From assembly GCA_951406725.2 (NCBI GenBank), contig OX597836.1, positions 30,938,001 to 31,002,000 of the forward strand: a DNA stretch of 64,000 bases, in the 5' to 3' direction. Positions 1 through 64,000 of the stretch are shown here, one piece after another. A model generated the notes under the pieces. That model ran no database searches. It was not told the origin of the DNA and worked only from the letters and a program-made list of their open reading frames with translations. Numbering within the stretch: the stretch's first letter is position 1; each line of letters starts with the position of its first letter. The position numbers and the translations under genes are program-made. The DNA is from Octopus vulgaris. Its lineage: Eukaryota.

Positions 1-826
1 GCTGGTAGTTTTTAGAGGAAATGTCAATTGGTTGTGTTACCTGATGTGTTTAATTCTTGTTGTTGTGTCAGAGATGGGATACAGAAAAAAAAATGACAAA
101 TTTTACCAAGAATGGGAAAAATAGTATCATTGTATGTGGGGAAGGTTGAAGGGGATATTAAATAACGTATTGTATAGGAAATGAGAAAATGATAGAAAGG
201 GTATCACTGTATCAGAGATGAAATGAATAAGATATTGTGTCAGAAAGAGTGTCTTTTGAATGATAGATTGTGTTGGAAATGAGAGAAAGTGTATCATTGT
301 GTTTGGGATGAGAGAAATGCTATTTTGTGTTGGGTATTGTTAAAGAATATCATTGTTTCAGTTGAGATAATGACATATTATTGAAGAGATAAATTGTATC
401 ATTGACAGTGAAGGGATAAATGGTCATTTCAGTTAGAAACAGAACAGAGAGCCACTTGAAGCTGTGAGTGATCTCTATTCTATTTAGTGAACAACAAGAG
501 CAGGCTGTTAGAGATCTCTGTTTTTTTTTTTTAGTGAGCCATCAGGGGATTCTGATGACACCAAGAAAAGCTATTCGTCCTTATTTTTCTTCAGAAAGTG
601 ACCATGAGCTGTTGGGAGTGATTCCCAAAATGGCTGGTCCATCAACTGAACATTAGTTGCAGATTAACCAATTCATGAATATTAGGATTTATGTTACAGT
701 TAACCAGATATATGATTATTTTGATGGAGTGTAGGATAAATCTCAGAAACCAAATACATTGGTGAAGGTTTGCATCAGCTGCTGTAAGAAGAAATGGATT
801 TCAGGCTTTGAATTCCTGGCCTCTTT

Positions 827-890
827 TCAAAACATTATATTCTTCACTCAAAACATTGTAATCTTCGCTCAAAACATTGTAATCTTCACT
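827..890. repeat. 21-bp tandem repeat, 3 copies
   Basis: tcaaaacattRtaWtcttcRc repeated three times. Confidence 0.9.
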
Positions 891-1617
891 ATGATGTCCA
901 TAAGATGTGAGTTAACCCTTGAACATTCAGATTACTCTGTCAAATGTAATGCTTATTTATTCACATTGATTTCAGTTAATCATGCATTACCTTATAGCTT
1001 TGAGATTTCAACGATGTGATTGTGTTTATTCTTAGAACGATATTGTAGTATAAGTGTTTGAGGCTAGATCTGGCTAGCTTTTACACAAAACAGGTAGAAT
1101 ATTTGTGCTGGAAATTGCCATTTTAAATGCTAATGGGTCATAGTTGATCAAATTTCTGGCTACTTTAAAGAAGTTAAGGCCACGAAATTACAAACCAAAC
1201 TTCTTATACAAGATTGCATGTTTCTCTGTTGTCACTTTGTAGAATTTTAGCAGCTCTAAGTCATATTATAAACATCATATTAGGGTGCATTACATTTCAG
1301 CTTCAATGTATCATATTTACTGCTTTCTGAATGTGTTTGCACATATATTTCAACCTGCTTCAGTTTGCCTGCATTAAAAAGAAATTTCTCTCCATCTTCT
1401 TTTCCTCTGTAAATGAGTGTAAATATATGTTTTTATGTAGTTTACATTCTTCCCTGAATGCATTTGTATGTATTTATCTCTCATTGTATGTATGTGTGTG
1501 TACATACATACATACATACATCCTGCTGGGGAACACATACGACATAGAAACTGGGAAACCGGGCCCATGAGACTGGCTAGGCTTTAAAAGGGCGCAAAAA
1601 AAAAATATTTTTATCTA

Positions 1618-1680
<63 letters not shown>

Positions 1681-1919
1681 ATATATATATATATACATAT
1701 ATATACATATGCATAAGCATATGTTTATGTTTGTATGAACGTAAATATACATATATATATATATATATCTCACCATATGTGTGTGTATGTGTAAATACAT
1801 GCATATATACATATGTTTACACTTGTATGCACGTAACTATATATTTATCTCTGACTTTATGTATGTATGTGTATATATACATATGTATATACACATATGT
1901 TTAATTTGTATGCAAGTAA

Positions 1920-1967
<48 letters not shown>

Positions 1968-2452
1968 GTGTATGTGTGTATATGTATATGCATAATTGTC
2001 TATATTTCTTTATCTGCTTTTTACCTATTTCTTTTGTGTCCTTTCATTTATTATTAGTGGGTTTTTTTGCAGTACTCATTCACTTCTATCTTCATTTAAA
2101 TTTTAATTTTACTTCAAATGTATTCTATTTTAATCACATACAATGTCTTATTTCTGACAAGCTCCATCTTATTCTGTTTAGTTTTATACATCTTCCTACA
2201 ATATTTTCAAGTTTTCTATTCACCTATTGTTTATATTATTTTCTATTATGGACAATGGCTTTTTCTTTTATCCAACTGCATACTGCTATTTTGAAAAGTA
2301 GTTGCCCAATCTGCTTCAAATGTTTATTTGTTCAATTGGTTATAAACACTTATAGATACTTATGAATTATAAATCATTGTATCATTCAGAATTCACACAA
2401 GTGTCTGATGAATGATAACATTAAACTTTGTGAAGTTTTTTACAGTATGTAT

Positions 2453-2849
2453 AGCGCAGGAGTGGCTGTGTGGTAAGTAGCTTGCTAACCAACCACATGG
2501 TTCCAGGTTCAGTCCCACTGCGTGGCATCTTGGGCAAGTGTCTTCTGCTATAGCCCCGGGCTGACCAATGCTTTGTGAGTGGATTTGGTAGATGGAAACT
2601 GAAAGAAGCCTGTCGTATATATGTATATATATATATGTATGTGTGTGTTTGTGTTTGTCCCCCTAGCATTGCTTGACAACCGATGCTGGTGTGTTTACGT
2701 CCCCGTCACTTAGCGGTTCTGCAAAAGAGACCGATAGAATAAGTACTGGGCTTACAAAGAATAAGTCCCGGGGTCGATTTGCTCGACTAAAGGCGGTGCT
2801 CCAGCATGGCCACAGTCAAATGACTGAAACAAGTAAAAGAGTAAAAGAG

Positions 2850-2850
<1 letters not shown>
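2453..2850 (+). mobile_element. tRNA-derived SINE family A, full length (other copies ~5635-6010, 9311-9690, 13638-14060, 36759-37230 minus, 44090-44503, 54308-54688 and many fragments)
   Basis: A-box TGGCTGTGTGG, B-box-like GGTTCAGTCCC, cttgggcaagtgtctt central block, internal TA/TG microsatellite, (GTAAAAGA)n tail; repeated many times in the window. Confidence 0.9.
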
Positions 2851-2893
<43 letters not shown>

Positions 2894-2988
2894 TATAAAT
2901 GAGGGTGAAAAATTGATATTAATTTAATAATACCATTAATTTAACACCAAGTGGCTTAGCACAAAAAACTAGGGAGAAGATACAAATT

Positions 2989-3484
2989 TATACATAAATT
3001 ATTAGAGAGTTACCACTATGTGGATAGCTCCAGTGCTAAAAATAGCTCCGATAGTAAAGCCACAGAAAGGATGTTTCCAATTACAAATAACATTACATTT
3101 AACGGAAGGAAAGTGAAACATAACAAATAAATAGATTGACCCTGAACAAATTGTTTCATTACTAATGTAATATGTAATTTTACTTACATAGACATCTATA
3201 AATCATCAGCAGAGGTTTGTCTTAAATACAATTTATCAGACCTACACGAGCGTCAAATACACGTGTGGTTTAACCAATTGCATTTTTAAGTAAAATTACA
3301 TATTACATTAGTAATGAAACAATTTGTTCAGGGTCAATCTATTTATTCGTTATGTTTCACTTTCCTTCCGTTAAATGTAATGTTATTTCTAATTGGAAAC
3401 ATCCTTTCTGTGGCTATACTATCTGAGCTATTTTTAGCACTAGAGCTATCCACATAGTGGTAACTCTCTAATAATTTATGTATA
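2989..3484. repeat. Long inverted repeat (198-bp arms, 100-bp spacer) between (TA)n tracts
   Basis: 2989-3186 is the reverse complement of 3287-3484 with only a few mismatches. It ends in a TA/TG microsatellite. Confidence 0.95.
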
Positions 3485-3686
3485 TATATATATATATATA
3501 AATATATGTGTCTGTATATATGTGTGTGAGTGTGTGTAAATATGTACATGTGTGTGTGTGCTTATATGTACTTGTATATATTTATATGTGTGCGTATATC
3601 TATGTATGTGTGCGTGTGTATGTATATATGGAAATAAAGATATATGTGTATATATATGTTTGCATGTGTGCATGTAAATATGTACA

Positions 3687-3727
<41 letters not shown>

Positions 3728-3728
<1 letters not shown>

Positions 3729-4039
3729 ATTAAAATCAAAATAAGCAACAAGGATATCCAGAGGTAATGCAGTATGATCGTTTCATGCAACTCCATTTAA
3801 TTGAACAATGCAATCATTACATCAATTTAAAATGTAGAGCAATCTTCAGCTGCACAAAGACAATAGAATTTAGTTAAATTAGAACAGATGGACACATTAG
3901 TATAATTATACCTAAAATCTCCAAGAAGTTAAGGAGATAGACAAAGAACATGTTGTACTTACAACAGCATAGCCATCTGTTCTAATTTAACTAAATTCTA
4001 TTGTCTTTGTGCAGCTGAAGATTGCTCTACATTTTAAAT
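3728..4039. mobile_element. Penelope-like terminal fragment with a partial inverted duplication (67-bp arms 3825-3891/3973-4039)
   Basis: Exact inverted arms; carries a hammerhead motif; abuts a TA/TG microsatellite; the same family recurs at 51917-52040. Confidence 0.6.
3768..3854 (-). ncRNA. Type I hammerhead motif with a long stem II (one stem III mismatch)
   Basis: Minus strand TGCAG CTGAAGA TTGC...(long irregular hairpin)...GCAT GAAAC GATC ATA CTGCA. The related copy near 51988 reads GAAACGATTGTACTGCA, so the consensus is GAAACGATCGTA CTGCA. Confidence 0.7.
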
Positions 4040-4158
4040 GTGGTTCCAAGTTCAGTCCCAGTGCTTTGCACCTTCTGCAATTGTCTTCTATTATAGCCTC
4101 GAGCTGACCAAAACCTTGTGAGTGGATTTGGTAGACAGAAACTGAAAGAAGCCAATTG

Positions 4159-4205
<47 letters not shown>

Positions 4206-4356
4206 GGGCGTGTGTGATTGTGTATAGAATATATTAATAAAAGGAATTCCAACCTTGTCTGATTTTCACGTTTTATTTACTATCTTATAATGATATAAGA
4301 TAATATAATATAATAAAATAAAATAAAATAATAGAATGTTAAATGTTCATTCTGAT

Positions 4357-4401
4357 TGAACTAGTACTTTCATGCATTAAATTCTGCAATCTTCAGGTTC
4401 A
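4357..4401 (-). ncRNA. Minimal type I hammerhead ribozyme motif with a fully canonical core
   Basis: Minus strand reads TGAAC CTGAAGA T TGCA gaatttaa TGCA T GAAA GTAC T A GTTCA: stem I TGAAC/GTTCA, core CUGAAGA, stem II TGCA/TGCA, GAAA, palindromic stem III AGTACT, predicted cleavage after CUA. Confidence 0.8.
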
Positions 4402-5083
4402 TGAAGTAGTGGTGACAGTCATGCTTCACAATTTATATATATATATATATATATATACATATGTATGTATATGGGTGTATATATATATATATGTATGCAT
4501 GTATGTATGTATGTATTGTTTACTGATACTTGATATATCTGTGTATCAGGGAAAGCAAACATGTGCATGTGTGTGTATGTGTGCACTTGAAGGATGAAAA
4601 AAAAAATTCAAGACCCATTAGTATTGAATAACAGCAAAACACATATTTAAGTATATGGACACACACACATGCGCACGTGCCTAGATAAGCACACCCATTT
4701 TTTTTTTTCATTCTGCTTTCATACCCACAACTGAATCATGTACCATTTCCTGAGCTTGTGGAAGAGAGAGAGAGAGAGAGAGAGAAAGTGTGTGAAGGAG
4801 AGAGAGAGAAACAGAAAAAGAGAAAGTGGTGGTGGTGGTGATAGAGGTCTTGTACTGTAAATGAAGCTGTCAATAAAGTATGGAATTCTCTCAGAGTGGT
4901 TTTTTTTTTCAGTGTCATATATAGAATAAGTGTTTCATATAAAAAGAAAACATGGTATTTTCCAAATGTCTACAAGTTTGAGTTGTTGCTTATAAGATTC
5001 ATATTTTTGAATTCTTTTTTATTCTTAGCAATCTCATATTTTTATCGAGATGTTAACACATGTCAATATTTTTCAACTACACA

Positions 5084-5375
5084 CTACTCTTTCGCATCGA
5101 GAGATCACATCTCCAGTACTACGGACATTTGATTAGAATTTCGCAAGCTAAAATCAGAAGATGGAGTCTTCTATCCAAAGCAACCAGCAGGGGACCTAAG
5201 GGCAGACCAAGGTCGAGATGGTAGGATAATATCCGGGATCTCAGTTGGTCATGCTTAGGAATCCATTTGAAAAATATAATGACATCTGCTTCTGATAGAA
5301 CACTTTGGAGCAGCTGCTTGAGGACTCCACCCCAAGAATACTGGGCAGAGAAGATGGCTGGGTGGGTGAATGACA
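5084..5375 (+). mobile_element. 5'-truncated RTE-clade LINE, C-terminal fragment (related remnant ~54770-54990 on minus)
   Basis: LLFRIERSHLQYYGHLIRISQAKIRRWSLLSKATSRGPKGRPRSRW*DNIRDLSWSCLGI...DRTLWSSCLRTPP, a typical RTE C-terminus with an internal stop. Confidence 0.85.
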
Positions 5376-6226
5376 GATGGATTAATAGATATTTTTATAG
5401 GGATGTAATTATATTTCAATATTTACATCTTTACACTATGTTTTGATCAGTTCAATCTCAAATTGTGATCATTTCACTTATTTTTCTATGTCTGCATAGT
5501 TGTTTGTTCCTTCTCGATCCCCACCTGGCTCATAGGGCCGGTTTCCCGGTTTCCTTGGCGTATAGGTTCCTCACCTGGATGGGACACCGGTTCATGGCAG
5601 GTGAGCTGCAAGATGCAGGAGGAAAGAGTGAGCGGTTCAGTCCCACTGCGTGGTACCTTGGACAAGTGTCTTCTGCTGTAGCCTCGGGCTGACCAAAACC
5701 TTATGAGTGGATTTGGTAGACGAAAACTGAAAGAAGCCCATCATAGATATGAATATATATATATATATATATATATATAGATGTACGTGTGTGTATGTTT
5801 GTGTGTCTGTGTTTGTCCCACTAACATTGCTTGACAACCAATGCTGGTATGTTTACGTCCTTGTAACTTAGTGGTTTGGCAAAAGAGACTGATAGAATAA
5901 GTACTAGGCTTACAAAGAACACGTTCTGGGGGTCGATTTGCTCGACTAAAGGCAGTGCTCCAGCATGGCCATAGTCAAATGACTGAAACAAGTAAAAGAG
6001 TAGAAGAGAGTACAATTTATAAGCCCGAACTTGATCACCAATTAGTTTTGGTGTATTAATTACAGAGTATATAAGGAAAACCATACAGAATGAATATTCG
6101 TTATCAGTGATTAATTTAAATTGTTGGTAATGCATTTTTTTATTTTTGTTTTTATACATGTATGTGTGTATTTTAAATATGTTATAAAATTCTTTAACAG
6201 TGTGTTTTTCTCTAATTTCTTTGCAG

Positions 6227-6353
6227 GTCAGAAGGAAAAATTTATTCATTGGATGCTTCGAATAAAGTTAATATGATGTACTGGCTTCAGACATTACAGA
6301 AAAAAAGGAGAACGTATAGCGAAACAAGGGCTAACAAGGACCCAGTGAGACAG
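6227..6353 (+). CDS. TBC1D2B: Internal coding exon, C-terminal part of the PH domain of a TBC1 domain family member 2/2B-like Rab-GAP
   Basis: Polypyrimidine acceptor tttttctctaatttctttgcAG at 6225-6226 and donor CAG|GTAATA at 6354. Open frame (x)SEGKIYSLDASNKVNMMYWLQTLQKKRRTYSETRANKDPVRQ matches, from memory, the PH-domain terminal helix of TBC1D2-family proteins (L.A.N...M.YWLQ.LQ.KR..Y). Phase 2 in, phase 0 out. Confidence 0.85.
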
Positions 6354-7369
6354 GTAATAGTTTAATGGCATTTTAACAGCTTTTAAGACATCTGTTCATA
6401 TTGATTTCAAATTTTGGCACAAGGCCAGCAATTTTTGGGGAAAAGGATTAAGCTGATTATATCAATTCCGGTGTTCAACTGGTATTTATTTTATTGACCT
6501 TGAAAGGATGAAAGGTAAAGTTGACCTTGGCGGAATTTGAACTCAGAATGTAAGGCTGGACAGAATACCACTAAGCATTTTGCCCAGTGTGTTAATGATT
6601 CCGCCAGCTCACTCCTTAAGAAATCTATTGATCTTAGCAGCAAAAGAAAGCTGTGTAGTGTCACACAAAGTGGAATGCTATTACCTATTTCTTTATTACC
6701 CACAAGGGGCTAAACATAGAGGGGACAAACAAGGACAGACATAGGTATTATGTCGATTACAACGACCCCAGTGCGTAACTGGTACTTAATTTATCGACCC
6801 CGAAAGGATGAAAGGCAAAGTCGACCTCGTCGGAATTTGAACTCACAACGTAACGGCAGACGAAGTACCGCAAAGCATTTCGCCCGGTGTGCTAACGCTT
6901 CTGCTAGCGCTGTGGGTATGACATAAAGTGAAATTCTGTTATCACATAAAGCATAAGATGTTATTGCTTAAAAAGAGAAATCATCTCACATGGTTATAAG
7001 GGAAGAGAAAGATGCTGATGTTATATAAAGAGAAAGGTGTTGTCATACTCTTTTTATTGTATGGAACCCTTTCTTAGATTTCAACTTTGATAATACTTTT
7101 GTGGCTTCAAGCAGCACCCTTACTTTGGGTTGTTATTCAGTGTTGCTCATTCTACAAATATCGACTAGATGTGACACTTGCTGACCTCCAGTCACAGAAA
7201 ACTGTTACCATTTTTTTCCTGAATGGCCACTCTGATGGGTGCAGTTGTTAGGTAATCAATTAATTATCTGTGTGAAACAGATTGGTAAGATCAGCTGAAA
7301 TGGATCTGTAATACTGTATACTATTAAGATTAATATACATGTATAGATTTGTATAAGTATATGTGTGTG

Positions 7370-7404
<35 letters not shown>

Positions 7405-8241
7405 ATATATATATATATATATGCATGCATATGTGTGTGTATATATAGATATGAGAGAAAGAGGAGAAAAAAGCTGGCTAAGGTTTTAGTTTATTATCTA
7501 ATTCATTTAATTATTATCATTATCATTTCTTTTGTTTGTATTGTTACTAGGAAAGATTTCTGTATATATTTTTTTTCTCTCTACAGCTTACACCGTCCAT
7601 GTTTGTTTATTTGTTTAATTTTGACCTAATTAAAAAATATCAAACAAAAAAAAAACAAACAAACAAAAAAAAACAAAACAAAAAAAAACTACCAACAACA
7701 CTGCTACCATTAATATCTTTCTAATTATCATCCGTTATCTCTATCGGCATTCTATTTAGTGTGGATTACATAGAAAATAGTTTGCATTGCATTATAAACT
7801 TACCCGTATTTTTTTATGCTGTTAGTATTCTTCCATTAGTTCTATCCACTTCATGTTAATTATCTCGTTCAAAGATTGTTTTGCATTTTTTTCATTATCT
7901 TTACAACACCTGCTGTTGATTACCATTATCTTACATTTATTAAAGGAATTATTTTCTTGCATTCATTTCTTCGCTTATTTCATCAGTTGCATCTTCTTCC
8001 ATGTCCTCACCCATGTTCTCCGTTTTTAAGTAATCATGGCTTTTATCTTTAAAGAACAGAAAAAGCTGATTGTTTGTGGATTACATTTGATTAAGTAATT
8101 GTGTAATTAATAGATATAACTATGTATACCTAGTCATATCTATAGCTTGACGAACATGTATTAAAGTCTTGCTGTGAAATTAAGCTGTGTGGTTAAACCA
8201 CCGGGTAATCCACATTCTAAACTGTTAAAAGACCTGTGGGT

Positions 8242-8747
8242 TTAACCCTTTCGTTAACAACCTGGCTGAAATGCCAAGAGTTGCTGAAGCATGGAACAGA
8301 CTGCCAGCATCAGTTGTTAGTTGTCGGAGCACTGCATCCTTCAAAACTTCCATGCTTCCTGAGATTCACCAACACTACACCTGATTTTCTCCCCTCCATA
8401 CACACGCAAGCATGTATCTGACTCATACACTGTTCGCTTTCCAGACATTTGTACAATACTGCATATACTTTATATGCACTGTTTGACAAGTTGTGGTGCA
8501 CCTGAGCACTGTATACAATAATTTCATTATTATTATTATATTTTAAAACCAGCTCTGGCTCTGTATTACAAATGTCTTGTTTTCATAAGTTTTGAATTAA
8601 AATCTTCCACCAAACCTTAGTCATAATTTATGTTCCTGACACTAGCTTAATAATAACTAAGTTATTTTACTAAATTCTTTGTGATATTTAAAGTAATTGA
8701 AAGAAACACAGAGCATATCAACAGAACTACAGTAACGAAAGGGTTAA
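8242..8747. mobile_element. TTAA-flanked non-autonomous DNA transposon (piggyBac-type MITE)
   Basis: TTAA CCCTTTCGTTA ... TAACGAAAGGG TTAA; related remnants at ~36531-37262 and ~53090. Confidence 0.8.
8260..8540 (+). mobile_element. CR1/L2-type LINE 3' end nested in a TTAA MITE
   Basis: RVAEAWNRLPASVVSCRSTASFKTSML matches the WN.LP..VV....FK LINE C-terminal motif; (ATT)n tail. Confidence 0.8.
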
Positions 8748-10694
8748 TTATAGATCTTAATTTTACAACAAGATGTACTATATGTGGGGTAGAAAGGGCT
8801 CCTTAGCCGTAGTGAAGGCAATCTATCTAGGGAGATAACCTTACAATAAATCACTCGGTCCGTAGCTTAGAAATACTGGGTTGACATCCAGCAGGAACAG
8901 CTTTGTTTCATGGAGGAGGAAAGATTTTCTTTAGTGCTTGGTTGTACAATGCTTTCCAATGTGTGTAGTAGTGGCGCGCGCACACATTATTAGCCATTTG
9001 AAAAGACTATGGAATTTAGTCTCGACCACGGTCGAACAATGATGATGATGACTATATGTTTCTTAAACAAGGTAACAAGCTGTCAGAATTGTTAGCATGT
9101 CAGACAAAAATCTTAGCAGTATTTCTTTCAGCTCTTTTCATTCTGAGCTCGAATTTTGCCAAGGTCTGCTAGGTCCTTTTGGGCATTGATAAAACAAAGG
9201 GCCACTCAAGTATTGAGGTTTATGTAATCAACTTGCTCACCCTTTCCCTCAAAATTCTGGTCTTGTGCCAGAATTTGAAAGAGCTGCTTGTTCTTGCTAC
9301 ATAGCATAAGTGCAGGTGTGGCTGTATGGTAAGAAACTTGCTTCTCAACCACATGGTTTTTGGTTCAGTTCCACTACGTGGCACCTTGGGCAAGTCTTTT
9401 CTACTACAGCCTCGGGTTGACCAAAGTCTTGTGAATAGATTTGATAGATGGAAACTGAAAGAAACCTGATGTGTGTGTGTGTGTGTGTGCATGCACATGC
9501 TTATCCCTGACCATCATTTGACCAACATTGTTGGCGTGTTAATGTCCCTGTCCAGCAAAAAGAGACCAATAGAATAAGTACCAGGCTTGATCTAATAAGT
9601 ACTGGGGTCAATTTGCTTGACTAAAATTCTTCAGAGTGTTGCTCCAGCATGGCCATGGCCACAGTCTAAGGACAGGCACAAGTAAAAGAGTATTAATAAA
9701 AATATGGTCATATTGGTTCAAATCTACATTACACCCACATTAAACCATCAAACTGATATAAGACCATCTCGAAACATATTCATTCCAGGATCAGCAAGAC
9801 TGTAAAAATGATATCAGTGCCCCCTGGTAAGGTCAGATTAAATAGCTGTTTAAAAGTGGTTAGCTGGCCGAATTGTTAGCACATAGCGCAAAATGCTTAG
9901 CTGCATTTCATGTTTTGATGTTCCAAGTTCAAATTCCTTCAAAGTCAGTTCTGCTTTCTATCCTTTTGGGATCAATGAATTAAGTACCAGTTGAAGCACT
10001 GAGGTTGATCTAATCGACTTAACCTCTCTCGCCAAAATTTTAGGCCTTTTGCCTATAGCAGAAAGGATTAAATATCTGTTTATCACCACTTAACATGATT
10101 GTTCTGTAGGAACCAATGTTAATGCTATTTTTAACTCCAGGGTGGCCCCTCCTGCAGCTGGTTATTCAATGCAATCTGCATCTGATATATATTCCAAACT
10201 GGGGAGTGAATCCCTACCATCTTCTAGTCATGAGACCACCAAATCACATGGTTTTGACCACTAGAGATAGCACTAGTTTACTCCGGCTCACAATATATAG
10301 AAAACACACAGTCACTGATCTTGCAACAAGCAAATTAGCTCGTTAGAAAACCTCTATAAGAAATGAGAACAGAAATCATACTGAGAAGTAAAGTTTATTG
10401 CCACATAAATATGGCATTTCCATTGGAATCGATGTTACTGTTATTTTTGACCCCAGAGGGACACCTCCTCCAGCTGCACCTGATATATATTGCAAGCAGG
10501 GGAGTAAACCCTTACCATCTTCTAGCCACGAGACAAACAGACCGTATGGTTTCAACCTCTTTGTGATCATCCTTGGTGGTAGATACTCGTCCACTGAAGA
10601 TAGCAGTAGTTCACTCCAACTCACAGTCACGAGACTGCAGTCATACTGGAGCACTGCCTTGAAGAATTTTAGTCAAACAAATTGACTCCAGTAT

Positions 10695-11083
10695 GGATGG
10701 AAGCACTCCGTCGGTTACGATGATGAGGGTTCCGGTTGACCTGAATCAACGGAACAGCCTGCTCGTGAAATTAACGTGTAAGTGGCTGAGCACTCCACAG
10801 ACACGTGTACCCTTAACGTAGTTCTCGGGGATATTCAGCGTGACACAGAGAGTGACAAGGCCGGCCCTTTGAAATACAGGTACAACAGTAACAGGAAGTA
10901 AGAGTGAGAGAAAGTTGTGGTGAAAGAGTACAGCAGGGATCACCACCATCCCCTGCCGGAGCCTCGTGGAGCTTTTAGGTGTTTTCGCTCAATAAACACT
11001 CACAACGCCCGGTCTGGGAATCGAAACCACGATCCTATGACCGCGAGTCCGCTGCCCTAACCACTGGGCCATTGCGCCTCCAC
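10695..11083 (-). mobile_element. Young tRNA-derived SINE family C with a 12-bp TSD
   Basis: TSD tgactccagtat at 10683-10694 and 11084-11095; tRNA-like head with A/B boxes; nearly identical to 16039-16426. Confidence 0.92.
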
Positions 11084-11132
11084 TGACTCCAGTATAATCG
11101 GTCCATACACATATATGAGCCTTTGGCCACTT

Positions 11133-11192
11133 GAGTCTGACAAGACACTTACACAGCTAAGTGCTTTATAGGTGTAAAACCAATGGTCACTC
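11133..11192 (+). ncRNA. Degenerate type I hammerhead motif
   Basis: GAGT CTGACAA G ACACTTA..TAGGTGT AAAA CC AAT GG TC ACTC. All three stems are present with a GUC site, but G8 and G12 are mutated to A. The related copy near 19361 retains GTGAAACCAATGG. Confidence 0.6.
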
Positions 11193-13033
11193 TCTCACTG
11201 GCCATAATAAACATTTATATATGACAGGCTTCTTTCAGTTTCTGACTCAAGGCTAATAGCAGAAGACACTTGCCCAAGGTGCTACACAGTGGGACTGAAC
11301 CTGGAACTGTGTGGTTCGGATGCAAACTTTTTATCACACAGCCAAACCTGTGCCTCTGATCATATCAATTTCAATATTGCTCTAAATTTGGCTTTTTGAG
11401 AGGTGGGCTGCATGCAACATGACTGATCATCAAGTGGGTTACACTACTAAATTTTTTCGTTAGGCATGCCACTCAGGAAGTCCCATAGGCTGCAGTTTGT
11501 CCATGACTAATATAAAACATAAAAAAAAACTTTAAGAGTTGACTTAAAAATTTAGTAAAGATATTTTTTGATGCTTCATTATCTATTTCTGTAATAATCA
11601 AAGCATTGTTGTCTTCTGTGTAATTTTTAAAATGTTTCCTCTCATTATAGCTTTGAATGTGTGTGTGTTCACATGTGTTTGTAATGTGGTAGGTTGGGGA
11701 AGAGCTAAGTCATCACAAAAACAAGTGTGAAATTTTTCACATGAATTAGGTATATCCTGGTTTGCAGATTTCAAAACATTAGTCAATTATCTGCTGAGCA
11801 CTCTGTTTTCGAAGAAGGATTCTGAGAATTGTTCAAGGATTTCCTTATACACAAACAAATATGTAGCCACCAGAAAACTCTAACCAAACATCGACATTGA
11901 TTTAATAACCATGAATGTCCCTTAATGTGAATGAAAACTTGTTCACTTTCGGAGTAGGGATCACCAAAATTACTTTCTTTATTAATTTTATTTCACATTT
12001 TGTCAATAGTAAGCATCATTGGTTACAGGTTTCCAATAGGTTAATCACAGGTTCACTGTTTTTTCAATGGTTAGAGTGACAGGGGGTATTCTGTGTAACT
12101 TTGGTGGAATAAGCACCTCACAAGCTATCTTGCTTTCAAAGCATCATTTCCTTTACTTTATCACTGTTGATTACATCTTTCACTGATATATATATGTATA
12201 TAACTATATATATGTTCTTTCTTTAAAACAGTGAATCTTGAAGCAAACAAAGCTATAAATAATAGCGTAAAAATATTGAATTAAAGAAACCCTTTGAACA
12301 GAAAAGGCTGAAGGCTGCCTTTGACTATAGTTATCCAAAGAGTCTTTTAACGGAATATTTACATGCTATTATTTATAGTTTTATCTGTTTTGAGAGTCAC
12401 TGTCCCCAAAACTTAATTATTTAACTTTCTTTCAAAGCTTATAGATTCTTACAATGTCAATAGTACATACACCCCCTACATGCACACACACCATACATAC
12501 AGACATCAAAGGATCGAAGGTCCTTTTGGGTCACAGGTTCATAAGCTTGGTTTCCTGGATTCTGTGGTGTATATACTTCCCCACTGGCTAGAAAGCTTGT
12601 CTCTCGAAGGATTACTAATTTTTGCCAGCTGAGCGGACTGGAGCGATGTGAAATGAAACGTTTTCTCAAGAATGCAGTGCATTGCCTAGTCCAGGAATTG
12701 AAACCACAATTGTATGAAAATGAGCGCTGCACCCACCCTACACTCACACACACATACACATACAGACATAAGTGTACAAAAGAAAGAAAAGACCAATTAA
12801 CGTGTGTCTTGTTTCAAAACAGTTTTTGTCTTCTAGATTCTGTGCGCAATGTTTATTTAACCTGAGGCTTTCATGACAGACACCTGTTTTATCAAATGTT
12901 ACACTTACCTTGTGTTACAATTTCCCAGTTTTAAATCTGTTACACTTATCTTGTGTTACAATTTCTCAGTTTTAAGTTTTTTCTCTCTCTTTAAATCTGA
13001 AGTTTCTTGCCTCTATAAGAAATTACATATATA

Positions 13034-13090
<57 letters not shown>

Positions 13091-13637
13091 CACATAATTT
13101 ATATGAACGGTTCTAATGTTATCACAAACTATTATTACAGGAATTCAGAGCTTCATCATTGGTAATATATAAATATTTGTCTTTCTAATCCCCCTCTCTC
13201 TTTCCCCTCTCTCCTCCTCTCTCTATTCTTTCTTTCGCCTAATACTGATGATAATTTCTGCATGTGTTATCAAGGAAGGCAGGACTCAATGAAACAGAGT
13301 ACTGAGTAAAAATCGTCAATAACACAGTATGAGGGATTGGTTGAGGCTAAGATCTTTGTGGCAACTTGCTTGTTCTCCATATTACTCTTATTCTTATTCC
13401 ATCTTTCACTGTCTTTCATAAATATCTCAGCATGGTTTATTTTATTTTTATTTTTACTTTATATCATGTAACGTTTTTTTTTTTAACAATACCAAATGAA
13501 GGTTGTGCTGCAGTTTGGTCTTAGAAGTGATGGTTAAAACAAAGTAAAGTACTAAAGACTAATTTCATTGGTCATAGCTTTTTGAATGGTCCTATAACTA
13601 GTTGTTTCACTGCATTTCAGATAGAATAAATATCTCC

Positions 13638-13800
13638 GGCATAGGAGTGGCTGTGTGGTAAGTAGCTTGCTTATGAACCACATGTTTCTGGGTTCAGTCC
13701 CACTGCGTGGCACCTTTGGGCAAGTGTCTTCTACTGTAGCCTCAGGCCGACCAAAGCCGTGTGAGTGGATTTGGTAGATGGAAACTCAAAGAAGTCCATC

Positions 13801-13836
<36 letters not shown>

Positions 13837-14060
13837 ACATGTATGTGTGTGTGTACCTTTGTGTGCTTGTGTTTGTCCCCCCCAACATCGCTTGACACCC
13901 AATGCTGGAGTGCTGGAGTGTTAGAGTGTTTACGTCCCCGTAACTTAGCGGTTTGGCAAAAGAGACCGATAGAATAGGTACTAGGTTTACAAAGAATAAG
14001 TCCTGGGGTTGATTTGCTCGACTAAAGGCGGTGCTCCAGCATGGCTGCAGTAAAAGAGAG
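13638..14060 (+). mobile_element. SINE family A copy
   Basis: Collinear with 2453-2850. Confidence 0.9.
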
Positions 14061-14943
14061 TAGTGATTTATCAGTAACTTCTTGTCAATGATTATATCTT
14101 TTGCTGCTGTACGCATATACATCATCATTATCATTATTCTTTTACACATGTTTCATCATGTAAGCATGCTTTGAACGAGTGTGTTGCAGTACAGTCTCAT
14201 CATTTGTCACTATCTTTTGACATTTGATACATACAGAAACAGAGAAATTTACCAATCTTTGTTGTGTCATATTCCTTTGACTCTTGGCAAAGATTTTTTA
14301 ACAGATATATTTCCTTACTTACTGCTTTACAATATGTCATCAACAGCAGAGAAGTCGTCTATGCCAGAAGAAAAGATTTTCTATATCCCTCTCCTCTGCA
14401 TCATTATTTTTCAAAGCTATTGCTCTACTTTTGCTTGCAGCTTACAGAGTCCATGCCTTCTTGTGTGGTTACTCTAGAACCCTATTTGCATAATGTTGGG
14501 TTTGTTCAACTGTTATATCTATCTATATATATTTGCTTCCAATGGCTTGGAAAAGGAAAGGCAGTGCTCATGACTATGTGATTGGGTGGAGGAAAGGAGG
14601 GAGTTATTCCGAGTAGGGAGTAGACTTTGCTAAAAGCTTTCAATAGCCAGATGGTGGTGTTAACCTGGGTGATGGATTAAGTTTACTACTCAAGAACATG
14701 AACAGACTCTCCAATGGGCTCTCACTCAGTTTCTGTTTGCTAAATTTCAATCACGAGGCTTTTGATGAACTGAGGCTGTGGTAGAAATCCCTTGGGCAAA
14801 GTGTCATACAGTAGGATCAAGTTTGAAACCTAATAGTTACTAAGTGCATTGATTCAGGAATGAAATTTGCTTAGGGGGTGCAAACTCAGTCCCAATTTTT
14901 GTTTCAAACAAGATTTTATTGTTTTTGTTATTTTTTTATTTTT

Positions 14944-15255
14944 ACAGTTCTATATTTAAGAGATGAGGAATTATGTACATTATTTACATTTTATACATTT
15001 GACAGATATTTGTCCTCATCTTGTTTGTTGTTAACACAACGTTTCGGTTTATCAGGTGTCTTGGGGAAATTTTAAACCTGGGTTCTCATTCCTAAGGTAT
15101 TTTTTGATGTTATTATTATTAGGAATGAGAACTCAGGTTTGAAATTTCTCCAAGACACCTGATGAAGGCTGGAGGGTATATCAGCCAAAATATTGTGTTA
15201 ACAACAAACAAGATGAGGACAAATATCCGTCAAATGTAAATAATGTAAATAATGT
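14944..15255. mobile_element. Inverted-repeat element, Penelope-like terminus; third copy at ~17410-17556
   Basis: 14977-15095 is inverted relative to 15119-15255. Both arms and the 17.4-kb copy contain hammerhead remnants. Confidence 0.65.
15154..15199 (+). ncRNA. Degenerate minimal hammerhead motif in an inverted-repeat element
   Basis: GACAC CTGATGA A GGCTG gagggtatat CAGCC AAAATATT GTGTT. Sister copies (15032-15062 minus, 17435-17472 plus) supply CCGAAACGTTGTGT, giving an intact consensus. Confidence 0.6.
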
Positions 15256-16038
15256 TATTTATTTTTGTTCTTTGTTCTTTGAGAAGAAAACTAACTTCAT
15301 ACTAGATTTTACAGTTCACTTTTTACGCACTGTTTTCTAAGCCCGAGAAAAGTAAGTTGGGGTGAAAATTTTGATTTTTCTCCTGCAAAAAATTTTAGGA
15401 GGTACGCTTGCACTCCCTGTACCCACTGTTCTCGGACCCATGACTAAGTGAGCTTAATCCTATAGCCATACTTGAGACTGAGTCCACAGATATATTTTGT
15501 GAACAAAATCAAGAGTGAGTCCTTTATACTTTCTGAATGATGAAAGAATAGAACAACTTATCATCAGCCTTTGTTCTGGTACAGTACCAGACCACTTATC
15601 TGGCAAGCTTAGGACCAGAAGTAACCTAGATATCTGGATTTTCCAGTTTTCTGGAGACAGCCTAAATATTTACTGAAAATAAGCTATGAAAAGTAAAGAA
15701 CTAAATTGTATATGACAGATTCAAATTAATACAATTCTAAAGCAAGGCCTGTTTGATAGTTATTAATCCACTTAAAATTCTTGACATATATCATACTGTA
15801 CCATGAATACAGTTCAATGTTTATAGAGTGAAAATTAGACAAACAAAAGTAAAGAATATGATTCTATTTAATAGATACAGGTACAACTTAACATACTTCT
15901 AAGCAGAGTATGTTTAATTTTCATCAACCCATCTAAAAGGTAAAGTATTTTTGACACAGCATATGCAAATTAATGAACTTCGAAAAAGGGGTTTGTTTAC
16001 TCAAGAAAGGTACAGTATATTGCATGGTATTGCTCAGT

Positions 16039-16426
16039 GTGGAGGCGCAATGGCCCAGTGGTTAGGGCAGTGGACTCGCGGTCTTAGGATCATGGTTTCA
16101 ATTCCCAGACCGGGCATTGTGAGTGTTTATTGAGCGAAAACACCTAAAGCTCCACGAGGCTCCAGCAGGGGATGGTGGTGATCCCTGCTGTACTCTTTCA
16201 CCACAACTTTCTCTCACTCTTACTTCCTGTTACTGTTGTACCTGTATTTCAAAGGGCCGGCCTTGTCACTCTCTGTGTCACGCTGAATATCCCCGAGAAC
16301 TACGTTAAGGGTACACGTGTCTGTGGAGTGCTCAGCCACTTACACGTTAATTTCACGAGCAGTCTGTTCCGTTGATTCGGATCAACCGGAACCCTCGTCG
16401 TCGTAACCGACGGAGTGCTTCCCTCC
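16039..16426 (+). mobile_element. Young tRNA-derived SINE family C with a 10-bp TSD
   Basis: TSD attgctcagt at 16029-16038 and 16427-16436; head GGCGCAATGGCCCAGTGGTTAGGGC...GGTTTCAATTCCC. Confidence 0.92.
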
Positions 16427-17080
16427 ATTGCTCAGTATTCCAGGATTTCTGGATGCCAGATAAAAGGTTTGTTAATGTAATATTTCTAGTCCAAACTCAA
16501 ATGAGATTTTTAAAATTATTAACCCAAAGTCTTGAGTAGTAACTCTTAAAATATTTAACTTAGACTGTTTGCTAGGAGTTAGAATTTCAGAAATTATTCA
16601 CTAGAAATTATTCTAACGTGCTCTTACTACAAGGTAGGGTGGGCTGATATTCTGTGGATGTCTTCAGAAACAGTTCCCCATATATTACTGATGCCCTCAG
16701 AAAAGTTATTTATGACAAATTTACAACACACACATACACACGTATGTATGTATGTATGTATGTATGTATATGTATATGTATACACATACACACACACACA
16801 CACACACATATATATGTATATAATTATAATATGAGGGAATATTATTCCAAACTTATAGGGAAAAATTCAATTTAGAAATACTAAATCAAATTTCACAAAA
16901 TATAATATATGTATATATAAATTAGAAAAAAACCCACCTTTTATCAATTAAAAAATGAAAAATTAAATTATACCATTTGGAAAAATTACATCTTATAGAA
17001 AGATTAAATATAATATAAAACATATAACAATGATTAAGTAACGTGCAGAATAATAAATAAAACGTATATATTTGGTAGAA

Positions 17081-17173
17081 TAACGACTATTTAAATGGCT
17101 ATATTTAAGAAATGATAATAGTAATAATAATAGTAAAATCACTTCAATATAAATATAGTCACTCTTCAGGTTA
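17081..17173 (-). ncRNA. Degenerate hammerhead-like motif
   Basis: Minus strand TAAC CTGAAGA G TGACTATATTTA...TAAATATAGCCA tt TAAA TAG TC GTTA. Stems I and II pair, but the GAAA/stem III region is damaged. Confidence 0.45.
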
Positions 17174-17176
17174 AAG

Positions 17177-17223
<47 letters not shown>

Positions 17224-18589
17224 GGTGTGCTTATCAGGTAAATGATTTGATCTGAGACTGTGTGTTGAAACTAAAATAATTGCAGTGTGGATGATACATG
17301 TTAATCATTCAAACACATCTAATTATTAAAGCAGAAAAATGATCAGAGAAGCCAATTTTTTCAAATATATCATATTATACCAAGGACTTTCTATTCCTTA
17401 TTCTATTATAAACCCAGGTTCGAAATTTCCCCAAGACACCTGATAAAGGCTGGGGGGTATATCAGCCGAAACAAACAAGATGAGGACAAATATCTGTCAA
17501 ATGTAAATAATGTAAATAATGTACATAATTCCTCATCTCTTAAATATTGAACTGTATATATGTATATATATATATATCAACAATTCCATTATTATATATA
17601 AGAAGAAATAACCTATTATTTACAGGAAATCAGGGGTTCGACATTGTCGGTAATATACCAATATTTCTATTTTCTGATACCTCTTTTCAGTCTAACATAA
17701 TACTAGCTTCTACATAATACTACTAAATACTGCATGTGTTGTTCATGTCAGTAGGAGCAAATACTGAATAACAATCAACGATGCCTTGATGTCATCATTG
17801 GTGGATGAAGTTAAAATCTGTATGGCAACTTGCTTGCTTGTCATCTTATTCTATCATCCACTGACATTTTTTGTATATAACTTTGTAGTACCTAACCTAA
17901 GCAAGTGATGTAATAGCACTGCTTACACAGTTGAATGTAGTATTGACTTATAAAAGCCTTTAATATACTTTTTATTGTATTACAGTTGCATAACAAAATA
18001 CAGTGTCCCTACAGGTCATTAATGTCTTTCAAATATATCTCAGAAAGGTTTATTTGTTTTTATCTTTATTTTATATCAAGTGCAGGTGTGGCTGTGTAGT
18101 GAGAAGCTTGTTTCCCAACCACTTTGTTCTTTGTTTAGTCCCATGGCATGATACCTTGGGCAAGTGTCTTCTACTATACTCTCAAGGCCAACCAAAGGCT
18201 TGTGAGTAGATTTGGTAGATGAAAACTGAAAGAAGTCCATTATGTGTGTATATCATCATCATCATCAGCACCATCACCAGCATCATCATTTAACGTCCGT
18301 TGTCCATGCACGCATAGGTTGATTGGATTGACTGGGTTGGCAGCACTGGAAGGCTGCACCAGACCCCAGTCTGATTTGACATGGTTTTCTACAGCTGGAT
18401 GCCCTTCCTAATGCCAACCACTCCAAGAGTGTAATGGATACTTTTATGTGCCACTGGCACAACACCAGTATCTGCCATGACTGTGATTTTGCTTGGCTTC
18501 ATGGGTCTTCTTATCAAGCACAACATAATGCTAAAGGTCTCGGTCATTGTCTCCGTGAGGCCCTGCACTCGAAAGGAAACCAACACTTG

Positions 18590-18654
<65 letters not shown>

Positions 18655-18914
18655 GCGTTAGGAAGGGCATCCAGCCGTAGAAACACTGCCAGATCTGACT
18701 GGGCCTGACGAAGCCTTCCAGCTTCACAGACCCCAGTTGAACCATCCAACCCATGCTAGCATGGAAAGCGGACGCTAAATGATGATGATGATGATGATGA
18801 TATATAGATATATAATACTGTACATTTAGATTAATATGTATATAATTGTTATGGCCAGTCAGAGAGTGACCATTGGTTTTGCAACTTGTTGGCTCAAGCA
18901 TTAGGTTCGACCGA

Positions 18915-19050
18915 TGGTCGTCCCTTGCCGTGGTGGAAGAGCTTGTGTGTTCCAATGATTACGAGAGCAATGCCATCAGGAGTCTTAGACTCCTGGTAGA
19001 GCCACTCATGGCGGCAAGGTTGAGGATGGTGATCCCAGTCTAAACACAAC
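18915..19050 (+). mobile_element. Probable RTE/BovB-type 5' UTR fragment
   Basis: ccttgccgtggtggaagagcttgtgtgttccaatgat...gagcaatgcc...gccactcatggcggcaaggt resembles the remembered BovB/RTE 5' end; strongly self-complementary. Confidence 0.55.
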
Positions 19051-19512
19051 TAAACATCAACATCAAGACCCCAGTGGCGAAGCAAGCAGAAGAGGGCAAT
19101 ATCAAGGCCCCAAGGACTGAAGTAGGCAACACCTGGCAGAAGAAGGCAATACCTGTCAGGCAGGCATGACAAAGGTGGATAGACTCTGGCAGCTCGCTGC
19201 AACCAACCTCATCAAGGCTGCATATCTCAATTCTTGAGCCACAGTAGAGAAGTTCCTGACCAAGTGCAAGTGTGTGGGTGTCACGTAGCCACAATTTACA
19301 CAGTGACTGGCTTCGTCTTTCTACTCGTTGGCTTTTGCATCTATAAAGTGCTTTATAGATGTGAAACCAATGGTTACTCTCTGATTGGCAATAACAATTA
19401 ACTCCCCGCAAAATATAATATTACTGCTTTAATGTTTTAGAGTAGGCTTCGTTTTCGGATATATGAACTGCTGATGATGAACGTGTTTGTGTGTGTGCGT
19501 GTGTGTGTGTGT

Positions 19513-19561
<49 letters not shown>

Positions 19562-20493
19562 AGCATGTGTCCTCATCTTGACGTTGTGTGGTTGTTGTAA
19601 AATGATTGTCACAGTCTTATAAGCAGTGCTATTCTCTTCCAGTTTTCTGTGAAAACATGTTCAGCCATAAGGGAATCTTACCTTGCTTGCCAGCATCTAA
19701 GGATTGGTAACAGGAAAGGATTCCAGACAGAGAAAAGAAAATCTACTTCAATGAGCTCTGTCCAATCCATACAAGCATGGAAAACGGGATGTTTCTTTGT
19801 TACCCACAAGGAGCTAAACACAGAGGGGACAAACAAGGACAGACAAAGGGATTAAGTTGATTACATCGACCCCAGTGCGTAACTGGTACTTAGTTTATCG
19901 ACCCCGAAAGGATGAAAGGCAAAGTCGACCTCGGCGGAATTTGAACTCAGAACGTAACGGCAGATGAAATACGGCTACGCATTTCGCCCTACGTGCTAAC
20001 AATTCTCCCAACTCGAGATGTTAAAATGATGATGATGATCATCATGAATTTTGTGAACAATAGTGAATGAAGGCAGTGCTACAGTATGGTCTTTACCATA
20101 ACAGCTAAAACAAAGTGAATAACTGAAGAGCTAAGGAATAGTTTTTTATTGGTTGTAGCTGTTAAATGTAAAAAAGAATAAGTTTCAACTTACAAGGTAA
20201 CTATTTGACATAAAGTCTTCAACCAATAGTTTTGTTATGAATTGGTGGAAATTTATTGTCAACAGACATGAAAAAGGAAAAAAAAAACAAACATTCCATT
20301 TTAATGTCTTTTAATGTCTGTTTGTTTTGCAACATCAGTACCGGTCTTAACGAAACATGGCTGCCACCAAAAGTAAACAGCATCCAAAAACCGAATACCT
20401 ACTTTCTCAAACAGAATGTGCTTTATAGAGGTAACTCTGTAAGGAGAAAAAGAAGAAAAAAACAAATGGAAACACTTATATACATACACGTAC

Positions 20494-20524
<31 letters not shown>

Positions 20525-20531
20525 ATATACA

Positions 20532-20637
<106 letters not shown>

Positions 20638-21077
20638 TTTGTTGTGCAAATTTTTATGTGAAGTCGTGTGTTGAAACAGATATTGTTATATAATGGTATA
20701 TTCATTTAGCAATAAATACATATACTATATATTTGGTGTTATTTTGTTAGATTAAGATTAATGTAAAATAAATATCATGAGCAAAATAACACCAAATATA
20801 TAGTGCGTGTGTTTTATAAATCATTGACATTCGATATAACATCATCATCATCATCATCATCATCGTTTAACGTCCGTTTTCCGCGCTAGCACGGGTTGGA
20901 CGGTTCGACCGGGGTCTGGGAAGCCAGGGGCCGCTCCAGGCTCCAGTCTGATCTGGCAGAGTTTCTACGGCTGGATGCCCTTCCTAACGCCAACTACTCC
21001 GTGAGTGGAGTGGGTGCTTTTTACGTGCCACCTGCACAGGGGCCGGGGGGTCCGGCATCGGTCACGATCGGTTCGAG

Positions 21078-21132
<55 letters not shown>

Positions 21133-21244
21133 ATATATATATATAATATATATATATATATGTATGTATGTATATATATGTATATGTATGTATATATATG
21201 TATATATATGTGTATATATATATATATATATGTGTGTGTGTGGG

Positions 21245-21284
<40 letters not shown>

Positions 21285-21289
21285 TATAT

Positions 21290-21491
21290 AGTTAATCCAA
21301 ACATGAAAACACAACAACGCGAGGACGTGGAATAAGTACAGTGTTATTAGACATTCAGGAAAGAAAAGAAAGAAGGAGGATTTAACATTTTGTGCGGAGC
21401 TCTTCATCAGAAACATAGGAAAAGGAAAGATCCAAGGAAGGGAAGACGGAGGAAAAAAATCACCAATGATACACACACAGTCACATTTTGA
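21290..21491 (-). mobile_element. Short TA-inserted hammerhead-bearing repeat (copies at 25133-25347 and 35052-35266; related 41645-41800)
   Basis: Three ~200-bp near-identical copies begin (TA)n-gttaatccaaaca and end ggtcacattt followed by a TA/TG tract. Each has the CTGAYGAAGAGCTCCGC motif on minus. Confidence 0.75.
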
Positions 21492-21515
21492 ATGTGTGTG
21501 TATATATATATATAT

Positions 21516-21783
21516 AAGGTCATTCCATAAATAATGCTGTGTTTTTTATACTTCTTTTATTTTTCAAAATTAAGATAAGAAAGTTTTTTTAAAATCTAAA
21601 ATATACTCTTCTTCATTTTCTACAATGCCCTTCCATCTGTCTGGTAGACTTGCAAAGCCCCTCTTCCGAAATTCACTTGTTTGGGACAAAAAATACTTCT
21701 CCAGTTCCGTTCTGACCTTGTCTACAGAATTTGTATTTTTCCTGTCCAAATGATTTTGAAGACTGCAGAAAAAATGATAATCA
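21516..21783 (-). mobile_element. Mariner transposon 3' remnant (transposase C-terminus plus terminal repeat beside TA)
   Basis: DYHFFCSLQNHLDRKNTNSVDKVRTELEKYFLSQTSEFRKRGFASLPDRWKGIVENEEEYILD is a typical mariner C-terminus after the DYHLF motif. Confidence 0.88.
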
Positions 21784-21869
21784 AACTAAACCTTTCGGCA
21801 TGGTGCCCCAGCATGGCTGTACTCTTCAGCATGATTAAGGTTTCCTTTCCCAATATTTGAAGCTGGAGC

Positions 21870-22037
21870 AGGAATAGACTTCAAATAATGTTGCATGTCT
21901 TTGTCCTCGCCCATAAGTTTGTCATCTCTTTGCTCGATAACCATACTGACATATTTGAACATAGGGAATTTAGCCACCTTCACAGCGAACTTAGATTTAA
22001 TTTTCTCAATGACAGAAACTTTAAAAAACTTGGAGCA
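21870..22037 (-). mobile_element. Possible Copia-type reverse transcriptase remnant
   Basis: SKFFKVSVIEKIKSKFAVKVAKFPMFKYVSMVIEQRDDKL...QHYLKSI resembles the segment after the catalytic DD of Ty1/Copia RT (F...VI..L...F......FKY.G..I.Q). No LTR or DD motif was seen. Confidence 0.4.
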
Positions 22038-22857
22038 TCATTCAAACCATGCATAGATTAAGAGAGTTTCCACTGTTTTTCTTTGTCATTGTTTTAACCT
22101 TGGGAGATATTAGATATTTGATAAACAAGTTTGTTTGTTTGAAGGAAAACAATTTTAATATCTGGAGAGTTGCAGGACTAATCACTTGAGGTAGTTATAT
22201 ATTTCTTTACTACCCACAAGGGGCTAAACACAGAGGGGACAAACAAGGACAGACAAATGGATTAAGTCGATTACATCGACCCCAGTGCGTAACTGGTACT
22301 TAATTTATCGACCTTGAAAGGATGAAAGGCAAAGTGGACCTCAGCGGAATTTGAACTCAGAACGTAACGGCAGATGAAATACGGCTACGCATTTCACCCA
22401 GCGTGCTAACGTTTCTGCCAGTTTGCCGCCTATAACTACTTGAGGTCGTTATAGTTAAGACTATACTAAAGCCTTCTCTAGAGTAAGTGGGGGTAATCAG
22501 TTTTGACACATCAAGTGCCCTATCTTGAAATTCTCCAGGTTACAAACCTAGCTTTGACAATTTTATTACTTTGGACAACACTGGAATGCCGTTGATCTTA
22601 GTTCTCTTGGATCAAGAATAAGCTGGAGCTAAACAACAAAAATATCTTCATAATTCCAACATATATTTTTTGTTTTAACATTTGCTGTCATTCTGCAAGT
22701 AAATGGACCAATGTGTGAGCTTTTATATTGTTGCTTGACTTGTCAGAAATAGTGGCCAATTCTTCCTCAGATTACACCCTGATAACTTACAGAAGAAAAA
22801 AATGTGAGAGAGAGAGTATATTGGATTAACAGGAAAGAAAGACTTTGGAAGCAGTAG

Positions 22858-23157
22858 ATCATCATCATCATCATCATCATCATTTGTTTAACATCCGCTT
22901 TCCATGCTAGCATGGGTTGGACGATTTGACTGAGGTTTGGTGGACCAGATGGCTGTACCAGACTCCAATCTGATCTGGCAGAGTTTCTACAGCTGGATGC
23001 CCTTCCTAACACCAACCACTCCGAGAGTGTAGTGGGTGCTTTTACGTGCCACCGGCACAAGGGCCAGTCAAGCAGTACTGGCAACGACCACGCTCAAATG
23101 GTGCTTTTTATGTGCCACCTGCACAGGAGCTAGTCCAGTGGCACTGGCAACGACCAC
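22858..23157 (-). mobile_element. Retroposon family E 3' end with a (GAT)n tail (copies ~18250-18590, 18652-18800, 20840-21080, 28010-28370, 35320-35545, 41480-41630, 49645-49925, 56925-57140)
   Basis: Shared ggaagggcatccagctgtagaaac...ggacgttaaa(GAT)n end with variable 5' truncation, typical of non-LTR retroposition. Confidence 0.85.
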
Positions 23158-26100
23158 AATAGCACCTATGAAATAGATTCTTTCAAATGCATGGAAGGTT
23201 TCCTAGAAGTAGTCAATAGTTTCTGTGACCTTGGTGATGGGATGCCCATCCATTGCAGGATTACTCGCTTTTGCCAGCTGAGTGGACTGGTGCAATGTAA
23301 AATGAAGTGTTTTGCTCAAGAATACATACACTGCATTGCCCAGTCAAGGAATTGAAACCAGAATCTTGTGATAATGAGTTCAACACCCCTAACCATTAAG
23401 TCATGCCCCTCCACTGTCAAATGTAATGTTTATTATTTATTCTCATTGTTTTTAATTAATCATGCATTATCTCATAGCATTGAGATTCCAATGAAAACGA
23501 TTATTTACACTTAGAATGACATTGTAGTGTAGGCATGAGAGGCTGGATCTGGCCAGTTTTAAATGCTAAATGGTGAAGATGGTGTGATCTGAAAGTGATT
23601 TGGTTGCTATTTCCAGCAGGTCAAGTAACCATGTAAAAGGTCTTACAGAAAAATATCCTTGTACATGATGTGTTTGTGTGTATTTCTATGTAGGTATTTG
23701 CCAAAAATAGCTATTAAACATATATAAACATAGTCACTATTTCTTCAATTGATGATGAAAACATCTTTTAGAATGTTTTTCAGTTTCCCGAGTTTTTACT
23801 GAGGGTGACAGACAGTCAAGACAAGTTGTATATAAATTGATATCTTTCCAATTCAGCAGGCATCAGCCAAACAATGCGTTTAGGAAAAAGACGGAGTTCT
23901 TCCTGTCTCCCCATCTTCGCTCCTTACATTACATACACGGATTTACAACTGAATCTATCTTTTTTTCTCGGATGCCAAGATAGGCACTATTTCATAGAAA
24001 TGGAAAAAATCAGCTGCTGCCACTATTATAAGCAGTTTTAAGACAGATATGTGTTGTTTATTCAGTAATAACCTTTAATAAGATTATAGATTCTCTGTCG
24101 TTTTTTGTTATTCTTTTTATTGATCTCCCCTTTTAGCGATGAAAAGTTTTTACAATATCTTTCATCAACATTTATATTACAATTCAGTTGATTTCATCTC
24201 CGGTTGTCACCAGTTTATTTTATTCTTAAATGTGTGCATTGTAGCAGATTGGATTTGAACCAGGATCCTTTATTTCTAACAGTGGATGTTAATGAGGTGA
24301 AGCATTTATTTACTATGTTATCATCAACGCAATTATCGTCACATCGTTATCATAATCATCATCATTTTATGCCATTGTCATCATCTTTATCATCATCATT
24401 GTTATCATCTTCACTGGCAGAGTTGTTGGTACACTGGGTATAATGCTTTGTGGCATTTCATCTGTCTTTATGTTATGAGTTCAAATTCTGCCAAGGTCTA
24501 TTTTGCCCTTCACCCACATGGGGTTGATAAAATAAGTACCAGTTGATCACTGGGGTTAATATAATTGACTTACCCACCTCCCTTGAAATTGCTGGCCTTG
24601 TGCCAAATTTAAAAACCATTCTTTTAATGACCTCTTTTCCATGCTTTCATGGGTCAAATGGAATTTGTTGAAGCAAATTTTCTGTCACTGGATACTCTTC
24701 CTATCATCAACCCTAACCTGTTTCCAGGTACGGTAATTTCTTCTCCATGTTTTTATTAGAAAACTGGAAATGAACAAACCCACTTGTATGATGGTATTGC
24801 TTGTTTACAACCATCACATGATGTCAAGACTAGGATACACACAAACATGGCCACTCAGATGTGCTCATCTACACAAACACATGTATACATGCATATGGGC
24901 ATGTACATATAAATGGGCTTTTATTCAGTTTCCATCTATGGGATTCACTCCTAATGCTTTGACTGTTCCAAGGCTGTTGTAGAAGACACTTGTTGAAGAT
25001 GCTATGCAATGGGACTCAAATGAGAAGCACATGGTTGGGTAACTACCTTCTTAATCACACAGCAATGTCTGCACCCATGCATATATATATATGTATTTGT
25101 GTATGTGTGTGTGTATAAATATATATATATATAGTTAATCCAAACACGAAAACACAAAGAGAAAACACAACAACGCGAGGACATGGAACAAGTATAGTAT
25201 AATTGGACGCTCAGGAGAGAAGGAAAGAAGGTGGGTTTAACGTTTTGAGCGGAGCTCTTCGTCAGAAACATAGGAATAAGAGAGATTCAAAGAAGGGAAG
25301 ACGGAGGTAAAAAAATCTCCAATGGTACACACGGGGTCACATTTCGAATATATATATATATATATATAAGGTGACACCAACAACCTCTCAATGATTAGCC
25401 AAAGATGATTTTTAAAATGAGAATATCTGAAATAAACTCGACTGCTCTCACAAATAAAAATACTAAAAATGAACCTGACTTCTCTCAAAATATTAAGTAA
25501 AAAACCGGAAAAATAATCCAGAATCCATGTCCAATACCTGATTGATCCAAAAATCTAGTCAGTGTGTGCCAGTCATGAGGTCAAACATCCCTGAAAGTTT
25601 CATCCAAATCCATCCAGCGGTTCTTGAGATATATATATATATTACCTTCTCAAACATTTCTTGTCTTACAAGTTACTTGGTGACCCTGGCAGGTGTCACT
25701 TAAGAAAGCATCCAGCCCACACTGTAAAGTGGTTGGCATTTTGAAGAGCATCCGGCTGTAAAAATCATGCCAGAACTGACCTCACCTGTGCTGGTGTCAT
25801 GTAAAAAGCACTCAGCCCACTCTGTTGGGTTGTTGGTGTTAGGAAAAGCATCCAACTATAAAAACCTGCCAAAACAGATACAGAAGTATGGTGCAGTCTT
25901 CTGCCTGGCTGACTCATGTCAGACCATCCAACCCATGCCAGCGCAGAAGGAGAACATTAAACAATAATAATGATAATGATGATGATATATGTATATTGGA
26001 TATTGATTTAATTAAATTAACATCAATTTAACACCAGTGGTCAGCATATAAAATCAGAAGGTTCAGTAAATTGTATCTTATACATATGTATATATATATA

Positions 26101-26237
26101 TAATATATATATGTATATATATACATATGTATATATATATATATAATATATATATCTATATATATACATATGTATATATATATATATATATATGTATATA
26201 TTTATATGTATGTATATATTTATATGTATATATATAC

Positions 26238-26291
<54 letters not shown>

Positions 26292-26348
26292 TTATATCTA
26301 TGTATGTATATATATCTATCTATCTATGTATATATATATATGTATATC

Positions 26349-26404
<56 letters not shown>

Positions 26405-26893
26405 TACATACATATATACATACATATATATAAATTTAATGCACTGTTTATGGATTTAACTAATCCAGTGGTACTCATAAAAAACACTCCTTTGATGGAT
26501 CAGGCTACAAACCACATACTAAACCAAAACTAAACAACAGGAATATAATGCATAATCTGATGCAGCTGAAACACAATAAATCCAGTTGGTAATGATTATT
26601 TCATTAGGAGCGTATAAGATATAAAGAAGGAGAGGAGGTATAAGATGGAAAATATTTATTTCACCAATTGGCATCCATATGATCATTTTGCAGCCTTTAT
26701 CATACGATTGTAGTTATATGGTTAAAATGAGACGATGAGCAATGGCTAGGAGAATATTGAGCAAAACATGATAACCACTTGATGTAGCAGGTGGGGGCTT
26801 CATTTCGGTAAGCGGGGCCAATGTGCAATGATGCTGTCAAGAGGAAGGCCTCAAAATAGTGTGCGTTCTCTCTTGACAACATCATAAATTTGT

Positions 26894-27011
26894 TTGCATC
26901 TGGTATGCAGAGCTTTCAACTGGTAGCACTTGCATCTGGTATGCAGAGCTTTCAACTGGTAGCACTTGCATCTGGTATGCAGAGCTTTCAACTGGTAGCA
27001 CTTGCATCTGG
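26894..27011. repeat. 36-bp perfect tandem repeat, ~3.3 copies
   Basis: Unit ttgcatctggtatgcagagctttcaactggtagcac. Confidence 0.95.
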
Positions 27012-27035
27012 AAGTTTTTTGCAAAATGAAAAAAA

Positions 27036-27069
<34 letters not shown>

Positions 27070-29502
27070 AGTCAGTGGGCAAGCAAAAGAAAGAGGTACT
27101 CAATGCATTTAGTAAAAGTTGCTTATATTATTATCTAAAGCAGTTTGATTTGATTCCATTGCTACAGGCTCATCATTGAAACCTAGCTTGCTAGGCTCAG
27201 GCACTCAACCACCTGAGCCTGATGAGCTAAGTTCCTGTGACAAGCTTACAAAACTTTGAGCTGTATGGGGCCAAATCAAAAATAATAATAAGAGCATTCA
27301 GAGAGCACAAACCTCTGCCAAGGCGACACCAACATACTCTCAATGATTAGCTGGAGAGGATTTTTAAAATGACAATACCTGAAATAAACTCGACTGCTCT
27401 CACAAACGAAAATACTAAAAATGAACCCGACTCCTCTCAAAAATTAAATAAAAAACCAGAAAAATAATCCAGAATCCATGTCCAGTACCTGATTGGTCCC
27501 AGAATCTAATCAGTTTGTGCCACTCACAAGACCTATCACAAAAATGGCTGGTTGTAGCCTTCACATGTGTGGGACTTTCAATCAGGCGGGAGCAATACTC
27601 GAACATGGGTTTGCTGCCATCATAGTTTTGTTATATAGATTCTTAAGAATCAAGGTACATCAACTTGTAGGATGCCAGAAATGTTTAGTTGCAGTAACAC
27701 AAAGCTCATGTTGAAATGAAATATATACATTTCATATAAAAATTCATATATACACTCATACAGAGGAATTGGTCATTTTTTAAAGGTTCTAGATAATTTT
27801 AGACAAAAGGAAAATTGGGGGAGAGTTTAGTCAAGATTGTACTAAACGAAGCCAAGGAGAGAGACTCTATGTAGAAGGGCTCCCTATCTTGAAATATGAA
27901 ACTGTCATCTTTTGTTGTTCTTTCTTTTTATTTGCAAGTCAGCCATGAATAAGCAGACATATAACAAGAGGTTTTCATCAGGGACCTATTGAGTCAACAT
28001 CAACAGCAATATCAAAATCAAATCAAATGGAAATTGCAGTTGTGACCCCCGTGCCAGTAGCACATAAAAAGCACCATCTAAATGTGGTCAATGCCAGTGT
28101 CGCTTTGACTGGCTTCCGTGCCGGTGGCGCATAAAAAGCACCATCTGAACTTGGTCGATGCCAGCTCCTCTGGCTCCTGTGCCAGTGGCACATAAAAAGC
28201 ACACACTACACTCTCGGAGTGGTTGGCGTTAGGAAGGGCATCCAGCTATAGAAACACTGCCAGATCAGATTGGGGCCTGGTGCAGCCTCCTGTCTTCCCA
28301 GACCCCAGTCAAACCATCCAACCCATGCCAGCATGGAAAACGGACGTTAAATGATAATGATGATGATGAAGACATTATCCCACAAATCCTTTCATTTACA
28401 AGATGATAGAGTATGATTTGATAAAGTTCTTTAGCTGCTATTTCTAGCATTTTGGGTTACTACATAGAGTCATTCCAAGCCCTGTTGGAATGAAGCCAGA
28501 GTGAAACTTTGGTGGATATTTGAAGTGCCTCTGATGTACAAATTTTTAGTTCTTAGTTGTTATTGATTAGTACAGAGGTTTCCATTCATATTAATAAATG
28601 ACGACACAAGTCAAGGGAGAGGTAATCGATAAGTCTTCTTTATATTTTGGACATCTGCTGCTTCATGTTACATAGATAGAAACAGCTAATTCTTGTTAAG
28701 AAAAATTTACAATCTATATAGATTGTAAGCATGGCTGTGTGGTAGGAAGTTTGCTTCCCAACCACAAGGTTCCGGGTTCAGTCCCACTGCATGGCACCTT
28801 GGGCAAGTGTCTCTTCTACTATAGACCAGGGACAAGCAAAGCCTTCAGAGTAGATTTGGTAGACAGAAACGGAAAGAAGCCTGTGTATATGTGTGTATGC
28901 ATGTGTGTGTGTGTATCTGTGTGTGTGTATCTGTGTGTGTATCTGTGTGTGTGTGTGTGTTGTGTGTGTGTGTGTGTGTGAGTGCGTGTGTGTGTGAGCG
29001 TTTGTGTGTGTGTGTGTGTGTGACAGCCTGCTGTGTAACCTTGGATCGTAGAGTGACCCGCAACATCAAAATAAAAATTAAATGGAAATTGTAGTTAAGA
29101 TACCCGTGCTGGTGGCACATAAAAACACCTTCCATAATGTGGTCATAATGTGCTTCAAATGACACCACCCCACTGGCTAGGCAAGCAGGTCAACATTCCC
29201 CCCTGATCAAAAGGGAGACTGGAGCAATGTGAAATCAAGTGTTTTGCTGAAGAACACACTGCGCCTCCCAAGCAGGGAATCGAACCCTCGATCTAGAGAC
29301 TGTGAGTCCAACAGCCTAACCACTAGGTCATGTGCCTTCACATATACATATATTTAAAGAGATTTGTTGTGTAAGGGGTCATAACAATGCCAGAAGCTAC
29401 AAAGCAAACTACAAAAGGAAAAGGAAAAGAAAACAAAAAAAAAAGCAAAGTTGCTGTTTACCTTGTATTTCTATATTTCAGGGTTATAACCCCTTCTTCA
29501 GG

Positions 29503-29506
<4 letters not shown>

Positions 29507-29539
<33 letters not shown>

Positions 29540-29797
29540 TCACCACCGCAGCCTCTTATCTGGATTCAAGACAACAGTGGTTGTTGTTGTTGTTGGTGAC
29601 GATGACGACGACGATGACGGTGGTGGAGGTGGTGGTGGTGGTGGTGGTGATGATGATGATGGTGATGATGACGGTGGTGGTGGTGGTGGTGGTGGTGGTG
29701 TGATGATGGTGATGATGATGATGACGGTGGTGGTGATGGTGGTGGTGGTGGTGGTGGTGGTGGTGGTGATGATGTTGATGATGATGATGATGATGAT
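29507..29797. repeat. Compound microsatellite (TG)n/(TTG)n/(GAT,GGT,GAC)n
   Basis: Read directly; accounts for the poly-G/D/V/H/P ORFs. Confidence 0.97.
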
Positions 29798-30477
29798 TGG
29801 AGATGCAAATCTATAAATTTGCACAGAATTTTGCAAAAATATCCATAAACTTAAGGTATTGTAGTAAAAACCATTCGGAGAAGGGGAAAACCTCAAAATC
29901 ACACTCCAGTGACTTCTTATCATCCTTTTATTGGAACAATCTAGAAGATGATCACAGTATAGAGCAGAGGACACACATTAGCCATTCAGAAATGCTGTGT
30001 GGCGTTGTCAGTGACCAGCTTGTGGTTTCGAGTAATGAAAATTTCCACACCATATTCCAAACAATAAATGTTTAAGCGAAGTTTACAATCTTTGTATGCT
30101 TCTGAATGGCTAACTTGTGTCCACTATGCTGTGATTGATTTAGTTTCAACACATGGTCTTATCAAAACATTTGCCTGGCAAATACACCTCCATAATCTAG
30201 AAGATATAAAATATGCATTTGAAATAGTTTCTGGTCATGTTACTTTCGCTTGTTATTGGAAAGTTAAGTATTCTTAGACAGTAAGATAAGTGTGAGAAAA
30301 TAAAAACACACAAAAAAAAGGGAAAAAGCATATGTTACTATAGTATAATGATATGCAGAAGTCTCTTATGAGATGGCTGTCATCTGACATGAAGAAGCAG
30401 TCGCCATGTATATGTAAATAATGTAAATATATGTAAATGTGTGTGTGTACAGATGTGTATGTATCTCTGTGTGTGTG

Positions 30478-30516
<39 letters not shown>

Positions 30517-30550
30517 TTTATATAAATATATGTACATATATAAATGTATG

Positions 30551-30584
<34 letters not shown>

Positions 30585-30840
30585 CACACACACACATGTA
30601 CATATATGTGTGTGTGTATATGTATAATTATATATATATATATATATACACACACATGTATATATATGTGTGTGTGTATATGTATAATTATATATATATA
30701 CACACACACATGTATATATATGTGTGTGTGTGTGTATATGTATAATATATATACACACGTATATGTATATATAGATATCATATATACATACACACACATA
30801 TATATGTATATGTACATATATATAACCATATAAATGTATG

Positions 30841-30900
<60 letters not shown>

Positions 30901-31220
30901 TATTATTGTAGATGTCATAGGAATTTAGAAACTTCGAGAATGTGAAATATTTCGTATTTTGGAATGGTCAATGTTGAAATAGATGAAGCTATGAATATTC
31001 CTTTCTGTAGGTACAAGGCCTGAAAATTTTTCACATTTCATTCCTTTTACCCTAGTGTTGAACTGGTACCTATTTTATTGACTCCAAAAGGATGAAAGGC
31101 CAAGTCAACCTTTGTGGAATTTGAACTGAGAATATAAACCTGGAAGAAATGATTCTAAGCATAAAAGCAATTCTACCAGCTCACTGCATAATAATAACAA
31201 TGATAATAGTAATGATAAAT

Positions 31221-31745
31221 GTCACTATCCTCTGGGATTTTCCAGTCAACACAGACAGACCAATCCAGACTAATCAACCAGACCTAATTATTAAAGATAG
31301 GGAAGAAAAATACTTGTAGACTAATAGATGTAAGTGTTCCCATTGATAAATATATATCTGTAAATGAATTTGACTAATTAAGTAAATATAACGGCCTGGA
31401 AATTGAAATACAAAAGATATGGCATCTTAAAGTGAAAACTGTTCCTGTTATTGTAGGTTCCTTAGGTAATGAAAAAAAGGGATGCCAGAAACATCTAGAT
31501 AACATCCCAGGAGAACCATGTCTCAGAAAAATCCAAAAGGTTGTGCTGACAAATACTGCCCACATCCTTAGAAAAACCCTATCAATTTAAATGTCTGTGT
31601 TGTATTACATGAAGCTATTTCACTACTTCCCCTTCCCAAGCCTTTAGTCATACTGTAACATCTCTTATCCTTCACTTGCCTTAGGATGTTGGGTGTGTCT
31701 CGGCGAGTGATTGTAACAAACATACAGATTGAGAGTAAATACCAA
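31221..31745 (+). mobile_element. 5'-truncated R4/Dong-type non-LTR retrotransposon (restriction-like endonuclease domain plus 3' UTR)
   Basis: VTILWDFPVNTDRPIQTNQPDLIIKD../LIDVSVP...KYNGLEIEIQKIWHLKVKTVPVIVGSLG...TAHILRKTLSI* with a frameshift and a stop; embedded in (AAT)n; second 3' tip at ~32015-32080. Confidence 0.9.
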
Positions 31746-32671
31746 TAATAATAATAATAATAGTTTCAAATTTTGGAACAAGGCCAGCAATTTCGGGGCA
31801 GTGGATAAGTAAATTATATCAACCCTTATGTTCAACTTGTACTTATTTTATTGACCCCTAAAGGATGTAAGGCAATGTCAATCTTATTAGAATTTGAACT
31901 CAGAACGTAACAACAGATGAAATACTGCTAAGCATTTTTCCCAACATGCTAGCAATTCTACCAGCTCACTGCCTGAAAAAAAAAATAGAATAATAATAAT
32001 AATAATAATAATGCACTCACTCCAGGATGTTGGGTGTGTCTCGGTAAGTGAATGTAACAAACATGAAGATTAAAAGTAAAGTAACAACAACAACAACAAC
32101 AACAATAACAACAATAATAACAACAACAACAATAATAATAATAATAATATCCTTTCTACTATAGGCACAAGGTCTGAAATTTTTGGGGAGATGGCAAGTC
32201 GATTACATTGACCCCAGTACTCAACTGGTACTTATTTCATTGACCCCGAAAGGATGAAAGGCAAAGTTGACCTCGGTGGAATTTGTACTCAGAACATAAA
32301 ACCGAAAGAAATGTCAGCAGACATTTTATCCAATTTGCTAACAACTCTGCCATAATTGTAACAATCTTCTCTATTGTGGGCACAAGACCTGAAATTTTTG
32401 GTGGGTTGGGGGCTAGTTGAGTACATCAACCTAGTACTTGACTGGTACTTTATTTTATCAACTGCAGAAGGATAAAGTGGAAGCATGTAGCTTAGTGGTT
32501 AGGGTGTCAGACTCATGATTGTGAGATTAAAGTTTCGATTCCTGGGCTGGGTGACGCATTGTGTTTTTGAGCAAGACACTTCATTTCATGTTGCTCCAGT
32601 CTGGTCTCGGCTGGTAAAAATGAGTAATCCTGCAACAGACCGGTGTCCCATCCAGGAGGGGAATATATATA

Positions 32672-33262
32672 TATTTCTTTATTGCCCTCAAGGAGCTAAA
32701 CACAGAGGGGACAAACAAGGACAGACAAACGGATTAAGTCGATTACATCGACCCCAGTATGCAACTGGTACTAATTTATCGACCCCGAAAAGATGAAAGG
32801 TAAAGTAGACCTTGGCGGAATTTGAACTCAGAACGTAGTGGCAGACAAAATACCTATTTCTTTACTACCCACTAGGGGCTAAACACAGAGGAGACAAACA
32901 AACGGATTAAGTCAATTATATCGACCCCAGTGCACAACTGGTACTTATGTAATCGACCCCGAAAGGATGAAAGGTAAAGTTGACCTTGGTGGAATTTGAA
33001 CTCAGAACGTAGTGGCAGACAAAATACCTATTTCTTTACTACCCACAAGGGGCTAAACACAGAGGAGACAAACAAGGTCAAACAAACGGATTAAGTCGAT
33101 TACATAGACCCCAGTGTGCAACTGGTACTTATTTAATCGACCCCGAAAGGATGAAAGGCAAAGTCGACCTCGGTGGAATTTGAACTCAGAACGTAACGGC
33201 AGACGAAATACCGCTAAGCATTTCACCCAGCGCGCTAACATTTCTGCCAGCTTGCCGCCTTA
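32672..33262 (-). mobile_element. Head-to-tail trimer of SINE family B
   Basis: Three units of ~175-185 bp joined at gaaataggtattt; only one carries the 5' head. Confidence 0.9.
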
Positions 33263-33266
33263 AGGG

Positions 33267-33369
<103 letters not shown>

Positions 33370-35006
33370 ATGGAAACCAAGAAACCAGGAAACCAGTCTT
33401 ATGAGTCTCTATGACTTGGGACGGTTCTTTATATCCCCCCAACAGTTTTTTTTAAAAGATAAAAAGTAAAGTCAATCTCAGCTCAAGTGTAATTACAATA
33501 ATAATAGTTGTTGTTGTTGTTGTGACCATCACCATCTCATTTTTGCCATGACAGCAGTTTATTTATAATACTGATTATCCTGTTCCCCATTTCTTTTGGC
33601 TACAATTTTTATTATTCTGTTGTCTTGACAATTTCTGTATGGTTAACGACAGATTGAGTTGCAGAGTGGATGAATGCAAACTCACATGGCTGCGTGTATG
33701 TTTGGCGCAGGTGTGCTTGGAGTATGTGTGTGTGGGTGTGTGCATACATAAAGGTGTGGGCGAGTGTTTTTTTGCATGTTTACTCATGTTGAAACATACT
33801 TCTCACTCTCTCTGTTTCTCTCTCTCTGTCTGTCTCTGTCTCTCTCTCCCTGTGTCTCTCTCTGTCTCTCTCTCTGTCTCCCTCTCTGTATCTCTCTCTT
33901 TCTCTCCCTTGGGCTGCCTCATGTATGTGTGTGTATGTGTGAGGAAGAGTATGTATGTATGCATGTATGCATGTATGTATGTATGCATGCATGTATGTAT
34001 GTATGTATGTGTGTGTGTGTATGTATGTATGTATGCATGCATGTATGTATGTATGTATGTGTGCCCTGTGAATGTTACGTGTTTGGGTGTGTGTTTGTGT
34101 GTACGTGTGTATGTGTGTGTGTGTGTGTTTGCTTGCATGTTTGCTCATGTTGAAACACCTTTCTCTCTCTCTCCTGTTTTCTCTCGCTCTCTTTCTGCCT
34201 TTCCCTTGGTCTACCCCCATGTATATGTGTATATGTGTGATGAAGAATATGTGTGTACGTGCGTCCTGTGAAATGTTAAGTGTGTGGGTATGTGAATGTG
34301 TGTTTGAGTTTTGTGCATGTATTTGTGTACGTGTATATATGTGCATGTTTGCGTATGTGTGTATGTGTATGTATGCGTATGTATGTGTATGCATGTGTCT
34401 AATTGCTTGCATACCAGAGTGAAGATGTGTGCATGTGTTTGGAAGCATACATGAGTATATATCTTGGTATATGTGTCTTGTGTGTATGTGTGTGTGTACT
34501 CATGCACATTGTGTGTGTGTGTGTGTGTGTACTCATGCACATTGTGTGTGTGTGTGTGTATGCTGTGAACAAATGGTATAACCTTGTTCGGTAATTTCTG
34601 TGTGCCATGTTTCTTGTATTTATCATTAGTATTATTCTTGTTGTTATTGTTGTTGGATGTTACCATGGAAACCCACTAAGAGAGGACACCTTCCTGCTGT
34701 GCTGTGTGGTCGTTGGTCAGTTCCAGAATTAATCAGGCATTGTGTAGACCACCGTTTTCTAAGTTCTACCTGATTAACAGGTAACCATTGCTTTTTCTGG
34801 GAAGGCTTCCTCAGTCCCTCAAGATTCTGCTGAATTTCTTCATCAGTCACGGTTGTGGTTATGTGGTAAGAAGCTTACTTCCCAACCACATGTTCCTGGG
34901 TTCATTCCCACTGAATAGCACTTTGGGCAAGTACCTTCTACTATAGCATTAGGCCAACCAAAGCCTTGCGAGTAGATTTGGTAGATGGAAACTGAAAGAA
35001 GCCTGT

Positions 35007-35056
<50 letters not shown>

Positions 35057-35153
35057 ATCCAAACATGAAAACACAAAGAGAAAACACAACAAAGTGAGGA
35101 CGTGGAACAAATATAGTATTATTGGATGCTCAGGAAGGAAGGGAAGAAGGAGG

Positions 35154-35188
35154 GTTTTACGTTTCAAGCGGAGCTCTTCGTCAGAAAC
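35154..35188 (-). ncRNA. Minimal type I hammerhead motif with an intact core
   Basis: Minus strand GTTT CTGACGA A GAGC TCC GCTT GAAAC GTA AAAC: stem I GTTT/AAAC, stem II GAGC/GCTT, palindromic ACGT stem III, GUA site. Confidence 0.75.
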
Positions 35189-35961
35189 ATAGGAAAAGGA
35201 AAGATCCAGAGAAGGGAAGCCGGAGGAAAAAAAATCGCCAACGGTACACACGTGGTCATATTTTAAACATATATACATATGTATATGTATGTGTATATAT
35301 ATATATATATATATATTTCATCATTATCATCATTTAACGTCTGCTTTCCATGCTAGCATGGGTTGGATGATTTGACTGAGGACTAGCAAACCAGATGGCT
35401 GCACCAGGCTCCAATCTGATCTGGCAGTTTCTACAGCTTGATGGCCATCCTAATGCCAACCACTCCGAGAGTGTAGTGGGCACTTTGATGTGCCACCGGC
35501 ACGAGTGCCAGACTAGTGGTACTGGCTGCAGCCACACTCAAATATTCTACTTCTTTTATTTTCAGACTGGCCACAGCTGGCCTCTCACACCTACCCTACA
35601 ATGTCATTTTCCATATAAACAGTCACATCATTGGAATCACAAAGCTATGAGATAATACATAATTAATTGAAAACAATGTGAATAAATAAGCATTATATTT
35701 GATAGAGTAATCTGAATGCTAAAGGCTTAACCGTTTAGCATTTAAACTGACCATGTCCAGCCCAGATATTCTACCTGTTTTATGGTCAAACTGGCCAGAT
35801 CCAGCCCCTCATACCTACCCTACAAAATATTTTTATTGCTTTAAAAACATAATTGCAGATAAAAAGCAACTTAAAAATTTTAATTACTGAGGATTATTAC
35901 ACACATGTGTGTGAGAACACTTTGAGATATTTTTGGTATCTAACATATGTCAGATACTGCA

Positions 35962-36251
35962 AGCGCTGCTTCTGATTGGTCAATCCATGGTGATGACCCG
36001 AGGTCACGGTGACAGCGCTGCTTCTGATTGGTCAATTCATGGTGATGACCCGAGGTCATGGTGACGGCACTACTTTTGTCATTCATAAGTTACAACTAAA
36101 CGTGAAGAATTTAGTTATTGGGTTAATAAAATATGGTCGTTTATTCGTGTGTAATAAATAAAATACCAAACTCATTCCCTATGGATTCTGTATTTATTAC
36201 AACTCGTGGCTTGTAATAAATACGGTATCCATAGGGAACTCGTTTGGTATT
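35962..36251. repeat. Element with a 52-bp tandem duplication (ctgattggtcaat motif) and a 90-bp terminal hairpin
   Basis: 35962-36013 repeats at 36014-36065; 36162-36251 folds back around actcgtgg. Confidence 0.8.
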
Positions 36252-36980
36252 CTCTCTGTATTAGATTTAATTTTTATTTTTTAATAATTGTAATATCTTG
36301 ACTACATTATATTTTACTTGTTTCAGTCATTAGACTGCGCTCATTCTGGAGCACAGCATTGTACTTATTGAAATCTCAAAGCTATGAGATAGTACATGGT
36401 TAATTCAAAATCATGTGAATAAAATAAGCATTACATTTGACATTCTGATCTGAATGCTAAAAGGCTTAACTGTAAAAAAATAATTTTTCCTGAAGCTGAA
36501 GAAAAAAATGATTTTTTAATTGTTTTTCTTTTAACCCTTTCCTTGGCATATTTCTATTGAAATTTCATTGCCATTGTTTTAATTGATTGAAAATAATTAA
36601 AAATTTATTAAAATAACTTTGTCATTAGCAAATTGATGGTTGCAACATGAATTGACATGGAACTGTGATGAAAGATTTTAATTTAGATCATTTAAAAATA
36701 GGAAGCTTGTATTATAGAACCAGAGGCAGTCTTGTGGGTCTCTGGTGAATTTATCTTTTTACTTGCTTCAGTTATTAGACTGCGGCCATGCTGGGGCTCT
36801 GCCTCGAATATTTAGTCAAATGAATCTACCCCAGAACTTATTTTTTAAGCCTGGTACTTATTCTATTGGTCTCTTTTGCTGAACTGTCTGCTTACAGGGA
36901 TGCAAACACACCAACACTGGTTGTCAAGTGGTGGTGGGGGACAAATACAGACACAAAAACACACACATATATACATACAA

Positions 36981-37074
<94 letters not shown>

Positions 37075-37689
37075 GATGGGCTTGCTTCAGTTCCGTCTAC
37101 CAAATCAACTTGCAAGGCTTTGGTCAGCCTGAGGCTATAGTAGATGACACTTGCCCAAGATGCCATGCAATGGGACTGAACCCTGAATCATGTGGCTGGG
37201 AAGCAAGCTTCTTACCACACAGCCATGCCTATGCCCTGGTATTTTTTTATGAGAAGGGTTAAATGTTTCTCCATCCTCAGTTTCTCTGTCTTTCTCTCTC
37301 TCCTTTCATTGCATTGTGAGTGCTACATTGATTACGTCTTGAGATTTTTTATTCTAATGAGCCATTGAGGAAACTTTGACACCAGTCATAGACAAACTGT
37401 GGCTGATTGGATCTTCTGAATTGTATGCCTAGCCAAAACATTACTCTGAATTTTTTTGTAGTGCAGCCCACCTGATGATAACCCATGTCTCATGTGGCCC
37501 ACTTCATGAAAAATTTTGCTCATGCCTGCTCTTCATGGTGATCATTTGATTTGCCAAAAATAGCTGCCAAATCTCTCTACTCTTTTAAAAATGATGTGTT
37601 GGTTAAATAATGTAATGCTAGATACATTGTACCTAAAACAAAGGTTGGGTGGTTATGACTTGAATGTTTTTTTTAGCCTTATATCTGCT

Positions 37690-37990
37690 GGATCTGTGCA
37701 GAATACTCAAGATCACATATAGGGACAGAATCACAAGCTCTGACTGAAATCCTGAGAAGAACCACTTCACACAGCCTGTTGGAGAGTTTGACAGAAAGAA
37801 GAGTGAGACTTGCAGGTCATGTTTTCTAATTGCCAGAAGGACAAATATCCAAGACAGTTATACAAAGGGTTCTTCCAGAGGGATGAAGAAAGAGAGAGAA
37901 ATCCAAGAAGGCATGGAATGCCACCTTTAAAGAAAGTCTGAAGTAACTTGCATCCCCTGCGAAGATGCAGTTGACCATATTCAAAACCAA
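37690..37990 (+). mobile_element. Decayed RTE-clade LINE C-terminal fragment
   Basis: LCRILKITYRDRIT../SLLESLTERRVRLAGHVF*LPEGQISKTVIQRVLPEG*RKREKSKKAW. Confidence 0.75.
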
Positions 37991-38782
37991 GATTATTGCA
38001 GGCCATCTGTATTGGAGGAAGTAAGACTTCTATGACTAAGATCTTCTGGGTTAGGGCTGGCTTGATGTGATTTAAGAGTGGGGGTCTCTTGGCCCCTTTG
38101 GCCATGGGACACACCATAGAATTGTATGTTCAAACTGCATTTTCTATTAACACGAACCAATGGCAGTTGTTGGTATTTATGAAAGGGGCTTGTAAATAAT
38201 GTAATGTAAAATTACTATGTTCAGTCTTGCATGTAAAGATATTGTCTTCTATGATTCAGTGATTACCATGATATTGAATAAATTAACTTCTTTGCATTGA
38301 ATAAATGTTTGAAATATTTCGCAATAAACAGCATCACTTCATTCTCTCTTTCTCTGTCTGTGTCTGTCTGTTTGTTCTTTCTTCATCCATTTTGAATATG
38401 TTTGTGTGTGTGTGTGCCATGAGGGAGACAAGAATGCTGACATTTCAAAGAGAACTCTTATTTGAAAGAAGTTAAATAAATTTCTTATCTTTACTATATA
38501 ACATTTCTCCATGTAGACCACCACCAGTTTACTTAAAATCTGGTTTTTATTTACTATCTCTTTCTCTATATATACATCATCATCATCATCATCATGGGTT
38601 GGACAGTTTGACTAGGGTTGGCAAGCTGCATCAGACTCTAATCTGTCTGTCTGTCAATATATTTATATCTGCCTATATGTTTGGTTGTTTTTCTCTTGCA
38701 CAATGTGTGTATACACACACACAGATACATACATACATATATATGTATACATATATATATATACATATATATATATATATGT

Positions 38783-38843
<61 letters not shown>

Positions 38844-40139
38844 CCGTATTTCGTCTGCCGTTACGTTCTGGGTTCAAATTCCACCGTGGTCGACTTTGCC
38901 TTTCATCCTTTCGGGGTCGATAAATTAAGTACCAGTTACGCACTGGGGTCGATGTAATCAACTTAATCCCTTTCTGTCCTTTCTATGTTTAGCCCCTTGT
39001 GGGTAATAAAAAAACATATATATATATATACACACACAGATATGTAGATATATGTGTGTGTTGCAAAAAATATACATATATTGTTGATGCCATATGAATT
39101 AAGCTACAAATAATAGCATGTAAATATTGGGTTAAAAGACCCTTTGGGTAGGAAGTGTTGAAGTCTGCTTGTGAGGCTTGAACCCACATCTTCTGTAAAT
39201 ATGACGGATGTTCTACCACTGGACCAAGGCATTCCTTCAAGTTTTTAAATCCATTTTAGAAACTTTATTCTTTCCAGCAAGAATTGTATATTGTTGATGT
39301 CATAAGAATTTAGAAACTTTGAGAATGTGAAATAATTCTTTTTAGGAATGGTTAATCTTGAAGAAAGTATAGTTGAGATGTGGGATCAAGTCCCAGGAGC
39401 AACCTTTGACTTTTTCTATTCAAATGTTTTTTTAAACCAATATTTGCATGATATTATTTAAAGATTTCTTTAAGGTGGTGAGCTGGCAGAATCATTAGCA
39501 TGCCTGGCAAAAGTGCTTTCATCCTTCTTTACATTTGGAGTTCAAATTCTGCTAAGGTTGACTTTGCCTTTCATCTTTTTGAGGTTGATAAATAAATACA
39601 GGTTGCATACTGGGGTTGATCTAATCAACTATCCCCCTCCCCCAAATTGCAGGCCTTGTACCTATAGTAGAAAGGATTGATTATGGATTTCTTTATCTGC
39701 TCTGAGATTCATCATTCCTAGAAAGAATTATGTTTTCGTATTTATATTTCTGTTTGTCTGTCTGTGTTCGTGTCTCTCTCTCTATCTTACAATCAATTCT
39801 TTTCTTCTCTTGGCACAAGGCCTGAAATTTAGGGGGAGGGGGCCAGTTGATTAGATTGACTCCCATATGCAACTGGTAATTAATTTCCCGACCCTGAAAC
39901 GATGAAAGGAAAAGTCGACCTCGGCGGAATTTGAACTCAGAACATAAAGACAGATGAAATACCGCTAAGCATTTCGCCTGGTGTGCTAACATAATGCTTA
40001 GCTGTAATTCATCTCTTACAATCAATTGATCTATCAATCTACCACAGAATGTTGATGGGTCTGTAGCACAAGACATCAATTTTTCACCATTTTTCACAGC
40101 AATCTAACTGATTGAAACACAGTAAACACTTCTTTGAAA

Positions 40140-40630
40140 TTACTATCTATCTACCTATCTATTTATCTATCTGTCTGTTAGTCTTATCTGTCTGTCTCTC
40201 TCTTTCTCTCTCTGTCTTTCTTTCTCTCTCTCTGTCTTTCTATCTCTCTCTCTGTCTTTCTATCTCTCTCTCTGTCTTTCTATCTCTCTCTCTGTCTTGC
40301 TATCTCTCCCTGTCTTTCTATCTCTCTCTCTCTCTGTCTTTCTATCTCTTTCTCTCTCTGTCTTTCTATATCTCTCTCTCTCTCTCTGTCTTTCTATATA
40401 TCTCTCTCTCTCTGTCTTTCTATATCTCTCTCTGTCTTTCTATATATCTCTCTCTCTCTGTCTTTCTATATCTCTCTCTGTCTTTATATCTCTCTCTCTG
40501 TCTTTCTCTCTCTCTCTTCCTATCTCTCTCTCTCTCTCTCTGTCTTTCTATCTCTCTCTCAGTCTTTCTATCTCTCTCTCTTTGTCCTTCACTAACTTGC
40601 ATCCCCCTCCTCTTTTTCTCTCTCTTATTC
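40140..40630. repeat. Long polypyrimidine (CT)n/CTGTCTTTCTAT complex satellite
   Basis: Read directly. Confidence 0.95.
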
Positions 40631-41056
40631 ATAAATAATATCCAAGAAAATTCAAATTAAATACTTCTAAAAGTGCAAGATAGCTGTTCCCACCTTTTGA
40701 TTATTTCTAATTGTTTTCATCAATTTTCTTATCAATTTCCAGTATTTTATTTATTAACATATTTCCATTGTTATTATTTTAAATGAATTTCAATAATCAT
40801 TTTTTTAAAGCTATAATTCAGTTTTCTACACAGTTTACACTGAATATTTAATTTCATTAATGTCACATATTATTCTTTTATTTGTTACCTTTTACTTGTT
40901 TCAGTCACTGGACTGTGGCCATGCTGGAACAAGTTGACCATAGTACTTATTTTGTGTTTTTTTTTTAAAGCCTGGTACTTACTCTATTGGTCTTTTTCTT
41001 TTGAACTGGTAATTTATGGGGACATAAGGAAATCAACACACAAACACAAAGACAAA

Positions 41057-41105
<49 letters not shown>

Positions 41106-41151
41106 TTTCCGTTATTTTCTTTCGCGGCCTAATCGATGCAAGTTATAAACA

Positions 41152-41468
41152 ATTAATACAGGTCAATGGTTAGTGCTATTATCTGGTATTGCAATGTTTG
41201 AGAAATATTGAAAAACCAAGTAAAAATACTAATCATTGACCTGTATTAATTTCTTTATAATTTGTATTATAAATATAGTTTTCCTGAAGTATTGACTAAA
41301 ATATTTGTATAAATGTTTTTAATTATTTCTTTTAAAGCCAAAACAATACAAATTATAAAGAAATTAATAGAGGTCAATGATTAGTATTTTTACCTGGTTT
41401 TTCAATATTTCTCAAACCTGAAACATTGCAATACCTGATAATAGCACTAACCATTGACCTGTATTAAT
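41152..41468. repeat. Inverted repeat with ~120-bp arms, each arm itself bounded by a 17-bp inverted repeat
   Basis: 41152-41268 is inverted at 41345-41468; attaatacaggtcaatg/cattgacctgtattaat occurs four times; ends in (TA)n. Confidence 0.9.
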
Positions 41469-41734
41469 ATATATATCATCATTATCATCATCATCATCGT
41501 TTAACGTCCGTTCTCCATGCTAGCATGGGTTGGACGGTTCAACCGGGGATCTGGGAAGCCAGAAGGCTGCACCAAGCTCCGGTCTTATCTGGCAATGTTT
41601 CTACAGCTGGATGCCCTTCCTAATGCCAGTTATATATATATATAGGGAGAGTTTATGAAAAAAACAAAAGACGAAGACAGGTGGTGTACAATACAAACAG
41701 ATGTATTAGTATAACGCTCAGGAATAGAAAAAGT

Positions 41735-41770
41735 ATTTTACGTTTCGAGCCTACACTCTTCTACAGAAAG
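41735..41770 (-). ncRNA. Minimal hammerhead-like motif with the variant core CUGUAGA
   Basis: Minus strand CTTT CTGTAGA A GAGT GTAG GCTC GAAAC GTA AAAT. Same architecture as the 35154 motif but with A6 replaced by U. Confidence 0.6.
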
Positions 41771-42257
41771 GGACACAGAAAAAACAAGGAGAGAAAAAAG
41801 GAATCAAATAATATATAGTATTATTATTAATATATTAGTATTGTTATTCAGTTTCTGTCTACCAAATCCACTCATAAGGCTTTGGTCGGCCCGAGGCTAT
41901 AGTAGAAGACACTTGCCCAAGGTGCCATGCAGTGGGATTGAACCTGGAACCATGTGGTTGGTAAGCAAGCTACTTACCACACAGCCTCTCCTATGCCTAT
42001 ATGATTAATTCAAAACAATGCGAATAAATAAGCTTTGCTTTTGATGGAGTAATTTGAATGCTAAAGGGTTGAAGTGCAAGCAGCATTAAAATGCTTTATT
42101 TGGGATTGTCATCTGTGGTCTCTTGACTGATGAAACCTGAGAGACACCAGTTCCAGTTGATTGAAATGATCCACAACTCTTCACTTTTATCTATTTTAGA
42201 ATTGACTTACCCCACCCCTAAAATTGCTGGTTCTGTGCCAGAATTTGAAACCAATAT

Positions 42258-42625
42258 TATTACCTCCGCCTTCGCCGAGGCAGAGGTATTGTTTACAGTC
42301 ATGTTTGTTTGTCCGTGGACAAGATATCTCAAGAACTGCTGGATGGATTCAGATGAAACTTTCAGGGATCTTTAGTCTCATGACTATCACAAACTGGTTA
42401 GATTTTGGGATCAATCCGGTACCGGGCAAGGATTCTGGATTATTTTTCCCGTTTTTTTTTTACTTAAGTTTTGAAGGCCGTTGGGTTCATTTTTAGTAAA
42501 CTCGTTTGTGAGAGCAGTCGAGTTGATTTCAGATATTCTCATTTAAAAAAATCATCTCCGGCTAATCATTGATAGGATGCTGGCGTTGCCTTGGCAGATG
42601 TTTGTGCTCTCTGAGTGCTCTTGTT
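42258..42625 (+). mobile_element. Helentron-associated (HINE-like) non-autonomous element; partial copies 25370-25630 and 27290-27540 on minus
   Basis: Starts ttattacctccgcc with a 5' hairpin (cctccgcc..ggcagagg) and a short (GTTT) array; ends with the subterminal repeat ccttggcagatg and a 3' hairpin gtgctc.ct.gagtgc followed by T-rich sequence. Confidence 0.65.
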
Positions 42626-43003
42626 CTACTTGTTATGATGTATTCAAGTGTTATACTTTAATGATGTTAATTATAAAATAAAATCAAAGACACAATCCAA
42701 ATCTTTATCAAAATGAAACAATGTTCTGAAGATCTATAAAGTCATGCATCAAAATAGAAATAAAATACAATATGGACTTTACACACAAGTTCCACTAATT
42801 ATCATAGTTGTACTAAAACTCATTAGTCTTCAATTCTCAGCTGTCCATACTTTATCTGAATAGAAGGAGGTGGTTTGGTTGCAACATGGTTGCTGTTCTG
42901 ACAAAAGGATATGTTTATTTAATGATATCAGCCAATATGTTTTATGGAATGAAAGAAACAAACAGTTTCTATAGATTTTTACTAATAATATATAGTAATT
43001 TTA

Positions 43004-43346
43004 GTGAAGGCGCATGGCTCAGTGGTTAGAGCGTCGAGCTTACGTTCGTGAGGTTGTGAGCTCGAATCCCGGACCGGGCTGGGTGTTGTGATCTTGAGCA
43101 AGGCACTTTATTTCACGTTGCTCCGGTTCACTCAGCTGTAGAAATGAGTTGCGACGTCACTGGTGCCAAGCTGTATCGACCTTTGTCTTTCCCTTGGATA
43201 ACACTGGTGGCGTGGAGAGGGGAGGCTGGTATGCATGGGCGACTGCTGGTCTTCCATAAACAACCGTGCCCGGACTTGTGTCTAGGAGGGTAACTTTCTA
43301 GGTGCAATCCCATGGTCATTCATGACCGAAGGGGGTATTTACCCTT
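43004..43346 (+). mobile_element. tRNA-derived SINE family D with a 13-bp TSD (second copy ~58939-59275; minus copy ~57575-57885)
   Basis: TSD tatagtaatttta at 42991-43003 and 43347-43359; A-box TGGCTCAGTGG, B-box GAGCTCGAATCCC. Confidence 0.9.
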
Positions 43347-43560
43347 TATAGTAATTTTAAGGTGATGAGCTTGTAGAATTGTTACTATGCCAGGCAAAAT
43401 GCTTAGCAGCATTTCATAGCTTCATGATCTGAGTTCAAATTCCACCGGTGTTGACTTCGCTTTTCATCCTTTTGGGGGTTGATAAAATAAGTACCAGTTA
43501 AGTACTGGGGTCGATGTAATTGATCTACCCTCTCCTTCGAACTTGCTGACCTTGTGCCAA

Positions 43561-43943
43561 AATTTGAAAGCAATATGTAGCAATTTGAAAGCAATATGTA
43601 GTAATCTGAAAGCAATATGTAGCAATTCGAAAGCAATATGTAGCAATTTGAAAGCAATATGTAGCAATCTGAAAGCAATATGTAGTAATTTGAAAGCAAT
43701 ATGTAGCAATCTGAAAGCAATATGTAGTAATTTGAAAGCAATATGTAGCAATTTGAAAGCAATATGTAGCAATTTGAAAGCAATATGTAGCAATTTGAAA
43801 GCAATATGTAGCAATTTGAAAGCAATATGTAGCAATTTGAAAGCAATATGTAGCAATCTGAAAGCAATATGTAGCAATCTGAAAGCAATATGTAGCAATC
43901 TGAAAGCAATATGTAGCAATTTGAAAGCAATATGTAGCAATTT
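43561..43943. repeat. 21-bp minisatellite, ~18 copies
   Basis: Unit aatYtgaaagcaatatgtagY, read directly. Confidence 0.97.
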
Positions 43944-44089
43944 TAAGGTGGCAAGATGGTAGAAATGTTACTGCACCCAGCAATTTGCTTAAGCTGCATT
44001 TCATCCATCTTTATGTTCCGAGTTCAGATTCCAGCAATGTCAACTTTGCCTTTCATCCATTTGGGGTTGATAAAATAAGTATCAGTAAT

Positions 44090-44503
44090 AGGCACAGGAA
44101 TGGCTGTGTGGTAAGTAGCTTGCTTACCAACCACATGGTTCTGGGTTCAGTCCTACTGCATGGCACCTTGGGCAAGTGTCTTCTACTATAGCCTCGGGCC
44201 GACTAAAGCCTTGTGCATGGATTTGGTAGATGGAAACTGAAAGAAGCCTGTTGTATATATGTATATATATATATATGTATGTGTGTGTATATGTTTGTGT
44301 GTCTGTGTTTGTCCCCCCAACATCGCTTGACAACTGATGCTGGTGTGTTTACGTCCCCATAACTTAACGGTTCAGCAAAAGAGGCCGATAGAATAAATAC
44401 TAGGTTTCCAAAGAATAAGTCCTGGGGTCGATTTGCTCGACTAAAGGCGGTGCTCCAGCATGGCTGCAGTCAAATGACAAACAAGTAAAAGAGTAAAAGA
44501 GTA
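44090..44503 (+). mobile_element. SINE family A copy inserted in a family B SINE
   Basis: Collinear with 2453-2850; interrupts a family B copy at aagtatcagtaat...gtaatgtactgggg. Confidence 0.85.
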
Positions 44504-45109
44504 ATGTACTGGGGTTGATGTAATTGACTTAGCCCCTCTCCTAAACTTGCTGGCTTATGCCAAAATTTGAAGACAATATGTAACAATTTATGACAGCAGT
44601 CGTGTTATTTCATTAACAACAATTTGAGAACAATTTAAGGCCACAATCACATTCCTTTCATTAATTACAATTCAAAGCAGCTGTCCTGTCTATTTCATTA
44701 ATTACAATATAAAGCACCCATCACATTCATTTTATCTTGATCATCATCATTGTGTTAATATCTTTTCTGTGCTTCCATGAGTTTGGCGGAACTTGTGGAG
44801 GTGAATTTTCTGTTGCTAACCCTCACCTATTTCCAAGTTATATAATATTTCTGCATGAGTAGACATGTTTACTGAGAATATCAGAAATGACACTGCTTGC
44901 ATAACAGGGATATAGCATAACAGAGATATAGCATAACAGGCTAAAGTAGAAGACACTTGCAGTGGGTCTGAACTCGGAACCATGTGGTTGGTAAGCAAGC
45001 TACTTACCACACAGCCACTCCTGTGCCTATTATTGTTTATTTAATTGGATATTTACTTTATAAAATATGTCTTGTGTTTGTAGATTGTTTCATTTGGGTT
45101 GTGCTATTG

Positions 45110-45290
45110 AATTAAATAGTGCCTTGCATAAGATGTGGGTGGTTCCCAGTAGGGCTATTTTTGGGGTTTGTGTGCAGTGTTGTGGATCCAAGTATGGCTT
45201 CTATGTTTTTGTTCATACGTTTTTTTCTTCATCATACCTAATGCTCCAATTATTACAGGTGTTGTTTTCACCTTCATGCTCCACTTATTG
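45110..45290 (-). mobile_element. Second R4/Dong-type C-terminal remnant
   Basis: NKWSMKVKTTPVIIGALGMMKK...KIALLGTTHILCKAL with frameshifts. Confidence 0.8.
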
Positions 45291-45727
45291 AATAGTGAAT
45301 ATCATCATCATTATCATCTTCATTATCATCTTCGTCATCGTCGTCATCTTCTTCTTCTTCTTTGTCATCATCGTCCTCGTCGTCGTCGTCCTCCTCCTCC
45401 TCCTCATCTGCGTTGTCGTCCTCATCATCATCAGCATCTATATTATTCAGTGGTGAGTTAGCAGAATTGTTACCATCCTGAACAAAATACTAAGTGGCAT
45501 TTCTTCTGATTTTATGTTCTGAGTTCGAATCCCACTGAGGTTGACTTCGCCTTTCATCTTTTCGTAGTCAAAAAAATTATGTACCAGTTGAGTCCTGGGA
45601 TCAATGTAATCAACTAGCCCCTCCCCATAAAACTGCTAGCTTTGTGCCAAAATTAGAATTATTATTACTGTTGTTGATGTTGTTGTTGCAGTAAGTATAC
45701 TCACACACACACACATATATATATATA

Positions 45728-45926
45728 TGAGTTGACACTGAAAAGTTCCTGGCTTTGGGTAAAATAAAATACAGGAGGATCAGTTAATTATGATTTTATT
45801 GAACATAGTCCTCTCTCAGATTCACACACTTATTGCAGAAATCCTTCAGTTTTTCTAAGTCCTGTAAAAGATCTTGGAAGGTGGATGATACCCTTAAAGC
45901 CAGGAACTTTTCAGCACCCCTGCATA
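45728..45926. mobile_element. Mariner-derived MITE
   Basis: TIR ctgaaaagttcctggcttt / aaagccaggaacttttcag within a TA context; residual minus-strand LEKLKDFCNKCVNLREDYVQ resembles a mariner C-terminus. Confidence 0.8.
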
Positions 45927-47231
45927 TGTGTGTGTGTGTGAGTGTGTGTGTGTATGTATGTATGTATGTGTGTGTGTATGTGTGTATGTTAGGGCATCCT
46001 TCTAGAGAAGGTAACTCAGGTAACTGGGATAACTCCGACATAAAACCTGCGGCTCAGTGGTTACCAATGATGTTGACTTGTTCTTCTTTTCGGATTATGG
46101 CTGCTGTTGCTTAGTGAGTGGGATTGACTCAGTACACAGCCTTTCCTCACTTTAAAAAAAATCTTCTTGCAAAGGCATTGCACGATAACAACATTGATTA
46201 AGCTTCGTGCAATGGCCATACTCGATAACGAGGGGGCAGTCACCATGTATGTATGTGTGTGTGTAAACTGGCAATCTTTTGGTTGCAATAACAAGGGTTC
46301 CAGTTGATCCGATCAATGGAACAGCCTGCTCATGAAATTAAGGTGCACGTGGCTGAGCACTCCACAGACACAAATACCCTTAATGTAGTTTTAGGGAGAT
46401 TCAACATGTGATAAGGCTGGCCCATTGAAATACAGGTACTACTAATTTTTGCCAGCTGAGTGTACTGGAGAAACATGAAATAAAGTGTCTTGCTCAAGGA
46501 CATGCATCACTGGGAATTGAACTCACGAGCTTACGACCGTGAACCGAATACTTTAACCACTAATCTATGCACCTTCACTGCATCTATGTAGAAAGGGAGA
46601 GAGAGAGAGCAAGAAAGTTAGTACTAATAGTCATCATAACACTCAGTATTGGTTAAAAATCTAAATATATCCTACATTACAGAATCGCAAAGAAGCAGAA
46701 CATGCTCAACACGAGTGATTTAATAGTCCAACAATTAATTATACTAGGAACATCATTAAAATATTAATTAAGAACACCTTGGCATTCTATTGACTGGAAC
46801 ACTATAATCAGATAATTAATTTTTTTTTGCTACACATCTATATTTTTATATTTTACAGTTTTTTAGTCATGTAACTATGTTTTTTTAAAACTTATAATAA
46901 CCATCTCTGCTTAGTTCATATCTTAATGAAGCATTTCTGTATAATATAATTAATCGCCAGGATGATTTAATTGCAAGATTGACCAGATAACATGAAATAC
47001 CTCAGAGATGTGGAAAGGGGATTATAAAAATCAAACAGGAGAGAATGGTAGCCATGGTTTCATTTTTGCCTTGTTGTCATACCTGGTTTGAGAGATGCTG
47101 ACATCACCTGGTGACTTTGGAATGCTGGGGTAACTGGCAAGATCAATGCATTGAACATTCATTTGAGCTGCAGCAATTCAACACCTGTAGGCATAAGGGA
47201 AAATGTGAACAGAAGGGGAATTCCAGTTCGA

Positions 47232-47798
47232 AGGCGGCGACCTGGCAGAAATGTTAGTGCGTCAGGTGAAATGATTAGCGGTATTTCGTCTGCCGCTACA
47301 TTCTGAGTTAAAATTCCGCCAAGGTCGACTTTGCCTTTCATCCTTTCGGGGTCAATTAAATAAGTATCAGTTGTGCACTGGGGTCGATATAATCGACTTA
47401 ATCCGTTTGTCTGTCCTTGTTTGTCTTCTCTGTGTTTAGCACCTTGTGGGTAGTAAAGAGATAAGTATTTCATCTGCTGCTACGTTCTGAGTTCAAATTC
47501 CACCAAGGTCAACTTTGCCTTTCATCCTTTCGGGGTCGATTAAATAAGTACCAGTTACACACTGTGGTCGATATAATCGACTTAATCCGTTTGTCTGTCC
47601 TTGTTTGTCCTCTCTGTGTTTAGCCCCTTGTGGGTAGTAAAGAAATAGGTATTTCATCTGCTGCTACATTCTGAGTTCAAATTCCACCAAGGTCGACTTT
47701 GCCTTTCATCCTTTCGGGGTTGATTGAATAAGTACCATTTACGCACTGGTGTCGATGTAATCGACTTAATCCGTTTGTCTGTCTTTGTTTGTCCTCTC
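47232..47798 (+). mobile_element. Head-to-tail trimer of SINE family B
   Basis: Units restart at gtatttcRtctg at about 47281, 47466 and 47649. Confidence 0.9.
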
Positions 47799-48839
47799 TA
47801 GGGCAAGGGTCTTCTACTATAGCCCTGGGCCAATCAAATTTTTGTGAGTGGATTTGGTTGAAAGAAACTGAAAAAAAGGCCATTGTATGTGCGTGTCTAT
47901 GTGTGTGTGGGGGTGTCCATGTCTGTCTCCTCCATCACTTGATAACTGATTTTGGTTTGCTTATGTCCACTTAACTTAGCTGCTTGGCAGAAAGAAACCA
48001 ATAAAATAAGTACCAGCATTCAAAAATGAAAAAGCACACTGGGATTAATTTGTTTAACTAAAACCCTTCAAGGCGATGCTCCAGCATGGTCACCATCCAG
48101 TGACTGAAACAAGTAAAATATATAAAATGGTAGTAGATGGATGTTCCTAATTCTGTACATAAGCATTGTCCTCTACATTGTCCATTTTCATAATTAAAAC
48201 TTGACATGACAAACCATTTCATATTCTGTCATAATTCAATTTGAGTAATCTCCCTTGCTTTTGTTTGGTTGAGTTGAATGCTGTTTGAAACAAGGTGTAG
48301 TCTTAATTAATTGAAGTTATGCTTTCTACATGAAGTGTGCTACCACTTACTTTCCTAGTCATCATCACTATAATCATCATTTAACTATCAGTTTTCTATG
48401 CATGCTTGTATAGGTTGAATGGAGTTTACTGAGGCCTGTTTTCTACAGCTGGATGCCCTTCCTGTAGCTAACCCTCACCTGTTTTCAAGCAAAATGATAT
48501 TTCTTCGTGGCCAGACATGTTTTTGCAGAATAATATAAATGAATGATACTACTTGTATGCTACTATCACGTGATGTTAGGCTAAGGACACACACACACAC
48601 ACACACAACATTTATATACATACATAAGCACACACACATACACCCACATACACACATACATATATATGATAGGCTTCTTTCACTTTCCATCTACCAGATC
48701 CGCTCACAAGGCTTTGGTCAGCTCAGGGCTATGGTAGAACACACTTGTTCAAGGTGTCACACAGTGGGACAGAACCCAGCACCATGTCGTTGGGAAGCAA
48801 ACTTCTTACCACACAGCCACTAATGTGAAACAACCTTGT

Positions 48840-49068
48840 TTAACCCTTTAGTGTTTGCATTATTCTGCCAAAATGAATGCTTCTTCATCCACTTTGTTTT
48901 GAACTAATCATGCATTATCTTGTAGCTGTGAGATTTTGATGAGGTAGCTGTTGATTTTTAAAACGATATTGTAGGATTGGTGTGAGAAACCAGATATGGC
49001 CAGTTTGAACATAAAACAGGCAGAATACTTTTGGCCGGATATGGCCGGTTTAAATGCTAAAGGGTTAA
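48840..49068. mobile_element. TTAA-flanked MITE (related copies ~912-1140, 23415-23575, 35560-35825)
   Basis: TTAA CCCTTTAG ... CTAAAGGG TTAA; internal sequence shared among the copies. Confidence 0.85.
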
Positions 49069-49175
49069 TTAAGATCAAATAAACACTGTATAATCCATTG
49101 CTTGATTAATGTATTCTGATGTTATCCCTTAACGATATATTTATGTGATATTATTTTTTTTTTTCTTTGTGACAG

Positions 49176-49359
49176 TTAAGTAAGAAACTGATGTATGCCT
49201 TGTCAGGAGAAGGGGAGTCCTCAGGTTCAGCCCAGGAGAATCAAGCACAGTCAAGTTCAACACAAGCATCATGTCAGAAAACCAAGGTTTGGTCCTTGGC
49301 AGCTTTACGCTCAGAGATCGTTAATATATTGAACAGTCACAAGCAACAAAGAAATCCAG
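49176..49359 (+). CDS. TBC1D2B: Internal coding exon, probably the linker after the PH domain of the same TBC1D2-like gene
   Basis: Strong acceptor (T)11ctttgtgacAG and donor CAG|GTAAGG. Open frame LSKKLMYALSGEGESSGSAQENQAQSSSTQASCQKTKVWSLAALRSEIVNILNSHKQQRNP(G). Its phase 0 start is compatible with the 6353 donor. WSL...RSEI.N resembles the remembered post-PH motif (YSL....NELKN) of TBC1D2B. Confidence 0.7.
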
Positions 49360-49408
49360 GTAAGGTTACAGACAATCGATCACCTGACTTTTGTGATTAG
49401 ACCTTCAT

Positions 49409-50767
49409 TAAGCCTTTCACTGCAAAATTAAATTTCATTGTTATTCTAGTCATGATGTTAAGTATCTACCAAAAAATAGAATTGTTATTTTCTGTAAGGC
49501 ATATTCTTTTCTACTCTAGGCATATAAGGCCCGAAAGAGGGGGCTAGTCGATTAGATCAACCCCAGTACGCAACTAGTACTTAATTTATCAATCCTGAAA
49601 GAATGAAAGGCAAAGTTGACCTCTGCAGAATTTGAACTGAAAAAATCATTCGAGCAAGGTCATTGCCAGTGCCACTGGACTGGCTCCTGTGCAGTTGGTA
49701 CATAAAAAGCACCATTTGAGCGTGGCCGTTGCCAGTACCGCCTGACTGGCCCTCGTGCCGGTGGCACGTAAAAGCACCCACTACACTCTCGGAGTGGTTG
49801 GCATTAGGAAGGGTATCCAGCTGTAGAAACTTTGCCAGATCAGATTGGAGTTTGGTGCAGCCATCAGGTTCACCAGATCTCAGTCAAATCGTCCAACCCA
49901 TGCTAGCATGGAAAACGATGATGATTGATGTTAAGACGGATGAAATACCTCAAAGCATTTCGCCTGGCATGCTAACGTTTCTGCCAGCTCACCGCCTATG
50001 GCATATTGCCTCAAAGATAGTATATCTCAAAAAAAAAAAAACAGCTTTAAACATGACATTCCTCAACAAAAGATAGATTGGAATATAAAACCGCTTTTTG
50101 TAAGTTAAGGGTAATGAAACTTTAATTGGATATATCTGATTTTTGCAGTAAAACGGTTAAAATCAAAGTAGGGGACATTGGATAATGTGGTCCTGAATTC
50201 AGTATATCTGAAAAGAAGTAGGATAGTCATGGTTGGACTATCTTTGATCACAGGTTTGATGAGGGGTCCCTTAACTTGTTTACTGCAAAATTAAATTTCT
50301 TCATTATTCCAGTAATGATGTTAAACATCAACCAGAAAATAGAATTGGCATTTTCTGCAAGTCTTGTTGCCTCAGTAAACTTGACATATCTCAATAGAAA
50401 ATAGTTTCAAACATGACATTTTTCATCAAAAGATAAATTGGTATATAAAAAATAAGGCGGCAAGCTAGCAGAATCGTTAGCATGTCGGGCGAAATGCTTA
50501 GCGGTATTTCGGCTGCCGTTACGTTGTGAGTTCAAATTCCGCCGAGGTCGACTTTGCCTTTCATCCTTTCGGGGTCGATAAATTAAGTACCAGTTACGCA
50601 CTGGGGTCAATGTAATCGACTTAACACCTATCTCTGTCCTTGTTTGTCCCCTCTATGTTTAGCCCCTTATGGGTAATAAAGAAATAGGCATATAAAAACT
50701 GCTTTTTGCAGTTATGGTTAATGAAATTTTGAATGGGTATATCTGATTTATGCAGTAAAAGGGTTAA
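49409..50767. mobile_element. Two adjacent diverged copies of a TTAA MITE, each interrupted by SINEs
   Basis: actgcaaaattaaatttc...gcagtaaaaSggttaa at ~49409-50160 and ~50271-50767. The first contains SINE B (TSD ggcatatt) with family E nested inside; the second contains SINE B 50455-50688. Confidence 0.7.
50455..50688 (+). mobile_element. tRNA-derived SINE family B, full length (other copies ~6690-6910, 19793-20010, 22202-22431, 56690-56920 on minus; 38840-39010 on plus)
   Basis: A-box TAGCAGAATCGTTAG, B-box GAGTTCAAATTCC, conserved gcctttcatcctttcggggtcgat block; flanked by a ggYatataaaaa direct repeat. Confidence 0.9.
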
Positions 50768-50904
50768 TTTAGTAAAATCTCTTCTTAATGATGTCATACA
50801 CTTATACAACATAGTGATCCAATAACTATTTTAATTTAATTAATAACGGCAATGTACTTGCATAGCAAGTGATTTGATCTGAGATCGTGTGCTGAAATTA
50901 AAAC

Positions 50905-51204
50905 AATTGCAGCGTGGAAGGTGTTTGTAAGCCATTTAAGAAACACACAAAAGCCGTTCGATTCACTTCAACATTTAAGTTTAATTTGTCAAAATATTTT
51001 CGTCGCTTTAAGACCGTGACCTGTTCACTGACAAAAATCCGTGCTGCATCTGAGCTCAGATGCAGCATGGATTTTTGTCAGTGAACAGGTCACGGTCTTA
51101 AAGCGACGAAAATATTTTGACAAATTAAACTTAAATGTTGAAGTGAATCGAACGGCTTTTGTGTGTTTCTTAAATGGCTTACAGACACCTTCCACGCTGC
51201 AATT
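50905..51204. repeat. 300-bp palindrome with no spacer
   Basis: Centre ctgag|ctcag at 51054/51055; the arms are reverse complements with about two mismatches seen by eye. Confidence 0.95.
51074..51124 (+). ncRNA. Hammerhead-like motif with a G3-C8 swapped core (mirror copy at 50985-51035 on minus)
   Basis: TTTGTCA GTGAACA G GTCAC ggtcttaaa GCGAC GAAA ATAT T T TGACAAA: 7-bp stem I, core GUGAACA instead of CUGANGA, stem II 4/5 paired, GAAA, palindromic AATATT stem III. Confidence 0.65.
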
Positions 51205-51516
51205 TGATTAATGAAATATGGATATGATCAGAGTAAACTGCAAACTGAATTCTGAGGTGGAGTAATGGTATCATGTAGTTGGTTGAATCAAACTTCAATA
51301 CATGTTTTTTGTGTTTCTTTACATCTGTTTCTGTTCTCTTAGGAACAGGTGTGGCTGTGTGGTTGAGAAGCTTGCTTCCCAGTCATGTGGTCTTAGGTTC
51401 AGTCCCACTGTGTGGCACCTCAGGCAAGTATCTTTTATTACAGCCCAGGGCTAACCAAAGCCTTGTGAGTGGATTTGGTTGACGAAAACTGAAAGAAACC
51501 CACTGAGTGTGTGTGT

Positions 51517-51552
<36 letters not shown>

Positions 51553-51916
51553 CCTTGTCTAGACATCATTTGGTGGTTGTAAATGAGCAGCTCAGCCATG
51601 CTTCCATGGGTCAGTCAGAATTTGGTGAGGTAGTTTTTCTACACCTAGATGCCCTTTCTGTCATCAGTCCTCAGCTTTTTTCAAGCGAAGTAATATCTCC
51701 CCGTGGCCAGATATGTCTTTCATGGACAGTTAGAAACGAAGGAAACCGTTTCTGCAATGATGACTCTCATTTACAACTGTTGCAGGATGTCAAAACAGAC
51801 AGACAAGCAGACAGATACACACATGCATGCATGCGCACACCCACACACACCTACATAAATGTGTGTGTGTGTTTATACATACATACATACATACGTACGT
51901 ACGTACGTACGTATTT

Positions 51917-52040
51917 ATAACCAAAATAAGCAACAAGGATATCCAGTTGATGTAATGTTTGCATTGTTCAATTAAATGGAGTTGCTTGAAACGATTGTAC
52001 TGCATTACCTCTGGATATCCTTGTTGCTTATTTTGATTAT
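51917..52040. repeat. Short inverted-repeat remnant of the 3728-4039 family
   Basis: caaaataagcaacaaggatatccag ... ctggatatccttgttgcttattttg enclosing the 3' half of a hammerhead (GAAACGATTGTACTGCA). Confidence 0.8.
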
Positions 52041-52135
52041 AATCGCCTTATTTTAAATTATATGGATAATACCATACTAAATTCTGGTGCCTTCAACTTA
52101 AGTACCATATTCATCTGAATCTAAATTTTACTGAA

Positions 52136-52185
<50 letters not shown>

Positions 52186-52719
52186 CACACACACACATAT
52201 ATATATATATATGTATACCTATATATATAGTATACATGTATGTATCTCTCTCTCTCTCTAAGATATTTCAAATAACTTTTGTCTGCCAGTGACCCAGGTG
52301 GCTATGTCTAACTCAATAGAACCACGAGAACACATATTATGTTCCCTATAGATGTGTTTTTTTTTATGAAACAGCTGGAATTTAAAGTTTTTTGTAATCT
52401 CTTACATGAATATTTCTGAAAAATTTAACCAAAAATTTATTAGTTTTCCCAAGACAATTCTTATTCAAAGAATATAATGAATATTTTATTGAAATTATTT
52501 TATGAAAAATATCTAAAAATAAATTTAGGTTAGAGTACTTATATTTCAGATGTTATTAGTTACTTCAGTCATTTCATTACAGACTGACTGTATGTAGTTT
52601 TGGCATTGATATTTAACTACAGGCCAATTGTTGTTGGGTAGAGCTATGATCAAAGGCATTCCATCTGTGACCATCTTGTCTTTTTAGAGAATATTTACAA
52701 TCACATTATCTTCTTCTTC

Positions 52720-53040
52720 AGCTGTCTGTTGCAGGTCAATGTTGCCTGTTCTTGTTCTGTAACCATCTCTGGCAGGCTTGCATACGGGCTACAAGTCCTG
52801 CTCTTGATCTGCAGCAGTGATGGCACCTGCTGCAGGTGAAGCTACCTGATGCAACGGAGAAATGATGCCTCTCAGGTGCTTTTTCATATTCTTTTTGTTG
52901 TTTTTCCTCAATGCCTGGCTTTACAAGCTTCAGCAAAAAGCACCATTCATCATGCTGGTGTCTGGGGAGATGCTGGAGTTCTTCATATGTCTCCTCAGCA
53001 CATGTGTAATGTGGAATACCGAAGAGTCTTCTCAACTAAA
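52720..53040 (-). mobile_element. RTE-type LINE C-terminal remnant with a zinc-finger-like motif
   Basis: FTCSRCHHCCRSRAGLVARMQAC near the stop, followed by a short UTR and (GAA)n tail. Confidence 0.65.
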
Positions 53041-54307
53041 TAGGAATATGATAGAGAGGGAGGTGGCTTTATGCTATGTGGTGAAGGATTAACCCTTTTG
53101 CTACTATATTTCTGTTGAGATGCTTTGTGTTTCTTTCAATTAATTTTAAATATAACTAAGAACTTAGTAAAATAACTTAGTTATCATTCAGCTAGTGTTA
53201 GAAATACAAATTGTGACTAAGGTTTGTTGAAAGATGTAACTCCATAGCTGCATGCTAGTGCTCAAGTCCCTGTTAGTGATTTGGCTAACTACTCCTTGAT
53301 ATCTGACCACTTTTTTCTCTTTTCCCATAGTTCCCACAGAATAATCTCTGCAAGGTCACTGGATCTTGTTTTGTAGTCACAATGTCTCAGCTTTCTTTTC
53401 TCCATCATTGTCTGTTGAAAAAATAATAAGTAAATGCGCCCTTTTAAAGCCTAGCCAGGCTCATGGGCTCGGTTTCCCAGTTTCTATGGCATATGTGTTC
53501 CCCCCAGCTGGACGGGGTGCTAGTCCATTGCAGTGTTACTCATTTTTGTCAGCTGAGTGGACTGGAGCAACGTGAAATGAAGTGTTTTGCTCAAGAACAC
53601 AACGCGTCGCCCGGTCCAGGAATTGAAACCACAATCTTACAATCATGGTACTGACACCCTAACCACTAAGCTACGCACCTCCACAAATTTGTCTGTTGAA
53701 GGTGTTTGTTAAAAGCCAACATGACACTGAAAGGTGCCATGGATCTGCTCTCTTGTGATGTGAACTGACTATGAGTTGCCAAAACTGTTGAGGCAGTAGC
53801 CTCTCATTTCCAAGACTTGTGTCTTTCTCTCTCTGTATCTCTACAGTTGGAGTCTTTGTGATATAATTTAAACAGATGTCACCATTTCTTAATTTAGACA
53901 AGATTGTTCAAATTATTTGAGTTTGTTCATTCGAAGGAAATATATATATATCAATCATTATGATCAATATCCACATTAAATGAAGCATATTTATTGATCA
54001 ATAAAGATCAGTAGTTTTATAAATTTCAGTATATTGGCCATCAAAATGAACTGCAACATTTAAACACTGTATATTGGCTTGCTACACTAGTAGAAATATT
54101 TAAAAGGTATAAATATATTGACATATTAAGATAAAAACTTGTATTAAATTTCCATATATCTTGGCCATAAAGATAGACAGCTATATTAAAACACTTTATA
54201 TTGGTCATCTAAATGAAATCTTTTAATGATGGAGATATATTTTGTTTTGTAAAAATGAAATAGTACAGTATGTATATAAATTTAAAAAAAAACAACTTAA
54301 CTACATA

Positions 54308-54688
54308 GGCGCAGGAGTGGCTGTGTGGTAAGTAACTTGCTAACCAACCACATGGTTCCGGGTTCAGTCCCACTGCATGGCATCTTGTCTACAATAGCCT
54401 TCTGCTATAGCCTCGGGCCGACCAAAGCCTTGTGAGTGGATTTGATAGACAGAAATTGAAAGAAGCCTGCCGTATATATGTGTGTCTGTGTTTGTCCCTC
54501 TAGCATTGCTTGACAACCGATGCTGGTTTATGTCCCCGTCACAAAAGTTCGGCAAAAGGGACCAATAGAATAAGTACTGGGCTTACAAAGAATAAGTCCC
54601 GGGGTCAATTTGCTTGACTAAAGGTGGTGCTCCAGCATGGCCGCAGTCAAATGACTGAAACAAGTAAAAGAGTAAAAGAGAGTAAGAG
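54308..54688 (+). mobile_element. SINE family A copy
   Basis: Collinear with 2453-2850. Confidence 0.9.
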
Positions 54689-55647
54689 TATTCTATAGCC
54701 ATTAAATAAGATATATTTAGATACATGTGTATGGAAGTAAGCATGTACAATCAAAATAGGTAATCCCTCCCTCCATCCATTCATCCATTTTCTCTGCCCA
54801 CTATTCCAGGGAGATTTGTGGGGGCAGATTCTTCTGACACCTTCATAAGTTCTAATCAGAAGCAGCTGTCATAAGACTTTCCTGCTGGATTCCCAAGCAT
54901 GATCAACTGAAATTATGGATATTATCCAACCATTTCATCCTTGGTCTACCCACTAGTTCTCTTGCTGGTTGGCTTGGTTTGAAAAATCTGTCTTGTGATT
55001 CTTGTGTGTGTGTTTGTTCCCCCACCACTGCTTGACAACTGGTGATGGTGTGTTTACATCCCTGTAACTTTTTTTTTTAAAGAAAAATAAGTGCTGGAGT
55101 TGATTAGTTTCACTAAAATTCTTCAAGGCATTACCCCAGCATGGCCACAGTCAAATGACCGAAACAAGTAAAAGATAAAAAATAAAAGATAAGTATATTG
55201 ATTCCTAACTTTGGCACAAGGCCATAAATTTGGAGGGAAAGTATTGAGTATTGCCAATTAAATCATCCTGCAGTAAATGACTTGTAATTTGTTTCAATGA
55301 CCCCATAAGGGTGAAAGTTAACCTCAGCAGGATTTGAACTCAGAATGTAAAGAGCTGTGATTGATAAGTAGATTGATTAGTTTAGATCAGGAGCTGTGTT
55401 CAAATAATTATCACACCTGATAATAGTATTTTCAAATGAGAATATTGTTTTAGTTATCATAAGCTTTTTTTACAACACACACATACACACACACACACTG
55501 AGTGACTGACACAAACACACATGTAGCAACTGATAGACAAAACTATATACAAACATACACTGATATTATTATATAACTGACAGACAGTGCACACTGGCAG
55601 ATATATTGCCTAACTGCTAAACATAAATCGTTTGAAACTCTAATAAA

Positions 55648-55680
<33 letters not shown>

Positions 55681-55919
55681 AACTGCCATAATAGATTACG
55701 GTCAGATTTGGAACTGCAAATCCCCCGTAGATAGTCCCCTTTGATGATGCAAGTATAAGCTTAGGGATGACTTCAAGCATTTTAATACTGATCTCAACTC
55801 CTGGGAAGACTTTGCCAGTTCTTGTCAAACTGTCCAACCCATGTCAGCATGGAAAACAGATGTTAAATGATTATGACGATGATAATGATGATGATGACAT
55901 GCATACATACATACATACA

Positions 55920-55950
<31 letters not shown>

Positions 55951-55984
55951 CATACATACATACATACATACATACATGCATGCA

Positions 55985-56335
55985 TGATGGCTGCCCCCTC
56001 GTTATCGAGCATGGCCATTGCATGAAGCTTAACTGTTATTGGTGCTGTGATCGAATGTGACTTTTTAGCCCAGCTAAAGATCTACAATGTCTTGTAAAGA
56101 ATTGGCAGCTAAAACCTTTACTGGTAATAGCCGGCTCTAGTTGTAACTGGACTTCATGTACCTTTGCATATCATTTAAGTCCTCTCGCTGAATTACACTC
56201 TCTTCCACATGCCTGACATATATTATTAGTATGGTGTGTAACACCACCACCAGTGGCCAGATTGTCACTCATCTGTCTCACTTTATGACTACGAAGATGA
56301 CTCTTGAGTCCAGCTTTACATACATACATACAGAC
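55985..56335 (-). mobile_element. LINE 3' end with C2H2-like fingers and an (ATGT)n tail (3' tip also at ~46185-46250 on plus)
   Basis: CKAGLKSHLRSH..ICQACGRECNSARGLK; ends caatggccatgctcgataacgagggggcagccatc plus a tetranucleotide tail. Confidence 0.65.
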
Positions 56336-56605
56336 ATACGCTATGTAGACAGGGTAAAATCCAAGCTGTGTCCTCTTGAAGCACATCTCCTTACTCCAGT
56401 ATTACAGTCCAGTATGTAGCTGTTGTAGTACTTGTATTTATGTGAGGTACATATTAGAGTTGTCCGAAGAATTTCAAATAGGGAATTTCTTAACCAACGT
56501 GTACAACTTCGTAATTTCTATTAGCAAATAGAACATGTGTAATGGTGAATAAATAATATTAAAAAAAAATTTTTTTTCCAACTTCCTATTTTGATACATA
56601 CATAT

Positions 56606-56641
<36 letters not shown>

Positions 56642-57782
56642 GTCATTGTCATCATCATAATCATCATCATCATCATCATCATCATCTTATTTGTTTATTG
56701 CCCACAAGAGGCTAAACATAGAAGGGACGAACAAGGACTGACAAAGGGATTAAGTCAATTACATTGATCCCCAGTGCATAACTGGTACTTAATTTATTGA
56801 CCCCGAAACGATGAAATTCAAAGTCGACCTTGGTAGAATTTGAACTCAGAACGTAACAGCAGACGAAATACCACTAAGTATTTCGCCCGGCATGCTAATG
56901 ATTCTGCCAGCTCGCTGCTATGTCACCATCATCATCATCATCATCATCATTATCATCATCATCATCCTTTAACATCTGTTTCCCATGCTGGTATGGGCTG
57001 GATGGATTGACCAGAGCTGGCAAGTTGGAGAGCTGCGCCAAGCTTTGGTTTGATTTGGCTTGGTTTCTATGGATGGATGCCCTTCCTAACACCAACCACT
57101 TTATGGTGTGTGTTGGGTGCTTTTAACATGCCATCAGCACATATATGTGTGTATGCATGTCTCTGCTTGTCTCCACCACCACTTTGACAGCATTTGTTGG
57201 TTTGTTTATGTCCCCATAATTTAACAGTTCAGCAAAAGATATCAATAGAATATGTAACAGGCTGAAAACAAAAAAGTACTGGGGTCGATTTGCTTGACTA
57301 AACCCTTCGAGTTGGTGCCCCAGCATGGCCACAGCCCAACATCTGTAACAAGTAAAACACAAAAGATAAAAACATATTCTATAACATTTAGTGAAGGTTA
57401 TATGTATGTGTTTGTGTGTCTGTGTTTGTCCCTCTAGCATTGCTTGACAACCGATGCTGGTTTATGTCCCCGTCACTTAGCGGTTCGGCAAAAGAGACCG
57501 ATAGAATAAGTACTGGGCTTACAAAGAATAAGTCCTGGGGTCGATTTACTCAACTAAAGGCGGTGCTCCAGCATAGGATTGCACCTAGAAAGTGCTCCTC
57601 CAAGGCACATTTCCGGGCAAGGTTGTTCATGGAAGACCAACAGTCACCTATACATACCAGCTCCCCCTCTCCATGCCACCAATGTTATCCAAGGGAAAAG
57701 CAAAGGTCGATACAGCTTGGTACTAGTGACATAGCAGCTCATTTCTACAGCTGAGTGAACTGGAGCAACTTGGATTAAAGTA

Positions 57783-58013
57783 ACTTGTTGAAGAACACAA
57801 CACGCAGCCCAGTCTGGGATTCGAACTCACAACCTCATGATCGTAAGCTTGACATTCTAACCACTGAGCCATGCGCCTTCACATCATGTAAACACACACA
57901 CAAGTATCTTGTTGAAGAACACAACGCACAGTCCAGTCTGGGATTCGAACTCACAACCTCATGATTGTAAGCTTGACATTCTAACCACTGAGCCATGCAC
58001 CTTCACATCGTGT

Positions 58014-58047
<34 letters not shown>

Positions 58048-58150
58048 GTATCTTGTTGAAGAACACAACACACAGTGCAGTCTGGGAATTGAACTCACTA
58101 CCTCATGATTGTGAGACTGACGCTATAACCACTGAGCTATGCGCCTTCAA
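57783..58150 (-). repeat. Triplicated tRNA-like SINE D head separated by (CA)n
   Basis: cttgttgaagaacacaac...ccactgagccatgcgccttca at about 57784, 57908 and 58052. Confidence 0.85.
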
Positions 58151-58938
58151 ATTATAGCATCGAAAGGCATAATTAATTTGGTAAATGCATTAGGAATATT
58201 CAGCTGTTTACAAGATTTTATTTAGACATTAATTGATATGACAGTATCATGTTATATAGCTTTAGAAAATGGATGAGGTTGTAAATGACGAACAAAAAAA
58301 ATTTTAGAAGTAAACTCTACATGTTATTTATAATAGCAAACGTATTTTCTATTAAAATCATCATTTGCAAGAGTTAATATATCTGTATACAAGTTAGTGT
58401 TAACATATGCAATGCAGAGAGCATTAAATATGTTAACTAGAAATCATTTTATGGAAAAACAGATAGATAAGTGAAGTAGTTGTTATTATAGTTTAATGGA
58501 GGGAGTTTTAAAAGGTTAACTGGAAATAATTATGTCGTACAGAAATAGGTAAGCTAGTATTAAATATGTAGTCGGGCGGACGAATAACTTAGAGATTCAG
58601 TCAGAGTAAGTTTGTATTAAAGTATTTATTTCAAGGAGAATTAAACGAAATGAATTAGAAATATCTATGTGGTGAGGCAGAGGACTAGGTAAGCTAGTAT
58701 TAAAATATGTAATCATATAGACAGACAGACAGACTAATATTGAGAGTAAGTGTTAATGTATTTAGAACAGGGAATATTAACAAGCTAACTAGAAATAAAT
58801 GATCTGGGAACACTGTCACCACCACCACCACCACCACCATCACCAATATCATGATTGTCATAATTGTCACCATTTAATGTCCATGTTCCATGTTGGCATG
58901 GGTTGGACAGTTTGACAAACTATGATGAATCCAAACTA

Positions 58939-59275
58939 TGAAGGCACATGGCTTAGTGGTTAGAGCGACGAGCTTATGATCGCGAGGTTGTGAGCTCGAA
59001 TCCCGGACCGTGCTGCGTGTTGTATTCTTGAGCAAGGCACTTTATTTCACGTTGCTCCAGTTCACTCCGCTGTAGAAATGAATTGCGACGTCACAGTTGC
59101 TAAGCTGTATCGGCCCCTTTGCCTTTCCCTTGGATAACACTGGTGGTGTGGAGAAGGGAGGCTGGTATGCATGGGCGACTGCTGGTCTTCCATAAAACAA
59201 CCTTGCCCAGACTTGTGCCTAGGAAAGTAACTTTCTAGGTGCAATCCCGTGGTCTGTGTTGTGACCAAAGGGGTT
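58939..59275 (+). mobile_element. SINE family D copy
   Basis: Collinear with 43004-43346. Confidence 0.88.
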
Positions 59276-59451
59276 CTCAGATGCATTCAAGGACTGTACC
59301 ATGCTCCAGTGTCTTCTGGATAACCATCTTGACACCAGCCACTTTGCAGCATGTACTAGATGCTTTTAATGTGTCATCAGTATGTGTGAAGTTGCTGTGC
59401 AGCTCACAAATTCTATGGGCCCCAAGCAATGGGAGGGAAGCTTATGCTAGG

Positions 59452-60786
59452 TGATGAGGGGGTTAAAGAAAAAAACAGAGTGGGTTTCATGTTGTGGAGG
59501 GGTTCCATGGTTACTCACTTTTAGAAGAGAGTGTGAGAATGATCAGGTGGAGCTCCACAGAGAGAAATAGTTGTTTTCATCCTTTCGGGGTCAATGAATT
59601 AAGTACCAGTTATGCACTGGGGTCGATGTAATTGACTTAATCCCTTTGTCTGTCCTTGTTTGTCCCTTCTATGTTTTGCCCCTTGTGGACAATAAACAAA
59701 TAAGATGATGATGATGATGATGATGATGACAATGACGATGATGATGATGATGATGATATATGATGAGGGGGTTAAAGAAAAAACAGAGTGGGTTTCATGT
59801 TGTGGAGGGGTTCCATGGTTACTCACTTTTAGAAGAGAGTGTGAGAATGATCAGGTGGAGCTCCACAGAGAGAAATAGTTGTTTTCATCCTTTCGGGGTC
59901 AATGAATTAAGTACCAGTTATGCACTGGGGTCGATGTAATTGACTTAATCCCTTTGTCTGTCCTTGTTTGTCCCTTCTATGTTTTGCCCCTTGTGGACAA
60001 TAAACAAATAAGATGATGATGATGATGATGATGATGACAATGACGATGATGATGATGATGATGATATATGATGAGGGGGTTAAAGAAAAAACAGAGTGGG
60101 TTTCATGTTGTGGAGGGGTTACATGTTTACTCACTTTTAGAAGAGAGTGTGAGAATGATCAGGTGGAGCTCCACAGAGAGAAATAGTTGTTTTCATCCTT
60201 TCGGGGTCAATGAATTAAGTACCAGTTATGCACTGGGGTCGATGTAATTGACTTAATCCCTTTGTCTGTCCTTGTTTGTCCCTTCTATGTTTTGCCCCTT
60301 GTGGGCAATAAACAAATAAGATGATGATGATGATGATGACAATGACGATGATGATGATGATGATATATGATGAGGGGGTTAAAGAAAAATACAGAGTAGG
60401 TTTCATGTTGTGGAGGAGTTACATGGTTACTCACTTTTAGAAGAGAGTGTGAGAACGACCAGGTGGAGCTCCACAGAGAGAAATAGTTGTTTTCATCCTT
60501 TCGGGGTCAATGAATTAAGTACCAGTTATGCACTCGGGTCGATGTAATTGACTTAATCCCTTTGTCTGTCCTTGTTTGTCCCTTCTATGTTTTGCCCCTT
60601 GTGGGCAATAAACAAATAAGATGATGATGATGATGATGACAATGACGATGATGATGATGATGATATATGATGAGGGGGTTAAAGAAAAATACAGAGTAGG
60701 TTTCATGTTGTGGAGGAGTTACATGGTTACTCACTTTTAGAAGAGAGTGTGAGAACGACCAGGTGGAGCTCCACAGAGAGAAATAG
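59452..60786. repeat. Tandem array of ~300-309-bp composite units (4 full plus 1 partial)
   Basis: Units start at about 59452, 59761, 60069, 60368 and 60668. Each is ~118 bp of host repeat plus the 3' half of SINE B plus (GAT)n. Confidence 0.95.
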
Positions 60787-61032
60787 ATGCGGTGAGGTGT
60801 CCAACTGGCCCCGCAAAGTACGAGAGGAGTTGAAATGATTGGTAACAGAGGAACTGAAGTGGTTAATGTTAGGAAGGGCATTTAGCCATTGAACCAATAT
60901 CAAAGCAGACAATCGGATTATTATCTAACACTTGAATCCTCTGTTTGCGTCATCTACCCTCATGGGTAAAACCTTGAACAAAGCTGTGTGAGAGTGTCTA
61001 AATTGGATGAATATGTACTGCAGCTGAATCAA

Positions 61033-61291
61033 CTCTCTCTCTCTATCCACTCAGTCGAAGTCGACTCTCGGTCACTCGTTGGATCAGTGTCCTCCAGTCA
61101 GTTCTAACCTGGGCCGCTTCTTTCAGATTGACTATGTCCATTCCGGTATTACTCTTGATGGTGTCGAGCCAGCGGGTTCTTGGTTGGCCTCTTCCTCTCT
61201 TGCCACTGACCATTCCGAGCATGATGTCCTTCTCCAGGGATTTTCTCCACATAATATGACCGAAATATGCCAATCTATGCTTGGTGATCAA
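61033..61291 (-). mobile_element. 5'-truncated RTE/BovB-like LINE C-terminus
   Basis: RLAYFGHIMWRKSLEKDIMLGMVSGKRGRGQPRTRWLDTIK...WRTLIQRVTESRLRLSG* followed by a (GA)n tail. Confidence 0.9.
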
Positions 61292-61727
61292 CTAAATCAA
61301 CTAAATGCACATAAATGCTTCCATAAAGGATATTTAGATGCTTATCCAGCAGAAACGTGTCGGATAGGAAATTTTTTAATTCAGATAAAAAAAAACAGAT
61401 AGCTCTTAAAACATTAAGCATATTTTAAACATAAAATTTAGAAGCAAAAATGAAAAAAACAAAAAACAAAACGATAATGATAATTATAAAGTAGCAAATA
61501 TTCAGTATAAACTCTTACAGAATTACTCTAACATCTGTCCATAACCTTCGGCTTTAGAAGAAGAAACATAGCCTAATATAGAGAACACAAAATTTCCAGA
61601 TAAATTTAAGTGAATAACAAACAAATAATTGTTGTTATTTGAGCTGGAGGATAATACTGTAATGAGGATAATACTGTAATAAACAGATTTCGAAGATGTG
61701 TAATTCTATATTTTTCTTTATGTTGTC

Positions 61728-61773
<46 letters not shown>

Positions 61774-61959
61774 ACACAGATTATTAAAGCGACAAAATTA
61801 TCACGAAAAGCTGTTACCCGGAGTTTCGTGTTCCCGGCGAGAAATTCTGAGTAACAGTTGTTTTGTGACAACGTTGCAGCTTTAGTAAAAGCATATTACT
61901 CTACCTTTGGTAGTTGAGTACTATGTTTCTCACCTTGTTTTGCACTTATATGCTCACCT

Positions 61960-62169
61960 GTATGTATGTATGTGTGTGTGTACATACAGATATATATAGA
62001 TATATATATGTATATGTATGTATATATATATATATATATTATATATCTATATTTATATATATATATATTTGTATATATATATATATTCATATATATGTGC
62101 ATATATGTGTTTATATATGTATATATATGTATGTATATATATGTATATATATATGTATATATATATGTT

Positions 62170-62219
<50 letters not shown>

Positions 62220-62261
62220 TATGTATATGTATGTATGTATATATATATATGTATGTATGTG

Positions 62262-62298
<37 letters not shown>

Positions 62299-62361
62299 GT
62301 ATATACATATATATATATGTATATGTATGTATGTATATGTGTATATATATATATATATGTA

Positions 62362-62412
<51 letters not shown>

Positions 62413-62420
62413 TTATATAA
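61960..62420. repeat. Long TA/TG/TATG compound microsatellite (similar tracts at ~1615-1990, 20480-20635, 21080-21290, 26080-26430, 30430-30900, 33270-33366, 33800-34560, 63265-63700)
   Basis: Read directly; source of the [12 protein letters not shown] ORFs. Confidence 0.97.
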
Positions 62421-63548
62421 CAGGCTTCTTTCAGTTTCTGTCAGTCTACCAAATGCAATTACAAGGTTTTGGTTGGCTTGGAGCTATAATAGTAGAAGAC
62501 ACTTTTCCAAGGTTCCATGTGGTGGGATTGAACCCAGTATATTTCTTACTACACAGCCATGCCTGCATCTATTATGTTAATGACGATTATTAATTTACCA
62601 ATTTACCAAAACAATTATTAACTTGATCACTGTTGTCTTTGATTTTGCATTTTTTTTGTTTTTTTTGCATTTTGAAATGTTTACAAATGTTTCTTTAGTA
62701 AGAACAACAAATTAAAAGATATAAAACTTGTAATTGAAATGTCTTTTGACAAAATTTATTTTTCCAGTCAGTCTTTCCATTTCTCCAACACTGAGAAAAC
62801 GCATTTTCAACAGTAAGAATTCGTTTTTTTTGTCAAACACTTTGGCCTACCTTCGATGTCTCCTTCTCGTTGTTTTATTTCAGTTGTAGATTGCTGTCAG
62901 TGTAGTACACCTTATCCTTACAGATCTGACCATCATTAGTTTTAGTTGAATGACCCTGGTAGCTCTTAGGCATTTGTGATATCCGTTCAGTAGACTTCCC
63001 CTTTGATGTATCAACCAATCTATTCATAGCACTGCCTACCTCTTGTCTATAAAAGGAAATGTATCTTTGTAGTCTAACACTATATATAATGCACATTGTT
63101 ATTAATTCTTGGCACTTAAAATTACTTGGCCTTGAGAAGAAATTGACAAAATCGAAAGCTTGCACAATTTCTAAGAATTCTTTATGCTTGAAGGACGTTA
63201 TTGCATGCAAGCAATTGTAATATATGCCAGCTACTGCAGAATTATTGACTTTTGAAGAATTGAAATATATATGTGTGTGTATATATATGTATATATATAT
63301 ATATGTATGTATGTATAATATATATGTATGTATAATATATATGTATGTATAATATATATGTATGTATAATATATGTATAATATAATATATATGTATAATA
63401 TATATATATGTATATATATGTATAATATGTATGTGTGTATATATATATATATGTATAATATATATGTATATATTTATTTATATATATATATATGTATAAG
63501 ATATATATATGTATAATTATATATATATGTATAAGATGTATATATGTA

Positions 63549-63615
<67 letters not shown>

Positions 63616-63702
63616 AAGATATATATATGTATAATTATATATGTATATATATACATATATATATATGTATAAGATGTATATATGTATAATATTTATATAT
63701 AT

Positions 63703-63954
63703 TTATGAAGCTGTAGAACCATCATGGCATCTGATGTGTCTTTTTAAACGAGACAATATTCTGAAAAGACACCCACATAGATTGCATATCTGATTTGGAC
63801 TACCAAGAGCTTCAGTTAAGTTCTGATCTTTGTGGTTCTTAAAATGTCTTTTGAGGCCTCCGTTAGATTTGCAGACCTTCTGCAAGCAATACATTACATT
63901 GAAAGGTATGCACAGATATATAGGCAGAATAGTTGGTGGAGGTTCAGTTTCCAT
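63703..63954 (-). mobile_element. Two C2H2-like zinc fingers, probably a LINE C-terminal remnant
   Basis: CLQKVCKSNGGLKRHFKNH..ICNLCGCLFRILSRLKRHIRCH; same style as 56171-56386; no TGEKP linkers; flanked by TA tracts. Confidence 0.55.
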
Positions 63955-64000
63955 GGGTTTGCATACATAAGTATTTATATATATATATATTTATATACAT

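Follow-up and report, generated by a model that had tools for sequence, protein, structure and literature searches.

A minimal hammerhead motif in a short, solo and probably inert end repeat of a Neptune-type Penelope-like element of Octopus vulgaris

On the minus strand of the window (the whole stretch of 64,000 nucleotides of Octopus vulgaris DNA that was analysed), a 45-nt motif with the layout of a minimal type I hammerhead lies in an island flanked by (TA)n runs (Table 1). The preliminary description had reported a hammerhead with a 5-bp stem I, a 4-bp stem II opened by a U-U pair and a self-complementary AGUACU, and all of these parts were found on the minus strand; the cut that it predicted between 4362 and 4361 agrees with the layout of the core. 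Positions C3 U4 G5 A6 N7 G8 A9, G12 A13 A14, A15.1-U16.1 and H17 are all intact in the window copy. A strict descriptor matched once in the window and in none of 60 order-3 Markov imitations of it, and a 40-mer of the motif (4396-4357) has 312 exact genomic copies compared to none for its reversed control. A chance motif was rejected on these counts, and the hammerhead identity, together with the conservation of the motif in the further copies whose search had been proposed, was confirmed. The island had been described as about 230 bp within (TA)n; the (TA)n on both sides is real (4165-4204 and from 4434), and the family match runs from 4434 to about 4205.

Table 1. Coordinates of the motif, its parts, the surrounding repeats and the overlapping frames of related elements
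Feature	Coordinates	Strand	Basis or remark
Minimal type I hammerhead motif	4357..4401	minus	core/stem descriptor; 312 exact genomic copies of 4396-4357
Stem I, 5 bp	4401-4397 with 4361-4357	minus	
Core C3-A9 (CUGAAGA)	4396-4390	minus	
U10.1 facing U11.1	4389 and 4372	minus	
Stem II, 4 bp, capped by an 8-nt loop		minus	
G12-A14 (GAAA with A15.1)	4371-4368	minus	
Self-complementary AGUACU, 6-nt palindrome A15.1-U16.1, predicted to form stem III between the two ribozymes of a dimer	4363..4368	minus	duplex -4.8 kcal/mol
A17	4362	minus	predicted cut between 4362 and 4361, after CUA
Competing 5-bp hairpin made by a rare base at 4404	4390..4406	minus	pairing of core bases U4-A9 predicted
Solo end repeat (pseudo-LTR part) of a Neptune-type Penelope-like element, older U4 subfamily	4205..4434	minus	97% identity with the 3' end of copies that carry RT/EN
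(TA)20 run, 3' side of the element, likely insertion target	4165..4204		
(TA)n run, 5' side of the element	4434..4496		
Family B hammerhead: long stem II, U-U, 8-nt palindrome broken at 3775	3767..3855	minus	separate repeat
ORF1/RT overlaps with slippery heptamer	L095:3840-3930; L141:1294-1372; L143:586-643; L144:1744-1783; L149:1715-1757; L152:2094-2169; L221:1199-1265		

The motif had also been credited with a 'canonical core' and 'every conserved core nucleotide', which we could not uphold. The G10.1-C11.1 pair and an extra nucleotide after A9 are described as conserved in metazoan Penelope hammerheads (PMC4209133), and both are missing from the window copy: the pair is replaced by U-U (4389/4372), and no nucleotide lies between A9 and 10.1. 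Stem III consists of the palindrome only, without a loop. An Rfam search over 3730-4432 yielded no hammerhead match at E<=10, a scan of the whole window yielded only microsatellite-driven miRNA matches among the matches listed, and the folding energy of the 45-mer was no better than that of its shuffles (z -0.37). A canonical monomer-active hammerhead was rejected, given the U-U at 10.1-11.1, the loopless stem III and the Rfam result.

A search of the genome (2.8 Gb) with 4205-4432 produced 1326 candidates, and the 40 that were scored were full matches at 95-100%. The 30 loci that we fetched share a fixed 3' end, followed in nearly all of them by a microsatellite, mostly (TA)n, and have a variable 5' end. 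Longer copies (L031-L033) run on from the island into a reverse transcriptase (RT) frame and a C-terminal endonuclease (EN), so a free-standing island was rejected. Searching the genome with the protein gave 129 scored matches, dozens of them with a 775-aa open frame; in the sibling copy L095 this frame matched RVT_1 (Pfam, E 2e-6, just under the curated cut-off) and GIY-YIG (E 3e-5, above it), and at E<=1e-30 it has 673 relatives, with bivalve proteins among those that are named. L095 is built of an inverted truncated copy and then head-to-tail 4271-bp units with a hammerhead in each end repeat, sense to the ORF, and tandem units or inverted 5' copies also occur in L097-L100. The ORF listing of the window itself contains no RT/EN frame of the element, and tblastn with the family proteins found nothing in the window, in the preceding 5 kb or in 30 loci of a second hammerhead-bearing repeat (family B). 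The translation of L095 has a DKG motif and a CX4CxxC linker before the endonuclease; a CX2-5CxxC linker and DKG are given for Neptune and Nematis elements, where they are linked to (TA)n targeting (Craig et al. 2021, PMC8557442). The octopus element resembles those elements further in its order of RT and C-terminal GIY-YIG, its partial tandems, inverted 5' copies, optional tail and (TA)n targets. Measured against that description, the linker, the DKG motif and the (TA)n fit a Neptune-type element. Judged by its sequence, the island is an end repeat of this Penelope-like element, inserted in (TA)n.

Upstream of the RT frame, ORF1 starts 245 nt after C3 and encodes 430 aa in L095, with no Pfam match. 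In all seven elements checked, the overlap between ORF1 and the RT frame is in -1 and holds a slippery heptamer that is in frame (U UUU UUN in six of them and A AAA AAC in one), which likely reflects a programmed -1 frameshift. In the copy L066, an extra A upstream accompanies a fused 1199-aa frame. This arrangement sets the octopus element apart from the Neptune and Nematis elements of PMC8557442, although the legend of Fig. 1 there allows a frameshifted ORF1, the clade not being given in the part of the text available. Our literature search on slippery frameshifting in Penelope-like elements found no paper.

Several other repeats surround the island. Family B has 1855 genome candidates; its hammerhead has U-U in 30 of 30 fetched loci, and its 8-nt palindrome is intact in 20 of the 30 and broken in the window copy. 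No similarity was found between family B and the Penelope-like element, and no RT match was found in family B with 120 relatives plus ORF1 at E<=0.01. The preliminary description had noted the same U-U in this motif (3768-3854); the mismatch is indeed present, but the motif belongs to a different repeat family. A heterodimer of the 4357-4401 and 3768-3854 motifs was rejected; the two could not pair because their palindromes differ. The family B repeat of the window (3724-4040) includes a perfect 67-nt inverted copy (3825-3891 / 3973-4039), and the family shares more than 1.2 kb of AT-rich upstream sequence. Further away, a 207-nt inverted repeat with 96% complementarity occupies 2980-3493. Within it, at 3214-3140, lies a third hammerhead-like sequence, a loose match whose long stem II has U at either end. 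A different dispersed repeat at 4050-4164 abuts the (TA)20 and has a second copy at 5635-5806 (80%). We take it to be, probably, a SINE-like end that uses the same microsatellite.

The preliminary description rated the window copy the 'best candidate for an active ribozyme'; an active copy would cut a host transcript running through the locus. The intact C3-A9, G12-A14, A15.1, U16.1 and A17 favor such activity, as do the probabilities of stem I (0.87) and stem II (0.97) in the isolated 45-mer. However, when two 45-mers were cofolded, the minimum was a double-hammerhead dimer (-17.0 compared to 2 x -5.4, or -10.8, kcal/mol), which makes a dimer requirement likely and agrees with the earlier expectation that dimerisation would be needed. 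No partner copy of the element was found in the window or the preceding 5 kb, the only element match being 4434-4200, and the neighbouring family B motif, with its different palindrome, could not serve as one. The window stub is also truncated downstream of the promoter-like words of the family, which are therefore missing. In addition, the base at 4404 would hide the core in a competing hairpin. This base occurs in 6 of 113 motif instances in the fetched loci (two being the window locus and one an inversion junction); apart from the window locus, the fetched family loci that have it are L028, L030 and L112. It lowered the predicted hammerhead fold 8-, 88- and 24-fold relative to a sibling in three context lengths, and with natural flanks the fold probability was 0.0008-0.013 for the window compared to 0.05-0.1 for the sibling. 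Single metazoan Penelope hammerheads are reported to be inactive and dimers weak (PMC4209133). With no partner and the 4404 hairpin, the rating as best candidate is unsupported, and we consider cutting at this locus highly improbable. The window copy is likely inert, and the family motif would likely cut weakly and only as a dimer.

If the island were a non-autonomous element in its own right, retrozyme or SINE-like, with 230 nt as the unit of its spread, the nearly identical ends of many copies would be accounted for. We give this proposal very little credence, given that the island aligns collinearly, at 97% identity, with the end of copies that carry RT, that its 5' ends lie anywhere between about 30 nt and more than 1 kb upstream, and that no tandem island array was found in the window or among the matches listed genome-wide, while retrozymes are defined as tandem repeats (10.64898/2026.07.22.740005). 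A non-LTR retrozyme in particular was rejected, since the copy is solo and the tandem units of the family are 4271 bp long and coding.

The family falls into two subfamilies that differ at position 4 of the core. A looser pattern for the U4 form, to which the window copy belongs, gave 691 matches, and in the first 100 of these the recurring differences were in loop II, with sporadic changes in the stems. The C4 form, in which U4C is added to U-U, has 1121 exact copies, and a pattern with positions 4, 10.1, 11.1 and one loop base free gave 1535 matches, with U-U in all of the first 100. Median divergence outside the 40-mer was 1.95% for C4 compared to 5.4% for U4 (20 + 20 first-listed copies, exact-match sampling on one contig). 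Same-strand spacings of about 4.27 kb, counted by eye among the first 100 listed, numbered 11 for C4 and none for U4, in a count where exact matching penalises the older U4 group. It is the younger C4 subfamily that has open RT frames and tandems, and C4 is likely the derived state, because U4 is found in 12 of the 12 clade motifs compared. Contigs of four further sequencing runs were compared on the island: three differed only in loop II and position 4, with C at position 4 in 19, 12 and 17% of depth (a share of depth does not give copy number, and the list missed the known 4404 difference), and no contig of the fourth aligned to the island. A loose pattern meant to find other U4C hammerheads in the genome had 3724 matches, compared to 3690 for its control. 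U10.1-U11.1 is described as a natural mismatch that is tolerated better than any other, and U4C as cutting far less well in vitro but still sufficing for viroid infectivity (Perreault et al. 2011, PMC3088659). The U4C core change in the youngest wave is predicted to weaken cutting.

The RT-alignment scans gave 86 loci (80 metagenome and 6 genome-collection), and the descriptor gave 27 hits in 25 of them. Eleven of the 20 closer relatives carry a regular motif, two an irregular one (L145 and L154) and seven none, four of the seven having <=200 nt of 3' sequence. At 10.1-11.1 the 11 regular motifs have U-U in six, G-C in four and A-U in one; the 12 clade motifs that include the window family thus have U-U in seven, G-C in four and A-U in one, and none of the 12 has an extra nucleotide after A9. 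A 6-nt palindrome is present in all 11 relatives, and the palindromes of the 12 clade motifs comprise seven different sequences. Inner stem I pairs are kept in 35 of 36 cases and stem II pairs in 22 of 24 across the 12 motifs, a level that none of 20000 partner permutations reached; the permutation test is partly circular because the descriptor that collected the hits asked for stems, and a further scan that asked only for core and palindrome recovered 10 of the 11 motifs. These results support the suggestion, made in the preliminary description, of a shared U-U structural subtype. In contrast, 14 of the 15 distant loci with a hit have the extra nucleotide (G-C in 10, G-U in three, A-U in one), and none has U-U. 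In a quick version of the RT tree with unnamed relatives (L146 and L152 were left out as too short), the close relatives form one clade (SH-aLRT 99, 19 rows) in which U-U and G-C are mixed, and the U-U-bearing RT relatives are at about 38-54% identity.

Some additional observations were made. Flanks of loci also hold other hammerhead families, with U-U, A-C or the standard form. A core without stem II follows a related RT at L154:1862-1893, with a 3-nt linker between A9 and G12, a 6-bp stem I and a 6-nt palindrome; the other irregular motif (L145:1928) has an irregular 5' core and a 10-nt palindrome. U3-A8 covariation in the core was seen at L225:2161, and C at position 4 recurs in a distant element (L175:2571). 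The Penelope-like RT contigs L221-L226 are filed in bacterial genome records, labels that are likely misassigned animal host DNA, as noted for Penelope-like elements in PMC8557442.

We examined how stubs such as the window copy might arise in a sample of 40 copies, made up of the 20 that come first in the contig 1 listing of each subfamily (five U4 places were skipped because they or their inverted partner had already been sampled). The 3' ends fall into a short class (seven copies) and a long class (31 copies); in the genome search with 4205-4432, inverted partners end at query position 204 compared to 228. Fourteen of the 40 begin 36-47 nt upstream of C3. This start hotspot has a CAGTC word; a TATA-like word precedes it by 31 nt, and CCAAT words occur still farther upstream. 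Taken together, TATA-like, CCAAT and CAGTC words are promoter-like. A 7-bp hairpin at the same place as the CAGTC hotspot could also stop copying. Among minus-strand genome matches (forward counts were inflated by overlaps and were not used), (TA)3-joined 5' ends numbered 125 at the hotspot compared to seven within 30 nt upstream of the bases next after the cut site, so most templates were likely uncut. Of 13 distinct junction loci, three have their first base precisely at the cut site, and TA microhomology makes one of the three ambiguous (p 0.0075; the uniform model behind this value takes no account of microhomology), suggesting that some RNA may be cut. From the junctions and the promoter words, we infer a transcription start about 45 nt before C3, and 4205..4434 is likely the cDNA of the first 230 nt or so of the element transcript. 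Transcription of such elements has been reported to start in the upstream repeat (PMC6765202). Assembled contigs of four runs guessed to be RNA cover the young element, and a single contig of 4303 letters spans its unit, in a comparison that has no silent-stretch control and does not show RNA ends.

In the mechanism that we propose, a promoter inside the upstream repeat would start the RNA about 45 nt before C3, and with that start a tandem transcript would carry two hammerheads 4.27 kb apart. The two would pair via their palindromes and cut weakly after CUA, perhaps helped by the protein of the element. On RNA that is still uncut, reverse transcription would be primed where AT-rich sites follow C3 of the first repeat by 155-200 nt, and the cDNA would run back through the uncut ribozyme to the 5' end of the RNA, leaving stubs without promoter or partner. 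We think it very probable that the motif is a minimal hammerhead in a Neptune-type Penelope-like end repeat, and that the locus is a short, solo, likely inert (TA)n copy for which this mechanism may account. The Anolis Poseidon element PAc likewise has a hammerhead in a Penelope end repeat, is primed internally at two sites giving a tail and uses uncut RNA as its main template (PMC11167929), a shared pattern that fits the stub as cDNA. The Anolis element belongs to the Poseidon clade and its ribozyme overlaps the ORF start, whereas ORF1 here lies 245 nt after C3; the PAc ribozyme needs protein, and was dispensable for insertion in vitro (PMC11167929).

As for what the hammerhead does for the element, the Neptune-type clade may keep a deliberately weak one (U10.1-U11.1, no extra nucleotide), of which a further-weakened U4C lineage swept to more than 1100 young copies. 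We offer this tentatively and regard it as rather doubtful; if it is true, the need of the element for an uncut RNA template would favour weak cutting. Alternatively, the motif could be a vestige that no longer cuts, with U-U and then U4C as steps of a decay that is without cost to an element transposing from uncut RNA, a possibility that we likewise consider unlikely but worth weighing. The youngest and most amplified subfamily adds U4C to U-U (1121 compared to 312 exact copies, 1.95% compared to 5.4%), and the excess of start-site over cut-site junctions (125 to 7) and the absence of an effect of hammerhead mutants on insertion in vitro (PMC11167929) point the same way. Decay fits poorly with the retention of U-U, and of stems that covary, in relatives whose RT is about 38-54% identical, and with recurring differences in U4 copies that sit in loop II while stem changes are sporadic. 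U10.1-U11.1 being the best-tolerated mismatch and U4C sufficing for viroid infectivity (PMC3088659) also speak against a vestige, as do the three of 13 junctions at the cut site.

Our literature searches found no paper on a U-U hammerhead clade or a U4C sweep; Lunse et al. 2017, reportedly a survey of Penelope-linked hammerhead variants, may cover U-U. The family resembles the minimal hammerheads (min-HHR) of metazoan Penelope elements (Cervera and De la Pena 2014, PMC4209133) in its type I layout, short stem I, palindromic stem III remnant and end-repeat location, and in its mostly solo copies and close inverted pairs, and departs from their consensus in the missing extra nucleotide after A9 and in U-U for G10.1-C11.1. 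In Fig. S3 of that paper the extra nucleotide is already absent from a shrimp (Marsupenaeus) row, which combines a 6-nt palindrome with A-U, and a D. willistoni row with an ambiguous layout may have U on both sides; we found no octopus entry in the available part of the supplement. The natural core variants U10.1-U11.1 and U4C of PMC3088659 are compatible with some activity, but they are rare single cases from microbes and a viroid, whereas here U-U recurs across a retroelement clade and U-U occurs together with U4C in more than 1100 young copies. The octopus repeat annotation (PMC13282606) lists young Penelope families and, in its available part, does not mention ribozymes.

By itself the locus is of little weight, as one stub among many. 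The dimer-type minimal Penelope hammerhead is a known kind, and the U-U subtype with its young U4C wave is a modest variant of it. Hits without a 10.1-11.1 pair were rejected in PMC3088659 as a filter; descriptors that demand this pair reject the U-U subtype, and the hammerheads of this clade may therefore be undercounted. The function of Penelope hammerheads is described as unclear in PMC8557442, which raises the idea of ribozymes merely parasitizing the element. The octopus family informs this question of purpose, with subfamilies one core base apart and junctions pointing to uncut templates. If the clade does keep a deliberately weak hammerhead, the U4 and C4 subfamilies would be a natural matched pair on whether Penelope ribozymes help or hinder transposition.
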